Shown here piece by piece: positions 1 through 64,000 of a stretch of DNA of 64,000 nt. The position numbers and the translations under genes are program-made. Source of the DNA: Candidatus Kaelpia imicola (GTDB taxonomy: Bacteria > Omnitrophota > Gorgyraeia > Kaelpiales > Kaelpiaceae); the NCBI GenBank assembly GCA_030765505.1, contig JAVCCL010000043.1, positions 5,686 to 69,685 on the forward strand. The letters run 5' to 3'. The notes beneath the pieces were generated by a model that saw only the letters and a list, made by a program, of their open reading frames with translations, searched no databases and was not told the DNA's origin. The stretch's first letter is position 1. Every line of letters begins with the position of its first letter.

Positions 1-1068
1 ATTATTGTTTCTTTAAAGAAAATTATTAAAAAAACTTTCTGGGCTGCTGTATTCTCTATAGTAATATTAGAGTTATGTACAAGAATATTTTTATCTATTT
101 CTTTAAATAAGTATTTTAATAAAGATATTCCTTTTTTATATAAAGAAAATATTTTGGAAATTAAACACTTTTTTATAAGAGGATCAGATTGGACAGAATA
201 TGACCCTCTCTGTTATTTTATACCTCGAGAGGGATTGTTCCGTTACCCATCCGAAAGGGGGTGGAATTGGGGAAATCCTATTAAAGAAAAGAAAAAAGAT
301 GAAATAAGAATCATATCTATAGGAGATTCAACTACTTACGGTAATTGGGTAACATATAAAGAGTCATATCCGTATTTATTAGAACAGCTTTTAAAGAAAA
401 AATATTCCAATAAGAGCATAAAGGTTTTAAATGCCGGCCTTCCCGGCGGATCGTCCCGGCAGATTAAAAGATTTTTTCAATTGTATCTTATAGATTATCA
501 GCCCGATATTGTTATATGGCGAAAAGGCGCAAAACTGACGGATAGATATGAAATACCGAAATTAACTGCCGCTAATTATAGGATTAGAAATCTTATCTGG
601 TCAGGGTTATATCATCTGCGGATTTTTCGAGTAATTGCTGTAATAAACGACAGAGGTTATTCTAAAAAACAGAAATGGTATCCTGCAGTTGATAGAGTAT
701 ATGATTATATAATGGGTCTAAATCAAATTTATAAACATAATTATAGTAATGGCTACAAATCAGATTTTTGCATAGTTAAGGAGATATGCAGGAAAAATAA
801 AATAAAATATGCCTTAGCGGTTGACTATCTGCGGAGAGGTTCTGACAACGAATTGTACAGTGATTATCGTGAATATAAAGATAAAAAGATTGAGCCTGCT
901 GTAAATACTTTCAATGCTTTTAAGCAAAGGATAGACCAAACATCCATAGATAAACTTTTTGTTGATAGCTGTCATCTAACAGAGATAGGCACTCAGACAT
1001 TAGCAAAAGAGATATTTGATTTCTTAATAGACAATAATTGGATAGATGATTTGATTCTAACAAAATAA
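1..1068 (+). CDS. SGNH/GDSL-family hydrolase with N-terminal membrane anchor (5' partial; the reading frame is open back to position 1)
   Basis: The ISIGDSTTYG block is the GDSL catalytic-serine motif. The reading frame runs from nt 1 with no stop and encodes a hydrophobic stretch (FWAAVFSIVILELCTRIFLSISL) before the listed TTG start at 154, so the gene begins upstream of the window. Confidence 0.6.
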   Translation: MIVSLKKIIKKTFWAAVFSIVILELCTRIFLSISLNKYFNKDIPFLYKENILEIKHFFIRGSDWTEYDPLCYFIPREGLFRYPSERGWNWGNPIKEKKKDEIRIISIGDSTTYGNWVTYKESYPYLLEQLLKKKYSNKSIKVLNAGLPGGSSRQIKRFFQLYLIDYQPDIVIWRKGAKLTDRYEIPKLTAANYRIRNLIWSGLYHLRIFRVIAVINDRGYSKKQKWYPAVDRVYDYIMGLNQIYKHNYSNGYKSDFCIVKEICRKNKIKYALAVDYLRRGSDNELYSDYREYKDKKIEPAVNTFNAFKQRIDQTSIDKLFVDSCHLTEIGTQTLAKEIFDFLIDNNWIDDLILTK

Positions 1069-1403
1069 TCCAGCTGGCTCCTATCACGCCGCTAAAGAAG
1101 ATTTATAGTAGAAACAGGCTTCGCAGGGCAGCTGATTTTTGTGTTATCAGCATTGACCAGCTCAGGAGAGTTTGTATTTAAAACCTTATAGCTATTTAAG
1201 AGTATAAATAGTAAGATTGTGAAGAAGAGAAGGTTAACATTACATCAGAAGGCTGAGCTTGCTATGAGAGAAGCGGTGAAGCATAAGAGAGAGGTCCGTC
1301 CGCTTCTGGTATAGGAGGATGGCAGGGTTAAAAAATCAAGCTTTAATGGACAAAATTAACTTTAATAAATAGTGAGGGGTAGTTTTTAAAACAGCTATAA
1401 TTT

Positions 1404-3080
1404 ATGAAGACAGAACTCTCTAATTTTATCACAGAGATTATCGATAAAGATTTACTTGGCGGTAAGTATGGAGAAAAAATCCATACAAGATTTCCTCCTG
1501 AGCCTAACGGCTATCTTCATATCGGCCATGCTAAATCTATCTGTCTTAACTTTGGCTTGGCCGGGAAGTATAAAGGGTTATGTAACCTCCGTTTTGATGA
1601 TACGAATCCCAGCAAAGAAGAGGTTGAGTATGTTGATTCTATAAAAGAGGATATAAGCTGGCTTGGTTTTAACTGGGAGGATAGGGAATATTTTGCATCG
1701 GACTACTTCAAGAGGTTTTATCAGGCTGCTCTAGAGCTTATAAAGAAGGGTAAGGCTTATGTCTGTGATTTATCAACGGATGAGATAAGAGAGCACCGCG
1801 GTACGCTTACAGAACCTGGAGAGAATAGTCCTTATAGAGATAGAGTAGTCGATGAGAATCTAGATCTATTTAAAGGGATGAGGGAGGGTGAGTTTAAAGA
1901 CGGCTCAAAAGTATTGCGGGCTAAGATAGATATGGCCCATCCTAATATGCTCATGCGTGATCCGGTCTTATATAGGATCAAAAGAGAGCATCACCATAGA
2001 ACTAAAGACGGCTGGGTGATATACCCGATGTATGACTTTGCCCATTGCTTAAGCGACTCTTTTGAAAAGATAACTCATTCAATCTGTACTCTTGAGTTTG
2101 AAAACAATAGGCCCTTATATGACTGGATATTAGATCAGCTTGATTATTACCATCCCCAGCAGATTGAGTTTGCAAGGTTAAACCTCTCCTTTACTGTTGT
2201 GAGTAAGAGAAAGTTATTAGAGCTGATTAACTCAGAAGTTGTAACCGGCTGGGATGATCCCCGGATGCCGACAATATCAGGTCTTAGGCGGCGTGGCTAT
2301 ACTCCGGAGTCAATTAGAGATTTCTGTTATAAGATAGGGGTATCTAAGGTAAATAGCCGTATTGATATAAGCCTGCTTGAGAACTCAATCAGAGAAGAGT
2401 TGAACAAGACCTCACCAAGAGTTATGGCAGTGCTTAATCCTCTAAAGGTTGTAATAGAGAATTATCCCGAAGATAAGATTGAAGAGCTTGATGCGGTAAA
2501 TAATCCGGAAGATGAGTCTATGGGGGTAAGGAAGGTCTCTTTCTCCCGCATTCTCTATATCGAAAGAGATGATTTTATGGAAGAGCCTCCAAGTAAGTTT
2601 TATCGTTTATCGCCAGGACGTGAGGTAAGGCTGCGTTACGGCTACTTTATAAGATGCAAGGAAGTCATAAAAGATGATAAAGGTAAGATAGTTGAGTTGA
2701 GGTGCAGCTATGACCCCGAAACCAAAGGAGGAGATGCTCCGGATGGCAGAAGAGTCAAAGCGACTCTTCATTGGGTCTCAAAAGAGAGTGCAGTTGATGC
2801 AGAGGTCCGTCTCTACGGCCATCTCTTCTTAAAACCTAATCCTGATGAAGCAAAAGAGGGAGAAGACTTTAAGTCTAATCTTAATCCCGGCTCTCTATCA
2901 GTTATTAAGAATGCTAAGCTTGAGAGTTCTCTTTCTGATGCAAAGAAAAGCATAAGGTATCAGTTCGAGAGAAAAGGATACTTTACTTTAGATAAAGATT
3001 CATCTAAAGATAATCTGATATTTAACCGTATTGTCTCTCTGCGTGACAGCTGGGCCAAGATTAATAAGCAGCAATCTTAA
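1404..3080 (+). CDS. glnS: glutamine--tRNA ligase (class I, GlnRS-type)
   Basis: [18 protein letters not shown] (HIGH motif) and VSKRK (KMSKS-like) are present. The 558-aa length and the overall pattern fit GlnRS rather than GluRS. Confidence 0.85.
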
Positions 3081-4768
3081 CGGTTGTTTTTTATCTTAAG
3101 TGTCTTTAAGAAGTCAGGGTGAGCTTTGTCAAATCCTAATTCCAGAGCCTTTAGACAATACTCTTTTGCAAGACTGTATCTTTTACGGATAAAAGAAGTT
3201 ACAGCCAAGTTGTAAAATGCGCTTGCGTCATTAGGGTTTATCTCTATAGCCTTTTTATAGAGAGGTAGAGCTTTATCTATCTCTTTCTGAGAACTATATA
3301 GGTTTCCCAGATTTGTATAGGCTGAACCGTATTGAGGATTGAGCTCTATTGCTTTTTCAAAGCTCGCTATTGCACTCCTTATATTACCTTTAGTTAAATA
3401 GATAAATCCGAGATTGTTATATGTCTCTTCATTATTTTTGTCAAGATCAAGAGCCTTCTTGTAGCATAAGTATGCATTATTTATATCACTCATCTCTCTG
3501 TATTCACAGCCTAAGTTTATGTATGCATTAGTACTTTTAGGGTTATATTTTATTATATGTTTGTAAAAGGTTATCGGGTTCTTCCAGTAATTATTCTGTC
3601 TATATGTAAGAGAGGAGTAAGTCGTTATTAATGAAACTAAGAATAGATAGATTGAAATTTTAAGCTGTTTGGATTTATCTAATTTTTTAATCAATTTTGT
3701 AATTAAAACTATAAATATTAGGAAGAATCCTATTGAAGGAATATATAGATAATGTTCTGACATATAAAAAGGCAGGGGATAGAAAATATTTGATACAGGA
3801 ATTAAAGCAATAGAAAACCAGAGAATAGAGAGACTCAATACTCTATCTCTATTTTTTGTTTTAAGTGCGTAATAGATAGAACCTATAAATATGAATAGGC
3901 CTAAAAGTGTTTTATAGTAACCCCAGGAGAATGTAAGCTTGCCATAATCAAAATGTAGGCCGTAGGGTATAATAAGTATTCTCAGATAATCTACTATGGC
4001 TACAAAAAATCCCGGGATTCTTTGAATGAAGTTTAGAGAGATTAGATTAGCTATTAATGATGATTCAATAATCGAACTTCTTATAAATAGGTATATGAAT
4101 GTTACTATTGTTAGAGAGACAATTTTAAGTTTATCTATTTTTAAATTAAAGATGTAGTGATAGCAGAAGATTATCAGGACAAATATTAATGCACTCTCTT
4201 TTGATAGCAAGGATAGAATATAGCTTATAAGTGATAAGCTAAAAAGAGTTTTTGATTTTTTGTTTGTACTTTTTATATACAGCATGAATCCGGTTACTAC
4301 AAATAGGGCGACTAAAATTCCTGCTCTTCCAGATAGATATGTTACTGAGTCTGTATGTATCGGGTGGGATATATACAGCAAGGTTGTTAATAAAGATAGT
4401 AATCTGTTTAACAGCAGTAATCTTAAAAGCCAGTATAAAGATATTCCAACAAGTATATGTAATAGTATGTTGAATATATGGTAGTATCTGACGTTTAATC
4501 TATCCAATGAATAGTTAAGCATATAGCTTAGAGTTGCAAGCGGGCGGTAGAAATTATATCTTTTTCCTGCTCCTGCACCCCAGTCAGATTTAAATACTTC
4601 GGCTATTTTGGTAGGAGATTTTACGTAAACATTGTTTTTAATTAGAGCTTTATCATCCCAGAGAAAACCTACATTGATTGAGTTAGAGTAGATGATAGCT
4701 ATGAGAACAGTTATTAGGAGAATATGAGAGACTGTTATCTTTTTATCCTTAGATATTTTAGATAGCAT
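3077..4768 (-). CDS. TMTC/DUF1736-like polytopic membrane protein with C-terminal TPR repeats (putative GT-C glycosyltransferase)
   Basis: The protein has more than 10 predicted TM helices and a [16 protein letters not shown] block typical of DUF1736/TMTC proteins. The C-terminus carries several 34-aa TPR units (AYxNLG...KAIELNP pattern). Confidence 0.55.
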
Positions 4769-4835
4769 TATTTAAAAATATAGTTTATGAGATGGGTTTT
4801 AGCAATAGATATTTATAGGTTTTCTAAATTGAATC

Positions 4836-4863
4836 TTGACAATTTATTATCTTAAAGTAATAA
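4836..4863 (+). promoter_or_regulatory. sigma70-like promoter (TTGACA, 16-nt spacer, TAATAA) for the lipoprotein gene
   Basis: A consensus -35 lies at 4836-4841 and a -10-like hexamer at 4858-4863. A GGAGGTG ribosome-binding site follows, about 7 nt before the ATG at 4889. Confidence 0.35.
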
Positions 4864-4888
4864 TGTTATCAATAAACGGAGGTGAAAG

Positions 4889-5335
4889 ATGATTAGAGTT
4901 TTCTTAGTTTCTATTATAGTTTTGTCGGTCTTTACAGCAGGGTGTTCTACTATCTCTGGTAGAAGAGGTTCTCATTCCAGCGATTTCGAGAAACAGCTTG
5001 AAGTATCAACTCTTCTTAAATTTGATGATATACCGGTGCCGAGTAGTTTTAAGTTTATTGCAGCAGAATCTTTTGCTTTCCAGACTGATGAGGTAAGAGT
5101 CGGTCTTCTTAAATATACAGGCAGGGTCTCTCCTGAAGAGACGGTTGTCTTCTACAAAGAGCAGATGCCTCTATATAATTGGAAGCCTATTAATTTCATA
5201 GAATACGAGAGAAGAATACTCAATTTTGAGAAAGATGAGCAGTCTGTAGTTATAACAATAGACGGCAAAGGTTCATCTTCAAGCCTTGTAATAGCTGTTT
5301 CACCTCGTTCTGAGAGTGAATTATTCAATAGATAG
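4889..5335 (+). CDS. putative lipoprotein
   Basis: The signal peptide ends in FTAGC, a relaxed lipobox. The protein is small and hydrophilic, with no recognisable domain. Confidence 0.45.
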   Translation: MIRVFLVSIIVLSVFTAGCSTISGRRGSHSSDFEKQLEVSTLLKFDDIPVPSSFKFIAAESFAFQTDEVRVGLLKYTGRVSPEETVVFYKEQMPLYNWKPINFIEYERRILNFEKDEQSVVITIDGKGSSSSLVIAVSPRSESELFNR

Positions 5336-5422
5336 GCTATAAATACTGCTTTGAGACCTATTTATTATAAAAAAAGAGTTAATATTTTATCAAGATAAGA
5401 TTAATTTATTACCAATTTTATC

Positions 5423-5450
5423 TTGACAGGTTCTATAAAGACTATAAAAT
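5423..5450 (+). promoter_or_regulatory. sigma70-like promoter (TTGACA, 16-nt spacer, TAAAAT) followed by a ~250-nt leader upstream of the outer-membrane protein gene
   Basis: A consensus -35 lies at 5423-5428 and TAAAAT at 5445-5450. The long leader (5451-5704) is GC-richer than its surroundings and contains an imperfect hairpin GAATATATCGGTA/TACCGTTGTATATTC at about 5608-5640. Confidence 0.4.
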
Positions 5451-5704
5451 ACTACAAAAGGACAGTTCTTTAAAACTTTGGGGATACGATGCCAATCTTA
5501 ATGATTGGTTTCCATTTAAACATCTCCCGTTAACTTAAGCCGGGACAGAAGGAGGTGATGTAAAAAAGTCAGTCCAAGGGTTAAAAGGGGAAGATGAAAA
5601 GAATATATCGGTAAATACCGTTGTATATTCTTCTCCAGAAAGGGGAAGAAGGCTCGTTAGTAAGGAATTAGCGAACCTATGAATTAACTTAAGGAGGAAA
5701 GTAA

Positions 5705-7063
5705 ATGAAGAAGTTATTAATTATTGCAGCGCTTATGATGTTGGCTATGCCAGCATTTGCAGCTGTACAGAATGTAAAAGTAAGTGGTGATATCACTACT
5801 TATGGAGTAGGTCAGTATGTGTTTGATTTAGATGACAGAAGTACTGACATTGAAGGTGGTGCGGGTGACGAAGAAAATTTCTTTGCCACAATTACTCGTT
5901 TAAGAGTAGATGCAGATTTAACAGATAATGTTGCAGCTACAGTTAGACTTGTAAATGAAAGAGAGTGGGATACGCAATATTGTAGCAGTGGAGATACTAC
6001 TGATGCAATCATGGACCTTGCTTATATAACTTTAAAGGAGATATTCTATTCTCCTTTAACAGTTATGATAGGCCGTCAAGAGCTTGCATACGGCAGCAAA
6101 CTTGTTGTCGGTGATCCTAACACAAATGCAGTTAAATCGTCAGATAGTGATTTAACAAATGCTCCTTATCTGAGCAAAATTAAATCGTTTGATGCTATCC
6201 GCGGTGTGCTTGATTATGATCCTTGGACAATCGATCTTGTCTATGCAAAAATTGATGAGGCATTTGAAGCAGCAAGCACAGAGGATGAAGATATTCTCGG
6301 TATAAATTTTGCTTATGATTTTGCTGACTATGAAGCAGAAGCAGAAGGTTATTTCTTCTACGTTGATGGCGATCCAGAAGCTTCTTACTCATCAAGCGAA
6401 GCAAATATCGATGGTTATGTTCTTGGTTTAAGAGGCAGCTTAGCCCCTGTTGATGGTTTAACAGTTGGTGCAGAGATTGCTATCCAGGGTGGAGACTATG
6501 CTAATGGTCCTGCTGTAACCAATAGAGACCTTGATGCTATGGCAGCAACAGTGGAAGGTTCATATGTTTGGGATAATGAATATGCTCCTATGATTAAACT
6601 TTGTTATGACTATAGATCTGGTGAGAAAGCAGGAACATCAAGCGGTGATTATGAAGCGTGGTTACCTCTCTATGAAGATCAGACCAAAGGTTTGATTGCT
6701 GATTATTTATTTAGCGGTGCAAATGCTGGTGTGAATTCAAACTCAAACATCATAAACCTCGGTGGTTCTTTTCAACCGACGGAAGATTTAACAATTGCAC
6801 TTGACTGGTTCCATTATATTTTAGATGAGAAACTTACATCTTCTAATGACCAGTCGTATTCTAGCTGGTCACCAGTCGGTTCAGTTACTATAGATAGTGA
6901 AGATGATCTTGGTGATGAAATCGACCTTGCTTTAATCTATGATTATACAGAAGATGTTGTCATAGGTTTACAGGCTGGTTGGTTTATGCCGGGTGATGTA
7001 TTTGATGCTACAAACAACGATGATGCATATGAACTGCTTGGTTCTATAGCAGTTAGTTTCTAA
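5705..7063 (+). CDS. outer-membrane beta-barrel protein (porin-like), strongly acidic
   Basis: The signal peptide MKKLLIIAALMMLAMPAFA is followed by AVQ, and the protein ends in the aromatic residue F (AVSF). It shows the alternating beta-strand pattern of an outer-membrane barrel. A strong ribosome-binding site (AGGAGGAAAG) is present. Its codon usage (CGT, GGT, GAT rich) differs from neighbouring genes, consistent with high expression. Confidence 0.6.
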   Translation: MKKLLIIAALMMLAMPAFAAVQNVKVSGDITTYGVGQYVFDLDDRSTDIEGGAGDEENFFATITRLRVDADLTDNVAATVRLVNEREWDTQYCSSGDTTDAIMDLAYITLKEIFYSPLTVMIGRQELAYGSKLVVGDPNTNAVKSSDSDLTNAPYLSKIKSFDAIRGVLDYDPWTIDLVYAKIDEAFEAASTEDEDILGINFAYDFADYEAEAEGYFFYVDGDPEASYSSSEANIDGYVLGLRGSLAPVDGLTVGAEIAIQGGDYANGPAVTNRDLDAMAATVEGSYVWDNEYAPMIKLCYDYRSGEKAGTSSGDYEAWLPLYEDQTKGLIADYLFSGANAGVNSNSNIINLGGSFQPTEDLTIALDWFHYILDEKLTSSNDQSYSSWSPVGSVTIDSEDDLGDEIDLALIYDYTEDVVIGLQAGWFMPGDVFDATNNDDAYELLGSIAVSF

Positions 7064-7084
7064 AAGTTATTTAGTTTGGTTTTT

Positions 7085-7120
7085 AAAACCCCCGTAGATT
7101 TTTACGGGGGTTTTTCTTTT
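7085..7120 (+). terminator. rho-independent terminator (CCCCCGTA / TACGGGGG stem followed by a T-run)
   Basis: A perfect 8-bp GC-rich stem spans 7089-7096 and 7103-7110 with a GATTTT loop, followed by TTTTTCTTTT. An A-run sits on the 5' side, so the element could terminate in either direction. Confidence 0.8.
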
Positions 7121-7401
7121 TAAGTTGTTTTTTCCTTTTTCAGCTTGATTTAGTAGTCCTGAATATTTAGTTTTCAATATTAAATATTAAGGGTTAAATA
7201 TAGCTATAAAATTGAAGTAGATGGTATTAGGAAAATTATTTTAAAAGTAGTCAAGATCTTTTCAGCAATTAGTGTATATGGAGTGTTAAAATACTCAGAA
7301 AAGATTAAAAAACTAAAAAGAATGTTGTCTTCTGCTATAAAAGAGAAAACTAAAGAACTTGAATGTAAAAGTATCCATAATTCTTGATGAGGTATAATGA
7401 A

Positions 7402-7605
7402 ATGCATATAAAAATTATTTTAGAACCGAGTGAAGAAGGTGGTTATACGGCTATAGTTCCTGCTCTCCCTGGATGTATAAGTGAAGGCGATACGCGGGAA
7501 GAAGCTTTAAAAAACATTCGTGAAGCAATAGAACTTTATTTAGAACCGGCAGCTGATGATGCTATCTTTGCTCCCAATTCTGAACAAGTAGAAATTACAG
7601 TATGA
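7402..7605 (+). CDS. hicB: HicB-family antitoxin (UPF0150/RNase H-like fold)
   Basis: MHIKIILEPSEEGGYTAIVPALPGCISEGDTREEALKNIREAIELYLE is the classic HicB N-domain pattern. The start is probably the ATG at 7402; the ORF track begins at an upstream TTG at 7384. A TATAAT hexamer sits at 7392-7397, directly before this ATG. Confidence 0.75.
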   Translation: MHIKIILEPSEEGGYTAIVPALPGCISEGDTREEALKNIREAIELYLEPAADDAIFAPNSEQVEITV

Positions 7606-7829
7606 GCAAAGTTCCAAGTGTAAATTACTCTCAGCTTATCAATGCTCTGCGGCGGGACGGGTGGATAGTAATTCGCTAAAAAGGCAGTCATATCAGATTA
7701 CAAAAACGTCTTCCTGATGAAATGCTTAAAATTACTATTCCTGCTCATCATCCAATTAAAAGATCAACGCTCTCGCATATATTAAAACAGGCACATTTAT
7801 CTGTAGAAAAAATTATTGAATTATTATAA
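7602..7829 (+). pseudogene. hicA: hicA toxin gene interrupted by one in-frame TAA at 7677-7679
   Basis: The ATG overlaps the hicB stop (ATGA). The translation MSKVPSVNYSQLINALRRDGWIVIR-stop-KGSHIRLQKRLPDEMLKITIPAHHPIKRSTLSHILKQAHLSVEKIIELL matches the HicA consensus (GW.v.R.KGSH...PvH.gkdl..gtL..ILKQAgL). The stop sits exactly where the conserved Gln codon (CAA) would be. Confidence 0.7.
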
Positions 7830-7971
7830 AAATTTTTCATGAGTCAATAGATCTGACTTTTTCCTATTGCTCTATTCCGGAAAAAACAGCAAAAAAGAGA
7901 AAAAACTGTTGCTATCTAATTAATAAAAGGTGTTATTTCTACTTTGCTATTACAGTATTTTTCAGGCTAGG

Positions 7972-7999
7972 TTGACTTTCTATGTTTCTTAGCTATAAT
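7972..7999 (+). promoter_or_regulatory. consensus promoter (TTGACT, 16-nt spacer, TATAAT) driving tRNA-Leu
   Basis: The -35 lies at 7972-7977 and the -10 at 7994-7999, about 15 nt upstream of the mature tRNA 5' end. Confidence 0.55.
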
Positions 8000-8014
8000 A
8001 GATTCTTCCCATGA

Positions 8015-8098
8015 GCCGGGATGGCGGAATTGGCAGACGCGCATGGTTAAGGACCATGTGGGCTAACGCTTGTGGGGGTTCAAGTCCCCCTCCCGGCA
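8015..8098 (+). tRNA. tRNA-Leu, class II (long variable arm), anticodon reads AAG
   Basis: The acceptor stem is GCCGGGA/TCCCGGC, the anticodon stem CATGG/CCATG and the 7-nt loop TTAAGGA (positions 34-36 = AAG at 8049-8051). The T-arm is GGGGG-TTCAAGT-CCCCC. CCA is not encoded. The fold is identical to the second tRNA-Leu in the window except for the anticodon. Confidence 0.8.
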
Positions 8099-9028
8099 TT
8101 AATCCCTTCTATCTATTGCGTAGTTGCTTCCAGGGAGTGTTTTGGTGTACTCTTTTACTTCAGCCCCTCTCTCGGCTACTTCTGCAACGTGTTTGAACTC
8201 TATATTATTGTTAGTTATAACAGATACAGTTACAGACATTAAAGGAACATTCTCTTTATTTCCTTTTCTATCTTTTGATTCTATGTAGCCTTTTTCTCTA
8301 TCTTTTTTAGGGTAGTAACGGGGTATCTTGGAGTCAAACTTCTTTATAACTGATTTAGATATCTCTTTTGCCCTCTCAGCATCTGCTATTATTACAAAGT
8401 CATCTCCTCCGACATGGCCTATAAAATCATTTTTTTGGCCTATCTCATCTACTGTCTCAATAAGTACGCGGGCGGTCTCCTGGATGATTCTATCACCTTT
8501 TTCAAATCCGTATTTATCATTATAGGATTTAAACTTATCTAAATCGACATAGCAGACTGCAAATTTGTTTTCTGATTTTATTCTGCTCTCAATCTCATTT
8601 AATATTGTTACATTACCGGGTAAGCGGGTTAAGGGGTTGGCATCAAGGTCTATCTCGGCGCGTCTTAAGACCATCTTGACGCGGGCAATTAATTCTTTCT
8701 CATCTGTGGTTTTGACTATATAGTCATCGGCTCCTGCATCTATTCCTTTTATCTTATCAGTTACATCTTCTTTTTTACCTGTAAGCATTATTACAGGGAT
8801 GTGGCGTAAGAGCAGGTCTCTCTTTATGAAGCGGCAGAGTCTCTCACCGTCGACTTCAGGCATAACATAGTCTGTTATAACCAGGTCAGGCGGTCTGTGA
8901 TGGATTTTATCTATGGCTTCTTTTCCATTAGAGGCTTCTTCAACTTCAAAGCCTTCTGATTTAAACAGTATCGTTAAGACATCTCTTATATCAGCATCAT
9001 CATCTACGACTAAAATTCTCTTAGCCAT
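8099..9028 (-). CDS. response regulator: REC domain plus a GGDEF-family domain with a degenerate GGDDF signature
   Basis: The N-terminal RILVVDDDADIRDVL...DLVITDYVMPEVDG block is a receiver domain. The C-terminal VDLDKFKSYNDKYGFEKGD...HVGGDDFVII block is a GGDEF fold. Its stop codon abuts the tRNA 3' end on the opposite strand. Confidence 0.8.
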   Translation of the reverse strand: MAKRILVVDDDADIRDVLTILFKSEGFEVEEASNGKEAIDKIHHRPPDLVITDYVMPEVDGERLCRFIKRDLLLRHIPVIMLTGKKEDVTDKIKGIDAGADDYIVKTTDEKELIARVKMVLRRAEIDLDANPLTRLPGNVTILNEIESRIKSENKFAVCYVDLDKFKSYNDKYGFEKGDRIIQETARVLIETVDEIGQKNDFIGHVGGDDFVIIADAERAKEISKSVIKKFDSKIPRYYPKKDREKGYIESKDRKGNKENVPLMSVTVSVITNNNIEFKHVAEVAERGAEVKEYTKTLPGSNYAIDRRD

Positions 9029-10517
9029 CTTTTTGCTCCTCTCTTTTTATAGGCAGTTTAAAATAGAAATGGCTTCCTTTTCCAATCTTGCTCTCAACCC
9101 AGATAGTACCGCCGTGGGCTTCGATGATCTGTTTAACAAGGGAGAGCCCAAGGCCTGTTCCTTTCTTCTCTCGATTAATAGCATTATCAGCTCTGAAGAA
9201 CTCATTAAACAATTTATCCAGGTCTCTATCATCAATACCGGCTCCTGTATCATAGACTTCAAATTTGACATAACCGTCTTCTGAGGTCAGGTTTAATCCG
9301 ATCTGCCCAAGTTCGGGAGTAAATTTGAGAGCATTACTGAGTAAATTCACCAAAACTCTTTCAAGCTGAAGTTTATCAACCATTATATTCTCAGTTTCAG
9401 CTTCAAATCTGGTTCTAAACTCTATTCTTAGCTCTTCTGTCTGAGGTGCGATTATCTCTTCAACGTCTTTTATGACTTCATGTAATGAGATATCTTCAAT
9501 ATGCATCGTTGTCTTACCGGATTTAATTCTTGAGATATCAAGCAGATTATTTATAAGGTTTACAAGTTCGTTTGAATGTCTGTTAATTCTTTTTAACCTC
9601 TCCTGCTGTTCTTTTTCTAATTTTCCCAATCTTCCGCTGGAGAGTATCGTTGCATAACCTTTTATTGAGGTAAGGGGGGTGCGCAGCTCATGGGCAACTG
9701 CAGATACAAACTCATTCTTAGCCTGGTCTACTACTTGTAAGGCTTTATTTGCTTCTTGGAGCTCTCTGGTTCTCTCTTTGACACGTTCTTCCAAGTCCTG
9801 ATATGATTTCCAGAGCTGCTCATAGAGTGATGCATTCTCTATGCTCTGGACAAGCTGGTTTGCCAGAAGAGATAATATCTCTATATCCGACTCAGACGGC
9901 TTTTGGAATGTCTTTGTATTTCCTATCACCATAACACCGATACTTTTCTCTCTGATAGATAGGGGAAGTATGATCATAGATGTTAAGTTGAGTTTCTCAG
10001 CCAAGGGAGCTAGGCCTTCGGGCATATGAACTTTGCTTCCTACATATATAGGGCCTTTTAAGGCCGAGATACTATCTATTATATTATCCGGTATCTGGGG
10101 TTCTTCATTGCCGTAGCCGGTAAACTGTTTGACTCTGATATCCTTGCCGCTATCGTCGAATATAAAGAAAGCCAGTTTTTCAAAGTTCAGCTCTTCAATA
10201 TCTTCCTGCTCTATGCTCTGGAGTATTTTGTCGGTTTCAAAAGTATTGGATACTGTCTGGGTTATCTTATATAGAGTATTTAGCGCCTTTAGTTTTTTAT
10301 CCAGCTCTCTTTGGGTTCTTTGGAAGTTCAGGTTTGTATCGGCAAGGAGTTTTGACTGGGATTCAACTTCGGTATAGACCCGGCGCATATATTCAAGTTC
10401 AGAGAGAAGCTTCTTTTTATTCATCTTCTCTTGGCCAAGAAGAGTGATAAGGAATGTAGCCAGTGTGAGCAGTATAAAAAAGAGTATTAATAAGCCTAGT
10501 CCGATATTTATATACAT
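9021..10517 (-). CDS. membrane sensor histidine kinase (TM, coiled coil, GAF, HisKA, HATPase_c)
   Basis: An N-terminal TM helix is followed by an H-box (SAVAHELRTPLTSIKGYA) and the N/G boxes (DTGAGI, GTGLGLSLVKQIIEAHGG). The gene overlaps the response-regulator start by 8 nt. Confidence 0.85.
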   Translation of the reverse strand: MYINIGLGLLILFFILLTLATFLITLLGQEKMNKKKLLSELEYMRRVYTEVESQSKLLADTNLNFQRTQRELDKKLKALNTLYKITQTVSNTFETDKILQSIEQEDIEELNFEKLAFFIFDDSGKDIRVKQFTGYGNEEPQIPDNIIDSISALKGPIYVGSKVHMPEGLAPLAEKLNLTSMIILPLSIREKSIGVMVIGNTKTFQKPSESDIEILSLLANQLVQSIENASLYEQLWKSYQDLEERVKERTRELQEANKALQVVDQAKNEFVSAVAHELRTPLTSIKGYATILSSGRLGKLEKEQQERLKRINRHSNELVNLINNLLDISRIKSGKTTMHIEDISLHEVIKDVEEIIAPQTEELRIEFRTRFEAETENIMVDKLQLERVLVNLLSNALKFTPELGQIGLNLTSEDGYVKFEVYDTGAGIDDRDLDKLFNEFFRADNAINREKKGTGLGLSLVKQIIEAHGGTIWVESKIGKGSHFYFKLPIKREEQKDG

Positions 10518-10565
10518 CTACTCTTCCTCTTCATTTAATCTTCTTCCTTTTATTTAGATAGATAA

Positions 10566-11786
10566 TTATACATTCTTTACCCCTAAGGCAGCTATAAGTA
10601 TTGTGCCGTTCTGATAATAAGAGGAACTGATTAGCTGAGAAGAGTCTCCCAAGGGTGCAAACTGTCCTCTTGTATATATCCCAATTATCTTTGTGGTCTC
10701 GGGAACTTTTTTCTTTATAAGATTTATCTCAGTATTTATATCTACCCCTAAGATCTCTTTACGTTCTATTCCTGAAACCAATATTATGAACTTGGGACTT
10801 ATCTTCTCCTTCTGAAATGGTTTTAAGGCTTGGTCTAGAGCTTTCTCGGTTGCTTTAAGCAGGGCCTTTCTGGTCCCCATCATCAGTCTCAGGTGTTGGT
10901 TCTCAGTGACTTGTGAGTCTAGTAATATACTGCCGCCGGGTTCAAAGAACTTGGGGAACTTTATTATGTAATTATCTTTTTCGGTTTCAAACCCTAAGGG
11001 GTATATCGTAGCAATTGAAGTTATATCATCTTTCCTTAGATCAAGGTGTTTACCCAGATATTGAAAGTAGTATTTCAGGGGGCTCATATCGTCTAAGTCC
11101 TGGACTCTATTGGTTTCCGCTTTCTTTATTTTCTTAGGCAGCCCCAGAGGGATCCAGCCATGATAAGATCCCACTCCGACAATTAGGTTCTCGCCTGCAA
11201 ATAGTATCCCAACCACTCCATCTTTACTGCTCTGGCGGTTAAAAGATATCTCGGTTGGATTTAAAGACGAATCAGATGATACTATGCCTCCTACGATAGG
11301 AAACCTTATCCCTAGTACTTCCTGCAGTCCTTTTAAGAATTCTGTTTTTTGGATGAAACTGTCAGAGCCGAAAACAAGAGCGAGTCTCTTCTGGGACTCT
11401 TTTTTCTGGGTCTTAGCTTCCAGGGAATCCAGCAGCCCCCAGGCCAGGTGGTGTCCTGCTATGTAGGGGTTCTCGCTTAAGTTCTTAACCAGAGATACTG
11501 CATGATAGTAGGAGTGGCCGGATAAGAGGCTTAAGACCACAGATCTTTTTTTAAAAGTATTGTTTATTACATTAGCCTGAGAGTTTATTATTACAAGGTT
11601 TTTCTCTCCTATGGTTGCTTTTATGCCGTCGTTCATCTGCAGGATAGGGTACTCATAGTGAGAGAATGCTATTCCTATCTCAGGGACGTCTGCTCCTAGA
11701 GACGAGAGAGCTTTAACCGCGGCATTCTTGCCGGCGAAGTAAGCATTAGTATCTGAACTAATGCCGGTTCCTATTCTTAGAGTCAT
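10566..11786 (-). CDS. FIST-domain (FIST_N/FIST_C) putative sensory protein
   Basis: The ~400-aa size and conserved blocks resemble FIST proteins. It is the first gene of the FIST / histidine kinase / response regulator operon. This call rests on pattern memory and not on a search. Confidence 0.45.
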   Translation of the reverse strand: MTLRIGTGISSDTNAYFAGKNAAVKALSSLGADVPEIGIAFSHYEYPILQMNDGIKATIGEKNLVIINSQANVINNTFKKRSVVLSLLSGHSYYHAVSLVKNLSENPYIAGHHLAWGLLDSLEAKTQKKESQKRLALVFGSDSFIQKTEFLKGLQEVLGIRFPIVGGIVSSDSSLNPTEISFNRQSSKDGVVGILFAGENLIVGVGSYHGWIPLGLPKKIKKAETNRVQDLDDMSPLKYYFQYLGKHLDLRKDDITSIATIYPLGFETEKDNYIIKFPKFFEPGGSILLDSQVTENQHLRLMMGTRKALLKATEKALDQALKPFQKEKISPKFIILVSGIERKEILGVDINTEINLIKKKVPETTKIIGIYTRGQFAPLGDSSQLISSSYYQNGTILIAALGVKNV

Positions 11787-11846
11787 AAGATTGTTGCTTT
11801 TTTTAAATTAGCAAATATGTTTATATAATAAAATTTATGTTTAGTT

Positions 11847-13511
11847 ATGTCAATTTTATTAACCGTTGAGAATATTTTTGGTACAATAACAGCAATGAGA
11901 AAGATGTATAATATCTTGCTTCTATCGCTAGTGGTTTTAATTCCGCTTCTCTTCTCCAGATCTACTTTTGAAGTTGTGAGGGCGAAGATTACGTTATTTG
12001 AGTTAATCTTACCCTGGATCTTCTCTATCTGGCTCTGGCGTAATTTTAAATCCGGGTTTAAGGATTTGTCCAGACAGCCTCCTCTGCTGCTTCTGATTGT
12101 AGTCCTGTTCTATGTTCTGGGGCTATTTCTCTATTTCAGGAACAGTTTCCATACCGCCTGTTTTGAGAAGCTGCTTTTAAATACTCTCTCTCTTGTGTTG
12201 ATACTCACATTAATAGCCAAGGAGCCCGGCAGAGAGCTGCTGCATAAGACGCTTATCTATCCGGCGCTTCTGGTCTTTGGTTTTGGGCTTTTCCAGATAT
12301 TTGGAGTAAATATAGCTAATTACGGAGATGAGTTCTTGAAGCAGTCCAGAATATTCTCAAGTCTTGCAAATCCCAACAACCTGGCGCTGTATGCCAATAT
12401 GGTTATCTTTTTGAGCATCTACTGCTATCTGAAGAAGAGGAATTTTTTCTATCTTATTATCATAGTTTTTGGACTCTTTAATCTCATCTTCACAAAGAGC
12501 GGGAGCGGCCTGATATCTTTTATCTTTGGGCTTCTGATATTCTCTTTCTCTCTAAAGAAAAATATTCGAGTCTTGAGTGTGATCTTATTTGCAGTTATAC
12601 TTCTCTCTCTGATTATGAGTGCTGTATCGTTAAAGACCGAATCTTTCTTTTACCGAAGCTATATCTGGAGTGATGTCTATAGAGTCATAAAAGAGAGGCC
12701 TTTTGCAGGCTGGGGTTTAGGGAGTTTCTCTTCCGTCTATCCTTACTTTAGAAACCCCAGGCTCTTTATCCTGCTTCAAGACCACCAGATAGAGTTTGTT
12801 CACCCTGAGAACTATTATTTCAATTTAATCGTGGAGGGCGGCTTCTTATATCTGTTCTTATTTCTCTTTATGAATGCTACTCTCTTCTATTATCTTTTTA
12901 AGTATAAGAGAGGTTCAAGCTTAAGCTTCTGTTACCTTGCTATCTTAGGTTCTATGCTCTTCCAGAATCTTTTCTCTCAGAGCTTCTATAGTTTTACTCC
13001 CTATTTTTTATATCTGGTAATATTTGCTTTAGCGATGCGTGAGGTTGGGAGCCGTTCAGTTAGGAGAGCTAATATGACCAGGTTTCAGATTCCAGTTGTC
13101 CTGCTCTTTGTTATGTTGAATATAACGGTGAACTATTATGCCCTGAGGTTTTTTATCTCCGATAGTTATTTAAAAGAGGCAGTCTATTATTCTCAACTCA
13201 GAAGGCTCTCCCGCGCAGAGCCTCTCTATAAGAGGTCGATAGAGTATAACTATTTTAACGCCTTACCTCACTACCTGCTTGGGAACCTATACTTAGAAGA
13301 TGGGAATGAGGCCAATCTCTATCAGGCTTTGAGGTATTATAATAATGTAGAGTATATGGCCGGGAACTATCTTCAGCTCTATGCTTTTAAGGCGCTTCTT
13401 TACAGCAGGCTGGGAGATAGAGAGGGAATGGATCTCTATTTTAAGAAGATGGAACGCAATAATCCTTATCTCTATAGACAGTTTAAACATTATATTGAAC
13501 TTAAGGACTAA
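11847..13511 (+). CDS. Wzy_C/O-antigen-ligase-family membrane protein with C-terminal TPR repeats
   Basis: There are 10-12 TM helices and a periplasmic loop AGWGLGSFSSVYPYF...HPENYYFNLIVEGGFLY, which matches the Wzy_C signature. The C-terminal ~120 aa carry TPR-like repeats. The start is uncertain (ATG at 11847 or 11895). Confidence 0.6.
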   Translation: MSILLTVENIFGTITAMRKMYNILLLSLVVLIPLLFSRSTFEVVRAKITLFELILPWIFSIWLWRNFKSGFKDLSRQPPLLLLIVVLFYVLGLFLYFRNSFHTACFEKLLLNTLSLVLILTLIAKEPGRELLHKTLIYPALLVFGFGLFQIFGVNIANYGDEFLKQSRIFSSLANPNNLALYANMVIFLSIYCYLKKRNFFYLIIIVFGLFNLIFTKSGSGLISFIFGLLIFSFSLKKNIRVLSVILFAVILLSLIMSAVSLKTESFFYRSYIWSDVYRVIKERPFAGWGLGSFSSVYPYFRNPRLFILLQDHQIEFVHPENYYFNLIVEGGFLYLFLFLFMNATLFYYLFKYKRGSSLSFCYLAILGSMLFQNLFSQSFYSFTPYFLYLVIFALAMREVGSRSVRRANMTRFQIPVVLLFVMLNITVNYYALRFFISDSYLKEAVYYSQLRRLSRAEPLYKRSIEYNYFNALPHYLLGNLYLEDGNEANLYQALRYYNNVEYMAGNYLQLYAFKALLYSRLGDREGMDLYFKKMERNNPYLYRQFKHYIELKD

Positions 13512-13547
13512 TTATTATAGTATAAGGTTATAAAAAGAGAGGTTTCT

Positions 13548-15344
13548 ATGGCTGAAGAAGAGAGAGAGTTGGATCCTCAGGAAGAGAGTCCTGAGATTGA
13601 AGAGAGAGACTTATCAGGGTTAGACGGAGATGAGGATATCATATTAAATGAGGTGATTAAGAAAGATGGGCAGCCCTCCTTTATAAAAGAGAAGAGTTTA
13701 GAAGAGCTTCTTGTAGACAGAGGTCTTCTTACGGATGAACAGCTTGACTCAGCTAAGGCTGAAGCCAAAGAGACCGGCAAATTACTCAAAGATATATTGA
13801 TTGAAAGCGGTTTTATCTCTCAGGAACATATGCCTCTTCTCTGGGGTGCTGAGCTTGGGGTTAAGAGCGTAGACCTATCCAGTTTTATCATAGAGCCTGA
13901 GATAGCCGGACTTGTTCCTGAAGCAACGGTAAGAAAGTTAAAAATCCTTCCTCTATTTAAAGAGGGCAACAGTTTGACAGTTGCTATGGCCGACCCGACC
14001 GATGTTAGGATTATCGATGAGCTGCATCGTGAGACTGCTCTCATGATTGAGCCGGTGCTTGCATCTGATATGGAGATCATAAGGACGATTGATCAGACTT
14101 ACGGTACAGCCGATACAATCTATGAGATTGTCAAGAGTGTTGATGAGAAGAAGCTCTTAAGTTCAAAAGAGGCGGGAGATGAAGCCCCGATAGTCAAGCT
14201 TACCAACCTCATTATAGTTCAGGCTGTGAGAGATAGGGCTTCGGATATCCATATTGAGCCTGAAGAGAAGATGGTTAGAGTCAGATATCGGATTGACGGA
14301 GTCTTACATAGAGTCATATCACTGCCGAAGTTTCTGCAGATGCCTATTACCTCACGTATAAAGATTATGTCTGATTTAGATATTGCAGAGCGCAGGCTTC
14401 CCCAGGATGGAAGAATCAGGATGGATGTAGGTAATAAATCTATAGATTTGCGTGTCTCTCTGCAGCCGACGCTCTTTGGTGAAAACGTTGTGATGAGAAT
14501 CCTGGATAAATCCAGCATTATGATAGGTATTGAGAGTCTGGGATTTTCAAAAGATGATTTCAATACCTTTACAAATGTTATACGCGCGCCGCATGGGATG
14601 ATTCTTGTAACAGGCCCTACTGGAAGCGGTAAGACAACGACGCTCTATTCCGCTATTAACAGGATAAATACGGAAGATAGAAGTATTATGACAATGGAGG
14701 ACCCTACGGAGTATCAGATTCCTCTTGTCAGGCAGACCCAGGTCAATCCCCAGATAGGTCTTACCTATGCTGCCGGGCTGCGTGCGATATTGAGGCAGGA
14801 TCCTGATATTATAATAGTAGGTGAAGTCAGAGATTTAGAGACAGCCGAGATAGCTGTCCATGCTGCTTTGACAGGTCATCTGGTCTTCTCGACCCTGCAT
14901 ACCAACGATGCTGCTTCTGCTTTCACAAGGCTCATTGACATGGGAGTCGAGGCTTTTCTAGCCTCCAGTTCTGTAATAGGTGTTATAGCCCAGCGTCTTA
15001 TCAGGGTAATATGCGAGAAGTGCAAGGAAGAGTTTAAGCCTACCAAGGCGATATTGGATGAGATGGGTATTGTAGATAAAGGAGATACTATCTTCTATGA
15101 GGGTGCCGGTTGTCCGCTCTGCAAGGGTACAGGTTATAAGGGAAGGATTGGAATATTCTCTATACTAAGGGTAACCTCCAAAATTCAGGATCTTATAGTC
15201 TCCCGTGCCCCTGCTACCGATATCGATAAGGTGGCCAGATCGGAGGGTATGGACTCTTTAAGAGATGACTGTCTGGATAAGGTTAAAAAGGGAATTACAA
15301 CGGTTGAAGAGATGTTCAGGGTTACTCAGGATATAGTTGTATAG
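13548..15344 (+). CDS. gspE: type II secretion / type IV pilus assembly ATPase (GspE/PilB family)
   Basis: The protein has an N-terminal GSPII_E_N-like domain, Walker A GPTGSGKTTTLY, Asp and His boxes, and a tetracysteine zinc motif (CEKC...CPLC). Confidence 0.9.
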   Translation: MAEEERELDPQEESPEIEERDLSGLDGDEDIILNEVIKKDGQPSFIKEKSLEELLVDRGLLTDEQLDSAKAEAKETGKLLKDILIESGFISQEHMPLLWGAELGVKSVDLSSFIIEPEIAGLVPEATVRKLKILPLFKEGNSLTVAMADPTDVRIIDELHRETALMIEPVLASDMEIIRTIDQTYGTADTIYEIVKSVDEKKLLSSKEAGDEAPIVKLTNLIIVQAVRDRASDIHIEPEEKMVRVRYRIDGVLHRVISLPKFLQMPITSRIKIMSDLDIAERRLPQDGRIRMDVGNKSIDLRVSLQPTLFGENVVMRILDKSSIMIGIESLGFSKDDFNTFTNVIRAPHGMILVTGPTGSGKTTTLYSAINRINTEDRSIMTMEDPTEYQIPLVRQTQVNPQIGLTYAAGLRAILRQDPDIIIVGEVRDLETAEIAVHAALTGHLVFSTLHTNDAASAFTRLIDMGVEAFLASSSVIGVIAQRLIRVICEKCKEEFKPTKAILDEMGIVDKGDTIFYEGAGCPLCKGTGYKGRIGIFSILRVTSKIQDLIVSRAPATDIDKVARSEGMDSLRDDCLDKVKKGITTVEEMFRVTQDIVV

Positions 15345-15365
15345 TAACTGCAATATAAAAAGGAT

Positions 15366-15860
15366 ATGGATATGAAGAAGAGGTTGAGTTCTTTTACCCT
15401 GATGGAGCTGATAGTTGTCATGTCTGTTATAATTGTCTTAGGCGGTATATTACTTCCTCAGGTTAATCGCGTAATAACGGAGGCAAGAACATCGAAAGCG
15501 AAGGCAGAGTTAGAGCATATAAAGGCTGCTATGCTGGCTTATAAGGAAGATACCGGGGAGCTTCCTCCTAAGGCAGCCACATTTACTGAGAGCTCTATTA
15601 CTGCAGCTATTATAAATGCTCTCCTGAGTACTGATAGTGCCACAGGATGGGACGGACCCTATCTTGATAAATCGGTTCTGACTGATCCCTGGGAAGAAGA
15701 CTATATATATGCCGATAATGACGGGACAGCAAATTATCCGATTTCTTATCTTCTCTCTAAAGGCTCAGATAAGACTAAAGATATATCAAATCCTCATCTA
15801 ACAACTGCTTCGGGAGCGGATGATGATATCTATGTTGTTGTCTATAACGATGGAGATTAA
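15366..15860 (+). CDS. GspG-like pseudopilin (prepilin-type N-terminus, unusual Ser at -1)
   Basis: The N-terminus reads KKRLSS-FTLMELIVVMSVIIVLGGILLP with Glu at +5. It carries the GspG-type block KAKAELEHIKAAMLAYKEDTGELPP and the C-terminal WEEDYIY...DDDIYVV motif. Confidence 0.7.
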   Translation: MDMKKRLSSFTLMELIVVMSVIIVLGGILLPQVNRVITEARTSKAKAELEHIKAAMLAYKEDTGELPPKAATFTESSITAAIINALLSTDSATGWDGPYLDKSVLTDPWEEDYIYADNDGTANYPISYLLSKGSDKTKDISNPHLTTASGADDDIYVVVYNDGD

Positions 15861-15862
15861 AA

Positions 15863-16309
15863 ATGATGAAACTGAAAAAGAATAAAACAGGTTTTACCCT
15901 TGCGGAGATAGTTGCAATTCTCGTTATTCTGAGTCTCTTATCAGGTGTTATTACGCCTCAGATAGTCAAGACCATTAAAAAAGGAAGAGATGCCAGGCGT
16001 ATAGCGGATATTGATAGTCTTGCCTCGGCTCTTCAGATTTACCATCTGGATAATACCGTCTATCCTACTGCTGCAGCCTGGACTTACTCAACAGGTGCTT
16101 TTTTAGGGGATCTTACAACGGGTAACTATATAACTCAGACTATAGAAGACCCCAAGAATGATGCTACTTATAAGTATGCCTATATAAGGGTAGCAGGAGA
16201 TGACCCCTATGCTGTAATAGGCTGTACTAAGTTTGAGCAGCTCGCTTCTATGGGCGGAACGGTTGAAGCCATAACTCTATATTATTACAAAAAGCTCTAT
16301 GAAAAGTAG
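15863..16309 (+). CDS. gspG: type II secretion major pseudopilin GspG-like
   Basis: It has a G-FTLAEIVAILVIL prepilin N-terminus and RIADIDSLASALQIYHLDNTVYPT, which matches the GspG alpha/beta-loop consensus (AKADI..L..AL..YKLDNG.YPT). Confidence 0.8.
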   Translation: MMKLKKNKTGFTLAEIVAILVILSLLSGVITPQIVKTIKKGRDARRIADIDSLASALQIYHLDNTVYPTAAAWTYSTGAFLGDLTTGNYITQTIEDPKNDATYKYAYIRVAGDDPYAVIGCTKFEQLASMGGTVEAITLYYYKKLYEK

Positions 16310-16343
16310 AGATGTCAACCTGTCTATCTTAAGGAGTTTAAAT

Positions 16344-16832
16344 ATGAAGACTTCAAAAAGAGGCTGGACTTTGATTGAGCTTGTTATGGTTATAGTGGTT
16401 ATATCCATTTTAGCTTCAATAGCTATTATTAAGATAAATGATGTTATGCAGGCAGGTAAGGTTGCTGCCGCGGTCTCTGATATAAATATAATAAAGAGAG
16501 CTCTTATGAGTTATTTCGGTGACAATATTGCTTTTCCTTCTGATGCTGCTGCCGGAGCTGATCCCGGTTTAGCCCCGGACTACATAGACTCCTGGCCGGC
16601 TGAGAATCCCTGGGAAGGAGAGTATGAGTATAACTACGGGACCTATGCCGATTTTAATTTTGACGGTACAGCGGGCAATGAAGTCTATCTCTCTATAAAT
16701 AAAGGAAGTGATAATTTGACATCTGAGACATGTACAGAGGTTGATAATCTTTTGGATGATGGTACGACTACAACCGGTAAGGTCAGATCCGATGGGTCAA
16801 CCTATATCTATATCTATGTTTCAGAGGGCTAG
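16344..16832 (+). CDS. GspG-like pseudopilin
   Basis: An AAGGAG ribosome-binding site precedes the ATG at 16344, which yields MKTSKRG-WTLIELVMVIVVISILA (classic prepilin N-terminus). The ORF track's start at 16299 is an N-terminal over-extension. Confidence 0.75.
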   Translation: MKTSKRGWTLIELVMVIVVISILASIAIIKINDVMQAGKVAAAVSDINIIKRALMSYFGDNIAFPSDAAAGADPGLAPDYIDSWPAENPWEGEYEYNYGTYADFNFDGTAGNEVYLSINKGSDNLTSETCTEVDNLLDDGTTTTGKVRSDGSTYIYIYVSEG

Positions 16833-16857
16833 GGTAAATATTTTAAATCGATAAGGT

Positions 16858-18075
16858 ATGCCTACATATATATATAAAGCGATAGATGCTAACGGTAAAT
16901 ATTCCAAAGGTAAACTTAAGGTATCGAGTGAGTCTGAAGTAGAGAGCATAATCTCTCAGCAGGGCCGGACGCTTATAAGTGTCCAGGAAGCAGCTAAGAA
17001 GCAGCAGTTTTTCTCTTCGGCAAAAAAGGTATCCAAGATAAAGAATAGTTCCCTGATCAGTTTTACCTATCAGCTGGGGACATATGTTGATAGCGGTGTG
17101 CCGCTCTTAAGCTCGTTATATGATCTCTCTAAGACCCCCGAGGATCCCTACCTAAGCAGCGTGGTCTCTGATCTCTACTCTATGATAGAGAAGGGTTTCT
17201 CTTTTGAAGAATCTTTGAAGTCTTATCCTAAGATATTCGACAATCTATATGTAGGGGCTATAAGAAGCGGTGAGACAACAGGTAATCTGGCTGAAGTCTT
17301 AAAATATCTCTCTCATTATCTGGAGTGGAAGGCTGCGATAAAATCTCAGGTGATACAGGCTATGATCTATCCGGTTGTTCTTCTGGTTGCTATAGGAGGT
17401 GCTATAATAATTTTGGTTACGTTTGTGTTTCCCAAGTTTGTCAGCATATTTGAAGGCATGAATATAGATATACCTATCACAACCAAGATGTTAATGATAT
17501 TGAGCAAGACTGTCCGTTCTCAATGGAAGGTCCTTATTGTAGGCTCTACTGCCGCTTTCATTGCTTTTAAGGCCTATCTCAAAACTCAGCAGGGAGGGTT
17601 ATTATTTGATAGATTGAAGTTTAAGCTGCCTATATTCGGGACACTGCTTAATAAAGTTGCTGTATCCCGTTTTACTCATACTTTCTCAATGGCTTTAAGG
17701 AGCGGTATTGATGTTATAAGAGCATTGGATCTATGCATCAAGGTTGTAGGTAATAAGGTCTTGGAACTGGATATATCCTCAATAAGAGATAAAGTTAATA
17801 TAGGGGAGAACCTGGCTAATGCTTTTAAAGAGAGTCATGGGTTCCCTCCTCTGGTTACAAGGATGATCTCAGTCGGTGAGAGTTCCGGTACGCTGGAGGA
17901 GACGGTACGTAAGGTATCTGAATATTACGATAGCGAGGTTCCTAAAACTATAAGCAGAGTCTTCTCTTTGATGGAGCCGCTGCTCTTAGTTATTATGGGT
18001 CTGGGTGTAGGCTTTGTAGCTTTTTCAATATTTGTTCCGATGTTCAGTATGGTTAATGTCGTTAAGGCACATTAA
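16858..18075 (+). CDS. gspF: inner-membrane platform protein GspF/PilC
   Basis: There are two T2SSF repeats, three TM segments, and the typical N-terminal MPTYIYKAID...GKLKVSSESEVESI domain. Confidence 0.85.
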   Translation: MPTYIYKAIDANGKYSKGKLKVSSESEVESIISQQGRTLISVQEAAKKQQFFSSAKKVSKIKNSSLISFTYQLGTYVDSGVPLLSSLYDLSKTPEDPYLSSVVSDLYSMIEKGFSFEESLKSYPKIFDNLYVGAIRSGETTGNLAEVLKYLSHYLEWKAAIKSQVIQAMIYPVVLLVAIGGAIIILVTFVFPKFVSIFEGMNIDIPITTKMLMILSKTVRSQWKVLIVGSTAAFIAFKAYLKTQQGGLLFDRLKFKLPIFGTLLNKVAVSRFTHTFSMALRSGIDVIRALDLCIKVVGNKVLELDISSIRDKVNIGENLANAFKESHGFPPLVTRMISVGESSGTLEETVRKVSEYYDSEVPKTISRVFSLMEPLLLVIMGLGVGFVAFSIFVPMFSMVNVVKAH

Positions 18076-18077
18076 AA

Positions 18078-19598
18078 ATGGTTCTATCTCTGTCTCAAAA
18101 TTATCGTTACAAGATCAGCTCTACTCTATCGAGAGAGCAGGGTGTCACTTTCGTCTCAGCTGTTATCCTGGTTGCTGTAATGTCGCTCTCTATCTGGGCA
18201 TCCCTGGTATTGAGCGATGTAATACTTAAGGCCAAGAGCGTCGGCACCACAGAAAGCGAGATGGAGATAATAGCCGAAGGCCTTTTAAATTTCTATAGAG
18301 ATTGCGATCAATTTATAACTGATACAGGAGTGCTTTCAACAGATTTCCTCGATTTAGAGACTCAGCCTCTGGCACCCCGTTTTGAGGGTACTCCATCTTT
18401 GCAGAGTTACAGGCAGAGTGCCTGGGACGGCCCCTATGTTAGAGGGGGTTACGATGAAGATAAGGATGGAGATACGGTTGATTTTATACAGGAGTATTTT
18501 AAAGATGCCTGGAATAAGACCTATATCTATGATTATACTGCCGGGGCTACTTCGGCTACTATTACAAGCTATGGTTTAAACCGTGCAACTGGTGGAGGAG
18601 ATGATATAGTGGTAACAGTTACTGCAGATGGCGTGGTAGAGGAGAAGATAAGAAAGACAAAAGAAGAGCTGGCTTATATAAATGCCAGAAAAGAAGAGTT
18701 AGAGACAAGGTATGATAATGCCGGTGAGACCTGGCCTCCTGTAGGTTTTGATATTGATAGTCTATTCAGTACTTACGGATGTGATACCACAGGTCTTGTG
18801 AGTCATTGGAAGATGGATGAGGCAGTTTGGTCAGGAGTAGCTAATGAGGTAGTAGATTCAGTAGGCACTAATCATGGAACAGGACAGCCCACAGGTGCTT
18901 CTTATACCGGGCCCACAACAGTTTTTACAGGTAAGCTTGGCAGATGTGGCAGTTTTGATGGCACTGATGATTATGTAAATTCTATTAATGTTGATTCTTG
19001 GATTAGAACTGTCAATGATATAACTGTAACTGGATGGTATTATCATAATGCTGATACTAATGGTGCTCCTTGGTATATACTAACAAATACCTCTCCTATA
19101 GGTTCTGCGGATGGTTTTTGGTGGCATATAAAGTATACAGGGAATATTTTTTATTTAAGGACCGAAGACAATGTTAACGGGGAATCAGATGGAACTGGCA
19201 CTCCTTTTGTGTCCGAAAATACTTGGTATCATATAGCTACTGTTGTTGGAGAAGACAAGTTTCATGTTTATGTAAATGGAGATATTTACTGGGCTTGGAC
19301 ACCAAACAATGATTTTTCATGGGCAAATATAAATTCAGATACGGCATACTTTGGTATAGGGAGGAGTTACAATATAGGTAGTGATTGCAAACTTGACGAA
19401 GTCCGCATCTGGTCTCGTCCATTAACCCCAGCTGATATCTTCCAAGAATATTTAAGAGGTCCGTATCTAACTGATTGGGCTTATAAGTACGATGAATGGC
19501 AGAGCGAATATGCCTGGGATAGTGGAGATGACGTATTCTATAGTTTTGGTCCTGATAGGGTTACAGGGAGCGCAGATGATATATACCAGAGTGAATAG
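18078..19598 (+). CDS. modular pseudopilin: pilin-like N-terminus, GspG-like motif, LamG/ConA-like lectin module, second GspG-like motif
   Basis: The hydrophobic N-terminal helix lacks the canonical Glu5 (QG-VTFVS). The first GspG-like motif is AWDGPYVRGG...YIYDYTAGATSATITSYGLNRATGGGDDI. The Laminin_G_3 pattern reads WYHIATVVGEDKFHVYVNGD...GIGRSY...LDEVRIWSRPLTPADI. The C-terminal motif is YSFGPDRVTGSADDI. It is a paralogue of the 21002-22447 gene. Confidence 0.65.
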   Translation: MVLSLSQNYRYKISSTLSREQGVTFVSAVILVAVMSLSIWASLVLSDVILKAKSVGTTESEMEIIAEGLLNFYRDCDQFITDTGVLSTDFLDLETQPLAPRFEGTPSLQSYRQSAWDGPYVRGGYDEDKDGDTVDFIQEYFKDAWNKTYIYDYTAGATSATITSYGLNRATGGGDDIVVTVTADGVVEEKIRKTKEELAYINARKEELETRYDNAGETWPPVGFDIDSLFSTYGCDTTGLVSHWKMDEAVWSGVANEVVDSVGTNHGTGQPTGASYTGPTTVFTGKLGRCGSFDGTDDYVNSINVDSWIRTVNDITVTGWYYHNADTNGAPWYILTNTSPIGSADGFWWHIKYTGNIFYLRTEDNVNGESDGTGTPFVSENTWYHIATVVGEDKFHVYVNGDIYWAWTPNNDFSWANINSDTAYFGIGRSYNIGSDCKLDEVRIWSRPLTPADIFQEYLRGPYLTDWAYKYDEWQSEYAWDSGDDVFYSFGPDRVTGSADDIYQSE

Positions 19599-19611
19599 AA
19601 AAGGTGATGAT

Positions 19612-20286
19612 ATGAGAAGAGAAGGTTTTACATTACTTGAGATAATAGTTGTGATCATTATTGTCGGTATCTTTGCCGGGGTTCTGACTCCTCTTGGTAA
19701 TATTGCTATCAGGCGTACGAAGATTAGGAGCACAGAAGAGAAGATGGAGATTCTTGATAAAGCTCTGGCTTCATATTATGAGAGTAATGCCGGGTTTCCA
19801 GCAGATTCAGGTCTTGACCCCAATGATCTAACCACTTTAGAGACAGCAGGTTATATTAGTGAGTCTGAATACAGTGATGACTATGCCTATGATGCCTGGC
19901 GGGTAGCTTTTCAATATACCTACAATGCCGGTCAAGTCAGTGTTACGATACGCTCATTCGGCCCGGATAGAGTAGAGAGTAGTGATGATATTCTCTATAT
20001 AGTACAGGCTAAAGACATCTGGAAGAAGTGGCGTAGAGATACTCAGGAGAGGCTGAGAAAGGTAAATCAGGCTGTTGAGAAGTATATCTCAGAAGGTAAT
20101 ACTGTTACTACAGGGGACAGTTCTGAAGTTCTATCTTCTGAGCTTGATGCCGCCGACATCTATGACCCCTGGGGAGAACCTTACCGTTATGACGAGAGTC
20201 TGTCTACATTTTATAGTTACGGTCCCGATAGTACTCCAAGCAGTGCTGATGAGATCTATCCGGCAGGAGTCGATACAGCGCCATAG
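19612..20286 (+). CDS. GspG-like pseudopilin with a duplicated C-terminal GspG motif
   Basis: MRREG-FTLLEIIVVIII is a canonical prepilin N-terminus. The motifs DAWRVAFQYTY...SFGPDRVESSDDI and DPWGEPYRYDES...YSYGPDSTPSSADEI are both present. The start was moved to the ATG at 19612, which follows the upstream stop at 19596-19598. Confidence 0.7.
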   Translation: MRREGFTLLEIIVVIIIVGIFAGVLTPLGNIAIRRTKIRSTEEKMEILDKALASYYESNAGFPADSGLDPNDLTTLETAGYISESEYSDDYAYDAWRVAFQYTYNAGQVSVTIRSFGPDRVESSDDILYIVQAKDIWKKWRRDTQERLRKVNQAVEKYISEGNTVTTGDSSEVLSSELDAADIYDPWGEPYRYDESLSTFYSYGPDSTPSSADEIYPAGVDTAP

Positions 20287-20288
20287 TT

Positions 20289-20996
20289 ATGAGCTATCTG
20301 TATAATAAGATTAAAGGTGTAACTCTGATAGAGCTTGTTGTTGTTATCATAATAATGGGGATTTTAGCCGGGATGTTAACACCTCTTGCAGCAACGACTA
20401 TAAGAAGGGCAAAGATATCCAATGCTGAGAGTAAGCTCTATGCTTTAGGTGAAGCGTTAAGGCTTTACTACGAGTGTAATTTCGATTTACCAGCCAGTGA
20501 TTTAGCAGATCTCTCTCCGGAATATATCAGGTCTTCTGAATATAGCGGTGACTATGCCTACGATGCCTGGAGGAAAGCTATCGTATATACCAAATCGGAC
20601 TCAAAGAGCGCGACTGTTCTCTCTTATGGGCCAAACAGGGTAAGCGGGGGAGATGACATAACATATAATGTCTTCTGCAGCGATATCTATAGAGACTATC
20701 GCAGAGCGACAGAGATTGAGCTGATAGAGGTTAACAGGGCTGTTGAGGATTTTGTAAGGGATGGTTATCTTTTAAGCAGTTCTATTACATCTGCATCGGC
20801 TGATTTTAGTACTTATTTAACAGATAGCGATTATAGATATGATAATTGGGGTATTAGAGGTGCTCCAGGTGAAGATAGGGCAGATGGGGAGCCTTACCAC
20901 TATGATGAGACCAGGAAGACATTCTATAGTTATGGTCCTGACGGAGCTGATGACTCCTGCGGTGATGATGATATTCTACCTGAGGGGATGCCTTAG
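20289..20996 (+). CDS. GspG-like pseudopilin with a duplicated C-terminal GspG motif
   Basis: The prepilin N-terminus is KG-VTLIELVVVIIIMGILAG. The GspG-type block is RRAKISNAESKLYALGEALRLYYECNFDLP. The two motifs are DAWRKAIVYT...SYGPNRVSGGDDI and GEPYHYDETRKTFYSYGPDGADDSCGDDDI. Confidence 0.7.
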   Translation: MSYLYNKIKGVTLIELVVVIIIMGILAGMLTPLAATTIRRAKISNAESKLYALGEALRLYYECNFDLPASDLADLSPEYIRSSEYSGDYAYDAWRKAIVYTKSDSKSATVLSYGPNRVSGGDDITYNVFCSDIYRDYRRATEIELIEVNRAVEDFVRDGYLLSSSITSASADFSTYLTDSDYRYDNWGIRGAPGEDRADGEPYHYDETRKTFYSYGPDGADDSCGDDDILPEGMP

Positions 20997-21001
20997 ATAT
21001 A

Positions 21002-22447
21002 ATGCATAGATTTAGCCGGCTGTTAGTATTCAGGTATTCTGGAGATTCCGGCATTACCCTTATGGAGCTTGTCGTTGCGATTGTTATCTCCTCACTCATT
21101 GCAGGTACTTTTGCTACTATATTCTATAATGTTACAACTTCCGAATTAAAAGATGCGACTAGAGACGAATTAGATATTATAGCCGAATCTTTACTCGATT
21201 TTTATAAGGACCTAGATCAGTTCCCTAAAGATTCCGGTGCTGTCAGTACCGACTTTCTTGATTTAGAGAGAACCCCTACGCCTAACAGCAGGATGGATGC
21301 AGCTGTTGCTGCTTTACAGGCTTGGAGAGTAGCAGCCTGGGACGGGCCATATATTCAGGATAAGTTTGACGATGATAGTTATCAGAAAGATGCCTGGCAG
21401 AATGATTATATTTATGATTATACTTACGGGAATGATTTCTGTGTTGTTACAAGCTATGGTCCAGATGGAGTAGTCGGAGGGACAGATAATATAGTTGTAA
21501 GGGCTAATGCCAAAACCATCAAAGAAGACAGAGTACGAGGAGTTCAGGATGAACTTGATATTATTCAGCTTGCATTGGCTGATTATGTAAGAGCAACAGG
21601 CTCTGCTCCAAGTGATATCTCAAGCCTATTTGAGTGGGAGGTTTTAAATCTCCATATGGATGAGTCTGTTTGGACTGGGGCAGCAGATGAAGTGGTAGAT
21701 AATAGCGGTATGGGTAACAATGGTACAGCTTATAATGGAGTAACTACTACAAGTAGTGGGAAAGTGGGACGGGCGGGAAGTTTTGATGGTAGTAGCGATT
21801 ATGCTAGCATTGCTGATAGTGTTAGCTTGGATATTGATGGTGCAATTACAATTGAGGCATGGGTTAAACTTACAGCTGGATATCCATCTTCACATCAGAT
21901 GATAGCAAGTAAAGGTGGTGTAGCTTGGTATATGTCTATTTACAATAATAAGGTTTTCTTTTCACCTTGGATAAATGGAACACAAACTTATACGCAGGGA
22001 TCAGAAATAGTTTCAGAGAATGCATGGCATCATGTTGCTTGCTCATGGAGCCCAGCAACAGATAAATATTATACATATTTAGATGGACAAGTTGATGTTG
22101 ATGTAACTCATTCTGGAAGCTCTCTTAGCACGAATGCGAGTAATTTGCTTATTAGTGCTTATGCGAGTCAAGGAGACCTCCCGTTTAATGGTATAATCGA
22201 CGAAGTTCGCATTTATAGCGTAACTCTTTCTTCAGATGAAATCTACCAACACTATATTAACCCAGGATACCCAAGAGATTATTTTGATTTGCATGACTAT
22301 GCTTTTAAGTATGACGGGTGGGAGAGTGAATATGCTTTAGGTTCAATGACGGTAGGCGGTGAGACAGTCTATTACTTTTACTCCTGCGGCTCAGATAGAG
22401 CTGATGATTCCGGAGCAGATGACGATATAAAGCCCAGAGGACTATAG
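21002..22447 (+). CDS. modular pseudopilin with LamG/ConA-like lectin module (paralogue of the 18078-19598 gene)
   Basis: The prepilin N-terminus is SG-ITLMELVVAIVISSLIAG (Glu5 present). The shared block is IAESLLDFYKDLDQFPKDSGAVSTDFLDLE. The LamG pattern reads WHHVACSWSPATDKYYTYLDGQV...GIIDEVRIYSVTLSSDEI. The C-terminal motif is YSCGSDRADDSGADDDI. Confidence 0.7.
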   Translation: MHRFSRLLVFRYSGDSGITLMELVVAIVISSLIAGTFATIFYNVTTSELKDATRDELDIIAESLLDFYKDLDQFPKDSGAVSTDFLDLERTPTPNSRMDAAVAALQAWRVAAWDGPYIQDKFDDDSYQKDAWQNDYIYDYTYGNDFCVVTSYGPDGVVGGTDNIVVRANAKTIKEDRVRGVQDELDIIQLALADYVRATGSAPSDISSLFEWEVLNLHMDESVWTGAADEVVDNSGMGNNGTAYNGVTTTSSGKVGRAGSFDGSSDYASIADSVSLDIDGAITIEAWVKLTAGYPSSHQMIASKGGVAWYMSIYNNKVFFSPWINGTQTYTQGSEIVSENAWHHVACSWSPATDKYYTYLDGQVDVDVTHSGSSLSTNASNLLISAYASQGDLPFNGIIDEVRIYSVTLSSDEIYQHYINPGYPRDYFDLHDYAFKYDGWESEYALGSMTVGGETVYYFYSCGSDRADDSGADDDIKPRGL

Positions 22448-22505
22448 TTCCTTAAAAGATATATATCTTTTAAGCAGGGATAAATTTTGATAGAATTGAT
22501 AATCT

Positions 22506-24164
22506 ATGAAGGATAAAAAATATCTCGGTTTTGAATTAAGTAAAGAGAGTCTCAAAATAATTGAGATTGAGGGTTCATCTCAAAATGATTTTAAGATAGT
22601 CTACTATAAAAATATAGTTATACCGATGCTTACATTGCCGGGGGGTGAGAAGACAAAAGATATGGTTGTTGATTGGGATATGCTTCTTACCCAGCTTAAG
22701 ACTGAGATCAAAGATAGAAACTACAGCAGCAGCCTGATATCTCTAACAGTACCCTCGAAAGATGCTTCTGATGTAGTTCTTACTATTCCGCTTATCAAGG
22801 GTAAGGATATAGTGCAGTTCTTAGAGCGTGAGATCAAAAAAACAACAGTAATTCAGGAGGATAGAAATAATAAGATTGAATATCTAAAGCTTGGAGATAG
22901 AACGGTTAAGACCGGCAGGGTCCAGGATATTTTAACGGTCTTAACGGATGCGGATAAACTGAAGAATTATTTGAATAATTTTGCATCTTTAGGCGTAAGA
23001 CCGCATATATTTGCAATTAAGCCCTATGCACTTTACAGCCTGATGGAGAATCTCTATCCGGAATTTAAAAATGTTGTTCTTATTGACGTGGGTAGTGAAT
23101 TGACATCTATGGTTGTAATTAAGGATGGTCAGCTGAAGTTTGCAAGAAGTATGTATATAACCATAGGCAGCATAGTAGAGGCGGTATCAGAGGAGAACAA
23201 TCTTCCAGAGAGAGAGGTAGCAGATTTTATCAGTCAGCATGGATTTAAAATCGAATCTTATCCTGAGACAGAAGAGGGTAAGAAATATAAGAGGTCTATT
23301 TTGAAATTCTTAGATAGGTTCAGGGCTGAATTGCAGAGGTCGATACTATTCTATCAGGAGAAGTTCGGCTCTGGCGATAGAGTCTCTAAGATAGTTCTTA
23401 CCGGAGGCGGGCTGGGAGTTGCCGATATAACTGAGTTTTTAAAAGAGAGATTGAAGCTGGAGATAGAGACTCTGCCCATTGCAAAGCGGCTTATTGCTGG
23501 TGATGATTTTAAGAGCTGTTACTCTCTCTATGCTTCTTCTATCGGCGGAGCTTTAATCTCAGACTTAAAAAGCAAGTTTAACCTCGCGCCTAAAGTAGAG
23601 AAAGATAGGACCGGCAGGCGAATACATCTTGAGATAGCGGTGGTATTTCTGTTTGTCTATGCCGCTATATACTATCTTCACCTTGGTTATAAGAACAGGC
23701 TCTCTGTACAAAAAAAACAACTTAATCAGATTCAGTTTGAGATAGGGAGTTATCCGGGGAACTTAGAGCAGGAGTATAAAGATGTTTTAAGCAAAAGAGA
23801 GGATTTTTCTGAATTGGAAAAGAGTTTCTTGAATTTGCAAAAGCCTTATATTGAATGGAAAGGGTTCTTTACCGAGATCTCAAATCGTATAGACCCAACT
23901 ATGTTAGTGGTTGATTTCTGGGTAGGGTTTAACAGTGAAGGTGCTATGGTATTTCAGATTCAGGGTGAGTACGAAGGGACCTATCCGAATGCTCAGCTGG
24001 TGCTGAGAAAAGCGAGGCTCAGCTTTGAAGAGTCAGACTTATTTCAGAATATTAAATTTGAGATTCAGAGATCCGGCAAAGTTAAGATAGGCGAGATTAG
24101 AAACTATCCCTATACTATGGCCGGATATATAAATTCTGATTTCTTAACCAAGAGAGAGCTATGA
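22506..24164 (+). CDS. fused PilM-PilN (GspL-like) assembly protein: cytoplasmic actin-like ATPase-fold domain, TM helix, periplasmic domain
   Basis: The first ~350 aa have PilM/actin-like blocks (VLIDVGSELTSMVVIKDGQLKFARSMYITIGSI; VLTGGGLGVADITEF). A TM helix (IHLEIAVVFLFVYAAIYYL) follows, then a coiled-coil PilN-like tail. Confidence 0.6.
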   Translation: MKDKKYLGFELSKESLKIIEIEGSSQNDFKIVYYKNIVIPMLTLPGGEKTKDMVVDWDMLLTQLKTEIKDRNYSSSLISLTVPSKDASDVVLTIPLIKGKDIVQFLEREIKKTTVIQEDRNNKIEYLKLGDRTVKTGRVQDILTVLTDADKLKNYLNNFASLGVRPHIFAIKPYALYSLMENLYPEFKNVVLIDVGSELTSMVVIKDGQLKFARSMYITIGSIVEAVSEENNLPEREVADFISQHGFKIESYPETEEGKKYKRSILKFLDRFRAELQRSILFYQEKFGSGDRVSKIVLTGGGLGVADITEFLKERLKLEIETLPIAKRLIAGDDFKSCYSLYASSIGGALISDLKSKFNLAPKVEKDRTGRRIHLEIAVVFLFVYAAIYYLHLGYKNRLSVQKKQLNQIQFEIGSYPGNLEQEYKDVLSKREDFSELEKSFLNLQKPYIEWKGFFTEISNRIDPTMLVVDFWVGFNSEGAMVFQIQGEYEGTYPNAQLVLRKARLSFEESDLFQNIKFEIQRSGKVKIGEIRNYPYTMAGYINSDFLTKREL

Positions 24165-24736
24165 TAGGGTTTAATTTTAAAATCGATAAACAGTTTGCGG
24201 TAATAATTTTCTACATCTTATTGGGGACTATTATTGCCGCAGCGCTATATTTTCTTCTAGTCCTAAAGACTACCGGTAATATAGAGGATTATAACAGCAG
24301 AATGGATATTGCTTCAGGTGAAAGCAAAAGAAAGAGAATGATGCTTCAGGCGATAACTGAATTTAACGAGACTAAATTAGAGATAGAGGCGAAGACTTTG
24401 AAATTTTCTGAACATATTCCCTATAAGGTTGATACGACCGAGTTTGTTAAACTATTGGACAGTTTCTCTTCCGAGTTTAGTTCCAAGTATGGGCTGAAAG
24501 ATATGAGGATTGATATCTTGCCTCTTACGGAAGTAGAAGAGGGGTACTATGAGAGGCAGTTCAGGATATATTGCCAGGGCAGGTATATGGATTTGATGAG
24601 ATTCTTTGATATTCTTCAGAGAGTAAGATACCTTATAAATGTCGAAGAGCTGAGTATAAAAAGAAATCCGAAAATAATCCCCTACCTTGAAACGGATTTA
24701 AGGATAACTATAATTCAAACCTCAGAAGAAGAGTAG
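24161..24736 (+). CDS. PilO/GspM-like bitopic inner-membrane assembly protein
   Basis: It has an N-terminal TM helix, a coiled coil, and then a ferredoxin-like periplasmic region. It overlaps the PilMN stop and sits where pilO/gspM would be expected. Confidence 0.45.
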   Translation: MIGFNFKIDKQFAVIIFYILLGTIIAAALYFLLVLKTTGNIEDYNSRMDIASGESKRKRMMLQAITEFNETKLEIEAKTLKFSEHIPYKVDTTEFVKLLDSFSSEFSSKYGLKDMRIDILPLTEVEEGYYERQFRIYCQGRYMDLMRFFDILQRVRYLINVEELSIKRNPKIIPYLETDLRITIIQTSEEE

Positions 24737-24787
24737 TCTGTCTCTATCTATTATAAGTCTCTCCTTGAGCAAGGATAGCTATGTTCG

Positions 24788-24816
24788 TTGACTCCTCTTT
24801 GGTTATAATATAAAAT
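24788..24816 (+). promoter_or_regulatory. promoter (TTGACT, 17-nt spacer, TAAAAT) for tRNA-Leu(CAG)
   Basis: The -35 lies at 24788-24793 and the -10 at 24811-24816, about 18 nt upstream of the tRNA. Confidence 0.45.
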
Positions 24817-24834
24817 AACCAGATAATATAGCAG

Positions 24835-24917
24835 GCCGAGATGGCGGAATGGCAGACGCGCATGGTTCAGGACCATGTCCCTGAAAAGGGGTGGGGGTTC
24901 AAGTCCCCCTCTCGGCA
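24835..24917 (+). tRNA. tRNA-Leu (CAG), class II
   Basis: The acceptor stem is GCCGAGA/TCTCGGC, the anticodon loop TTCAGGA (CAG at 24868-24870) and the variable arm CCCTGAAAAGGG. The T-arm is GGGGG-TTCAAGT-CCCCC. Confidence 0.85.
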
Positions 24918-24930
24918 GTGAATATAGATT

Positions 24931-25869
24931 ATGGAGAGTTTAAATTTCAATATCGGACTCTGGAAAGCGCTTTTTGAGACAGCACTGCTTGTATTGGCCG
25001 GTTATATTAGCCGCAGGCTGGGTGTTTTTAAAGGTGATGCCGTAAAGGATTTAACGAAGTTCATAATCTATGTAACTCTGCCTGCGCTTATTTTTTACTC
25101 TTTCAGCTCTCATTTGAATAGAGCTAACCTCGGAGACTGCTCTCTCTTTTTTTTAGTCTCTCTGATTATCTTTCTAATAGGTTTTGTAGTTGGACTTATC
25201 TTTACCAAATCTCTCCTCAAAAGAGAAAATTTAAAAAGGGAGTTTATATTATTAAACGCATTTCAAAACTCCGGATATCTTCCTCTGGCTCTGGTTGGAA
25301 ACCTTCTCTCACCTGCTGAGGCAGAGATTGCGTACCTTTATATATTCTCTTACCTTGTGGGTTTTAATCTCATAATGCTCTCTTTCGGTTTTTACTATAT
25401 GCATGCCTCATCAGAGATGAAGCTGAAGAGTTTTATTACGCCGGCTTTTATCGCATCTATTCTGGGTATAGCTTTTGCTTTAAGCGGTTTAGCAGCCGGG
25501 ATTCCAGATATTATTATCCAGCCGATACATAAATTAGGCTCTACTACTGTGCCTCTGGGTATGGTTATGCTGGGAATGATATTGGCTCAATCCAGGCTCT
25601 TCAGACTAGAGCACTTGAGGGAGCTTTCGGTTCTGATATTCTCTAAGCTTCTTCTTATACCGCTGGTAGTTTTGGTCTTGTTAAAGCTTATCAAGCTGGA
25701 TGGTCTGATCTCTTTTTTGATACTGCTTCAGGCTGCCATGCCTTCAGCTACCACTCTATCTCTAATTGCGCATTTTAAAAACGCTCATACAGAGTTTGTC
25801 TCTCAAGGTATTATATATACACATCTTTTTTTACTCTTAACTCTGCCGTTAATTTTTTTATTGTTTTAA
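24931..25869 (+). CDS. AEC-family (auxin-efflux-carrier-type) membrane transporter
   Basis: It has 10 TM helices and an N-terminal LVLAGYISRRLGVF block typical of AEC/malate-permease-like proteins. It starts 13 nt after the tRNA with no clear ribosome-binding site. Confidence 0.6.
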   Translation: MESLNFNIGLWKALFETALLVLAGYISRRLGVFKGDAVKDLTKFIIYVTLPALIFYSFSSHLNRANLGDCSLFFLVSLIIFLIGFVVGLIFTKSLLKRENLKREFILLNAFQNSGYLPLALVGNLLSPAEAEIAYLYIFSYLVGFNLIMLSFGFYYMHASSEMKLKSFITPAFIASILGIAFALSGLAAGIPDIIIQPIHKLGSTTVPLGMVMLGMILAQSRLFRLEHLRELSVLIFSKLLLIPLVVLVLLKLIKLDGLISFLILLQAAMPSATTLSLIAHFKNAHTEFVSQGIIYTHLFLLLTLPLIFLLF

Positions 25870-25870
25870 G

Positions 25871-26416
25871 ATGCAGGTTATCTCTGGAAGATTTAAAGGT
25901 TTAAGAGTCTATGCTCCGCTTAGGAGCAGGATCAGTCCCACATCTTCCGTTGTAAAGAGGGCTATATTCGACTCCTTAAGAGAGAATGTTAATAATAAAG
26001 TAATTTTGGATCTCTATGCCGGCAGCGGAGCTCTGGGTATCGAAGCCCTTTCACGGGGTGGAATTGAGGCGGTATTTGTTGAAAATGATCCGGACTCTCT
26101 AAATGCTATAGGCAAGAATATCAAACCTCTTAAGAGTGTTAAGACTGAGGTTATTGCTATGGATGCGGCTATGGCAATAAGATTCTTAAGGGGCAGGAAG
26201 TTTGATATTATCTTTCTGGATCCTCCTTACCGGGAGAAGGTGATTAAATCTGTATTGCTTGAAATCTCTGAATGTGATATAGTAAAAAAGGATTCGCTTC
26301 TTTTCGCAGAACATCATAAAAAAGAGATAGTCTCTGGAGATATCGGGGCCTTTAGGTTAGTGAAAGAGAAAAAATACGGTGAGACCGTAGTATCTGTATT
26401 TACGAATTCTGTTTGA
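25871..26416 (+). CDS. rsmD: 16S rRNA (guanine966-N2)-methyltransferase RsmD
   Basis: LDLYAGSGALGIEALSRGG (SAM motif I) and DIIFLDPPY (DPPY motif) are present. Confidence 0.8.
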   Translation: MQVISGRFKGLRVYAPLRSRISPTSSVVKRAIFDSLRENVNNKVILDLYAGSGALGIEALSRGGIEAVFVENDPDSLNAIGKNIKPLKSVKTEVIAMDAAMAIRFLRGRKFDIIFLDPPYREKVIKSVLLEISECDIVKKDSLLFAEHHKKEIVSGDIGAFRLVKEKKYGETVVSVFTNSV

Positions 26417-26904
26417 TGAAAAAAAGAGCAATATATCCTGGTAGTTTTGACCCTGTTACGCTTGGTCATCTCGATATTATAAAGCGGGGCCTGCGTCTCT
26501 TTGATGAGATAACGGTGGCTGTTGCTGATACCAATTCTAAAGATAACCTCTTTACATTATCTGAAAGAGTTCAGATGGTAGAGGATGCTGCATCTGATTT
26601 AGAGGGGATTAGAGTTGAATCATTCAAGGGGCTGATGGTAGAGTTTGCAAGAGCTAAAGGGGTTAATATTATCCTGAGAGGCTTAAGGATGATATCCGAT
26701 TTCGAATATGAGTTTCAGATGGCTTTAACCAATAGAAGGTTTGCTCCTGATATAGAGACAATATTTATGATGCCCAATGAAAAGTATTCTTATATCTCAT
26801 CCAGATTGATAAAAGAGGCAGCCTCTTTAGGGGCGGATACCTCTAGTTTTCTTCCGCAGTCTGCCATAGAGAGATTGGATGCTAAATTAAAGAGGGCCGG
26901 ATAG
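26413..26904 (+). CDS. coaD: phosphopantetheine adenylyltransferase
   Basis: AIYPGSFDPVTLGHLDII carries the T/HxGH nucleotidyltransferase motif. The 163-aa length fits. Confidence 0.9.
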   Translation: MMKKRAIYPGSFDPVTLGHLDIIKRGLRLFDEITVAVADTNSKDNLFTLSERVQMVEDAASDLEGIRVESFKGLMVEFARAKGVNIILRGLRMISDFEYEFQMALTNRRFAPDIETIFMMPNEKYSYISSRLIKEAASLGADTSSFLPQSAIERLDAKLKRAG

Positions 26905-26911
26905 TATAATT

Positions 26912-27883
26912 ATGCAGGAGTTAATAAAAAAAGCCTCATTAAACCCAGGCAGGATTATATTTCCGGAAGGAGATGATTTCAGAATCAGAGAAGCTGTAAG
27001 AGAGATAGAGCAGAGGAAGATTGCCCGGCCTATCATCTTTATTGAGCAGGATAATGCCGATGATCTAGAGGGGATTGATATTGTAAATCCTAAAGATAAA
27101 GGAATGATTGAAAAATATGTAGATATCTATAGTGATTTGAGAAAAAATAAAAATATAGCTAAGGATAAAATAAAAAATCTCTTAGAGTCCAACTCTGTTT
27201 TTATTGCCGCTTTAATGGTGAGAGAAGGTTTAGCCGACGCTGTGATAGCGGGGGCAGCCTATACCACAAAAGATGTAGCAAGGGCGGTTATCCACTGTAT
27301 AGGTGTTAGAGATGGTAGTTTTGTGTCGAGCTGTTTTTTAATGGATACCGGAATTGAAGAGTTTGGTTATAAAGGCAAGTTTATATTTGCAGATTGCGGA
27401 ATTATTTTTTCACCTGACTTTAAGCAGCTTGCCGATATTGCTATTAACTCCGGAGACCTTTTTAAGTCTCTCTTTAAGAAAGAGCCTTATATAGCTTTTT
27501 TAAGTTATTCCAGTCATGGCAGTGCTTCTGGTGAAAGCATAGAAAAGATAAGAGCTGCAGTTAGTCTGGTTAAAAAGAGGAGGCCGGATTTAAATGTTGA
27601 CGGTGAGATGCAGGGTGATGCTGCCATAGTAAAAGCTGTTGCAGATATAAAATGTTCTGATTCTCCGGTAGCAGGACATGCAAATGTCTTAATATTCCCC
27701 GACTTAAATAGCGGTAATATATGCTATAAGCTGGTTGACAGATTGACATCTGCGAATGCTCTGGGTCCAATATTCCTGGGAACCAGATATCCCTGCAGTG
27801 ATCTCTCTAGAGGCTGCGAGGCAGAAGAGATAGTACTTGATGCTGCTGTTATTTCAATAATGGCTCAACTGAATAAGCAATAG
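26912..27883 (+). CDS. pta: phosphate acetyltransferase (short, catalytic-domain-only form)
   Basis: The PTA_PTB-fold blocks RIIFPEGDD and NVLIFPDLNSGNICYKLV are present. Confidence 0.8.
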   Translation: MQELIKKASLNPGRIIFPEGDDFRIREAVREIEQRKIARPIIFIEQDNADDLEGIDIVNPKDKGMIEKYVDIYSDLRKNKNIAKDKIKNLLESNSVFIAALMVREGLADAVIAGAAYTTKDVARAVIHCIGVRDGSFVSSCFLMDTGIEEFGYKGKFIFADCGIIFSPDFKQLADIAINSGDLFKSLFKKEPYIAFLSYSSHGSASGESIEKIRAAVSLVKKRRPDLNVDGEMQGDAAIVKAVADIKCSDSPVAGHANVLIFPDLNSGNICYKLVDRLTSANALGPIFLGTRYPCSDLSRGCEAEEIVLDAAVISIMAQLNKQ

Positions 27884-28996
27884 ATGTGGTTCTTAACGAT
27901 TAACTCAGGAAGTTCTTCCATTAAATATAGTCTCTTTAAGGTGAATAAGAGGTTGTCTCTGGCCGAAAAAGGAGTTGTTGAAAAGATTGGCGAAGAACAG
28001 TCTTTTTTTAAGACCGGGAGCAGAGTGCTGCGGTTAAGTATACCTGATCACCATAAAGCCATAGATCTTATTTTAGATGCAATAAAGAGAGAGATAAAAG
28101 ATATATCTTCTTTGGCAGGAATTGGCCATAGAGTGGTCCATGGGGGTGAGAAGTTCAAAGAGTCTGTTGTTATAGATAGCGAGGTTTTAAACTATATTAA
28201 GAAATGCAGCCACTTAGCCCCGCTGCATAATCCTCCGGCGGTATTATCTATTGAGGCATCTGTAAAACTGCTGAAGAGTATTCCTCAGATTGCTGTTTTC
28301 GATACGGCCTTTCACCATACTATTCCCGACTATGCTTATAACTATGCCATCCCTTATAAATTCTATCGGCAATATAAGATAAGAAGATATGGTTTTCACG
28401 GTACCAGTCATCACTATATAGCATTGGAAGCAGCCAAGGTTTTAAATAAAAAATTAAAAGATACTAAGATTATAAGCTGTCATCTCGGTAATGGCTGCAG
28501 TATTACAGCTATCAACGGCGGGCGGTCAATTGATACAAGCATGGGTTTTACTCCCCTAGAAGGTCTTGTTATGGGTACAAGGTCAGGGGATATAGATCCG
28601 GCCATTGTATTGTTTTTAGAAGAGAGAGGGTTTAATTATACCGAGATAGATAAAATCTTAAACAGAGAGAGCGGGCTCCTGGGAATCTCCGGTCTAAGCA
28701 ATGATATGAGGGCTATTGAGAGAGCAATGCTTAACAAAAATAAGCGGGCCCATCTTGCTTACAATATCTTTCTCTACAGGCTTATTAAGTATATATCTTC
28801 CTATATTGGTATCTTAGAAGGTGTTGATGCAGTTATTCTTACAGGCGGGATAGGGGAGAATCAGGTAAGATTAAAGAGGGATATAAAGAAGAGGCTTAAA
28901 TCCATTCTGGATAAATTTGATGCAAGGGTTCTTGTTATACCTACAGATGAGGAGCTTATGATTGCCAGAGAGGGTTTGAGATTATTAAAAAGATGA
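27884..28996 (+). CDS. ackA: acetate kinase
   Basis: LTINSGSSSIKYSLF (N-terminal ATP-binding loop) and the HLGNGCS and GTRSGDIDP blocks are present. It lies immediately downstream of pta. Confidence 0.85.
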   Translation: MWFLTINSGSSSIKYSLFKVNKRLSLAEKGVVEKIGEEQSFFKTGSRVLRLSIPDHHKAIDLILDAIKREIKDISSLAGIGHRVVHGGEKFKESVVIDSEVLNYIKKCSHLAPLHNPPAVLSIEASVKLLKSIPQIAVFDTAFHHTIPDYAYNYAIPYKFYRQYKIRRYGFHGTSHHYIALEAAKVLNKKLKDTKIISCHLGNGCSITAINGGRSIDTSMGFTPLEGLVMGTRSGDIDPAIVLFLEERGFNYTEIDKILNRESGLLGISGLSNDMRAIERAMLNKNKRAHLAYNIFLYRLIKYISSYIGILEGVDAVILTGGIGENQVRLKRDIKKRLKSILDKFDARVLVIPTDEELMIAREGLRLLKR

Positions 28997-29436
28997 TAGA
29001 TGCTTTAATAATAAACATTAAGAATATTCCTCCGGAGGGTCTGGAAAGAGTTCTGGAGTTTGACCCTAAAGATCTGGATTTAAAGATAGAGGACCCGGCT
29101 GAAACTGCAGTTGCCTTTGAAGGTCTTTTGAAATTAGATATCAGTATTGAAATAGCGGCTAGTGAGCTTATAATTAGGTCCAGAATGGAGTATACCTTAA
29201 AGCTTATCTGCAGCAGGTGTTTGTACGAGTTTAAACTTCCCTTTGATAAAAATTGTATTTTGAACTATAATATTCAGAATTCTGACTCTATTGATATTAG
29301 TGATGGTATTAGGGAGGAGGTAATATTAAGCTATCCTCAGAAGCCGCTCTGCAGGGAGGATTGTGCTGGGGTATGTTTAACTTGCAAGGTGAATTTAAAT
29401 AAGGAAGAGTGTAAGTGCAGAATGGCAGAAAGTTGA
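28993..29436 (+). CDS. yceD: YceD/DUF177-family protein (large-subunit rRNA accumulation)
   Basis: It has a C-terminal Cys cluster (CREDCAGVCLTCKVNLNKEECKC) and sits in the conserved position upstream of rpmF-plsX. Confidence 0.7.
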   Translation: MIDALIINIKNIPPEGLERVLEFDPKDLDLKIEDPAETAVAFEGLLKLDISIEIAASELIIRSRMEYTLKLICSRCLYEFKLPFDKNCILNYNIQNSDSIDISDGIREEVILSYPQKPLCREDCAGVCLTCKVNLNKEECKCRMAES

Positions 29437-29459
29437 TAATTTTTAAATGGAGGTTTTAG

Positions 29460-29642
29460 ATGGCTAATCCGAAAAGGAGACATTCCAATGCGCGGTCTCA
29501 AAAAAGGCGTACCCACTGGAAGATAAAAGAGCCTTCAGTGTCGCTCTGCCCGGAATGCAAGGAGCCCAAGCCGATGCATAGGATCTGCCCGCATTGCGGT
29601 TTCTATAAAGGCAGGAGAGTAGTAGCAAAAGATGAAAGTTAG
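29460..29642 (+). CDS. rpmF: 50S ribosomal protein L32
   Basis: MANPKRRHSNARSQKRRTHWK...CPECKEPKPMHRICPHCGFYKGRRV is a textbook L32 with its zinc ribbon. Confidence 0.9.
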   Translation: MANPKRRHSNARSQKRRTHWKIKEPSVSLCPECKEPKPMHRICPHCGFYKGRRVVAKDES

Positions 29643-30618
29643 GATTGCAATAGATGCAATGGGGGGAGATTTTGCCCCCGCAGTCTGCGTTCAGGGTGCT
29701 CAGTTGGCTTTGAGAGAGATATCTGACATAGAGATATACCTCGTTGGCCGGTCTTCCGAGATCTCTCCTCTTATTAAAGGAAGAGAGGGTATTCATATTA
29801 TTGATGCCAAAGAGGTTATAGCTATGGATGAAGCCCCTGCGCTTAGCGTGAGGAGAAAGAAGGACTCTTCTATAAATAAAGCCATCAAGATGCTTAAGGA
29901 GAGAGAAGCAGATGTCTTTATAAGTGCAGGTAATACAGGGGCCGTTGTCTGCGCAGCGACTATGATTTTACGCACCCTACCAAAAGTTGAGAGACCAGGT
30001 ATTGCAATAATGTTTCCAACCGTTAAAGGGTTTTCATTGATGATAGATGTGGGAGCCAATATCGATCCCAAGCCGTTACATCTTTTTCAGTATGGTCTTA
30101 TGGGGGCAGCTTACGCTGAACTGATATTAGATAAACAGAATCCCAGCCTAGGTCTGCTCAATATTGGAGAAGAAGAGTCTAAAGGTACTGAGTTTATGAA
30201 GAGCGTAAATACTCTTCTTAAGGAAGGCGCTTCTAATTACATAGGTAATATAGAAGGCAGGGATATATTTTTCGGTAAGTGCGATGTTATAATAGCAGAC
30301 GGGTTTGTAGGTAATGTTGCTTTAAAGGTCTCTGAGTCTGTTGCCATGGCTATTGCAGAGTTGTTGAAAGAGCGTATAAAGGAAGGGGTTTTGTCTAGAT
30401 TAGGTGCATTATTGATGCTGCCTGTTTTAAAGAGATTGAAACAGGATATGGATTATGCAGAGCATGGCGGTGCTCCGCTTTTAGGCATAGACGGTAATAT
30501 AATCATATGTCACGGCTCTTCTTCCAGTAAGGCTATAAAGAACTCTATTAAAGTTGCTAAAGAGATGGTTGAGCTGGGTTTAAGAGAGAAGATTAGAGAT
30601 AAAATAGTTTTAGTATAA
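29632..30618 (+). CDS. plsX: phosphate acyltransferase PlsX
   Basis: RIAIDAMGGDFAP is present near the N-terminus and the C-terminal region is conserved. Confidence 0.9.
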   Translation: MKVRIAIDAMGGDFAPAVCVQGAQLALREISDIEIYLVGRSSEISPLIKGREGIHIIDAKEVIAMDEAPALSVRRKKDSSINKAIKMLKEREADVFISAGNTGAVVCAATMILRTLPKVERPGIAIMFPTVKGFSLMIDVGANIDPKPLHLFQYGLMGAAYAELILDKQNPSLGLLNIGEEESKGTEFMKSVNTLLKEGASNYIGNIEGRDIFFGKCDVIIADGFVGNVALKVSESVAMAIAELLKERIKEGVLSRLGALLMLPVLKRLKQDMDYAEHGGAPLLGIDGNIIICHGSSSSKAIKNSIKVAKEMVELGLREKIRDKIVLV

Positions 30619-30632
30619 GCAGAGGAGAGAAG

Positions 30633-31610
30633 ATGAATATAGGTATTGTTGGCTGGGGTTTTTATGTCCCGGATAGAGTGCTTAGTAACGCCGATCTGGA
30701 GAAGATGGTTGATACAACAGATGAGTGGATAACAACAAGGACCGGTATTAAGACAAGAAGGATTGCGGGAGATGATATGGCGGTCAGCGATATGAGCGCC
30801 AGAGCCGCAAGGCAAGCTATAGAGAGAGCAGGGCTCTCTCCGAAAGATATCGAACTTACCATAGTTGCCACCATCACTCCGGATATGTTTTTTCCTTCCA
30901 GCGCCTGTTTTGTACAGAAAGAGATTGGAGCAGAGAATGCGGCCTGTTTTGATATTAGTGCGGCCTGTTCAGGATTTATATATGCAATGGATGTTGCAAG
31001 GGGTTTGATATCTAGTTTAGGTTATAAGAATGCTCTGGTTATCGGAGCTGAGAAGTTATCAGCGATAGCTGATTGGGAGGATAGAAACACCTGTATCTTA
31101 TTTGGGGATGGAGCCGGGGCTGTTGTTTTATCGGAAGTAGAGAGCGGCGGGATTTTAAGCAGTTACCTGGGTGCGGATGGTACCAAAGACGAATTGCTCT
31201 ATCTTCCCGGAGGCGGGTCCAGAAATCCGTCAACACATAAGACAGTGGATCAGAGGCTGCATTACCTTAGGATGCGGGGAAATGAGCTGTTTAAAATTGC
31301 GGTTAAAATTATGGCTAACTCTGCAGAGGTGGCACTTAAAAGAGCGGGGCTGGAGAAAACAGATGTCAAGCAGCTTATTCCTCATCAGGCAAACTCCAGA
31401 ATAATATGGGCGACCGCTAAGATGCTTGGATTGAAAAAAGAACAGGTATTTGTCAATATAGATAGATACGGCAATATGTCTAGTGCTTCAGGTGCTGTTG
31501 CACTCTGTGAGGTTTTGGATTTAAAAAATATAAATAAAGATGATATACTGCTCTTGGTTGCGTTTGGCGGCGGTCTTACCTGGGGTGCGGCTGCAATCAA
31601 GGTTAGCTAG
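30633..31610 (+). CDS. fabH: 3-oxoacyl-ACP synthase III
   Basis: The active-site Cys is in AACSGFIYAM. The HQAN and NMSSASGAVAL blocks supply the His-Asn triad. Confidence 0.9.
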   Translation: MNIGIVGWGFYVPDRVLSNADLEKMVDTTDEWITTRTGIKTRRIAGDDMAVSDMSARAARQAIERAGLSPKDIELTIVATITPDMFFPSSACFVQKEIGAENAACFDISAACSGFIYAMDVARGLISSLGYKNALVIGAEKLSAIADWEDRNTCILFGDGAGAVVLSEVESGGILSSYLGADGTKDELLYLPGGGSRNPSTHKTVDQRLHYLRMRGNELFKIAVKIMANSAEVALKRAGLEKTDVKQLIPHQANSRIIWATAKMLGLKKEQVFVNIDRYGNMSSASGAVALCEVLDLKNINKDDILLLVAFGGGLTWGAAAIKVS

Positions 31611-31620
31611 AGGTTAGATT

Positions 31621-32592
31621 ATGAAGTTAGGTTATATATTCCCTGGTCAGGGTTCTCAATATATAGGTATGGGACATGATCTCTATGAGCATTTTGATTT
31701 AGCTAAAGAGATGTTCCACGAAGCTAATAATATGCTGGGTTTTGACATTATGAGGCTCTGTTTTTTTGGTCCGATAGAGGAGCTTACGAAGACTAAAAAT
31801 TGTCAGCCGGCCGTATTTCTCGTATCTGTTGTAACTTTAAGGTGTTTAGAAGAGTATTTCTTTACCAAAGAGTCCGGGGGTCTGATAAAACCTGCTATTA
31901 CCGCCGGTCTGAGTCTTGGAGAGTATGCATCCTTGGTGGCTGCTTCTTCAATATCTTTTGAAGATGGATTGCTTCTTACTAGGAGAAGGGGAGAGTTTAT
32001 GGAAGAGGCTTCTAAAGAGAATGAAGGGCAGATGAGTGCTATTATCGGTCTGGATAGAGATATCTTGGAGGAGATAGCAGGGAATACAGGGGCTGAGATT
32101 GCAAATATCAACTCTCCCAACCAGATAGTTATAGCGGGAAGCCCCGGGGTTATCAAAAAAGCTGAAACTATGGCTTTGGATAGAGGCGCCAAGCGCGTTA
32201 TGAGGCTGAATGTTTCCGGAGCTTTTCATAGTTCTTTGATGGAGCCTGCAGCACGAAAACTTATGCTCTATTTGAAGGATCTGACTGTCTTAAAACCTGA
32301 GATTACAGTCTTAAGCAATGTAAACGCGTATTACTCTTTCTTTCCGCAGGAGATAAAAGCCAACCTCATAAATCAGGTCAACCGTACCACACTATGGCTG
32401 GACTGTGTTAAGGTTATGATAGATTCCGGTCTGACCAGTTTTTTGGAGATTGGCTGCGGTAAAAGATTGAAAGGTTTGTTGCGTAAGATAGATCCCAATC
32501 TGATAGTCTATAATATAGAGAACTATAACGATATTGAAAACCTTTATCAGGAGTTAATCTTAGAGGAGGTAAACCATGGGTATGCTGGATGA
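31621..32592 (+). CDS. fabD: malonyl-CoA:ACP transacylase
   Basis: FPGQGSQYIGMG and GLSLGEYASL (the GxSxG nucleophile elbow) are present. Confidence 0.9.
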   Translation: MKLGYIFPGQGSQYIGMGHDLYEHFDLAKEMFHEANNMLGFDIMRLCFFGPIEELTKTKNCQPAVFLVSVVTLRCLEEYFFTKESGGLIKPAITAGLSLGEYASLVAASSISFEDGLLLTRRRGEFMEEASKENEGQMSAIIGLDRDILEEIAGNTGAEIANINSPNQIVIAGSPGVIKKAETMALDRGAKRVMRLNVSGAFHSSLMEPAARKLMLYLKDLTVLKPEITVLSNVNAYYSFFPQEIKANLINQVNRTTLWLDCVKVMIDSGLTSFLEIGCGKRLKGLLRKIDPNLIVYNIENYNDIENLYQELILEEVNHGYAG

Positions 32593-33319
32593 CAGAGTTG
32601 CTTTAATAACAGGTGCCGGCAGAGGTATAGGAAAAAGAATAGCTTTAATATTTGCAGATCAGGGGGCGGATATAATCTGTCTGGATTTAGATAGAGAGAG
32701 TATTTTAAGTACAGTCTCTGAAGTTGAGTCTAGAGGCAGAGAGGCCCTGGGTCTGGTCTCTGATATCTCTAATATTAAGGAGGTTGAGGATGCTCTGGCC
32801 AGCTCTTTAGAGAAATTTGAGAAAATAGATATTCTTATAAATAATGCCGGTATTACAAGAGATAATCTTCTTCTCAGAATGAGTGAAGAGGATTGGGATA
32901 TTGTCTTAAAGGTTAATTTAAAAGGAGCTTTTAACTGCAGCAAAGTTATATCTAAACATATGATAAAGAATAGAGGCGGCAGGATAATAAATATAGCCTC
33001 TATTATAGGTATTGTTGGCAGCGCGGGGCAGGCCAACTATGCAGCTTCTAAAGGCGGCCTCATTGCTCTTACCAAGTCTCTGGCTAAAGAGTTTGCCTCA
33101 AGAAATATAAATGTAAATGCAATAGCGCCTGGTTTTATAAAGACTAAGATGACCGATGATTTAGGAGATGAAGTAAAGGCTAAGATGTTGGATGGTATTG
33201 CTCTTAAGAGGTTTGGGGAACCGGATGATGTTGCCAAGGCAGCACTCTTCTTAGCTTCAAATCTCTCTGGTTATATTACATCTCAGGTTATAGTGGTAGA
33301 CGGTGGTATGATATCCTAA
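32576..33319 (+). CDS. fabG: 3-oxoacyl-ACP reductase
   Basis: TGAGRGIGKRIA (Rossmann motif), NNAG and YAASKGG (catalytic Tyr-Lys) are present. Confidence 0.9.
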   Translation: MGMLDDRVALITGAGRGIGKRIALIFADQGADIICLDLDRESILSTVSEVESRGREALGLVSDISNIKEVEDALASSLEKFEKIDILINNAGITRDNLLLRMSEEDWDIVLKVNLKGAFNCSKVISKHMIKNRGGRIINIASIIGIVGSAGQANYAASKGGLIALTKSLAKEFASRNINVNAIAPGFIKTKMTDDLGDEVKAKMLDGIALKRFGEPDDVAKAALFLASNLSGYITSQVIVVDGGMIS

Positions 33320-33399
33320 TTTTATAAAATATTGACTAAATTGATTGAATATGATATATAGATTTAACCTTATTGTTAATAATTGAAAGGAGGAATGAT

Positions 33400-33645
33400 A
33401 TGGGAGTAGCAGAAAAAGTGAAGAAGATTATTTCAGAACAATTAAATGTTAAAGAGGATGAGATTACGGATAATGCCTCTTTTGTAGATGATTTAGGTGC
33501 TGATTCTCTCGATACAGTTGAGCTTGTAATGGCTTTTGAGGAAGAGTTTGGTATTGAAATACCGGATGAAGATGCTGAGAAGATTCGCATGGTATCAGAC
33601 GCTGTTAAGTACATAGGAGAGAAAGCAGGTAGTAAGGAGGAATAA
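33400..33645 (+). CDS. acpP: acyl carrier protein
   Basis: An AAGGAGG ribosome-binding site precedes the ATG at 33400. The phosphopantetheine attachment site is [20 protein letters not shown]. The ORF track's TTG start at 33373 is an over-extension. Confidence 0.9.
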
Positions 33646-33671
33646 TTTAGATAGTTTTTAAAGTGATGATT

Positions 33672-33692
33672 ATGCCGAGCGATGCTCGGCAT
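33672..33692 (+). promoter_or_regulatory. perfect 9-bp hairpin (ATGCCGAGC-GAT-GCTCGGCAT) between acpP and fabF
   Basis: The inverted repeat spans 33672-33680 and 33684-33692. The 3' T-tract is weak, so this looks like a partial terminator or processing stem of the kind common after acpP. Confidence 0.4.
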
Positions 33693-33706
33693 AATATTAT
33701 AATGGT

Positions 33707-34945
33707 ATGAAAAGACGAGTTGTAGTCACAGGTTTAGGAGTTATCTCGCCTCTTGGTAATGAGGTGGAAGAGTTTTGGGCTGCTGTAACCAGCGGTAAAA
33801 ACGGGATCTCTTCCATAACTCAACTTGATGCAGCTGCTTTTACGTCACGTATTGCAGGAGAGGTGCGGGATTTTGATCCCAGTGAGTACATCTCGGGTAA
33901 AGCCCTGAGAAGGATGGAGCGTTTTACCCAGTTTGCAGTCTGTGCAGCTGGAAAAGCTTGGGGAGATTCAGGTCTTAATATCGAGAACATAGATGAACAT
34001 AAGGCCGGTGTTATCATAGGTTCTGGTATCGGAGCTCTCAGTTTGATAGAGGATCAGGTTACAGTATACAAGGAAAAAGGTGCTCGCAGGATAACACCTT
34101 TCCTTATTCCTCTAATGATAGTGAATATTGCTCCCGCTCAGGTTGCTATTGCTTTAGGGCTAAAAGGCCCCAACCACTGCGTTGTAACAGCTTGCGCTTC
34201 TGGAAGTCATTCTCTTGGAGGTGCTTTGAGGATGATTCAGAGTGGAGATGCTGATATCATGGTCTCAGGCGGTACAGAATCCTGCATTACACATCTTGGA
34301 TTAGGAGGGTTCTGTTCCCTTAAAGCGCTCTCAACTAGAAACGATGATCCTGCCCATGCATCCAGGCCGTTTGACAGAGAGAGGGATGGTTTTATTATGG
34401 GAGAAGGGGCAGGAATATTAGTTTTAGAAGAGTATCAGCATGCAAAGAAGCGCGGTGCTAATATCTATGCCGAATTTGTCGGTTACGGGGCAAGCTGTGA
34501 CGCCTATCACCAGACAGCTCCGAATCCTGAAGGAGAAGGTGCATACTATTCTATGAAGAAAGCCCTTGATGACGCCGAAGTTAATATCGGGGATCTGGAT
34601 TATATCAATGCTCATGGTACGTCTACCCAGCTTAATGATAAGATGGAGACTAAGGCCATAAAGAGATTACTTGGTGAAGATGCAGGTAATGTACCTGTAA
34701 GTTCGATTAAGTCTATGGTCGGTCATCTTCTTGGCGCTGCAGGAGGAGTTGAAGCAATCGCAGCCGTATTAGCCATAAGGGACGGTATCATACCTCCAAC
34801 TACCAACTATGAGTATCCTGATCCGGAGTGCGACTTAGACTATGTTCCCAATGAAGCCCGTAAAGCCGAATTAAATTTAGTCTTGTCTAACTCTCTGGGC
34901 TTTGGCGGTCATAATGCCTCTTTATTATTCAAGAAACTTAGCTAA
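33707..34945 (+). CDS. fabF: 3-oxoacyl-ACP synthase II
   Basis: The active-site Cys is in CVVTACASGSHS. The HGTST and GHLLGAAG blocks are present. Confidence 0.9.
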   Translation: MKRRVVVTGLGVISPLGNEVEEFWAAVTSGKNGISSITQLDAAAFTSRIAGEVRDFDPSEYISGKALRRMERFTQFAVCAAGKAWGDSGLNIENIDEHKAGVIIGSGIGALSLIEDQVTVYKEKGARRITPFLIPLMIVNIAPAQVAIALGLKGPNHCVVTACASGSHSLGGALRMIQSGDADIMVSGGTESCITHLGLGGFCSLKALSTRNDDPAHASRPFDRERDGFIMGEGAGILVLEEYQHAKKRGANIYAEFVGYGASCDAYHQTAPNPEGEGAYYSMKKALDDAEVNIGDLDYINAHGTSTQLNDKMETKAIKRLLGEDAGNVPVSSIKSMVGHLLGAAGGVEAIAAVLAIRDGIIPPTTNYEYPDPECDLDYVPNEARKAELNLVLSNSLGFGGHNASLLFKKLS

Positions 34946-35188
34946 GGTAAGTATTTACCCCCAAAATTTAAATAATTCTTGACTCTTTTTTAGTCCTAAT
35001 ATATATTTTAGAATACGGCGGTTTTGGAGGCATGCAGTAGAGGGGTCGCGGGCTTTTTTTATTTTCTAGTCTATCTATTTTATCATAATTTAGAGAGTCT
35101 ATCTTCAATAGAACAGGATTAATTTATCACTTTTAAAAATATTTCAAAATATTGAAAAATATAGGTTTATATGGTATAAATCTGTTTA

Positions 35189-36136
35189 ATGAAGGTTGTA
35201 TATAACTTTATAATTTTATTTTTGGTAGTTATATCTTCTGTTTTCTCAGTATCTTATGCAGAGAATACCTATTGGCCTGATGGGACTCAATATTTAGATT
35301 ATGGTTCTGTTAAAACTTTTAGCTTATATGAAGTTAGCGATATAGGTAGTGATGATGTCTTGAATGTATACGACCATATAAACCGTTGGCTCCCTGATTC
35401 TGATAGCGAGATATTTAACGGATATTTAATGTTAAGGTTTGATGTTCCCTATAGAGGTGAATATTTTTATACTTTAAAACATGATGCTAATAATAGAATT
35501 GTGATGAATGGCTTGGATTTAGGAGTAAGTTATGATCTATTAACAGAATTGAACTATTTTGATAGACCTATATTTGTAACATATACCCCTGATTACCTTA
35601 GGGAGTCTTGGGACCTAAGCTCTATTACAGAACTTAGGTCAGCGGAGTCAGAGTTTGACGTCAGGGAATTTCTTGATTTTTCAATACCGAAAAGCCATCC
35701 TTTAGCTATTTGGGATGTTGCCTATGGTAATAGCACAAGAAATACTGATTTTGCTCCGGAGCTACCTTTCATTGTAGGCATGGGTGTTTTGTATGGATTA
35801 TCAGAAAATAATATTAAACTCTTAATTGCAATAAGGGTGCATGAGAACGGTCAGACCGGGAATGAGTTTGGAGTAAAAAAGGCAGTTGGTACCAACCTTC
35901 TTGAGCAGGCGCATTATGCATCTGGTACTGTAAGAAATAAATATTATGATTATTTAAGGCTGGCTAATCCCAATACTGATTTTATCGCTTATCTGGGTGC
36001 AATCTATGCTCCTACAACTTACGGTCTGCCTGAAGAAGAAAGGAAGGGGAATGAGAATTGGATTCCCGGAGTCAGAAGAATATATCAGTATCTCGAGCCT
36101 TATTCTTTAAGCAATCTATTGAGTTATTTGGATTAA
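35189..36136 (+). CDS. secreted hypothetical protein (Tyr/Asn/Asp-rich, no recognisable domain)
   Basis: It has a signal peptide (MKVVYNFIILFLVVISSVFSVSYA) and is flanked by long AT-rich intergenic regions, with an IS remnant downstream. Confidence 0.45.
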   Translation: MKVVYNFIILFLVVISSVFSVSYAENTYWPDGTQYLDYGSVKTFSLYEVSDIGSDDVLNVYDHINRWLPDSDSEIFNGYLMLRFDVPYRGEYFYTLKHDANNRIVMNGLDLGVSYDLLTELNYFDRPIFVTYTPDYLRESWDLSSITELRSAESEFDVREFLDFSIPKSHPLAIWDVAYGNSTRNTDFAPELPFIVGMGVLYGLSENNIKLLIAIRVHENGQTGNEFGVKKAVGTNLLEQAHYASGTVRNKYYDYLRLANPNTDFIAYLGAIYAPTTYGLPEEERKGNENWIPGVRRIYQYLEPYSLSNLLSYLD

Positions 36137-36222
36137 TAAAATCTTTTTAATAAAAACTTATTTAAAAGTTTGACAAAATAGTTATTATGTGGTTTATATT
36201 CTATTAGAGGAGAGGGCGTGAT

Positions 36223-36684
36223 ATGAAAAGAGAGAGAAATGTAAAAGGTAAGATTGTCCTTAATTTAAAAGATGTTAAGAAGAGAGAGATAAAGCTTCTG
36301 ACTTCAGGTGTTAGGGTTGTAGTTGAAAAAGATAAAGAATATGCAAGCTGTCCTAATTGCGGTGTTCTCTCAAATAAAGTCTATGAATATAGAAAGCAGC
36401 TTATCCTCGATAAACCTAATCAAGATAGAAAAGTTGAGATTGAGTTAAATAAGCGTAGGTTTGTCTGTGTTAATAATAAGTGTTTGATTAAAACATTTAC
36501 TGAAAATATAGAGGGTCTTGCATCTACAAGAAGGTATACCAGGGCATTTGAGAATTTCTTAAAAGATTTGGTATCCAGGAAAGGCTATCTTAAAGCGCAG
36601 AAATTATTACAGGATAAGTATTCACTCAATCTGAGCTTGACTACCCTGTTCTATCTTGATTACTCCGGCAGCAAGGAAAATTAA
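36223..36684 (+). mobile_element. ISL3-family transposase, N-terminal fragment only (zf-ISL3 plus HTH_Tnp_ISL3), with the DDE domain missing
   Basis: CPNCGVLSNKVYEYRKQLILDKPNQDRKVEIELNKRRFVCVNNKCLIKTFTE...TRRYTRAFENF matches the ISL3 N-terminal zinc-finger/HTH pattern. The ORF stops at 153 aa, and only 73 nt remain before the next gene, so the roughly 250-aa catalytic domain is absent. Confidence 0.55.
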
Positions 36685-36757
36685 GAGCTGCCCGGGGTTC
36701 TAATATACAGCTAATATAATTTCCGCTTGACTATTAAGTTGATATAAAGTATATATT

Positions 36758-37867
36758 TTGGATATGCCACAAGTTAGACTAAGTAAAGTCAGTAAGGTCT
36801 ATTCAGGGGATATTGAGGCTGTAAATGAATTTTCTCTCAACATTGAGAGCGGAGAGTTTACTGTCTTTCTTGGTCCTTCCGGTTGCGGCAAATCCACCAC
36901 TCTTAGAATGATTGCCGGCTTAGAAGAGATTACAGAGGGTGAGATCTCTATCGGCGATAAGATAGTCAATGATATTCCGGCTAAGGATAGAGATATAGCT
37001 ATGGTCTTTCAGAATTATGCTCTCTATCCTCATATGACAGTATATGAGAATATGTCTTTTGGTCTAAGGTTAAGAAGCTACCCTAAAGATGAGATAGATA
37101 GAAGGGTAAATGAGGCGGCTGATATCTTAAGCATAAAGCACTTGCTTAAGAGGAGGCCTAAGGAGCTCTCCGGCGGAGAGAAACAGAGGGTTGCTGTTGG
37201 AAGAGCTATCGTGAGAAAGCCTCTGGTATTCCTGTTTGATGAGCCTTTGAGCAATCTTGATGCTAAGCTGCGCGGCCAGATGAGAACAGAGCTAAACAAA
37301 CTGCATAAGAAGCTGCAGTCTACAATGATATATGTTACCCATGATCAGGTGGAGGCTATGACGCTGGGGGAGAAGGTTGTTGTAATGAAAGACGGTTATA
37401 TCCAGCAGATTGCAGATCCGCATACTCTGTACAATAAGCCGGACAATAAGTTTGTTGCGGGCTTTATAGGTACCCCGCCGATGAACTTTATTGAGGGTAG
37501 AATAGTTGAATTTGATAGCCGGCTCTATTTTGATTCTGGTAACCTCCGGGTTAGAATAGTAGATGATATGTCATCCTATATTAAGGACTACTTGGATAGA
37601 GAGTTAATATTCGGTATCCGTCCGGAAGATATATATGATAAGCTTTTTGTATCTGAAGCACCGCCTGAAAATGTAGTACATGTCAATGTGGAGGTTGTTG
37701 AGCCTATGGGTTCTGAAGTCTACCTCTACCTCAATGCAGGAGGCGTCTCTTTTATTGCTAAGGTTGGAGGCCAGGAGCAGGCTCAGGCTGGACAAGATCT
37801 TGAAGTAGTCTTTGATATGGGCAAGATACATTTTTTTGACAGAGATACCGAGAAAACTATCGTTTAA
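36758..37867 (+). CDS. sugar-type ABC transporter ATP-binding protein (MalK/UgpC/MsiK-like), orphan with no adjacent permease
   Basis: Walker A FLGPSGCGKSTT, the signature LSGGEKQRVAVGRA, Walker B LFDEPLSNLD and a C-terminal TOBE-like regulatory domain are present. Confidence 0.85.
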   Translation: MDMPQVRLSKVSKVYSGDIEAVNEFSLNIESGEFTVFLGPSGCGKSTTLRMIAGLEEITEGEISIGDKIVNDIPAKDRDIAMVFQNYALYPHMTVYENMSFGLRLRSYPKDEIDRRVNEAADILSIKHLLKRRPKELSGGEKQRVAVGRAIVRKPLVFLFDEPLSNLDAKLRGQMRTELNKLHKKLQSTMIYVTHDQVEAMTLGEKVVVMKDGYIQQIADPHTLYNKPDNKFVAGFIGTPPMNFIEGRIVEFDSRLYFDSGNLRVRIVDDMSSYIKDYLDRELIFGIRPEDIYDKLFVSEAPPENVVHVNVEVVEPMGSEVYLYLNAGGVSFIAKVGGQEQAQAGQDLEVVFDMGKIHFFDRDTEKTIV

Positions 37868-37875
37868 TTTTTTAA

Positions 37876-39291
37876 ATGAATAACGGTATCGGTATAAAAA
37901 AGAATTTACTCCTTCTATCCATCTTTATCTCTCAGGTAGTTAGCTTTTCGTTCTTTCTCATATCTTTTCAGAATTTTAAGTTTCATTTTCCATTTCTTCT
38001 GCTTATTGTCTTTTCGGCTTCATTTCTTATCTTCTTCAAGATAGAGATAGGGCTTATCTTTTATCTTCTGGAGATGCTGCTTCTTACGGTATTCTTCTTT
38101 GCGGTCAAGTACCCTTCACCCTATATCCAGTATTTTTTGCTCTTCTTTTTAATCTTTGTTTTTAGGTTCAGCTATTTGAAAATAAAAGTCCAGAAGAAGC
38201 TAAATTCCATAAATCTTAGCCTGGAAGGGGTCGAGGAAGAGGTAAATGTAAACAACGCTCAATATTTGGAGCTTGTAAAGATAAATGAAGCGTTGGAGAG
38301 GAAGATATTTAGATTTACTCATTTGAGAACATTCTCCGAAGATATAATTGCAAATTTAGACCTTAAAGAATTATTGAACGTTATCTCTACTAAGGCTTTA
38401 GAGATAATCTCCAGGGGCGAGGTATCTATGATATACCTTTTTGACAGCAATAAGGATGTCTTCAATCTTGCAAGCTCCTGCATTCTCTCTTCTAGAGTTA
38501 AGATAAAAGCAAAGACTGGAGATCCTTGCGAGCATTGGATATTCAGACAGCGTACTCCGCTGCTTATAAACGATATTTTAAGAGATTTTAGATTTGATTC
38601 TGAAGAGGTGTTTTCCTACGGTAGAGAGTTTAGGTCTCTTCTGGCCTCTCCTATTATATCCAGAGATAAACTTCTGGGTATTTTAAGGATAGACTCCAAT
38701 GTCGCTGATGAATTTACGGTAGACGACCTGCGTCTCTTAGATATTATCTCTGCGTTATCAGCTATAGCCATAGATAATGCCCGCCTTTTTCAGAAGATGG
38801 AAGAGCTTGCGATCCAGGATAGTTTGACCAGTTTTTACCTTAGAAGGGAGTTTTTAAGATTACTTAGCAACAGATTAAAAAGAGGGTCACCGGTATATTT
38901 CGCCTTGCTGATGATAGATATTGATGATTTTAAAAATTGTAATGACAGCTATGGACATATAACCGGAGACCTTATCCTTAAAAACATCTCCCGGATTATT
39001 AAGTCTAGGTTGAAAAAAGATGAGTTTGCCTGCCGTTACGGAGGAGAAGAGTTTCTGATACTTTTAAATTCCGATGAGAAGGATAGCCTGATTCAAAGGG
39101 CAGAGAGCATACGGGAGAGTATTGAGAAGAGCAAGATAAAGATAAGGCGGCAGACTATAAATATAACAGTTACGATAGGGCTGGCTATATATCCTGAAGA
39201 GAAGAGAGAAGCTCAGTCTTTAATAGAGCTCTCCGATGCCAGGCTGTATGAAGGTAAGAGAAGCGGTAAGAACATAGTAATCTATGAGTGA
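37876..39291 (+). CDS. membrane-anchored diguanylate cyclase (TM, GAF-like, GGDEF with GGEEF)
   Basis: The N-terminal 110 aa contain TM helices. The DGC blocks are DIDDFKNCNDSYGHITGD and RYGGEEFLILL, and an RxxD-type I-site region follows the GGEEF motif. Confidence 0.8.
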   Translation: MNNGIGIKKNLLLLSIFISQVVSFSFFLISFQNFKFHFPFLLLIVFSASFLIFFKIEIGLIFYLLEMLLLTVFFFAVKYPSPYIQYFLLFFLIFVFRFSYLKIKVQKKLNSINLSLEGVEEEVNVNNAQYLELVKINEALERKIFRFTHLRTFSEDIIANLDLKELLNVISTKALEIISRGEVSMIYLFDSNKDVFNLASSCILSSRVKIKAKTGDPCEHWIFRQRTPLLINDILRDFRFDSEEVFSYGREFRSLLASPIISRDKLLGILRIDSNVADEFTVDDLRLLDIISALSAIAIDNARLFQKMEELAIQDSLTSFYLRREFLRLLSNRLKRGSPVYFALLMIDIDDFKNCNDSYGHITGDLILKNISRIIKSRLKKDEFACRYGGEEFLILLNSDEKDSLIQRAESIRESIEKSKIKIRRQTINITVTIGLAIYPEEKREAQSLIELSDARLYEGKRSGKNIVIYE

Positions 39292-40576
39292 GTCTCTTTT
39301 TCTACTAATTTTGGTTATTATCTTTGTAATCAAGAGAGATGTCAGATTTAAGATCATCTTTGCGGTTATCTCTTTCTTCTTAGTCTTATATCTTAAGAAG
39401 CTGGATATCATGACTTACCTGCCCTGGTTAGTTCTCTACCTCATGCTCTCTTTAATCGATTTTATTAACAGGGGTATAATTAAAGAAGAGTTTCAGAGCC
39501 TAAGCTCTGAACATAAAAATATGGAGCTGCAATTTACCAAGAGCGAAGATAAGTTGTCAGAGATGGATGGGGTTAACAAGCAGCTTCAGTCGGATGTTAC
39601 AAAGATAACAGGTTTTTTTGAAATAAGCAAAGAACTTACAAAGGTTATGTACCTTCAACAGCTGCCGCCTGTTATTACAAGTATCGTTAAGGGAAGTTTC
39701 GATATTAATTTTCTTGCCCTCTTAATATTTGAGGGGGAGAAGAGTTATAGTATCTTCATATATCCTAAGCGCAACAGTTGTGAGTTAAAAGAGAATATAA
39801 ATTATAAGGATATACTGGATTCTGAGAAGATATTGACTGAAGAAGAGCCTGGGTTCTATGATGGCGAGGATCTGAATCCCCTATTTACAAAATTGGGACA
39901 GAGCAATTTGGGTAATAAGATGTATCTTATCCCTATTATTTTAGAGGGTAAGATTAAAGGTATTCTGGTATTTGAAGATTTAGCAGAAGATAAGATTGAC
40001 CTTGCTCATACGCTCTCTGGTTTCCTCTCTCTTACTTTAAGAAAGCTCAAACTCTACAATAAAGTTCAGGAACTTGCTATTACAGATGAATTGACTCAAG
40101 TCTTTGTAAGAAAACATTTTCAGGATGTTTGCAGAGAAGAGCTGGATAGAATTAAAGAGAAAAAGGGAGATGCCTGTTTTCTGATGCTTGATCTGGATAG
40201 ATTTAAAAATTGTAATGATACCTTTGGTCATCTTGTCGGAGACGTAGTATTAAAAGAGACTGCAAAGATAGTTCAGCAGAATGTGCGTGAGATAGATATT
40301 GTAGGGAGGTATGGAGGTGAAGAGTTCTGCATCTTTTTGCCGGATACAAGTCTGGATAATGGTATGGAGGTATCGGAGCGTATAAGAAAAGCAGTTGAAA
40401 GATATACATTTCATGCTTATGATGAGGTTCTCAATATTACAGTATCGATAGGTCTCTCTTCTCTGGCCGAAGATGCTAAGAGTTATATAGGGTTGGTAGA
40501 GAAAGCCGATATGGCGCTCTACTATGCTAAGAGAAAGGGGAGGAACAAGGCGATAGCTTATAGTTTAATCAAATAG
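39284..40576 (+). CDS. membrane-anchored diguanylate cyclase (TM, GAF-like, GGDEF with GGEEF)
   Basis: LDLDRFKNCNDTFGHLVGD and RYGGEEFCIFL are present. It overlaps the upstream DGC by 8 nt. Confidence 0.8.
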   Translation: MSESLFLLILVIIFVIKRDVRFKIIFAVISFFLVLYLKKLDIMTYLPWLVLYLMLSLIDFINRGIIKEEFQSLSSEHKNMELQFTKSEDKLSEMDGVNKQLQSDVTKITGFFEISKELTKVMYLQQLPPVITSIVKGSFDINFLALLIFEGEKSYSIFIYPKRNSCELKENINYKDILDSEKILTEEEPGFYDGEDLNPLFTKLGQSNLGNKMYLIPIILEGKIKGILVFEDLAEDKIDLAHTLSGFLSLTLRKLKLYNKVQELAITDELTQVFVRKHFQDVCREELDRIKEKKGDACFLMLDLDRFKNCNDTFGHLVGDVVLKETAKIVQQNVREIDIVGRYGGEEFCIFLPDTSLDNGMEVSERIRKAVERYTFHAYDEVLNITVSIGLSSLAEDAKSYIGLVEKADMALYYAKRKGRNKAIAYSLIK

Positions 40577-40596
40577 ATCGAGTTATTTTAAAAATT

Positions 40597-41550
40597 ATGA
40601 AGAGTTCTTATATGGGAGTGGATATTGGCGGTACAAATTTAAAAATAGGGTTGTTTGACCCTGAATTGAAGTTTATAGATTTTAAGACTTACACTTTAAA
40701 TAAAGAGATAACTCCTCAAGATGTAATTTTAGTAATCAAAGATAGCTTTGAAATTTTGTCAAAGAAGTATCACATCAAATCTATAACCTGTGGATTACCT
40801 GGACTTATAAACTACGAAGAGGGTTATATCTACTCTCTTACTAACTTTCTCAACTGGGATGATGTTGATTTTAAAAAGCTCTTAAGAGCCGCTGTCAATA
40901 TTCCTGTTTTCATTGATAATGATGTTAATCTGGCTGCTCTTGCGGAGTATCAGCTTGGTTCTGGCAAAGGCTGCAGCAGCATGCTGATGGTTGCTTTAGG
41001 TACAGGTGTCGGCGGAGGTTTAATATTGAATAGAGAGGTATATCGAGGGTGCAACAATGCTGCCGCTGAGATTGGCCATATTCAGCTGAATCCCAATGGC
41101 CCCAAGTGCAGTTGCGGCAACAGAGGTTGTTTAGAGAGTTATATCGGCAATAGAAAGCTGCTTGGTTATCTTAAGAGGCGGCTTAAGGATAGCGAGAGTC
41201 TTTTAAACAAGATAGATTTTGCTGAGTTAAAACTTGAAGATGCTGCTCATGCTGCTCTTTCAGGGGATAGATTCTCAGTAGAATTTTGGGACTATGCGGC
41301 CTCTAAATTGGCCCAGGCTTTAGTTGGGGTTGTCAATGTTTTGAATCTGGAGAAGATTGTAATCGGAGGTGGAATCTCCAATGCAGGAGAGAGCCTCTTT
41401 AAACCTTTGAGATGTTATCTTAAAGAGCAAGCTATGGACATTCAGGCAAAGAGTGTTAGTATAGTTAGAGCCCGTTTTAAAGATAGGTCCGGGGTTATAG
41501 GGGCAGGGCTCTTAGGAAGATGTAATTTAAAAGAGAGGAGATCGAAATGA
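40597..41550 (+). CDS. ROK-family glucokinase
   Basis: [14 protein letters not shown] is the ATP-binding motif and [10 protein letters not shown] the ROK zinc motif. Confidence 0.8.
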
Positions 41551-42200
41551 AGTTTTTTCTGGATACCGCGAATGTAGATGAGATCAGAGAGGCTAATAGC
41601 TGGGGGGTGTTGGATGGGGTGACTACCAATCCTACGTTGGTTTCAAAAGAGGAGAGTTCTTTTAATGAGATTGCAAAAGAGATTGTAGGGATTGTATCCG
41701 GGCCTGTCTCTCTTGAGGTTATAGCCGAGGACTCCGGAGGTATGGTCGAGGAGGCTAGAGAGCTTAATCAGTATGGTAAAAATGTTGTTGTAAAAGTTCC
41801 CCTTACAAAAGAGGGTTTGAAAACTGTAAAGATATTGAATACTGAAGGTATCAGGACTAACGTTACGCTCTGTTTCTCTCCTGCTCAAGCATTGCTTGCT
41901 GCTAAAGCCGGGGCCAGCTATATCAGTCCTTTTATAGGCAGGCTTGATGATATAAGTTTCCATGGTATCCATCTGGTTGAAGCCATAAAAGATATATATG
42001 ACAATTACGGTTTCAATACCGAGATTATCGTAGCGAGTGTGAGACATCCGCTGCATGTTGTAGAGGCTGCTTTAATAGGTGCTGACATTGCAGCCTTACC
42101 TTTTGGCGTTTTAAGTAAACTCTTCAATCATCCTCTTACCGATATCGGTATAGAGCGGTTCTTGAAGGATTGGGAGAAGGTTAAGAAGGTTAAAGTCTAA
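41547..42200 (+). CDS. transaldolase (short Tal/FSA subfamily)
   Basis: [31 protein letters not shown] is present with its catalytic Lys block, and the length (217 aa) fits. Confidence 0.85.
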
Positions 42201-42223
42201 GTTTTTAAATTATAGAGATATTT

Positions 42224-44314
42224 ATGTTTTTAAAATCAGAAAGAGTAATTTCAAAACATATTAACGTTATAGCCATCCCCCTTTTGTCTCTATTATTCTT
42301 AGCAAGAATTGGCTTGGCTGATGAGGTTGAGCTGAAGAGTCCGATAACGGTTAATGGCGATAGGGTTGAGTATGACCCCGAGAGACAGGTTATGGTAGGA
42401 GAGGGTAATGTAGAGGTAATATCCAAAGGGATGAAGCTCTATGCAGATAAGATAACTGTCTGGCTTGATGAAGAGAGAGCTCTGGCTCAAGGGGATGTAA
42501 AATTTGTAAAAGGTAATGCGGTTTTTTACGCCGAGGAGATAAGCTATTCTTTCAAAGATAACGAAGGTAAGATTATAGAGCCGACTTTTAAAGATTACGG
42601 GCCTTGGTACGGCAAGGGTCTAGAAGCTCTGGAGTATGAGGAGTCTAAATATCTTATCAAACGCGCCTATATGACAACCTGTGATTTAGAGAACCCCCAT
42701 TACAGGTTAGAAGCAAAGACGATTAAAATATTTCCTGAAGATAGGATTATTGCAAAACATGTTGTATTCTATATCCGTAATGCCCCTATATTTTATCTGC
42801 CCTATTTCAAGCAGTCTTTAAAAGACAGAAAGGCTCCTTTTATGATTATACCGGGAAAGAGTGATAAATGGGGCTGGTATATCTTAAGCTCATATAGGTA
42901 CTCTCTTAATGAGAAGAACGAAGGCCGTATAAGACTGGATTACCGGGAGAAAAAAGGTATTGCCCACGGCCTGGAGCATCAGTATAAGAGCGCTGTTGGA
43001 GAGGGTGTTGTTAAATATTACTATATGAACGAAAAAGAGTCTGCTTATCAAGACAATGACAGGTTTAGAGTGAGCCTTAGGCATAGCTGGAACCCGGATG
43101 ATAAGACCTCAATATATGCAGAGTATAATAAGATCAGCGATATAGACTTTCTGAAAGACTATTTTGAAAGAGAGTATGACGAGGATTCAGATCCAGAGAC
43201 CTATCTCTATATGACAAGAAGATATTCTAATGCTATCCTCAGTCTAAACATAAAAAAACGGGCAAATCATTTTTTTACCGAAGTTGAGAGACTTCCTGAA
43301 CTGGGGATTGATATCAACGATCTCAGAATCAAGAAGACAAACTATTACTATAGCTCCAATACCTATTTCTCTAATCTGACAAAAAAATATGCTGACTCAG
43401 ATACTGATTATGACGTCTGGAGATTTGATACCTATAATGAGTTGAGTCATGTGAAGAAATATTTCGGTTTTCTTAACTTCAGTCCTTATCTGGGTGTGAG
43501 AGAGACATTCTATTCTAAAAAGATTAGCGGTAAAGAACATATTTTAAGAGGAAATCTCTATACCGGATTCGATAGTTCGACAAGGTTCTATAAAGTTTTC
43601 AACCCTGCTTCCGGTAATTTTCTTTTTACTCAAGCCAATGCCGTAAGACATATTATTACACCGATATTTAATTACGAGTATATAGCTGAGCCTACAATAT
43701 CCAAGGTAGACCTGATGCAGTTTGATGAGTTGGATGAGATAGAGAGAAAGAGCAGAATAACCTTAACTCTAGAGAATCTTTGGCAGATAAAATCAGAAGT
43801 TAATGGAGATGTTAAAAAGAGAGATCTCCTCCAGGCCGATATCTCAGCCTATTATGATTGCTCTATTGATGGAGGAAGCAGGTGGGGTGAAGCTGAATTA
43901 GAGTTGGATTACAGGCCCAGAGATTGGTTCCGTTTCGAGAATGATTATAGTTACGATATCAAGCCAGGCAGGTTAAATACTGCCAGTTTTGATATGGTTA
44001 TAGATAAAGATAGGTGGCAGTTATCTTTAGGAGAGAGATATGAAAGAGATAGTTCAGCTCAGCTTACAACGGAGTTTAGTTATAGAATAAACGAAAAGTG
44101 GAGGTTTAAGGTATATCAGAGGTATGAATTCCAGAACTCCTCTTTTGAGCGTCAGGAATTTGCGATATACAGGGATCTTCATTGCTGGGACGGAAAGCTT
44201 TCTTTTATAAATAACAGACTGGATAACGACAAGACAATATTTGTGATATTTACCTGCAAGGCTTTTCCTGAACATCCTTTTAGCTTTTCGCAGTCTTATA
44301 GCGCTGGAGACTAA
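42224..44314 (+). CDS. lptD: LPS-assembly outer-membrane protein LptD
   Basis: It has a signal peptide, an N-terminal OstA-like beta-jellyroll (GDRVEYDPERQVMVGEGNVEV...ITVWLDEERALAQGDVKF) and a large C-terminal beta-barrel. Confidence 0.75.
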   Translation: MFLKSERVISKHINVIAIPLLSLLFLARIGLADEVELKSPITVNGDRVEYDPERQVMVGEGNVEVISKGMKLYADKITVWLDEERALAQGDVKFVKGNAVFYAEEISYSFKDNEGKIIEPTFKDYGPWYGKGLEALEYEESKYLIKRAYMTTCDLENPHYRLEAKTIKIFPEDRIIAKHVVFYIRNAPIFYLPYFKQSLKDRKAPFMIIPGKSDKWGWYILSSYRYSLNEKNEGRIRLDYREKKGIAHGLEHQYKSAVGEGVVKYYYMNEKESAYQDNDRFRVSLRHSWNPDDKTSIYAEYNKISDIDFLKDYFEREYDEDSDPETYLYMTRRYSNAILSLNIKKRANHFFTEVERLPELGIDINDLRIKKTNYYYSSNTYFSNLTKKYADSDTDYDVWRFDTYNELSHVKKYFGFLNFSPYLGVRETFYSKKISGKEHILRGNLYTGFDSSTRFYKVFNPASGNFLFTQANAVRHIITPIFNYEYIAEPTISKVDLMQFDELDEIERKSRITLTLENLWQIKSEVNGDVKKRDLLQADISAYYDCSIDGGSRWGEAELELDYRPRDWFRFENDYSYDIKPGRLNTASFDMVIDKDRWQLSLGERYERDSSAQLTTEFSYRINEKWRFKVYQRYEFQNSSFERQEFAIYRDLHCWDGKLSFINNRLDNDKTIFVIFTCKAFPEHPFSFSQSYSAGD

Positions 44315-44364
44315 TTCAGCACTTATTTTTATAGAGGTTAAAATTCATAAAATCAGGCATTGCT

Positions 44365-44559
44365 ATGGAATGTAAAAAAGACAAAAATATGAAATTCTGT
44401 AATTGCAGTTATTCCGGCTGCAGTAAGAGAGGTATCTGCTGTGAGTGTATAAAGTATCATAAGGATAGAGGGGAGCTTCCAGCCTGTTATTTCAGCAGCA
44501 GGGAAGAGAAAACATATGATAGGTCTATTGAGAACTTTATCCGTAGTTACAGATCTTAG
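44365..44559 (+). CDS. small cysteine-rich protein (8 Cys in 40 aa), function unknown
   Basis: [34 protein letters not shown] cannot assign a family from memory. Confidence 0.4.
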
Positions 44560-44582
44560 ATATATTATTTAAGGATTTTAAT

Positions 44583-44990
44583 ATGAGAGAGCTTATAGAG
44601 ATGGATTTGGTTAGGATCAGGATAGATGAGCGCCGCGGAGAGCAGGTGATAGTCTTGAAAGAGAAAGATGGCGAGAGACTGCTTCCAATTGTAATAGGTA
44701 TAATAGAGGCTAGTGCCATAAAGATGAAGGTGAGCGGATTTAACCCGCCTCGCCCGCTTACCCACGATCTTTTAAACGATATCATAAAACGGCTTAAAGG
44801 AAGACTGGATAAGATAGTAATAGAGAGGCTCGAGAACAACATATTCTATGCCAGGATTATCATAGAGCGTGAGGATGGTGAAAAAATAGAGATAGATGCC
44901 AGGCCTTCCGACTCAATAGCTTTGGCTCTTAGGGCTGAGGTCCCGATATTCGCTGGAGATGCTCTTCTAAAACAGGTAGAGAGAAAGTAG
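44583..44990 (+). CDS. bifunctional nuclease family protein (DUF151/BFN)
   Basis: LVRIRIDERRGEQVIVLKEKDGERLLPIVIGIIEASAI is the characteristic BFN N-terminal block. Confidence 0.65.
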   Translation: MRELIEMDLVRIRIDERRGEQVIVLKEKDGERLLPIVIGIIEASAIKMKVSGFNPPRPLTHDLLNDIIKRLKGRLDKIVIERLENNIFYARIIIEREDGEKIEIDARPSDSIALALRAEVPIFAGDALLKQVERK

Positions 44991-44991
44991 T

Positions 44992-45726
44992 ATGGCAGAA
45001 TTTAAACTAAAAGTTAAATTACTATCTCAGACACCGGAGGCGCTTAAAGTTATCTATTCAGCTGCCCGTCAATGCTATAGCAGCAACACTGCGGGGGATA
45101 TCTTTAATGGGGTTGAGGATGATGATGAGATTAAAGGTTTTATTGAAAACATCTTAGCCTCAGGTCATGAGAGTCCTTTGGAGCATGCAAGCTTTACTTT
45201 TACGATAGATGGTATCTCCCGGGTATGTTCTCACCAGCTTGTAAGGCATAGAATTGCCTCTTTCTCTCAGCAGAGTCAGCGTTATGTAAGAGAGCAGGAT
45301 TTTGATTATATAGTACCTGACTCTATAAAGAGTGATCCTGAGATTAAAAAGATATTTGAAGATCTGTTATCCGGTATTCAGAGTTCTTATAATAAGATGT
45401 TGGATTTTTTAAAGGAGAAGGGTATCCCGGGTGAGAAGGCTAATCAGGATGTAAGGTTTGTTCTTCCCGGAGCTTGCGAGAAAAAGATAGCGATGACGAT
45501 GAACTTAAGAGAGTTGATGCATTTCTTTAAGCTCAGACTCTGCAGCCGGGCTCAATGGGAGATCAGGGCTCTTGCTCAAGAGATGCTTAAGATATGTAAG
45601 AGTAGTCTGCCTATACTATTTGAGAATGTTGATGCTAAATGTGTCTCATTGGGATATTGCCCTGAGAGTGAAAAGTTTCCCTGCGGCCGCTATTTAACGA
45701 AGGATAATCTCTTAAACGATTCTTAA
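44992..45726 (+). CDS. thyX: FAD-dependent thymidylate synthase
   Basis: The ThyX signature RHRIASFSQQSQRY (RHRxxSxxxxSxRY) is present. Confidence 0.9.
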   Translation: MAEFKLKVKLLSQTPEALKVIYSAARQCYSSNTAGDIFNGVEDDDEIKGFIENILASGHESPLEHASFTFTIDGISRVCSHQLVRHRIASFSQQSQRYVREQDFDYIVPDSIKSDPEIKKIFEDLLSGIQSSYNKMLDFLKEKGIPGEKANQDVRFVLPGACEKKIAMTMNLRELMHFFKLRLCSRAQWEIRALAQEMLKICKSSLPILFENVDAKCVSLGYCPESEKFPCGRYLTKDNLLNDS

Positions 45727-45749
45727 TCAAAAAAGGGGAGGGTCAAGAG

Positions 45750-46223
45750 ATGGCAAAAGCTTTAGTTCTCTATTATTCTAAGACAGGCAATACAGAGAAG
45801 ATGGCCAAATTAATTACAGCGGAGTTATCCATGAGCATAGATTGTGATTTAAAATCTGCTCTGGATATAGGAGTGGATGAGTTTTTAAAGTACGATGCTA
45901 TCATTGTGGGCTCTCCGACCTACTATGGTTCTATGGCAGCGGAACTAAAGCAGCTTTTTGACCAGAGTGTAAAGTTTCACGGTCAGCTGGACGGTAAGAT
46001 AGGAGCCGCATTCTCTTCAGCCGCAAATATAGCAGGGGGCAATGAGACCACGGTTTTGGATATTATAAATGCGATGCTTATTCACGGTATGATAGTTCAG
46101 GGCAATCCTAAAGGTGACCATTACGGTGCGGTGAGCATTGGTTCTCCGGATAAGAGAGTTGAGGATAATTGCATAAGGTTTGCCTCTAGGATAGTTAAGC
46201 TGATAAATAGAGTAAGCCGGTAG
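45750..46223 (+). CDS. flavodoxin-fold FMN protein (WrbA/flavodoxin-like)
   Basis: LVLYYSKTGNTEKMA (FMN phosphate loop) and IIVGSPTYYGSMAAELKQLFD are present. Confidence 0.6.
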   Translation: MAKALVLYYSKTGNTEKMAKLITAELSMSIDCDLKSALDIGVDEFLKYDAIIVGSPTYYGSMAAELKQLFDQSVKFHGQLDGKIGAAFSSAANIAGGNETTVLDIINAMLIHGMIVQGNPKGDHYGAVSIGSPDKRVEDNCIRFASRIVKLINRVSR

Positions 46224-47210
46224 ATGAGAGAGAGAATAATTATAACAGGCGGCTGCGGTTTTATCGGTAGCGGAATAGTTTGGGCCTTAAACAGAAAAGG
46301 GTTAGAAAATATTATTGTCGTAGATGAGTTAGGAGAGAATGAGAAGCAGAAGAATATAGCCAATTTAAAATTCAATGAATTGATTGATAAGAACGATTTT
46401 CTATCTGGAATCTTGGATGGTAGTTTTAATTCCAGCAGTATAGATACTATATTCCATCTCGGCGCCTGCAGCTCTACAATAGAGAGAGACTTGGGTTATT
46501 TAATTGAGAACAATTATAACTATAGTAGGCATTTGGCAAGGTTTGCTCTTAAGAACGATATTAGGTTTATATATGCATCATCCGCAGCTACCTACGGTAG
46601 CGGCTCTTTAGGTTTTAGTGATAGCGGAGAAGAGCTGTTTAATCTTAAGCCGTTAAACTACTATGGATATTCTAAACAGTGGTTTGATATCTGGGCAAGA
46701 CATAACAAGGTTTTAGGGAAGATGGCAGGGCTTAAATATTTTAATGTCTATGGCCCCAACGAATATCATAAGGGCCAGATGAGAAGTTTTATCGTCAAGG
46801 CCTATGAACAGATTAAAGAGAGAGGAGAGGTGAGGTTATTTAAATCCTATAGGGACGGAATTATAGACGGTGAGCAGATGAGAGATTTTATTTATCTGAA
46901 AGATGCGGTCAAGATGAGTCTTCTCTTCTTTGAAAATAGAGATTTGGGTGGAATTTATAATATCGGTACAGGAGAGGCGCACTCTTTCAATCAGCTTGCT
47001 GAAGCGGTCTTTGGGGCTTTAGGCTTGGAGCCTGACATAGAGTATATCGATATGCCTCAGGAGCTAAAAGAGCAGTACCAGTACTTTACTCAGGCTGATA
47101 TTTCAAAGATTAACAATGCCGGCTATAACTGGAAATGCTATGACTTTAATCTAGCCGTATCGGATTATGTTAAAAATTATCTAGAACCAAAAGCCTATCT
47201 CAGTATTTAA
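46224..47210 (+). CDS. hldD: ADP-L-glycero-D-manno-heptose 6-epimerase
   Basis: The NAD Rossmann motif ITGGCGFIGS and the catalytic YGYSK are present. The 328-aa length fits. Confidence 0.8.
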   Translation: MRERIIITGGCGFIGSGIVWALNRKGLENIIVVDELGENEKQKNIANLKFNELIDKNDFLSGILDGSFNSSSIDTIFHLGACSSTIERDLGYLIENNYNYSRHLARFALKNDIRFIYASSAATYGSGSLGFSDSGEELFNLKPLNYYGYSKQWFDIWARHNKVLGKMAGLKYFNVYGPNEYHKGQMRSFIVKAYEQIKERGEVRLFKSYRDGIIDGEQMRDFIYLKDAVKMSLLFFENRDLGGIYNIGTGEAHSFNQLAEAVFGALGLEPDIEYIDMPQELKEQYQYFTQADISKINNAGYNWKCYDFNLAVSDYVKNYLEPKAYLSI

Positions 47211-47218
47211 CTTTTCTC

Positions 47219-47278
47219 TTGACAAAGCCGTTAGGATATATCAAAATATATCAAGTAGTATTAAAGTATATTAAGTAG
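47219..47278 (+). promoter_or_regulatory. TTGACA -35 element followed by two pairs of direct repeats (ATATATCAA x2 at 47236 and 47246; ATATYAAGTAG x2 at 47248 and 47268), a putative operator/iteron array
   Basis: The repeat copies are spaced 10 and 20 nt apart (one and two helical turns). They lie immediately upstream of the HTH gene, whose ATG is at 47285. The -10 (CAAAAT at 17-nt spacing) is weak. Confidence 0.35.
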
Positions 47279-47284
47279 GGACAA

Positions 47285-47476
47285 ATGATTATTAACGAAG
47301 AAAAGAAATTCTACTCAGTAAGAGAGGTTGCCGGTTATCTCGGTATATCCAAACAGACGCTCCTTAGATATGAGAAGAGAGGGATTTCCCCTAAGGCTAG
47401 GCGTAATCCAATAAATAGATGGAGAGAGTATAGCTGGATAGACATCCAAAAATTAAAAAGAATTCTTGGCAGATGA
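47285..47476 (+). CDS. small HTH DNA-binding protein (HTH_17 excisionase/AlpA/MerR-like)
   Basis: YSVREVAGYLGISKQTLLRYEKRG...NRWREYSWIDIQKL fits the excisionase-family HTH. It is 63 aa long, and its stop overlaps the start of the next gene (ATGA). Confidence 0.55.
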   Translation: MIINEEKKFYSVREVAGYLGISKQTLLRYEKRGISPKARRNPINRWREYSWIDIQKLKRILGR

Positions 47477-47946
47477 TAAGGAATATTTTTTTTATTTTAA
47501 TATTTTTATTATTGTTATATCCTTTTAAAGAGGTTTACTCTCAAGAAAAAGAATCAAGGCTGAGAAATCCTTTTTTAACATCCGAAGAAGAGATGAAAAT
47601 ACTTGGAATTAAACCTACTAAAGCGAAAGGCCGGAAGATTATTCCTTTAGAGAAGCTCAATCTTTCCGGAATCATATATGGAGAAAAAAAAATCGCTATA
47701 ATTAACTCTGAGTTTTACAACGAAGGTGATCTGATAGGAAATTTTACCATTAAAAAGATAGAGCCTTTGAGCGTAATTTTAAATACAGAGAGACGTGAAT
47801 ACGAACTCAAGCTCAAGCATGTTTTGGCTGCAGTAAAAGAGCCTAAAGAGGATCTGGAAAAAGAGACGGTCAAAGAGAAAGAGGATGTTAGCAGGGAAGA
47901 GTGGTCTGATGATATAATTGAGCAATTGCTTGGAGCAACGGAATGA
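47473..47946 (+). CDS. PilP/GspC-HR-domain protein (secretin N0-binding partner)
   Basis: It has an N-terminal membrane anchor. The C-terminal beta-domain LSGIIYGEKKIAIINSEFYNEGDLIGNFTIKKIEPLSVIL matches the PilP/GspC homology region. It overlaps the secretin start by 4 nt. Confidence 0.55.
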   Translation: MIRNIFFILIFLLLLYPFKEVYSQEKESRLRNPFLTSEEEMKILGIKPTKAKGRKIIPLEKLNLSGIIYGEKKIAIINSEFYNEGDLIGNFTIKKIEPLSVILNTERREYELKLKHVLAAVKEPKEDLEKETVKEKEDVSREEWSDDIIEQLLGATE

Positions 47947-50900
47947 TTAGAAATATAATATATTTTCTATCTCTGCTTTCATTGTTAATATTCCCTCCTA
48001 TATTAAATGCTCAGATAGCTTCTGACTTGATGGATGATGATGGTGTGTCTGACAAGCTTACCAAGAACATAAAGATTGAACAGAAAGCCGGCAATCTATA
48101 CAACGTCGAGTTTAGAAATGCGGATATTAAAGATATTATAAGATATTTTGCCCATGAGTATGGACTCAATATTATAGCCGACAAAGATGTTGAAGGTACT
48201 GTTACTGCAAGTCTTGGCAATGTTACCATAAAGCAGGCTTTGGGCCAGATTCTTGATTCTCAGAATTATACTATGATTGAAATAGATAATGTGATTCGTG
48301 TTAAAGCAAAGCTTTCTCCTGTTACGACTTTTAAGCTTCACAATGTTTCAGCCGCAGATATATCAGATAACATGGTTTCTCTTTTGGGGTCAGAAGGCAA
48401 GATGGTTATTGATGAGGTAACCAACTCTATCATGGTGACCGATAGTGATGATAATATTAATATAATGAGGAATTTTATTGAAGGTGTTGATGTAAAAGGG
48501 AGGCAGGTCTTGATAGAAACAAAGTTTGTTGAGACTACCCTGAATACTTCAAAGAATCTCGGCGTAGAGTGGGGGACCACAATTACTGTTCAAGGTGCAG
48601 CCCGGCCGCATACTTTTCCTTTTGGCTCTACAGGTGATAAGTATGCCTTTGGTAATGAAAATGCGCAGATTGGAACAGACGAGGAAGAGAGAAGTAATAT
48701 TGCCGGTTTTCCTGTTGCTGGTAGCGGGGAGTATACATTCGGTACTCTTGATTTTGCACAATTCAAGGCAGTCTTAAAAGCACTTCTAACTGATGACGAT
48801 ACCAAGATTATCTCCAATCCTCAGGTTGCAACATTAAATAATAGACTGGCTACGATAGGTGTCACGACAGAGTATCCTCTTCCTACTTATGAGGTTGATA
48901 GCAGTACCGGGGAGTTGACCGTATCCGGTTATGAATATAAAAATATTGGAATTACACTCAATGTTACCCCTTTTATTGCAAGCGATGATTATATAACTAT
49001 GACTATAGAGCCGACAGTAGGTACTGTGGGTGAGACGATTAGCGTTGGAGATACCGGGTTTAAGCTTCCCATAATAAGTTCTAAAACCGCCACTACGAAA
49101 GTGACTATAAAGAACGGAGAGACTATTGTAATAGGCGGTCTTATCAGTACCGAAAAGATAAAGTCCACGACCAAAGTGCCTCTGTTGGGCAGCATACCTC
49201 TTTTAGGTAAGCTTTTTTCTTATGAGGGGACTAGTGACTATAGCTCAGAACTTTTAATATTTGTTACGCCTCACATTCTTAACCTTGAAGGAGACGAAGA
49301 GCTCAAGAGGGAAAAGATAGATGAGCTATACGAAGATATAGATAGGTTGATGTTTGATGAAGACTACGGGGCTGTTATATCTAAGGTTGACGAGATTTTA
49401 GAGTTAGACAAAGGAGAAGAGAGAGCTAAAGATTTAAAGGTTAAAGCCGAAGAGAATATCAAGCAGAAAGAGAAAGAGGAAGAGGGGAAGGCGGAAGAGA
49501 GAGAGGCATTTTTGAGATCCCTTTGGAGGGAGGCCAATAGTCTCTATGCAGGGGGGGAGTATCAGCAGGCAAAGGATAAGTATATCTATATTCTGGCAGA
49601 GAGCCCTGATGATAAGATGGCGGTTAAAATGCTCAAGAGGTCTCAGGAAAAGGTAGAGGCTATTAAGGAAAACGATTTGTACTCACTTATCAGAGAAGGC
49701 AAATCTTATTATAGAGAGAATGATTTTAATAAAGCTCTGGCCTCTTTTAGAGAAGCTTTAGTTATAGATCCTACAAACAGAGCTATTTCAAATTATATAG
49801 TTGATATTGAATTAAAGTTAACCCAGGAAGAATTAGGTAAGGTTGAGAAGCCGCTTGAAGAGATAGAGAGAGAGAAGAGAGTCCAATCTCTCTGGGAGGA
49901 GGCGAATAGTTTTTATGCAGCTATGAATTATGAGGGAGCCCGTAATATCTATACTCGGATACTCGCTTTAGAGTCTGACAATAAATCTGCCATGGATATG
50001 CTTAAGAGATCCGAAGAGAAGATAGGACAGCAATTGAGCGAGAGAGCATCCGCTCTCCTTCTTAGCGCTGAGAAGTCTTTTAGGAAGAGAGAGTATTCTC
50101 AGGCTTTAGAGAGTTACTATAGTGTTCTTCAAATAGACCCTGATAATGAAGATGCAGAACTTGGTATTACCGAACTGAACAAATATATTCAGGAGAGAGA
50201 AGAAGATAAGCAGGTTGCCTTGGATCTTAATAGGGCTTTAAAACTATATCAGGGCGGTAGTTATAGCGAAGCAAAGTTTGTATTAGATAAGATACTTAGT
50301 AAGAGACCTGATAATGAAGAGGCTTCTAAATATAGAAGGCTGTCTATCCAAAAGATAAATAAAGATAAAGATATAGCTCAGCTCTGGGAGGAAGCAAATA
50401 GATATTATACTGCCAGGGATTATGAAAGAGCCCTTGATATCTATACCCAGATACTTGCGTTAGAGCCTGACAGCAGGTCTGCTATGGATATGCTTGATAG
50501 ATGCGAGGATAAGCTAAAAGTTGAGAAAGACGAAGTACTTAGTTCTCTGCTTGTTAAGGCTAGAAAATCTTCGAGGAAGAAGGATTATACGGGGGCTTTA
50601 AGCTATTTTGAAAAGGTTCTTGAGATTGATCCCGGTAATAGAGAGGCGGATAGTGAGATAGTTGAGATTCAAGGATTGATAGAACAGGAGACTTTTAAAA
50701 AGAGTCTGGATAAAGCTCTGCTGAGTGCTAAGAGTCTATATAAACAGGGCAGCTTTAAGGAGGCTAAGATTATATTAAACGGAATCATAGAGAAGAGCCC
50801 AGAGAACAGAGAGGCCTTGGGATATCTTGAGCTCTGCTCGCTTAAGATAGCCAAAGAGAAAAAAACGGCTTTATTATGGCAAGAGGCTGATACTCTTTTT

Positions 50901-53090
50901 TCTAAAGGTGATTATGGGTTGGCGCGTCAAAAGTATGCTCAGATTCTCTCTATAGATTCAGGTGGGAAGGTAGCTTTGGTTAAAATAAATAAATGTGAGG
51001 AGAAGCTTGAGAAGGCAGAAGAGCGGAAGATAGCTGCTTTACTTACTTCAGGTAGGATTGAGTATAAGAGAAAAGAATATTTGAAAGCACTGGAACGCTT
51101 TGAAAAGGTTTTAAAGTTAGACCCTGCTAATCAGGATGCGGTAACTGAGATGATAAAAGTGGAGAACGCGCTTAAAGAGCAGAGCTGGCCTCAAGAAGAA
51201 AAATTAGATTCTGCTGATTTAAGGTCTAAGATTGCTGAGAGTGAAAGAGCGAGTCAGCTCTGGGAGGAAGCCAACAAGCTATATGCTGAAAGAGCATATC
51301 TTAAGGCGCTTAAGAAGTATGCTAGCATTGTAACTATTGAACCTGAAAATCAGTCTGCTCTTGAGATGCTGAATAGATGCGAAGATAAGATTGAGATTAA
51401 AAGGAGTAGAGAGGTTTCATCTCTTTTAGTTATGGGCGAGAAGGCAAGGAGGAGCGGCAATTACGATAAGGCACTGGAGTATTTTGAACGAGTTTTAGAG
51501 TTGGAGCCTGCCAATAAAGAGGCTGATGGTAAAATTCTGGAGATAGCCTTGCAAAAGGATGGTAAAAGAGGGGCTAAGAAGAAGAGCCTTGAATTGGCTA
51601 AAAGAGAGAGCAAGGAAGAGGAGCTGAAGATCTTATGGGAAGAAGCAAACATGTATTACAGTCAGAAAGATTTTAAGTCTGCCTGGGATAAATATGCCGA
51701 CATTCTCTCTCTTGACCCAGAAGATAAGATTGCCAATGATATGCTTAATAGATGCGAGGATAGGCTCTATGAGACTAAAGTAAAAGAGATCTCATCCTTG
51801 CTTCTATCTGCCTCAAGAGAGTTTCGTAATAAAAATTATGATAGAGCTCTTAAATATTATCAGGATGTTCTTCAGATAGACCCTGACAGCAAAGAAGCAA
51901 GAAGGAGTATAGAGGATATCTATAAGAGTATGAGGTCTCTTGAGATGGCAGAGAGGGTTAAAGGCGATCTGGTTAAAGCGAAATCTCTTTATAGTAAAGG
52001 AAGGTTTAAAGAAGCGGAGATCATGTTGGATGAGTTATTAAAATTAGATTCTAAAAATAGAGAGATTCAGAAGTATCTTACTTTGACAATCGAGGCTATA
52101 AGGCAAAAACAGGATTTAAAAAATTTCTGGGAGGAAGCCAATAGTCTCTATGCCGAGGGAGAGTATGAGTTAGCCTGGAGGAAGTATAGCGATATTCTTG
52201 TAATTGACTCTAACGATGAAGTTGCTCGTCAGATGGTCAAAAAGTGCCGGAGTAAGATCCAGCAGTATAATATAAAAGAGATTTCGGCTTTACTCTCTGC
52301 AGGAGAGAAATATTTAGTTAAAGGCGAGAATCAGAAGGCATTGAATTACTTTATGAGAGTTTTAGAGTTGGACCCTGCCAATAAAGGGGCGGAAGAGAAT
52401 ATCTCCAAAATAAAAGATAGTCTTAGGGCTGAAGAGATAGAGCCTTATAAGGGCAAAAGAGAAAAAGAGATAGGTGCATTATATCTAAGCGGTGTTAAAA
52501 ATTATGATAAGGCTGATTATGATAAGGCTATATATCTTTTTGAGAAGGTTTTAATAGCTGATCCTACTCATGAGAATGCATATCGATATTTAGAGATGGC
52601 CCATAAGAGAAAGAGTATGGCTGAGAGTGAAGTTGCAGTAGAGGTTGATTTCAAAACAGCTGTTGAGGATGTTATCTCTATAGAAGATATATTAGAAGAG
52701 AAGAGTTTGACAGAAAAAGAGATAAGAGAGTTATATAGAGGAGCAGTAAGATTATACAAGAAGAAGGAGTATCAGAAGGCCTTGGATAAATTTAGATCTT
52801 TATCTCAATTAGACTCCAAATATCAAAAGGCATCCAAGAAAAAGATCAAGGCATGTTTGGAAAAGATAAGAAAACCACTTCCCTTGGATAAAGTTGAAGA
52901 GAAGTACCAGCTTGGCTTGGATTACTTTAAAAAAGATCTCTACAAGAAGAGTATTCAGCTTTTCTTAGAGGTGTTGGACTTAAAGCCTAAATATAAAGAT
53001 GCCAGAAAGTATCTTAAGTTATCAAGGGATAGGCTTCAGATGATGGACTCACTTGGTGATTTCGAGCAGGCTGCTATTGAGGATAAATGA
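47943..53090 (+). CDS. secretin (GspD/PilQ family) with a ~1240-aa C-terminal extension of TPR-like repeats
   Basis: The N-terminal part carries a signal peptide and an N0 domain (FRNADIKDIIRYFAHEYGLNII). An N1 domain (FKLHNVSAADISDNMVSLLG...VTDSDDNINIMRNFIEGVD) follows. The secretin core ends in the canonical VPLLGSIPLLGKLF...ELLIFVTPHIL at about aa 445. The remainder is a degenerate repeat array: LWEEANxxYxxxxYxxAxxxYxxILxLxPxxxxAxxMLxRCEDK alternating with SLLxxxxxxxxxxxYxxALxYFxxVLxxDPxNxEA units, at least 16 TPR-like units in all. Confidence 0.85.
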   Translation: MIRNIIYFLSLLSLLIFPPILNAQIASDLMDDDGVSDKLTKNIKIEQKAGNLYNVEFRNADIKDIIRYFAHEYGLNIIADKDVEGTVTASLGNVTIKQALGQILDSQNYTMIEIDNVIRVKAKLSPVTTFKLHNVSAADISDNMVSLLGSEGKMVIDEVTNSIMVTDSDDNINIMRNFIEGVDVKGRQVLIETKFVETTLNTSKNLGVEWGTTITVQGAARPHTFPFGSTGDKYAFGNENAQIGTDEEERSNIAGFPVAGSGEYTFGTLDFAQFKAVLKALLTDDDTKIISNPQVATLNNRLATIGVTTEYPLPTYEVDSSTGELTVSGYEYKNIGITLNVTPFIASDDYITMTIEPTVGTVGETISVGDTGFKLPIISSKTATTKVTIKNGETIVIGGLISTEKIKSTTKVPLLGSIPLLGKLFSYEGTSDYSSELLIFVTPHILNLEGDEELKREKIDELYEDIDRLMFDEDYGAVISKVDEILELDKGEERAKDLKVKAEENIKQKEKEEEGKAEEREAFLRSLWREANSLYAGGEYQQAKDKYIYILAESPDDKMAVKMLKRSQEKVEAIKENDLYSLIREGKSYYRENDFNKALASFREALVIDPTNRAISNYIVDIELKLTQEELGKVEKPLEEIEREKRVQSLWEEANSFYAAMNYEGARNIYTRILALESDNKSAMDMLKRSEEKIGQQLSERASALLLSAEKSFRKREYSQALESYYSVLQIDPDNEDAELGITELNKYIQEREEDKQVALDLNRALKLYQGGSYSEAKFVLDKILSKRPDNEEASKYRRLSIQKINKDKDIAQLWEEANRYYTARDYERALDIYTQILALEPDSRSAMDMLDRCEDKLKVEKDEVLSSLLVKARKSSRKKDYTGALSYFEKVLEIDPGNREADSEIVEIQGLIEQETFKKSLDKALLSAKSLYKQGSFKEAKIILNGIIEKSPENREALGYLELCSLKIAKEKKTALLWQEADTLFSKGDYGLARQKYAQILSIDSGGKVALVKINKCEEKLEKAEERKIAALLTSGRIEYKRKEYLKALERFEKVLKLDPANQDAVTEMIKVENALKEQSWPQEEKLDSADLRSKIAESERASQLWEEANKLYAERAYLKALKKYASIVTIEPENQSALEMLNRCEDKIEIKRSREVSSLLVMGEKARRSGNYDKALEYFERVLELEPANKEADGKILEIALQKDGKRGAKKKSLELAKRESKEEELKILWEEANMYYSQKDFKSAWDKYADILSLDPEDKIANDMLNRCEDRLYETKVKEISSLLLSASREFRNKNYDRALKYYQDVLQIDPDSKEARRSIEDIYKSMRSLEMAERVKGDLVKAKSLYSKGRFKEAEIMLDELLKLDSKNREIQKYLTLTIEAIRQKQDLKNFWEEANSLYAEGEYELAWRKYSDILVIDSNDEVARQMVKKCRSKIQQYNIKEISALLSAGEKYLVKGENQKALNYFMRVLELDPANKGAEENISKIKDSLRAEEIEPYKGKREKEIGALYLSGVKNYDKADYDKAIYLFEKVLIADPTHENAYRYLEMAHKRKSMAESEVAVEVDFKTAVEDVISIEDILEEKSLTEKEIRELYRGAVRLYKKKEYQKALDKFRSLSQLDSKYQKASKKKIKACLEKIRKPLPLDKVEEKYQLGLDYFKKDLYKKSIQLFLEVLDLKPKYKDARKYLKLSRDRLQMMDSLGDFEQAAIEDK
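49380..53060 (+). repeat. intragenic array of degenerate ~34-aa TPR-like repeats in ~130-aa super-repeats (at least 9 LWEEAN-type units) within the secretin gene
   Basis: The recurring protein motifs are LWEEAN, ILALEPD and MLNRCEDK. Recurring DNA strings include ctctgggaggaagc and agatgcgagga. Confidence 0.8.
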
Positions 53091-53410
53091 ATTTTAAAGA
53101 GAGTAAGGTCCGCATAATATTAGATAAAAATTTTAAAGATGACCCCATTATTATTATTCGGGGCAGTGTTATAGACGAAAATGATAACGGAATTCTGGTA
53201 ACAGGCAGAATCTTCATGAAGGTGGTCGAAGATGGAAGAATGGTTGAGAAACCTATTGATAATGAGACAAAACTGCTATTTACTCCCTTTAAAAGTATAA
53301 GGTTTCTGGAGTTTGTTATAGCCGGTTCTAAATATGATGCTCTGCATAAAAAGGTTTTAAAAGAGGCTCCTCTTGACTCTTCCCAGATCAACAGGGAAGG
53401 GGCATTTTAA
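53087..53410 (+). CDS. hypothetical 107-aa cytoplasmic protein translationally coupled to the secretin gene (ATGA overlap)
   Basis: It has no signal peptide. The segment IIIIRGSVIDENDNGILVTGRIF could be a degenerate PilZ-like beta-barrel segment, which is speculative. Confidence 0.4.
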   Translation: MNFKESKVRIILDKNFKDDPIIIIRGSVIDENDNGILVTGRIFMKVVEDGRMVEKPIDNETKLLFTPFKSIRFLEFVIAGSKYDALHKKVLKEAPLDSSQINREGAF

Positions 53411-53437
53411 TAATATCAAATATCAAAAAATATAGAG

Positions 53438-54439
53438 ATGATGAGTAATATCTGTGTATTGGGAGATGGCGGCTGGGGAACGACGGTGGCAATCTTATTA
53501 CAGCAGAAAGGTCATCAGGTTACTCTTTGGAGTTATGATCCTGATTATGCTTTGATTCTGGATAAAGAGAGAGAGAATAAGAGATTTTTCCCGGGTATTA
53601 AAATCCCCCCAGGGATAAGCATTACTTCAAATCTTAGTCTGGCAGTATCAGATAAAGAGATTATTATTCTAGCTGTTCCATCTATATATATAAGAGCTGT
53701 TTTGAGCAGGCTATCTGGATTTAAGAAAGATATTATCTTTGTCAGCCTTGCAAAAGGTATAGAGCAGGAGAGTTTTAAGCGTGTTTCTGAAATAATCTGT
53801 GAGGAGTTGGATAAAGTCAAAATGGCAGTTCTCTCCGGTCCGGCCATAGCATATGAAGTTGCTAAAAAGAGTCCCTCCAGCGTTGTTGTTGCTTCAGAAG
53901 ATGACCGGGTTGCTAAAATAGTGCAGGAGTTATTCTTTACCCCCGTTTTCAGGGTCTATACAAGCAGTGACGTTATAGGTCTTGAGCTAGGAGGTGCTTT
54001 AAAGAATGTTATTGCCATAGCAGCGGGGATATGCGATGGACTTGGATTTGGAACCAACACAAAGGCAGCCTTATTATCCCGTGGATTGGCAGAGATGGTT
54101 AGGTTCGGCAGGAGCCAAGGTGCTCTATCAGAGACTCTCTTTGGTTTGAGCGGATTGGGTGATATGGTAACAACCTCTTTTAGCTTAAAGAGTAGGAATA
54201 GGACTTTGGGAGAGGAGATAGGCAGGGGTGCTAAGTTAGATGATGTATTAAGGAACAAAAATACTGTAGCAGAGGGAATATATACAGTTAAAGCGCTGCA
54301 TGGTTTTACAAAAAGCAGCAAGATAGAGATGCCTATTGCAGAGCAGATTTATCGAGTGCTTTATAATAATAAAGATCCTTATAAAGCAGTCTCTGATTTA
54401 ATGGCCAGAGAAGCAAAGCCAGAGTCCTATAGTTGTTGA
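53438..54439 (+). CDS. gpsA: NAD(P)H-dependent glycerol-3-phosphate dehydrogenase
   Basis: The Rossmann motif ICVLGDGGWGTTVAILL and the conserved C-terminal substrate-binding region are present. Confidence 0.9.
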   Translation: MMSNICVLGDGGWGTTVAILLQQKGHQVTLWSYDPDYALILDKERENKRFFPGIKIPPGISITSNLSLAVSDKEIIILAVPSIYIRAVLSRLSGFKKDIIFVSLAKGIEQESFKRVSEIICEELDKVKMAVLSGPAIAYEVAKKSPSSVVVASEDDRVAKIVQELFFTPVFRVYTSSDVIGLELGGALKNVIAIAAGICDGLGFGTNTKAALLSRGLAEMVRFGRSQGALSETLFGLSGLGDMVTTSFSLKSRNRTLGEEIGRGAKLDDVLRNKNTVAEGIYTVKALHGFTKSSKIEMPIAEQIYRVLYNNKDPYKAVSDLMAREAKPESYSC

Positions 54440-54472
54440 TTTTTAACTCTAATATGCAGTATGTTTATTTAG

Positions 54473-54547
54473 CGGGGCGTAGCGCAGCATGGCTAGCGCG
54501 CCTGAATGGGGTTCAGGAGGTCGGGAGTTCGAGTCTCCCCGCCCCGA
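54473..54547 (+). tRNA. tRNA-Pro (GGG)
   Basis: The acceptor stem CGGGGCG/CGCCCCG with a C1:G72 pair is typical of bacterial tRNA-Pro. The anticodon stem is CCTGA/TCAGG and the loop ATGGGGT (GGG at 54508-54510, G37). The T-arm is GGGAG-TTCGAGT-CTCCC. Confidence 0.85.
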
Positions 54548-54636
54548 TTTACCTTTGCAACTTAAGGTTGTAAGATAATAATAAGATATGGTAACATATA
54601 TAAAATAGTTCAACCTTTTAACAAGAGGAGGCATGT

Positions 54637-54780
54637 ATGGAAGCATATTGTGTAAAGTGTAAATCAAAAAAAGAGATGCAGGAAGGAGAAGAGGTTACTC
54701 TTAAGAACGGCCGTAGAGCTATGAAGGGGAAGTGTCCTGATTGCGGTACGTCTTTATTTCGCATTCTAGGTTCTAAATAG
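54637..54780 (+). CDS. small zinc-ribbon protein (DUF5679-like), missed by the ORF track at its 60-aa cutoff
   Basis: An AGGAGG ribosome-binding site lies 6 nt upstream. The translation is MEAYCVKCKSKKEMQEGEEVTLKNGRRAMKGKCPDCGTSLFRILGSK, which follows the CxxC...KNGR...CPxCG pattern. Confidence 0.6.
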   Translation: MEAYCVKCKSKKEMQEGEEVTLKNGRRAMKGKCPDCGTSLFRILGSK

Positions 54781-54799
54781 TGATAGGAAAGTAGCAAGG

Positions 54800-55147
54800 G
54801 TGGATTTATACCGGAAAGCAAAGTTCATTGCCGGTCTTATTCAGGATAAGGACGGAGATGATGTTGTGTTGATACATATGGGTCAAGCAGTGAGCTTTAC
54901 TGTTTTTTTTGTTATCTGCAGTGCTAATTCACACCGGCAAGTTAAAACAATAGTTGATTATATAATCTCAAATACCAAAAAGAATAAGATTAAAATCTGG
55001 CATACTGAAGGTTATGAGAGTGCAGATTGGGTATTGCTTGATTATGGAGATATAGTGGTACATATATTTATGGAAGAGCAGAGATTATTTTATGAGTTAG
55101 AGAGGTTATGGCGCGACCTCCCCTTGGAGCATATTGGGGCAGCTTGA
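54800..55147 (+). CDS. rsfS: ribosomal silencing factor RsfS (Iojap family)
   Basis: It has a GTG start. VVLIHMGQAVSFTVFFVICSANSHRQVKTIVDYI and WVLLDYGDIVVHIFMEEQRLFYELERLW match RsfS. Confidence 0.7.
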   Translation: MDLYRKAKFIAGLIQDKDGDDVVLIHMGQAVSFTVFFVICSANSHRQVKTIVDYIISNTKKNKIKIWHTEGYESADWVLLDYGDIVVHIFMEEQRLFYELERLWRDLPLEHIGAA

Positions 55148-55166
55148 CGGTTAATTTTTTATTGTT

Positions 55167-56819
55167 ATGTTAAATATAGAGGATAGACTAAAAGGATATC
55201 TAGTTGAGATTGCAGCTGGCTGGGGTATTGGCGATTTGAGTATTGAGGTGGGTACTCCTCGCTCTAGGGAGTATGGAGATCTCTCAACCAATATAGCCTT
55301 AAAACTATCTAAATCTTTAAAAAAGAAGCCTAAAGATATAGCAGCCAGTATCCTATTAAAGCTTAAAGAAGATTTTAAGGATGTTTTTGATAATATCGAG
55401 ATTGCGGAGCCGGGATTTATAAACTTCTATTTCTCGGTAGAGTATCTCTATGAATTTTTGGGGGATATATTAAAAGATGAGGGAGTCTTTTTAAATAATA
55501 TAGGGAAAGAGAAGAAGGTTCTTATTGAGTTTGTATCTGCGAACCCAACAGGCCCGCTCTCTATTGCTCACGGGAGGCAGGCTGCTGTAGGTGCTTCATT
55601 AGCCAGGATACTTGACTCTTCGGGGTATAAAGTGGATAAAGAGTATTATGTCAACGATGAGGGCAATCAGATAAATCTGCTGGGTGAATCTTTGCGGGTG
55701 AGGTGTTTAGAGCTTCTTGGAAAAGAATCCGAGCTGCCTGACGAAGGTTATCAGGGTGAATATTTAATTGATATGGCGAAAAAGATAGTGAAGGATGAGG
55801 AGATAAGCATAGAAGATATAGAGAGCAGAGAGCTTAATTATTTCTCTGAGTATGCATTGAAGTGGATTCTTTCCGGGATTAAAAGTTCTCTTTCTGATTT
55901 TGGAGTCGATTTTGAGAACTGGGTTTCCCAGAGAGATGCTGCTTCTAAAAATTCCGTGGAGGATGTTATAGCCAGGCTAAAGTCTAAAAACTGTACTTAT
56001 GAGCAGGATGATGCATTATGGTTTAAATCCAGTGATTTTGGCGATAGTCAGGACAGGGTTGTTGTTAAAAATGATGGAGATTATACTTATTTTATTGCTG
56101 ATATTGCCTACCATCTGGATAAATATAAGAGAGAGTACGATCTTGTAATAGATATCTGGGGTCCTGATCATCATGGTTATATCAAAAGAGTCGAAGCTGC
56201 CTTGAATGCTTTAGGGTATGAGGCAAAGAAACTGAAAGTTTTAATTGTTCAGCTGGCTACACTATATAGAGACGGTAAGCCTATTAAGCTCTCGACAAGA
56301 CGCAATGAGACTATAACCTTGGATGAGGTTATATCTGAGATTGGCTCCGATGCAACTCTCTTTTTTCTCTTGAACAGAAAGCTGGATAGTCATCTTGATT
56401 TTGACCTAGAGTTTGCTAAGAAGAAGAGCATGGATAACCCTGTATACTATATCCAGTATGCACATGCTAGGATCTCAAACATCATAAGTTTTGCAGAGCA
56501 GAACAGCATAGATTTAAGAGAGTCTCTCACCTCTGATTTAGCAGCTAATTTAAGAGAGCCGGAGGAAAAAGATATCCTGCGCAGCTTGGTGCAATTTTCT
56601 AGAATAATAAAGATATCTGCTCTTACAATGGAGCCCTCTCTTATTGCGGCATATCTACACGAGCTTGCTCAGCAGTTCCACAGTTTTTATAATAAGTATA
56701 GGGTTGTTACAGATTCTGCTGCATTGACAAAAGCACGGCTCTATCTCTGTTCTGCAATCCAGATTGTGCTGAAGAGAGGTTTGGGATTACTCGGGATATC
56801 TGCTCCCGATAGCATGTAG
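55167..56819 (+). CDS. argS: arginine--tRNA ligase
   Basis: SANPTGPLSIAHGRQAAVG (the HIGH-region equivalent of ArgRS) is present, with the Arg-binding N-domain and the C-terminal DALR anticodon-binding domain (DSAALTKARLYLCSA). Confidence 0.9.
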   Translation: MLNIEDRLKGYLVEIAAGWGIGDLSIEVGTPRSREYGDLSTNIALKLSKSLKKKPKDIAASILLKLKEDFKDVFDNIEIAEPGFINFYFSVEYLYEFLGDILKDEGVFLNNIGKEKKVLIEFVSANPTGPLSIAHGRQAAVGASLARILDSSGYKVDKEYYVNDEGNQINLLGESLRVRCLELLGKESELPDEGYQGEYLIDMAKKIVKDEEISIEDIESRELNYFSEYALKWILSGIKSSLSDFGVDFENWVSQRDAASKNSVEDVIARLKSKNCTYEQDDALWFKSSDFGDSQDRVVVKNDGDYTYFIADIAYHLDKYKREYDLVIDIWGPDHHGYIKRVEAALNALGYEAKKLKVLIVQLATLYRDGKPIKLSTRRNETITLDEVISEIGSDATLFFLLNRKLDSHLDFDLEFAKKKSMDNPVYYIQYAHARISNIISFAEQNSIDLRESLTSDLAANLREPEEKDILRSLVQFSRIIKISALTMEPSLIAAYLHELAQQFHSFYNKYRVVTDSAALTKARLYLCSAIQIVLKRGLGLLGISAPDSM

Positions 56820-56820
56820 C

Positions 56821-58728
56821 ATGTTTAAAACTCTTAAAATATATCTTGGCGAAAGAGTAGATTATAGGAGTTTAATCAAAAGTTTCAGCGAATTAGGTTA
56901 CAAGAGAGTGAGTAGTTTAGGTGCCAGAGATGAGTTCTCTTTTAAGGGAGCCGGCATAAGTATATACCCTTCCAGTTATGAATTACCATTGCGAATCGAG
57001 ATAGATGACGATGTTGTATCTTCAATAAGAGTATTTAATCCCCATAGCGGCGATATTTTGGAAGAGCATGGGATGCTGATACTTTTACCTGTAAGACTCT
57101 CTAAGTTAAAAGATAGAGAGAGTCTCTATCTTGAAAGTATACCAATCGAGAATTTTCTCGATATTAAAAGAGGAGACTATGTCGTCCATATTACTCATGG
57201 TCTAGGCAGGTTTCTCGGTATTAAGACCTTAAAAGGAGAAGATTTCTTTTTAATCAAGTATTTCAGAGAAGATAGACTCTATATTCCCGTAAAAGATGCA
57301 GATCTCATTCAGAAGTATCTGGGGTTTGGAGGTAGAGCTCCTAAGTTAAGTAAGCTGGGAAGTAAAGATTGGCAGAGTCTGAAGAGTAAGGCTAAGCGCG
57401 GCATAGAGAGTTTTGCAAAGGATCTGCTCAAAATTCAAGCAGAGAGAGTAACTTTAAAAGGATACTCTTTTTCCAGAGATACAGATTGGCAGAATGATTT
57501 AAAGAACAGTTTTCCCTACAGAGAGACTCTCGGCCAGCTGAAAGCTATAGAAGAAATGAAGAGAGATATGGAATCTATCTCTGCGATGGATAGGTTGATA
57601 TGCGGCGATGTTGGTTATGGTAAGACCGAAGTTGCTTTACGTGCGGCATTTAAAGCTGTCATGGATAATAAACAGGTCTCAATGCTCGTACCTACGACAA
57701 TACTTGCTCAGCAGCATTACCAAAGGTTTACGGAGAGGCTCACGCAGTTTCCGGTTAGGGTTGATATGTTATCAAGATTTAGAACTGAGAAAGAACAAAA
57801 AGAGATTTTGGCTGACTTAAAAGAAGGCAAAATAGATATAATTATCGGGACTCATGGGTTAATATCATCCAATATTGAGTTTAAGGACCTGGGTTTACTT
57901 ATAATAGATGAGGAGCAGAGGTTTGGTGTGATTCAGAAAGAGAAATTTAAACAGTATCGTCAGGTGGTAGACGTTCTGACTCTGACTGCAACGCCGATTC
58001 CGCGTACATTATATCTCTCTCTTGTTGGTATTAAAGATATGTCGGTTATAAATACTCCTCCGGAGGAGAGGTTGCCGGTCAAGGCGTATATCTCTGAATA
58101 TGATGACAATCTAATTAAGCATGTTATCAGAAGAGAGCTTAAAAGAGGAGGCCAGGTATTCTTTGTAAATAATAGGATAAGAGGTATAGAGAGAACGGCG
58201 GCAAAACTAAAAAAATTATTACCTAAGGTAGAGATTGCTGCTGCACATGGAAGGATGGGGAAGAGAGAGCTTGCTGATATTATGGTGAGATTTTTGAATT
58301 CTGAAATAGATGTTTTAGTCTCTACGACCATAATCCAATCCGGAATCGATATCCCTAACGTTAACACTCTGATTGTAAATAGAGCGGATATGTTCGGTTT
58401 AGCAGGACTCTATCAGCTTAAAGGAAGAGTGGGGAGATATAATAGGGCTGCCTATGCATATTTTTTAATACCTAAAGATAAGCCTGTTTCAGGAGATGCT
58501 TCAAGAAGGCTTAAGACTATAATAGAAGAGGCGGATTTAGGTGCAGGGTTTAAAATTGCTATTCGGGATTTAGAGATAAGAGGGGCGGGTAACATATTAG
58601 GGCGAGAACAGCATGGATTCATACAGTCTGTGGGTTTTGATCTTTATTGCAGGCTTCTTAAGCAGGCAATATATAAATTGACAGGAGATGAAATAAAAGA
58701 GAGAATGTTTAGCAAAATCAACAATTGA
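56821..58728 (+). CDS. mfd: compact transcription-repair coupling factor (Mfd) lacking the D1a, D3 and D7 regions
   Basis: Aa 25-95 align to the Mfd D2 block (GEFSFKGAGISIYP...LRIEIDDDVVSSIRVF). The CarD-like RNAP-interacting domain follows (GDYVVHITHGLGRFLGI...RLYIPVKDADLIQKY). The helicase motifs are I (CGDVGYGKTEVALRAAF), II (DEEQRF) and the TRG motif. The protein ends right after the TRG region at 635 aa, against about 1150 aa for E. coli Mfd. Confidence 0.75.
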   Translation: MFKTLKIYLGERVDYRSLIKSFSELGYKRVSSLGARDEFSFKGAGISIYPSSYELPLRIEIDDDVVSSIRVFNPHSGDILEEHGMLILLPVRLSKLKDRESLYLESIPIENFLDIKRGDYVVHITHGLGRFLGIKTLKGEDFFLIKYFREDRLYIPVKDADLIQKYLGFGGRAPKLSKLGSKDWQSLKSKAKRGIESFAKDLLKIQAERVTLKGYSFSRDTDWQNDLKNSFPYRETLGQLKAIEEMKRDMESISAMDRLICGDVGYGKTEVALRAAFKAVMDNKQVSMLVPTTILAQQHYQRFTERLTQFPVRVDMLSRFRTEKEQKEILADLKEGKIDIIIGTHGLISSNIEFKDLGLLIIDEEQRFGVIQKEKFKQYRQVVDVLTLTATPIPRTLYLSLVGIKDMSVINTPPEERLPVKAYISEYDDNLIKHVIRRELKRGGQVFFVNNRIRGIERTAAKLKKLLPKVEIAAAHGRMGKRELADIMVRFLNSEIDVLVSTTIIQSGIDIPNVNTLIVNRADMFGLAGLYQLKGRVGRYNRAAYAYFLIPKDKPVSGDASRRLKTIIEEADLGAGFKIAIRDLEIRGAGNILGREQHGFIQSVGFDLYCRLLKQAIYKLTGDEIKERMFSKINN

Positions 58729-58742
58729 ATACGGGGGTCTTT

Positions 58743-59669
58743 ATGAGAAAGTTTTTAACGGTATCAGCGCTGCTCTTGTTGATAGCTAATATCTCCGGGG
58801 CTGTTTTAGTAAATAGAGTAGTAGCCGTAGTTAATGGAGAGGTTATAACCGAGGCTGACCTGGTTCGTTTTGCCAAAAAGATGGCCATAGCTCGGAATAT
58901 AGATTTAGCCCAGATGGATAGAGCTACAGAGGATAAGGTTATCAGGGAGTCGCTCAATGAGTTGATAGAGGATATGCTGGTTCTCTCTTATGCTAAGAGA
59001 TTGGGCTTAGGAATAGATGAAAAGGCGGTTGAGAAAAGAATTGCCGTAATCAAGGATAGTTTTAATACTGAGATGGAATTTTTGAGCAGGCTGGAGAGAG
59101 ATGGTTTAAGCTATGAAAGTCTTTGGCAGAGAATACATAACGATATTCTAAAAACCAAGACTGTTGATTATTTTGTCAAAAGAAAGATAGAGGTTCATCC
59201 TCAAGAGATAGAAAAATACTATCTTGCTAATAAGGATGAATTTATAGCACCTGAGGCATTTAAAGTTGAGAAGATATATGTTAAGAAGGGCGAAAGTAGC
59301 AGGGATAGGATAGACCAGATAAAATTGTTAATCGAAAAAAAAGTGCCATTTAAAGACTTGGCTCAGAATCATAGTGATTCCTTAGCTGATAATGTAAGAG
59401 AAGGGGAGTGGATTCAGAAGGGCAGGATTGGCGAGGAGATAGCCAATGCTATCTTTGGTCTTAATGTTGGAGAGGTAAGTGATATTATAGAGACTGAAGG
59501 TGCTTATTACATATTTAAAGTCGTTGCTAAGTCTGAATCTCACCTGGAAGAGTTAGATAAGGTTAAGGACAAGGTCTATAATCGTCTATATCAGAGAAAA
59601 TTTTCTGAGAAATTTAATAAATTTATCACAGAGCTTAAAGAGGATGCCCAAGTCGATATTAAAATATAA
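58743..59669 (+). CDS. periplasmic peptidyl-prolyl isomerase (SurA/PrsA-like, parvulin domain)
   Basis: The signal peptide is MRKFLTVSALLLLIANISGA. A SurA_N-like chaperone region and a parvulin block (FKDLAQNHSDS...GEWIQKGRIGEEIANAIFGLNVGEVSDIIETEGAYYIFKV) follow. The start was moved to the ATG at 58743. Confidence 0.7.
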   Translation: MRKFLTVSALLLLIANISGAVLVNRVVAVVNGEVITEADLVRFAKKMAIARNIDLAQMDRATEDKVIRESLNELIEDMLVLSYAKRLGLGIDEKAVEKRIAVIKDSFNTEMEFLSRLERDGLSYESLWQRIHNDILKTKTVDYFVKRKIEVHPQEIEKYYLANKDEFIAPEAFKVEKIYVKKGESSRDRIDQIKLLIEKKVPFKDLAQNHSDSLADNVREGEWIQKGRIGEEIANAIFGLNVGEVSDIIETEGAYYIFKVVAKSESHLEELDKVKDKVYNRLYQRKFSEKFNKFITELKEDAQVDIKI

Positions 59670-60648
59670 GAAGCTCTTGCTCTATACTCTGGGAGATCCG
59701 GCTGGAATAGGTTCTGAGATAATCATTAAATCTTTAAGCCAAAGAGAGGTTCTTAACTCTGCCATACATCTTATAATTGCAGACCATAAATCTATTCTTA
59801 AGGTTACTTCAATCTTAAAATCGAAAGTCAGCTTAAACATAATGACTGGTTTTGATAGTGTTCTCTTAGAAGCCGGTGCTTTGAATATTCTGAACCTCTC
59901 TAATGCGCCGGATGTAGAACTATCTCAGCCTGATGCAGCCTCTGCTAGGGCAAGCCTGGAATACCTTGATAGAGCTGTAGATATAATTAAAGAGCATGGA
60001 TCAGAGATAGCTTCCTTAATAACCCTTCCGGTCTCCAAGGAGGCGATATCTTCATTGGGAGTAGGTTTTAAAGGGCATACAGAATATTTAAAGGAGAGGT
60101 TTAACGTAGATTCTGTATTGATGATATTTTTGACTCCTGTTTTCTATCTCTATCTGGCTACTCGCCATATTCCCCTAAGAGATGTTTCGGCCCATATTGA
60201 TTATCTTGAGCTAAAAGATGCTATTAAAAAGATGGATAGTCTCTTTTCGAAAGTGGATAAGCATAAACCTCGGATAGCTGTTTTAGGTCTCAATCCTCAT
60301 GGAGGCGAGAACGGTATGATAGGAGATGAAGAGGTATTAATTATTAAACCTCTGATAGAAGAGCTGAAGGCAGAGGGTCTAAATATCAATGGTCCTTACC
60401 CCGGAGACGGTTTTTTCAGAAATAGAGAGAGGTTTGACTATGATATTGTTGTCAGTCTTTATCATGATCAGGCGTTGCCTGTAATCAAAGCTCTCTTTGA
60501 CAATACGGTCAACTTTACTCTCGGCCTTCCTTTTTTAAGATTCTCCCCGGATCATGGCCCGGCCTATGACATTGCAGGAGAGGGAATTGCAAATCCGGCC
60601 TCGCTGCTTAAAGCTATTGAATACTCATTAACTCTTAATGTATCTTAA
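59644..60648 (+). CDS. pdxA: 4-hydroxythreonine-4-phosphate dehydrogenase
   Basis: LGDPAGIGSEII, HTEYL and GLNPHGGENG are the PdxA metal/NAD motifs. Confidence 0.85.
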   Translation: MPKSILKYKKLLLYTLGDPAGIGSEIIIKSLSQREVLNSAIHLIIADHKSILKVTSILKSKVSLNIMTGFDSVLLEAGALNILNLSNAPDVELSQPDAASARASLEYLDRAVDIIKEHGSEIASLITLPVSKEAISSLGVGFKGHTEYLKERFNVDSVLMIFLTPVFYLYLATRHIPLRDVSAHIDYLELKDAIKKMDSLFSKVDKHKPRIAVLGLNPHGGENGMIGDEEVLIIKPLIEELKAEGLNINGPYPGDGFFRNRERFDYDIVVSLYHDQALPVIKALFDNTVNFTLGLPFLRFSPDHGPAYDIAGEGIANPASLLKAIEYSLTLNVS

Positions 60649-61456
60649 AGATATTCTTAGACAATATAAGATTAGACCCAATAAGAGGTTGGGTCAGAAT
60701 TTTCTGATATCGGAATATTATTTAAATAAAATAATTGGTTCTATAGCTATTAAAAATGGAGGTTCGATTTTAGAGATCGGCTCTGGAGCTGGAAACCTTA
60801 CCCGGGCTTTAGCTAAAGATGCAGCTTCTATAATAGCGGTTGAGAAAGATGTCAGGCTTTTTGGTGTTTTAACCGATATCTTTAAAGAGAACCCTATTGT
60901 ATCTTTAATCAACGCTGATTTTCTGGCTGTAGATTTGAAGAGTTATTTTAAAAAATATGGCTTTCTGAGAATAGTCGGCAATCTTCCTTACTATATATCT
61001 ACCCAGATAATAGAGAAGATAATAGAGAATAGGAAGATTATTAAAGATGGATATCTTATGCTTCAAAGAGAGTATGTTGAAAGAGTCCTTGCAGTGCCCG
61101 GGAGCAAGAAGTACGGGCGTCTCTCTATATTTGCTCAGACATTTTTAAATCTTAAAAAGCTGTTTAAGGTGCCGAAGAGCTGCTTCTATCCCCAGCCTAA
61201 AGTCGATTCTTATTTTATCTCTTTTAATATTAAAGATAATTGTATTATAGAAGATACAACTGTTCTGTCATTAGTGACCTCTGAGTTTTTTCAAAAGAGA
61301 AGAAAGAAAATAGCGACTATAATTAAAAATTCTAAAATTCTTACTGGACTTAATACTGCTTCTATAATGTATAATTTAGGAATAGATTTAAACCGAAGGC
61401 CTGAACAGCTATTGGTCTGTGAGTATATAGATATTGTTAAGAATATGGAGAAATAA
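60638..61456 (+). CDS. rsmA: 16S rRNA (adenine1518/1519-N6)-dimethyltransferase
   Basis: LGQNFL, ILEIGSGAGNLT (SAM) and NLPYYIST are present. Confidence 0.9.
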   Translation: MYLKDILRQYKIRPNKRLGQNFLISEYYLNKIIGSIAIKNGGSILEIGSGAGNLTRALAKDAASIIAVEKDVRLFGVLTDIFKENPIVSLINADFLAVDLKSYFKKYGFLRIVGNLPYYISTQIIEKIIENRKIIKDGYLMLQREYVERVLAVPGSKKYGRLSIFAQTFLNLKKLFKVPKSCFYPQPKVDSYFISFNIKDNCIIEDTTVLSLVTSEFFQKRRKKIATIIKNSKILTGLNTASIMYNLGIDLNRRPEQLLVCEYIDIVKNMEK

Positions 61457-62229
61457 TGCATCCTATTATAATACAGTTTGGAAGTTTAGCAATTAGAAGT
61501 TATGGAGTTATGCTGGTTATAGCTTTTTTGACAGCGTTCTATTTAGCAAAGCATGATTCAAAAAGAATCAGCTTGAGCAAAAAGAGTATGGATTCAATTG
61601 CAAACTACCTGCTGCTTGGAGGCTTGCTCGGCGGGAGGGTCTATTACGGTCTCTTCTACGATCCCTACTATTATTTTATAAAGCCATGGGCTCTGCTCTT
61701 TATATGGCAGGGCGGCCTTGCTGTGCATGGTGCCATAATAGGCGGTATCTTATCGCTCTATATTTTTTCAAGGAGAAATAATATTGAGTTTTTAAAGTTA
61801 GCGGATTTTCTTGCACCTCTTCTGTTGCTTGGCCAAGCTATCGGCAGGATAGGCTGTTTTTTAAACGGTTGTTGCTACGGCATACCTACAGAAAAACCAT
61901 GGGGCGTAATCTTTGCCAAGGATAGTATTGCCTATTATCAGTATGGTTTTCAGGCTCTCCATCCGACCCAAATTTACGAATGTATATTATCTCTCATAGG
62001 TTTTGTTTTTCTGTGGGTTATAAGAAGAGATTCGCCTTTTCGTGGTTTTATCTTCTCGCTATACCTTGTATATTACGGTCTGATAAGGTTCTATATATCT
62101 CTATTTAGAGCTGACTCGCTCTATCTCTGGGGCAGCAGTATAAAGGTTGCCTATATCCTAAGTCTGGGTTTGATATTATCCGGGGCAGCAGTATTAACCA
62201 GAGGTGTTTTAAAAGCTAAGAAAAATTAG
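61456..62229 (+). CDS. lgt: prolipoprotein diacylglyceryl transferase
   Basis: The Lgt signature HPTQIYE is present, along with several TM helices and a G-rich loop (GRIGCFLNGCCYG). Confidence 0.85.
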   Translation: MHPIIIQFGSLAIRSYGVMLVIAFLTAFYLAKHDSKRISLSKKSMDSIANYLLLGGLLGGRVYYGLFYDPYYYFIKPWALLFIWQGGLAVHGAIIGGILSLYIFSRRNNIEFLKLADFLAPLLLLGQAIGRIGCFLNGCCYGIPTEKPWGVIFAKDSIAYYQYGFQALHPTQIYECILSLIGFVFLWVIRRDSPFRGFIFSLYLVYYGLIRFYISLFRADSLYLWGSSIKVAYILSLGLILSGAAVLTRGVLKAKKN

Positions 62230-62317
62230 CAGCTCTGTATTCTCTGCTTTTTTAAAATAGTTTTTTAGGTTATAATTTAGCCGAAAATATTTAAGAAGTA
62301 TGGAGTTGATTTAAATT

Positions 62318-62770
62318 ATGGAGATAGAGAAAGCAAGGGTAGAAAACGGAGTTGATATATATAACCTCATCAATGAAGCGGCCAAAGAGTATGATGTTCT
62401 GCCGCGTGCCCTGGGTTATATATATGAAAATATACGGGATTTTTGGGTCATCAGCGGTAAGAATGAAATTATAGGTTGTATAGCCTTACACTTTACCTGG
62501 GAGGATTTGGCTGAGATTAAGTCCTTGGTTTTAGACAGTAGCTTTAAAGGGGATAATATGGGTGCCTCTTTAATTGTAGAGGCTCTTAGAGAGGCTCAAA
62601 GATACAAAGTTAAAAAGGTATTTGTGCTTACTTTTATTCCTGAATATTTTAAAAAATTTGGATTTGAAAAGGTTGATAAATCAAAGTTACCTCATAAAAT
62701 TTGGGCTGAGTGTATCAACTGTCCTAAATTTCCGAACTGCAATGAAGAGGCAATGATAAAGGAGTTGTAA
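62318..62770 (+). CDS. GNAT-family N-acetyltransferase (ArgA-like short form)
   Basis: It has the acetyl-CoA-binding motif-A region (VLDSSFKGDNMGASLIVEAL) on a GNAT fold. Confidence 0.55.
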   Translation: MEIEKARVENGVDIYNLINEAAKEYDVLPRALGYIYENIRDFWVISGKNEIIGCIALHFTWEDLAEIKSLVLDSSFKGDNMGASLIVEALREAQRYKVKKVFVLTFIPEYFKKFGFEKVDKSKLPHKIWAECINCPKFPNCNEEAMIKEL

Positions 62771-62772
62771 AG

Positions 62773-64000
62773 ATGGGTATGACTTTAGCAGAGAAGATAT
62801 TGGCCAAACATAGCGGTAAGAGAAAGGTTAATCCCGGTGAGTACATTCTTGCCGGAGTCGATCTCTCTTTTGCAAACGATATTACTGCCCCGCTTGCAAT
62901 AAAAGAGTTTAAAAAGACAAAAAAGAGATTATTCTCCAGGAAGAAAGTTGCCTTGATACCGGACCATTTTACTCCTAATAAGGATATTAGATCGGCTCAG
63001 CAGGCTAAGATTTTAAGAGATTTTGCCAGAGAAGAAAAAATAGAAAATTATTTTGAGATAGGAGATGTTGGTATTGAACATGCTTTACTTCCCGAACGTG
63101 GTTTTATAAAACCCGGAGATTTGGTAATAGGGGCTGATTCCCATACCTGTACTCATGGAGCTCTGGGTGCTTTTGCAACAGGAGTAGGGAGTACTGATAC
63201 AGCCTTCTCCTGGGTGAGTGGAAAATGCTGGTTAAAAGTACCTCAGACAATAAAATTTATCTATAAAGGAAGATTAAATAAATGGGTGACAGGTAAAGAT
63301 ATTATACTCTTTACAATAGGTGATATCGGAGTAGATGGAGCTTTATATAAGGCGATGGAATTTACAGGCCCTGCAATAAGAAGGTTGAGTATGGATGGAC
63401 GTTTTACAATGTCAAATATGGCAATTGAAGCAGGGGGTAAGGTTGGGATAATAGAGCCTGACGAGGTAACCCTGGAGTATTTAAAAGGCAGAATAGATAA
63501 TGCGGTATATAAGAGATTGAAAAATAATATAGATTATCTTAAGAGCGATAAAGATGCTCTTTACAGCGAAATAAGAGAGTATGATATCTGCAGCTTAGAG
63601 CCTGTTGTATCCTGCCCTCATCTGCCTAGCAACGTAAAGGAAGTCTCTGAGCTAAAAAATGTCAGAATAGACCAGGCTGTTATAGGTTCTTGCACCAATG
63701 GAAGGATGGAAGATTTAAGGTTGGCGGCTAAAGTTCTTAAAGGCAGAAAGGTTAATTCTAAAGTTAGGCTATTGATATTTCCTGCAACACAGAAAATATA
63801 TCTTGATGCTTTAGCCGAAGGTCTGTTGAATATATTTGTGAAATCTGGAGCTGTGATATCGCCTCCAACTTGCGGGCCTTGTCTTGGCGGGCATATGGGA
63901 GTCTTAGCAGAAGGTGAAGTTGCAATTGCAACAACAAACAGAAATTTTGTTGGTAGAATGGGACATATTAAGTCAAGTGTATATCTATCTAATCCTGCGG
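62773..64000 (+). CDS. leuC: aconitase-family dehydratase large subunit (3-isopropylmalate/homoaconitate dehydratase, LeuC/HacA type), 3' partial
   Basis: MGMTLAEKILAKHSGKRKVNPGEYILAGVDLSFANDITAP, the ADSHTCTHGALGAFATGVGSTD block and a Cys ligand block (IGSCTNGRMEDLR) are present. The reading frame is open to the end of the window. Confidence 0.75.
   Translation, partial: MGMTLAEKILAKHSGKRKVNPGEYILAGVDLSFANDITAPLAIKEFKKTKKRLFSRKKVALIPDHFTPNKDIRSAQQAKILRDFAREEKIENYFEIGDVGIEHALLPERGFIKPGDLVIGADSHTCTHGALGAFATGVGSTDTAFSWVSGKCWLKVPQTIKFIYKGRLNKWVTGKDIILFTIGDIGVDGALYKAMEFTGPAIRRLSMDGRFTMSNMAIEAGGKVGIIEPDEVTLEYLKGRIDNAVYKRLKNNIDYLKSDKDALYSEIREYDICSLEPVVSCPHLPSNVKEVSELKNVRIDQAVIGSCTNGRMEDLRLAAKVLKGRKVNSKVRLLIFPATQKIYLDALAEGLLNIFVKSGAVISPPTCGPCLGGHMGVLAEGEVAIATTNRNFVGRMGHIKSSVYLSNPA

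Follow-up and report, generated by a model that had tools for sequence, protein, structure and literature searches.

A hicBA toxin-antitoxin cassette of probable horizontal origin, with a single nonsense codon in hicA, upstream of a tRNA-Leu gene in Candidatus Kaelpia imicola

Candidatus Kaelpia imicola is a member of the Omnitrophota described from Ace Lake, Antarctica (PMC8542988). The stretch of its DNA analysed here (64 kb, referred to as the window) contains an intact hicB antitoxin gene followed by a hicA toxin reading frame that is interrupted by an in-frame TAA. The pair lies between the intrinsic terminator of a porin gene and the promoter of a tRNA-Leu(AAG) gene, which agrees with the placement given in the preliminary description of the locus. 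The features are listed below by window coordinates.

5705..7063, plus strand: alginate-export-family outer-membrane porin gene, ending in TAA (Pfam PF13372, E 5e-25), with a product 100% identical to an NCBI entry for the Candidatus Kaelpia imicola MAG; its orthologues flank the empty sites described below
7085..7114, plus strand: intrinsic terminator of the porin gene, a 13-pair stem with 6 GC pairs and a T run after it; left edge of the conserved flank
about 7153..7923, no strand assigned: lineage-specific 771-bp segment carrying hicBA, delimited by approximate blastn break points
7402..7605, plus strand: hicB antitoxin gene, 67 aa, intact (PF15919 match)
7602..7829, plus strand: hicA toxin pseudogene, 75 codons (PF07927 match with codon 26 taken as Gln)
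7677..7679, plus strand: presumed inactivating TAA, hicA codon 26, with CAA (Gln) as the ancestral codon and C>T at 7677
7972..7999, plus strand: tRNA-Leu promoter, TTGACT-16 nt-TATAAT, 11/12 consensus matches; part of the right-hand conserved flank
8015..8098, plus strand: tRNA-Leu(AAG) gene (ARAGORN; Rfam tRNA, 54 bits)
8099..9028, minus strand: response-regulator gene with a GGDEF domain (PF00072 and PF00990), with orthologues in 80 Omnitrophota loci

The largest ORF of the window (1715 aa) lies elsewhere, at 47943-53090.

The start of hicB was assigned to the ATG at 7402, which has GAGG ahead of it and is common to the homologues; the ORF list had used a TTG at 7384. The resulting 67-aa product, entered at NCBI as MDP8216963.1 (HicB family antitoxin, Ca. 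Kaelpia imicola), matched the Pfam family HicB_lk_antitox PF15919 with an E value of 4e-13 (49.9 bits, cut-off 27), and its residues 9-49 resembled the N-terminal domain of solved HicB (PDB 6g1c/6g1n; E 9e-4 to 2e-3). No HTH, RHH or Phd domain was matched in this protein by Pfam, and a promoter-like site looked for upstream of hicB was not found. The start codon of hicA overlaps the hicB stop by 4 bp in the sequence ATGA (7602-7605), and from the adjacency of the two genes and this overlap we infer that HicB would neutralise the cognate HicA. Translation of 7602-7829 gave MSKVPSVNYSQLINALRRDGWIVIR*KGSHIRLQ...IIELL*, with the TAA at 7677-7679 as the sole internal stop. When codon 26 was repaired to Gln, the 75-aa sequence aligned with practically the whole of the Pfam profile HicA_toxin PF07927 (positions 2-58 of 58; E 7e-16, 58.5 bits, cut-off 27), and the part that follows the stop was still matched by the same profile when taken alone (E 8e-4). 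The preliminary description had called this a HicA-family frame intact over 75 codons apart from one stop, next to a retained antitoxin gene, and each of these points held. Its reading frame being interrupted, the gene was recorded as a hicA pseudogene and not as a functional member of the family.

A recent survey defined Class 2 hicBA as modules in which hicB stands before hicA and encodes a HicB that is 63-103 codons long and lacks a DNA-binding domain, and found this class to be one of the two most prevalent hicA contexts (Gerdes 2024, mBio 15:e03293-23, PMC10865869). Because hicB precedes hicA and the 67-aa HicB has no DNA-binding domain, the cassette of the window is, on gene order and domain content, a Class 2 hicBA. 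It resembles this class further in a HicB consisting only of the partial RNase-H-like fold, in a HicA of about 75 aa, and in the gene overlap with its translational coupling; unlike Class 2 modules, its hicA has a nonsense codon and it is therefore not a working module. The same comparison can be extended to the classical HicAB systems of E. coli, Burkholderia pseudomallei and Streptococcus pneumoniae (6g26, 4c26, 5yrz), with which the window HicA shares the dsRBD-like family and the G-S-H catalytic loop, at weak sequence likeness to the solved classical chains, and the window HicB shares the N-terminal domain. In contrast to the classical systems, the gene order is reversed in the window, and the C-terminal HTH/RHH DNA-binding domain that serves autoregulation in classical HicB is missing from the window HicB. 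With a point-mutated toxin gene and an intact antitoxin gene, the locus is also similar to the toxin-first decay of chromosomal toxin-antitoxin (TA) loci that gives rise to orphan antitoxins.

The position of the stop relative to the catalytic loop was derived from alignment with HicA proteins of known structure. The PDB searched with the single HicA sequence returned no match; a profile of the subfamily gave weak but consistent matches to solved HicA chains (E 0.1-0.2), in which G28-S29-H30 aligned with G22-S23-H24 of B. pseudomallei HicA (PDB 4c26/6g26) and the KGSH found in the HicA of Streptococcus pneumoniae (5yrz) likewise aligned with the loop. The G22C and H24A substitutions each abolish the toxicity of B. 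pseudomallei HicA (PMC3969222). The TAA at codon 26 stands four codons upstream of the G-S-H loop and leaves K27-G28-S29-H30 in frame but untranslated, and the sole in-frame restart, ATG 7722 (Met-41), is located downstream of the loop. Since the stop precedes the loop and the Met-41 restart follows it, a product with the complete fold and the catalytic loop would be impossible, and from homology with the mutagenised HicA we infer that toxicity would be lost.

Homologues were used to characterise the change at codon 26. A search of 5.8 billion proteins with HicA yielded 2980 homologues, the best 120 of which were intact, had identities of 97% or less and measured 75 aa save one of 84 aa. Q26 was present in 30/30 aligned close homologues, inside an invariant R-Q-K-G-S-H block, and the nearest cassettes by DNA, designated L082 and L083 (93% and 87% identical, respectively), both had CAA at this codon, reading CGT CAA AAA GGT against CGC TAA AAA GGC in the window. 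As judged by this comparison, the event is a single C>T transition that converted CAA to TAA with loss of Gln-26. The window hicA differs from L082, its nearest intact copy, synonymously at 16 codons and non-synonymously at 3, with the stop counted among the 3, and the remaining two replacements (S10 and H50) were also found in intact homologues. The few non-synonymous changes indicate that hicA was therefore under purifying selection for nearly all of its divergence, and because of this excess of synonymous over non-synonymous differences the hicA knockout is dated as recent. With no damage to hicA other than one stop codon, the decay is caught very early. These results bear out the earlier proposal of a recent single-hit CAA-to-TAA change that replaced the Gln of the R-Q-KGSH block; its authors had also considered that the same in-frame TAA might recur in hicA homologues of relatives, which was the case for none of the 30.

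We compared the locus with its counterparts in related genomes to define the insertion site. The porin terminator hairpin was also found 3' of the porin gene in Ca. Saelkia tenebricola (L003), Ca. Kaelpia aquatica (L092) and a JGI contig (L095), and the tRNA-Leu promoter was also present in L003 and L092. By blastn, window positions 7000-7152 corresponded to L092 5254-5405 (85%) and positions 7924-8150 to L092 5472-5696 (89%); the 771 bp between them (7153-7923), in which hicBA is preceded by an AT-rich leader (about 26% GC) and followed by a short trailer, had no counterpart in Ca. Kaelpia aquatica L092, where a 66-bp spacer occupies this place. The distance from the porin stop to the response-regulator stop was 1036 bp in the window, 328 bp in L092 and 290 bp in L095, and in Ca. 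Saelkia tenebricola about 13 nt separate the terminator from the tRNA promoter. The hicBA-free arrangement of porin, terminator, short spacer, promoter and tRNA-Leu(AAG) was found in four related genomes, the empty-site relatives being Ca. Saelkia tenebricola (L003), Ca. Kaelpia aquatica (L092-L094) and the JGI contig (L095), so that the synteny comparison recommended in the preliminary description came out in favour of an insertion.

The right-hand flank of the locus proved to be old in its arrangement: the gene block that encodes the GGDEF response regulator, a histidine kinase and FIST was conserved across 80 Omnitrophota loci (L002-L081), and tRNA-Leu directly followed the orthologous response-regulator gene in 46 of the 66 that were usable. 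This convergent GGDEF regulator/tRNA-Leu pair carried the anticodon AAG in the Kaelpia/Saelkia group and GAG in more distant genomes, suggesting that the anticodon switched, or the tRNA was replaced, at a fixed locus. The closest species representative was Omnitrophota MAG STD1_183 (L002), with a response regulator 80% identical to that of the window. There, the spot equivalent to hicBA, upstream of tRNA-Leu(aag) (L002:3608-3688), is taken by a 319-aa ORF (L002:3833-4792, minus in the locus orientation) whose product combines an IS200-like Y1 transposase domain (PF01797, E 5e-9) with an HTH at its C-terminus. Three related genomes with three different states indicate that the spot upstream of tRNA-Leu is variable. 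Other TA-like genes were observed a few kb upstream in Ca. Kaelpia aquatica, as a hipBA-like trio (HTH, Couple_hipA, HipA_C; L092:1-1340), and in the JGI contig, as a 79-aa ORF paired with a PIN-domain gene (VapBC-like; L095:1216-1864), in both cases near the GlnRS gene; neither set was present in the window. Immediately after the porin terminator, at 7111-7140, the window also has ~16 extra bases (ctttttAAGTTGTTTTTTCctttttcagc) compared with Ca. Kaelpia aquatica L092:5365-5385 (ctttttcagc), an excess that resembles a minor duplication of local sequence or a slippage event within a T-rich stretch.

Arginine codon usage set hicBA apart from its surroundings, with CGN at 6/8 positions compared to a background of 20% CGN and 80% AGA/AGG in 53 ORFs (Fisher p = 0.0013). 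The bias noted in the preliminary description was thus confirmed; its count of 5 of 6 codons and its statement that surrounding genes use AGA/AGG almost exclusively were not. HicA proteins at least 80% identical to that of the window were found in MAGs labelled Omnitrophota, Planctomycetota, Deltaproteobacteria and Cyanobacteria. Because of the atypical Arg codons, the near-identical cassettes under several phylum labels and the empty sites in the four related genomes, we favour horizontal acquisition of hicBA, as had been proposed before. DNA likeness to other hicBA loci was confined to 7389-7832, the edges of the operon, and the neighbouring genes at those loci were unrelated.

The 75-aa HicA subfamily was unusually conserved (about 80-97%) across phylum labels (proteins P0006, P0016, P0042, P0054, P0058, P0069 and P0071), which suggests that the cassette spreads rapidly between phyla. 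Intact, near-identical hicBA copies were observed near defence-type genes, namely HEPN_AbiU2 together with a STAND/AAA NTPase in L083-L086 (L083:515-3577) and a HepT-like toxin in L082 (L082:178-1166), and these neighbours are in keeping with the anti-phage setting that has been proposed for HicA modules. Viral contigs scanned with the CAA/TAA hicA pattern gave no match, and a viral origin of the cassette was rejected on this ground.

Taken together, these data lead us to assign a probability of roughly 0.86 to the interpretation that the locus is a decaying type II hicBA, acquired horizontally on the 771-bp segment, with hicA dead by one recent C>T and hicB intact. In the Candidatus Kaelpia imicola lineage, the segment with hicBA would have entered the spacer that separates the porin terminator from the promoter of tRNA-Leu(AAG), and a later C>T would have turned the Gln-26 codon (CAA) of hicA into TAA. 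Translation would then halt after 25 residues, short of the Gly-Ser-His loop that HicA needs for RNA cleavage, and a Met-41 restart product would be equally devoid of this loop, leaving a dead toxin beside an intact antitoxin gene. A decaying TA pair is expected to lose its toxin first, since prior loss of the antitoxin harms the cell. The persistence of hicB would thus be explained because the toxin-first order is by itself harmless and too little time has passed since the stop arose.

The alternative that survives best, although we give it only about one chance in ten by our own estimate, is that selection maintains hicB as an orphan antitoxin, the loss of the toxin being adaptive domestication instead of neutral decay. 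An orphan HicB might neutralise HicA from other genomic hicBA copies, from incoming mobile elements or from phages, in a role of anti-addiction or immunity. The hicB gene is fully intact and differs from L082 by 1 non-synonymous and 10 synonymous codon differences; the subfamily is widespread and highly conserved across several phyla, which makes encounters with near-identical toxins plausible; and the related cassettes lie beside the HEPN_AbiU2, STAND NTPase and HepT genes described above. However, given how recently the stop arose, hicB should be intact even if no selection acts on it, no further hicA or hicB copy was found within the 64-kb window, and the upstream region of hicB yielded no promoter-like site. 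A more specific version, to which we give slightly less weight still, would have the TAA allele itself selected, with an expressed orphan HicB conferring immunity against the near-identical HicA that circulates across phyla in the lake on mobile elements or phages; the allele would then be either fixed or polymorphic with CAA.

The preliminary description had suggested that the pair may be what is left of an element that integrated at the tRNA gene, and a larger integrase-mediated island targeting tRNA-Leu, of which hicBA would be the last remainder, was weighed against simple cassette decay. The location of hicBA next to a tRNA gene, the variability of the site, with the IS200-like Y1 transposase and its HTH domain at the equivalent spot in L002, and the atypical codon usage of hicBA are all compatible with this view. 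Integrases that target tRNA genes insert at the tRNA 3' end, but the 771-bp segment lies 5' of the tRNA-Leu promoter, and the tRNA 3' end was matched only by the two tRNA-Leu genes of the window, with no attL/attR direct repeat of it bounding the insert. No tyrosine or serine integrase, remnant of one, or other recombinase was detected by Pfam within about 7 kb on either side. The neighbouring genes over these distances are housekeeping: upstream, a GDSL-lipase-like gene (below cut-off), GlnRS, a TPR protein, a 148-aa ORF without Pfam match and the porin; downstream, the response regulator with GGDEF, a histidine kinase, FIST, an O-antigen ligase and a T2SS ATPase. ORFs in the flanks of the insert were without significant Pfam match, and six-frame translation combined with Pfam gave no significant coding remnants there. 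The unrelated neighbours of other hicBA loci and the end of DNA likeness at the operon borders likewise argue against a larger island. Taking the absence of integrase and att remnants with the position of the segment, we abandoned the suggested tRNA-integrated element, which we regard as improbable, at odds of around one in twenty.

A search for target-site duplications and terminal repeats at the segment was also without a convincing result, and only low-complexity T-rich/A-rich inverted repeats and chance-level direct repeats were seen. The imperfect, low-complexity inverted repeat 7111-7135 / 7879-7903 (76% complementary) is probably due to chance. A 7-nt repeat, TA[A/G]GTTG (7121-7127 and 7968-7974), was considered as a candidate and dropped, as it falls off the blastn break points. 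Among non-coding RNAs, Rfam identified in 6900-8300 the tRNA only; weak sRNA matches corresponded to the porin terminator and scored below the gathering scores.

Marginally less probable than the tRNA-targeted island is a sequencing or assembly error at the TAA, or a minority variant that was made consensus, in which case the true hicA would be intact. The source is a metagenome-assembled genome and the call at 7677 is a consensus base. The Gln-26 version did not occur in a collection of 15 billion proteins, whose gene index likewise lacks the flanking genes of the contig, so that this absence is uninformative. Against an error, a separately assembled ENA contig (L001; ERZ27315452, k141_538435, 682 bp) was 100% identical to window 7175-7856, TAA included; this contig is only partly independent, as it may share the lake, and even some reads, with the source MAG. 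Moreover, the change is a base substitution and not a homopolymer-length error, and short-read assemblies seldom have a wrong base substituted in their consensus. Heterogeneity of the population at 7677 may exist. Both ends of the ENA contig (7175 and 7856) were observed to fall within the 771-bp segment, and its left end adjoins an AT-rich near-palindrome (7158-7174 / 7176-7192); these breaks could reflect an assembly-graph effect or strain variation at the borders.

Least of all, at a probability we consider close to negligible, might the TAA be read through or recoded, by programmed readthrough, a suppressor tRNA or codon reassignment, to provide low, regulated amounts of full-length toxin: the pristine remainder of the hicA frame and the location of the stop exactly at the conserved Gln codon, Gln being the residue most often inserted at UAA/UAG by near-cognate or suppressor tRNAs, would suit such a mechanism, but an in-frame stop occurred in 0/30 aligned close homologues, TAA is the commonest true stop of the window (TAA 25, TAG 17, TGA 11 in 53 long ORFs) and terminates the adjacent porin gene, whose C-terminus is conserved in relatives, the tRNAs of the window (Leu, Leu and Pro) include no suppressor, and Rfam detected no known recoding elements in 6900-8300. 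A degenerate DNA pattern of the TAA allele also matched 0 JGI metagenome contigs, compared to 5 for a control that accepted CAA as well, a comparison of low power. Reassignment or readthrough of the stop codon was rejected on the stop usage, the Q26 of the homologues and the lack of TAA-allele contigs, consistent with the earlier opinion that it was the less likely explanation.

The preferred interpretation of a horizontally acquired hicBA in decay thus calls for no new mechanism and follows the ordinary route of TA cassette decay. Apart from correct annotation of the locus, its value is small and lies in a clean and datable case, in the genome of an uncultured member of the Omnitrophota, of a Class 2 hicBA that was acquired horizontally and is decaying toxin first. 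Relatives in that lake with an empty site demonstrate that the cassette is an insertion. The CAA and TAA alleles could act as a population-genetic marker in the Ace Lake time series. For the family as a whole, the locus would add a small data point on a very conserved hicBA subfamily that appears to move promiscuously between phyla.
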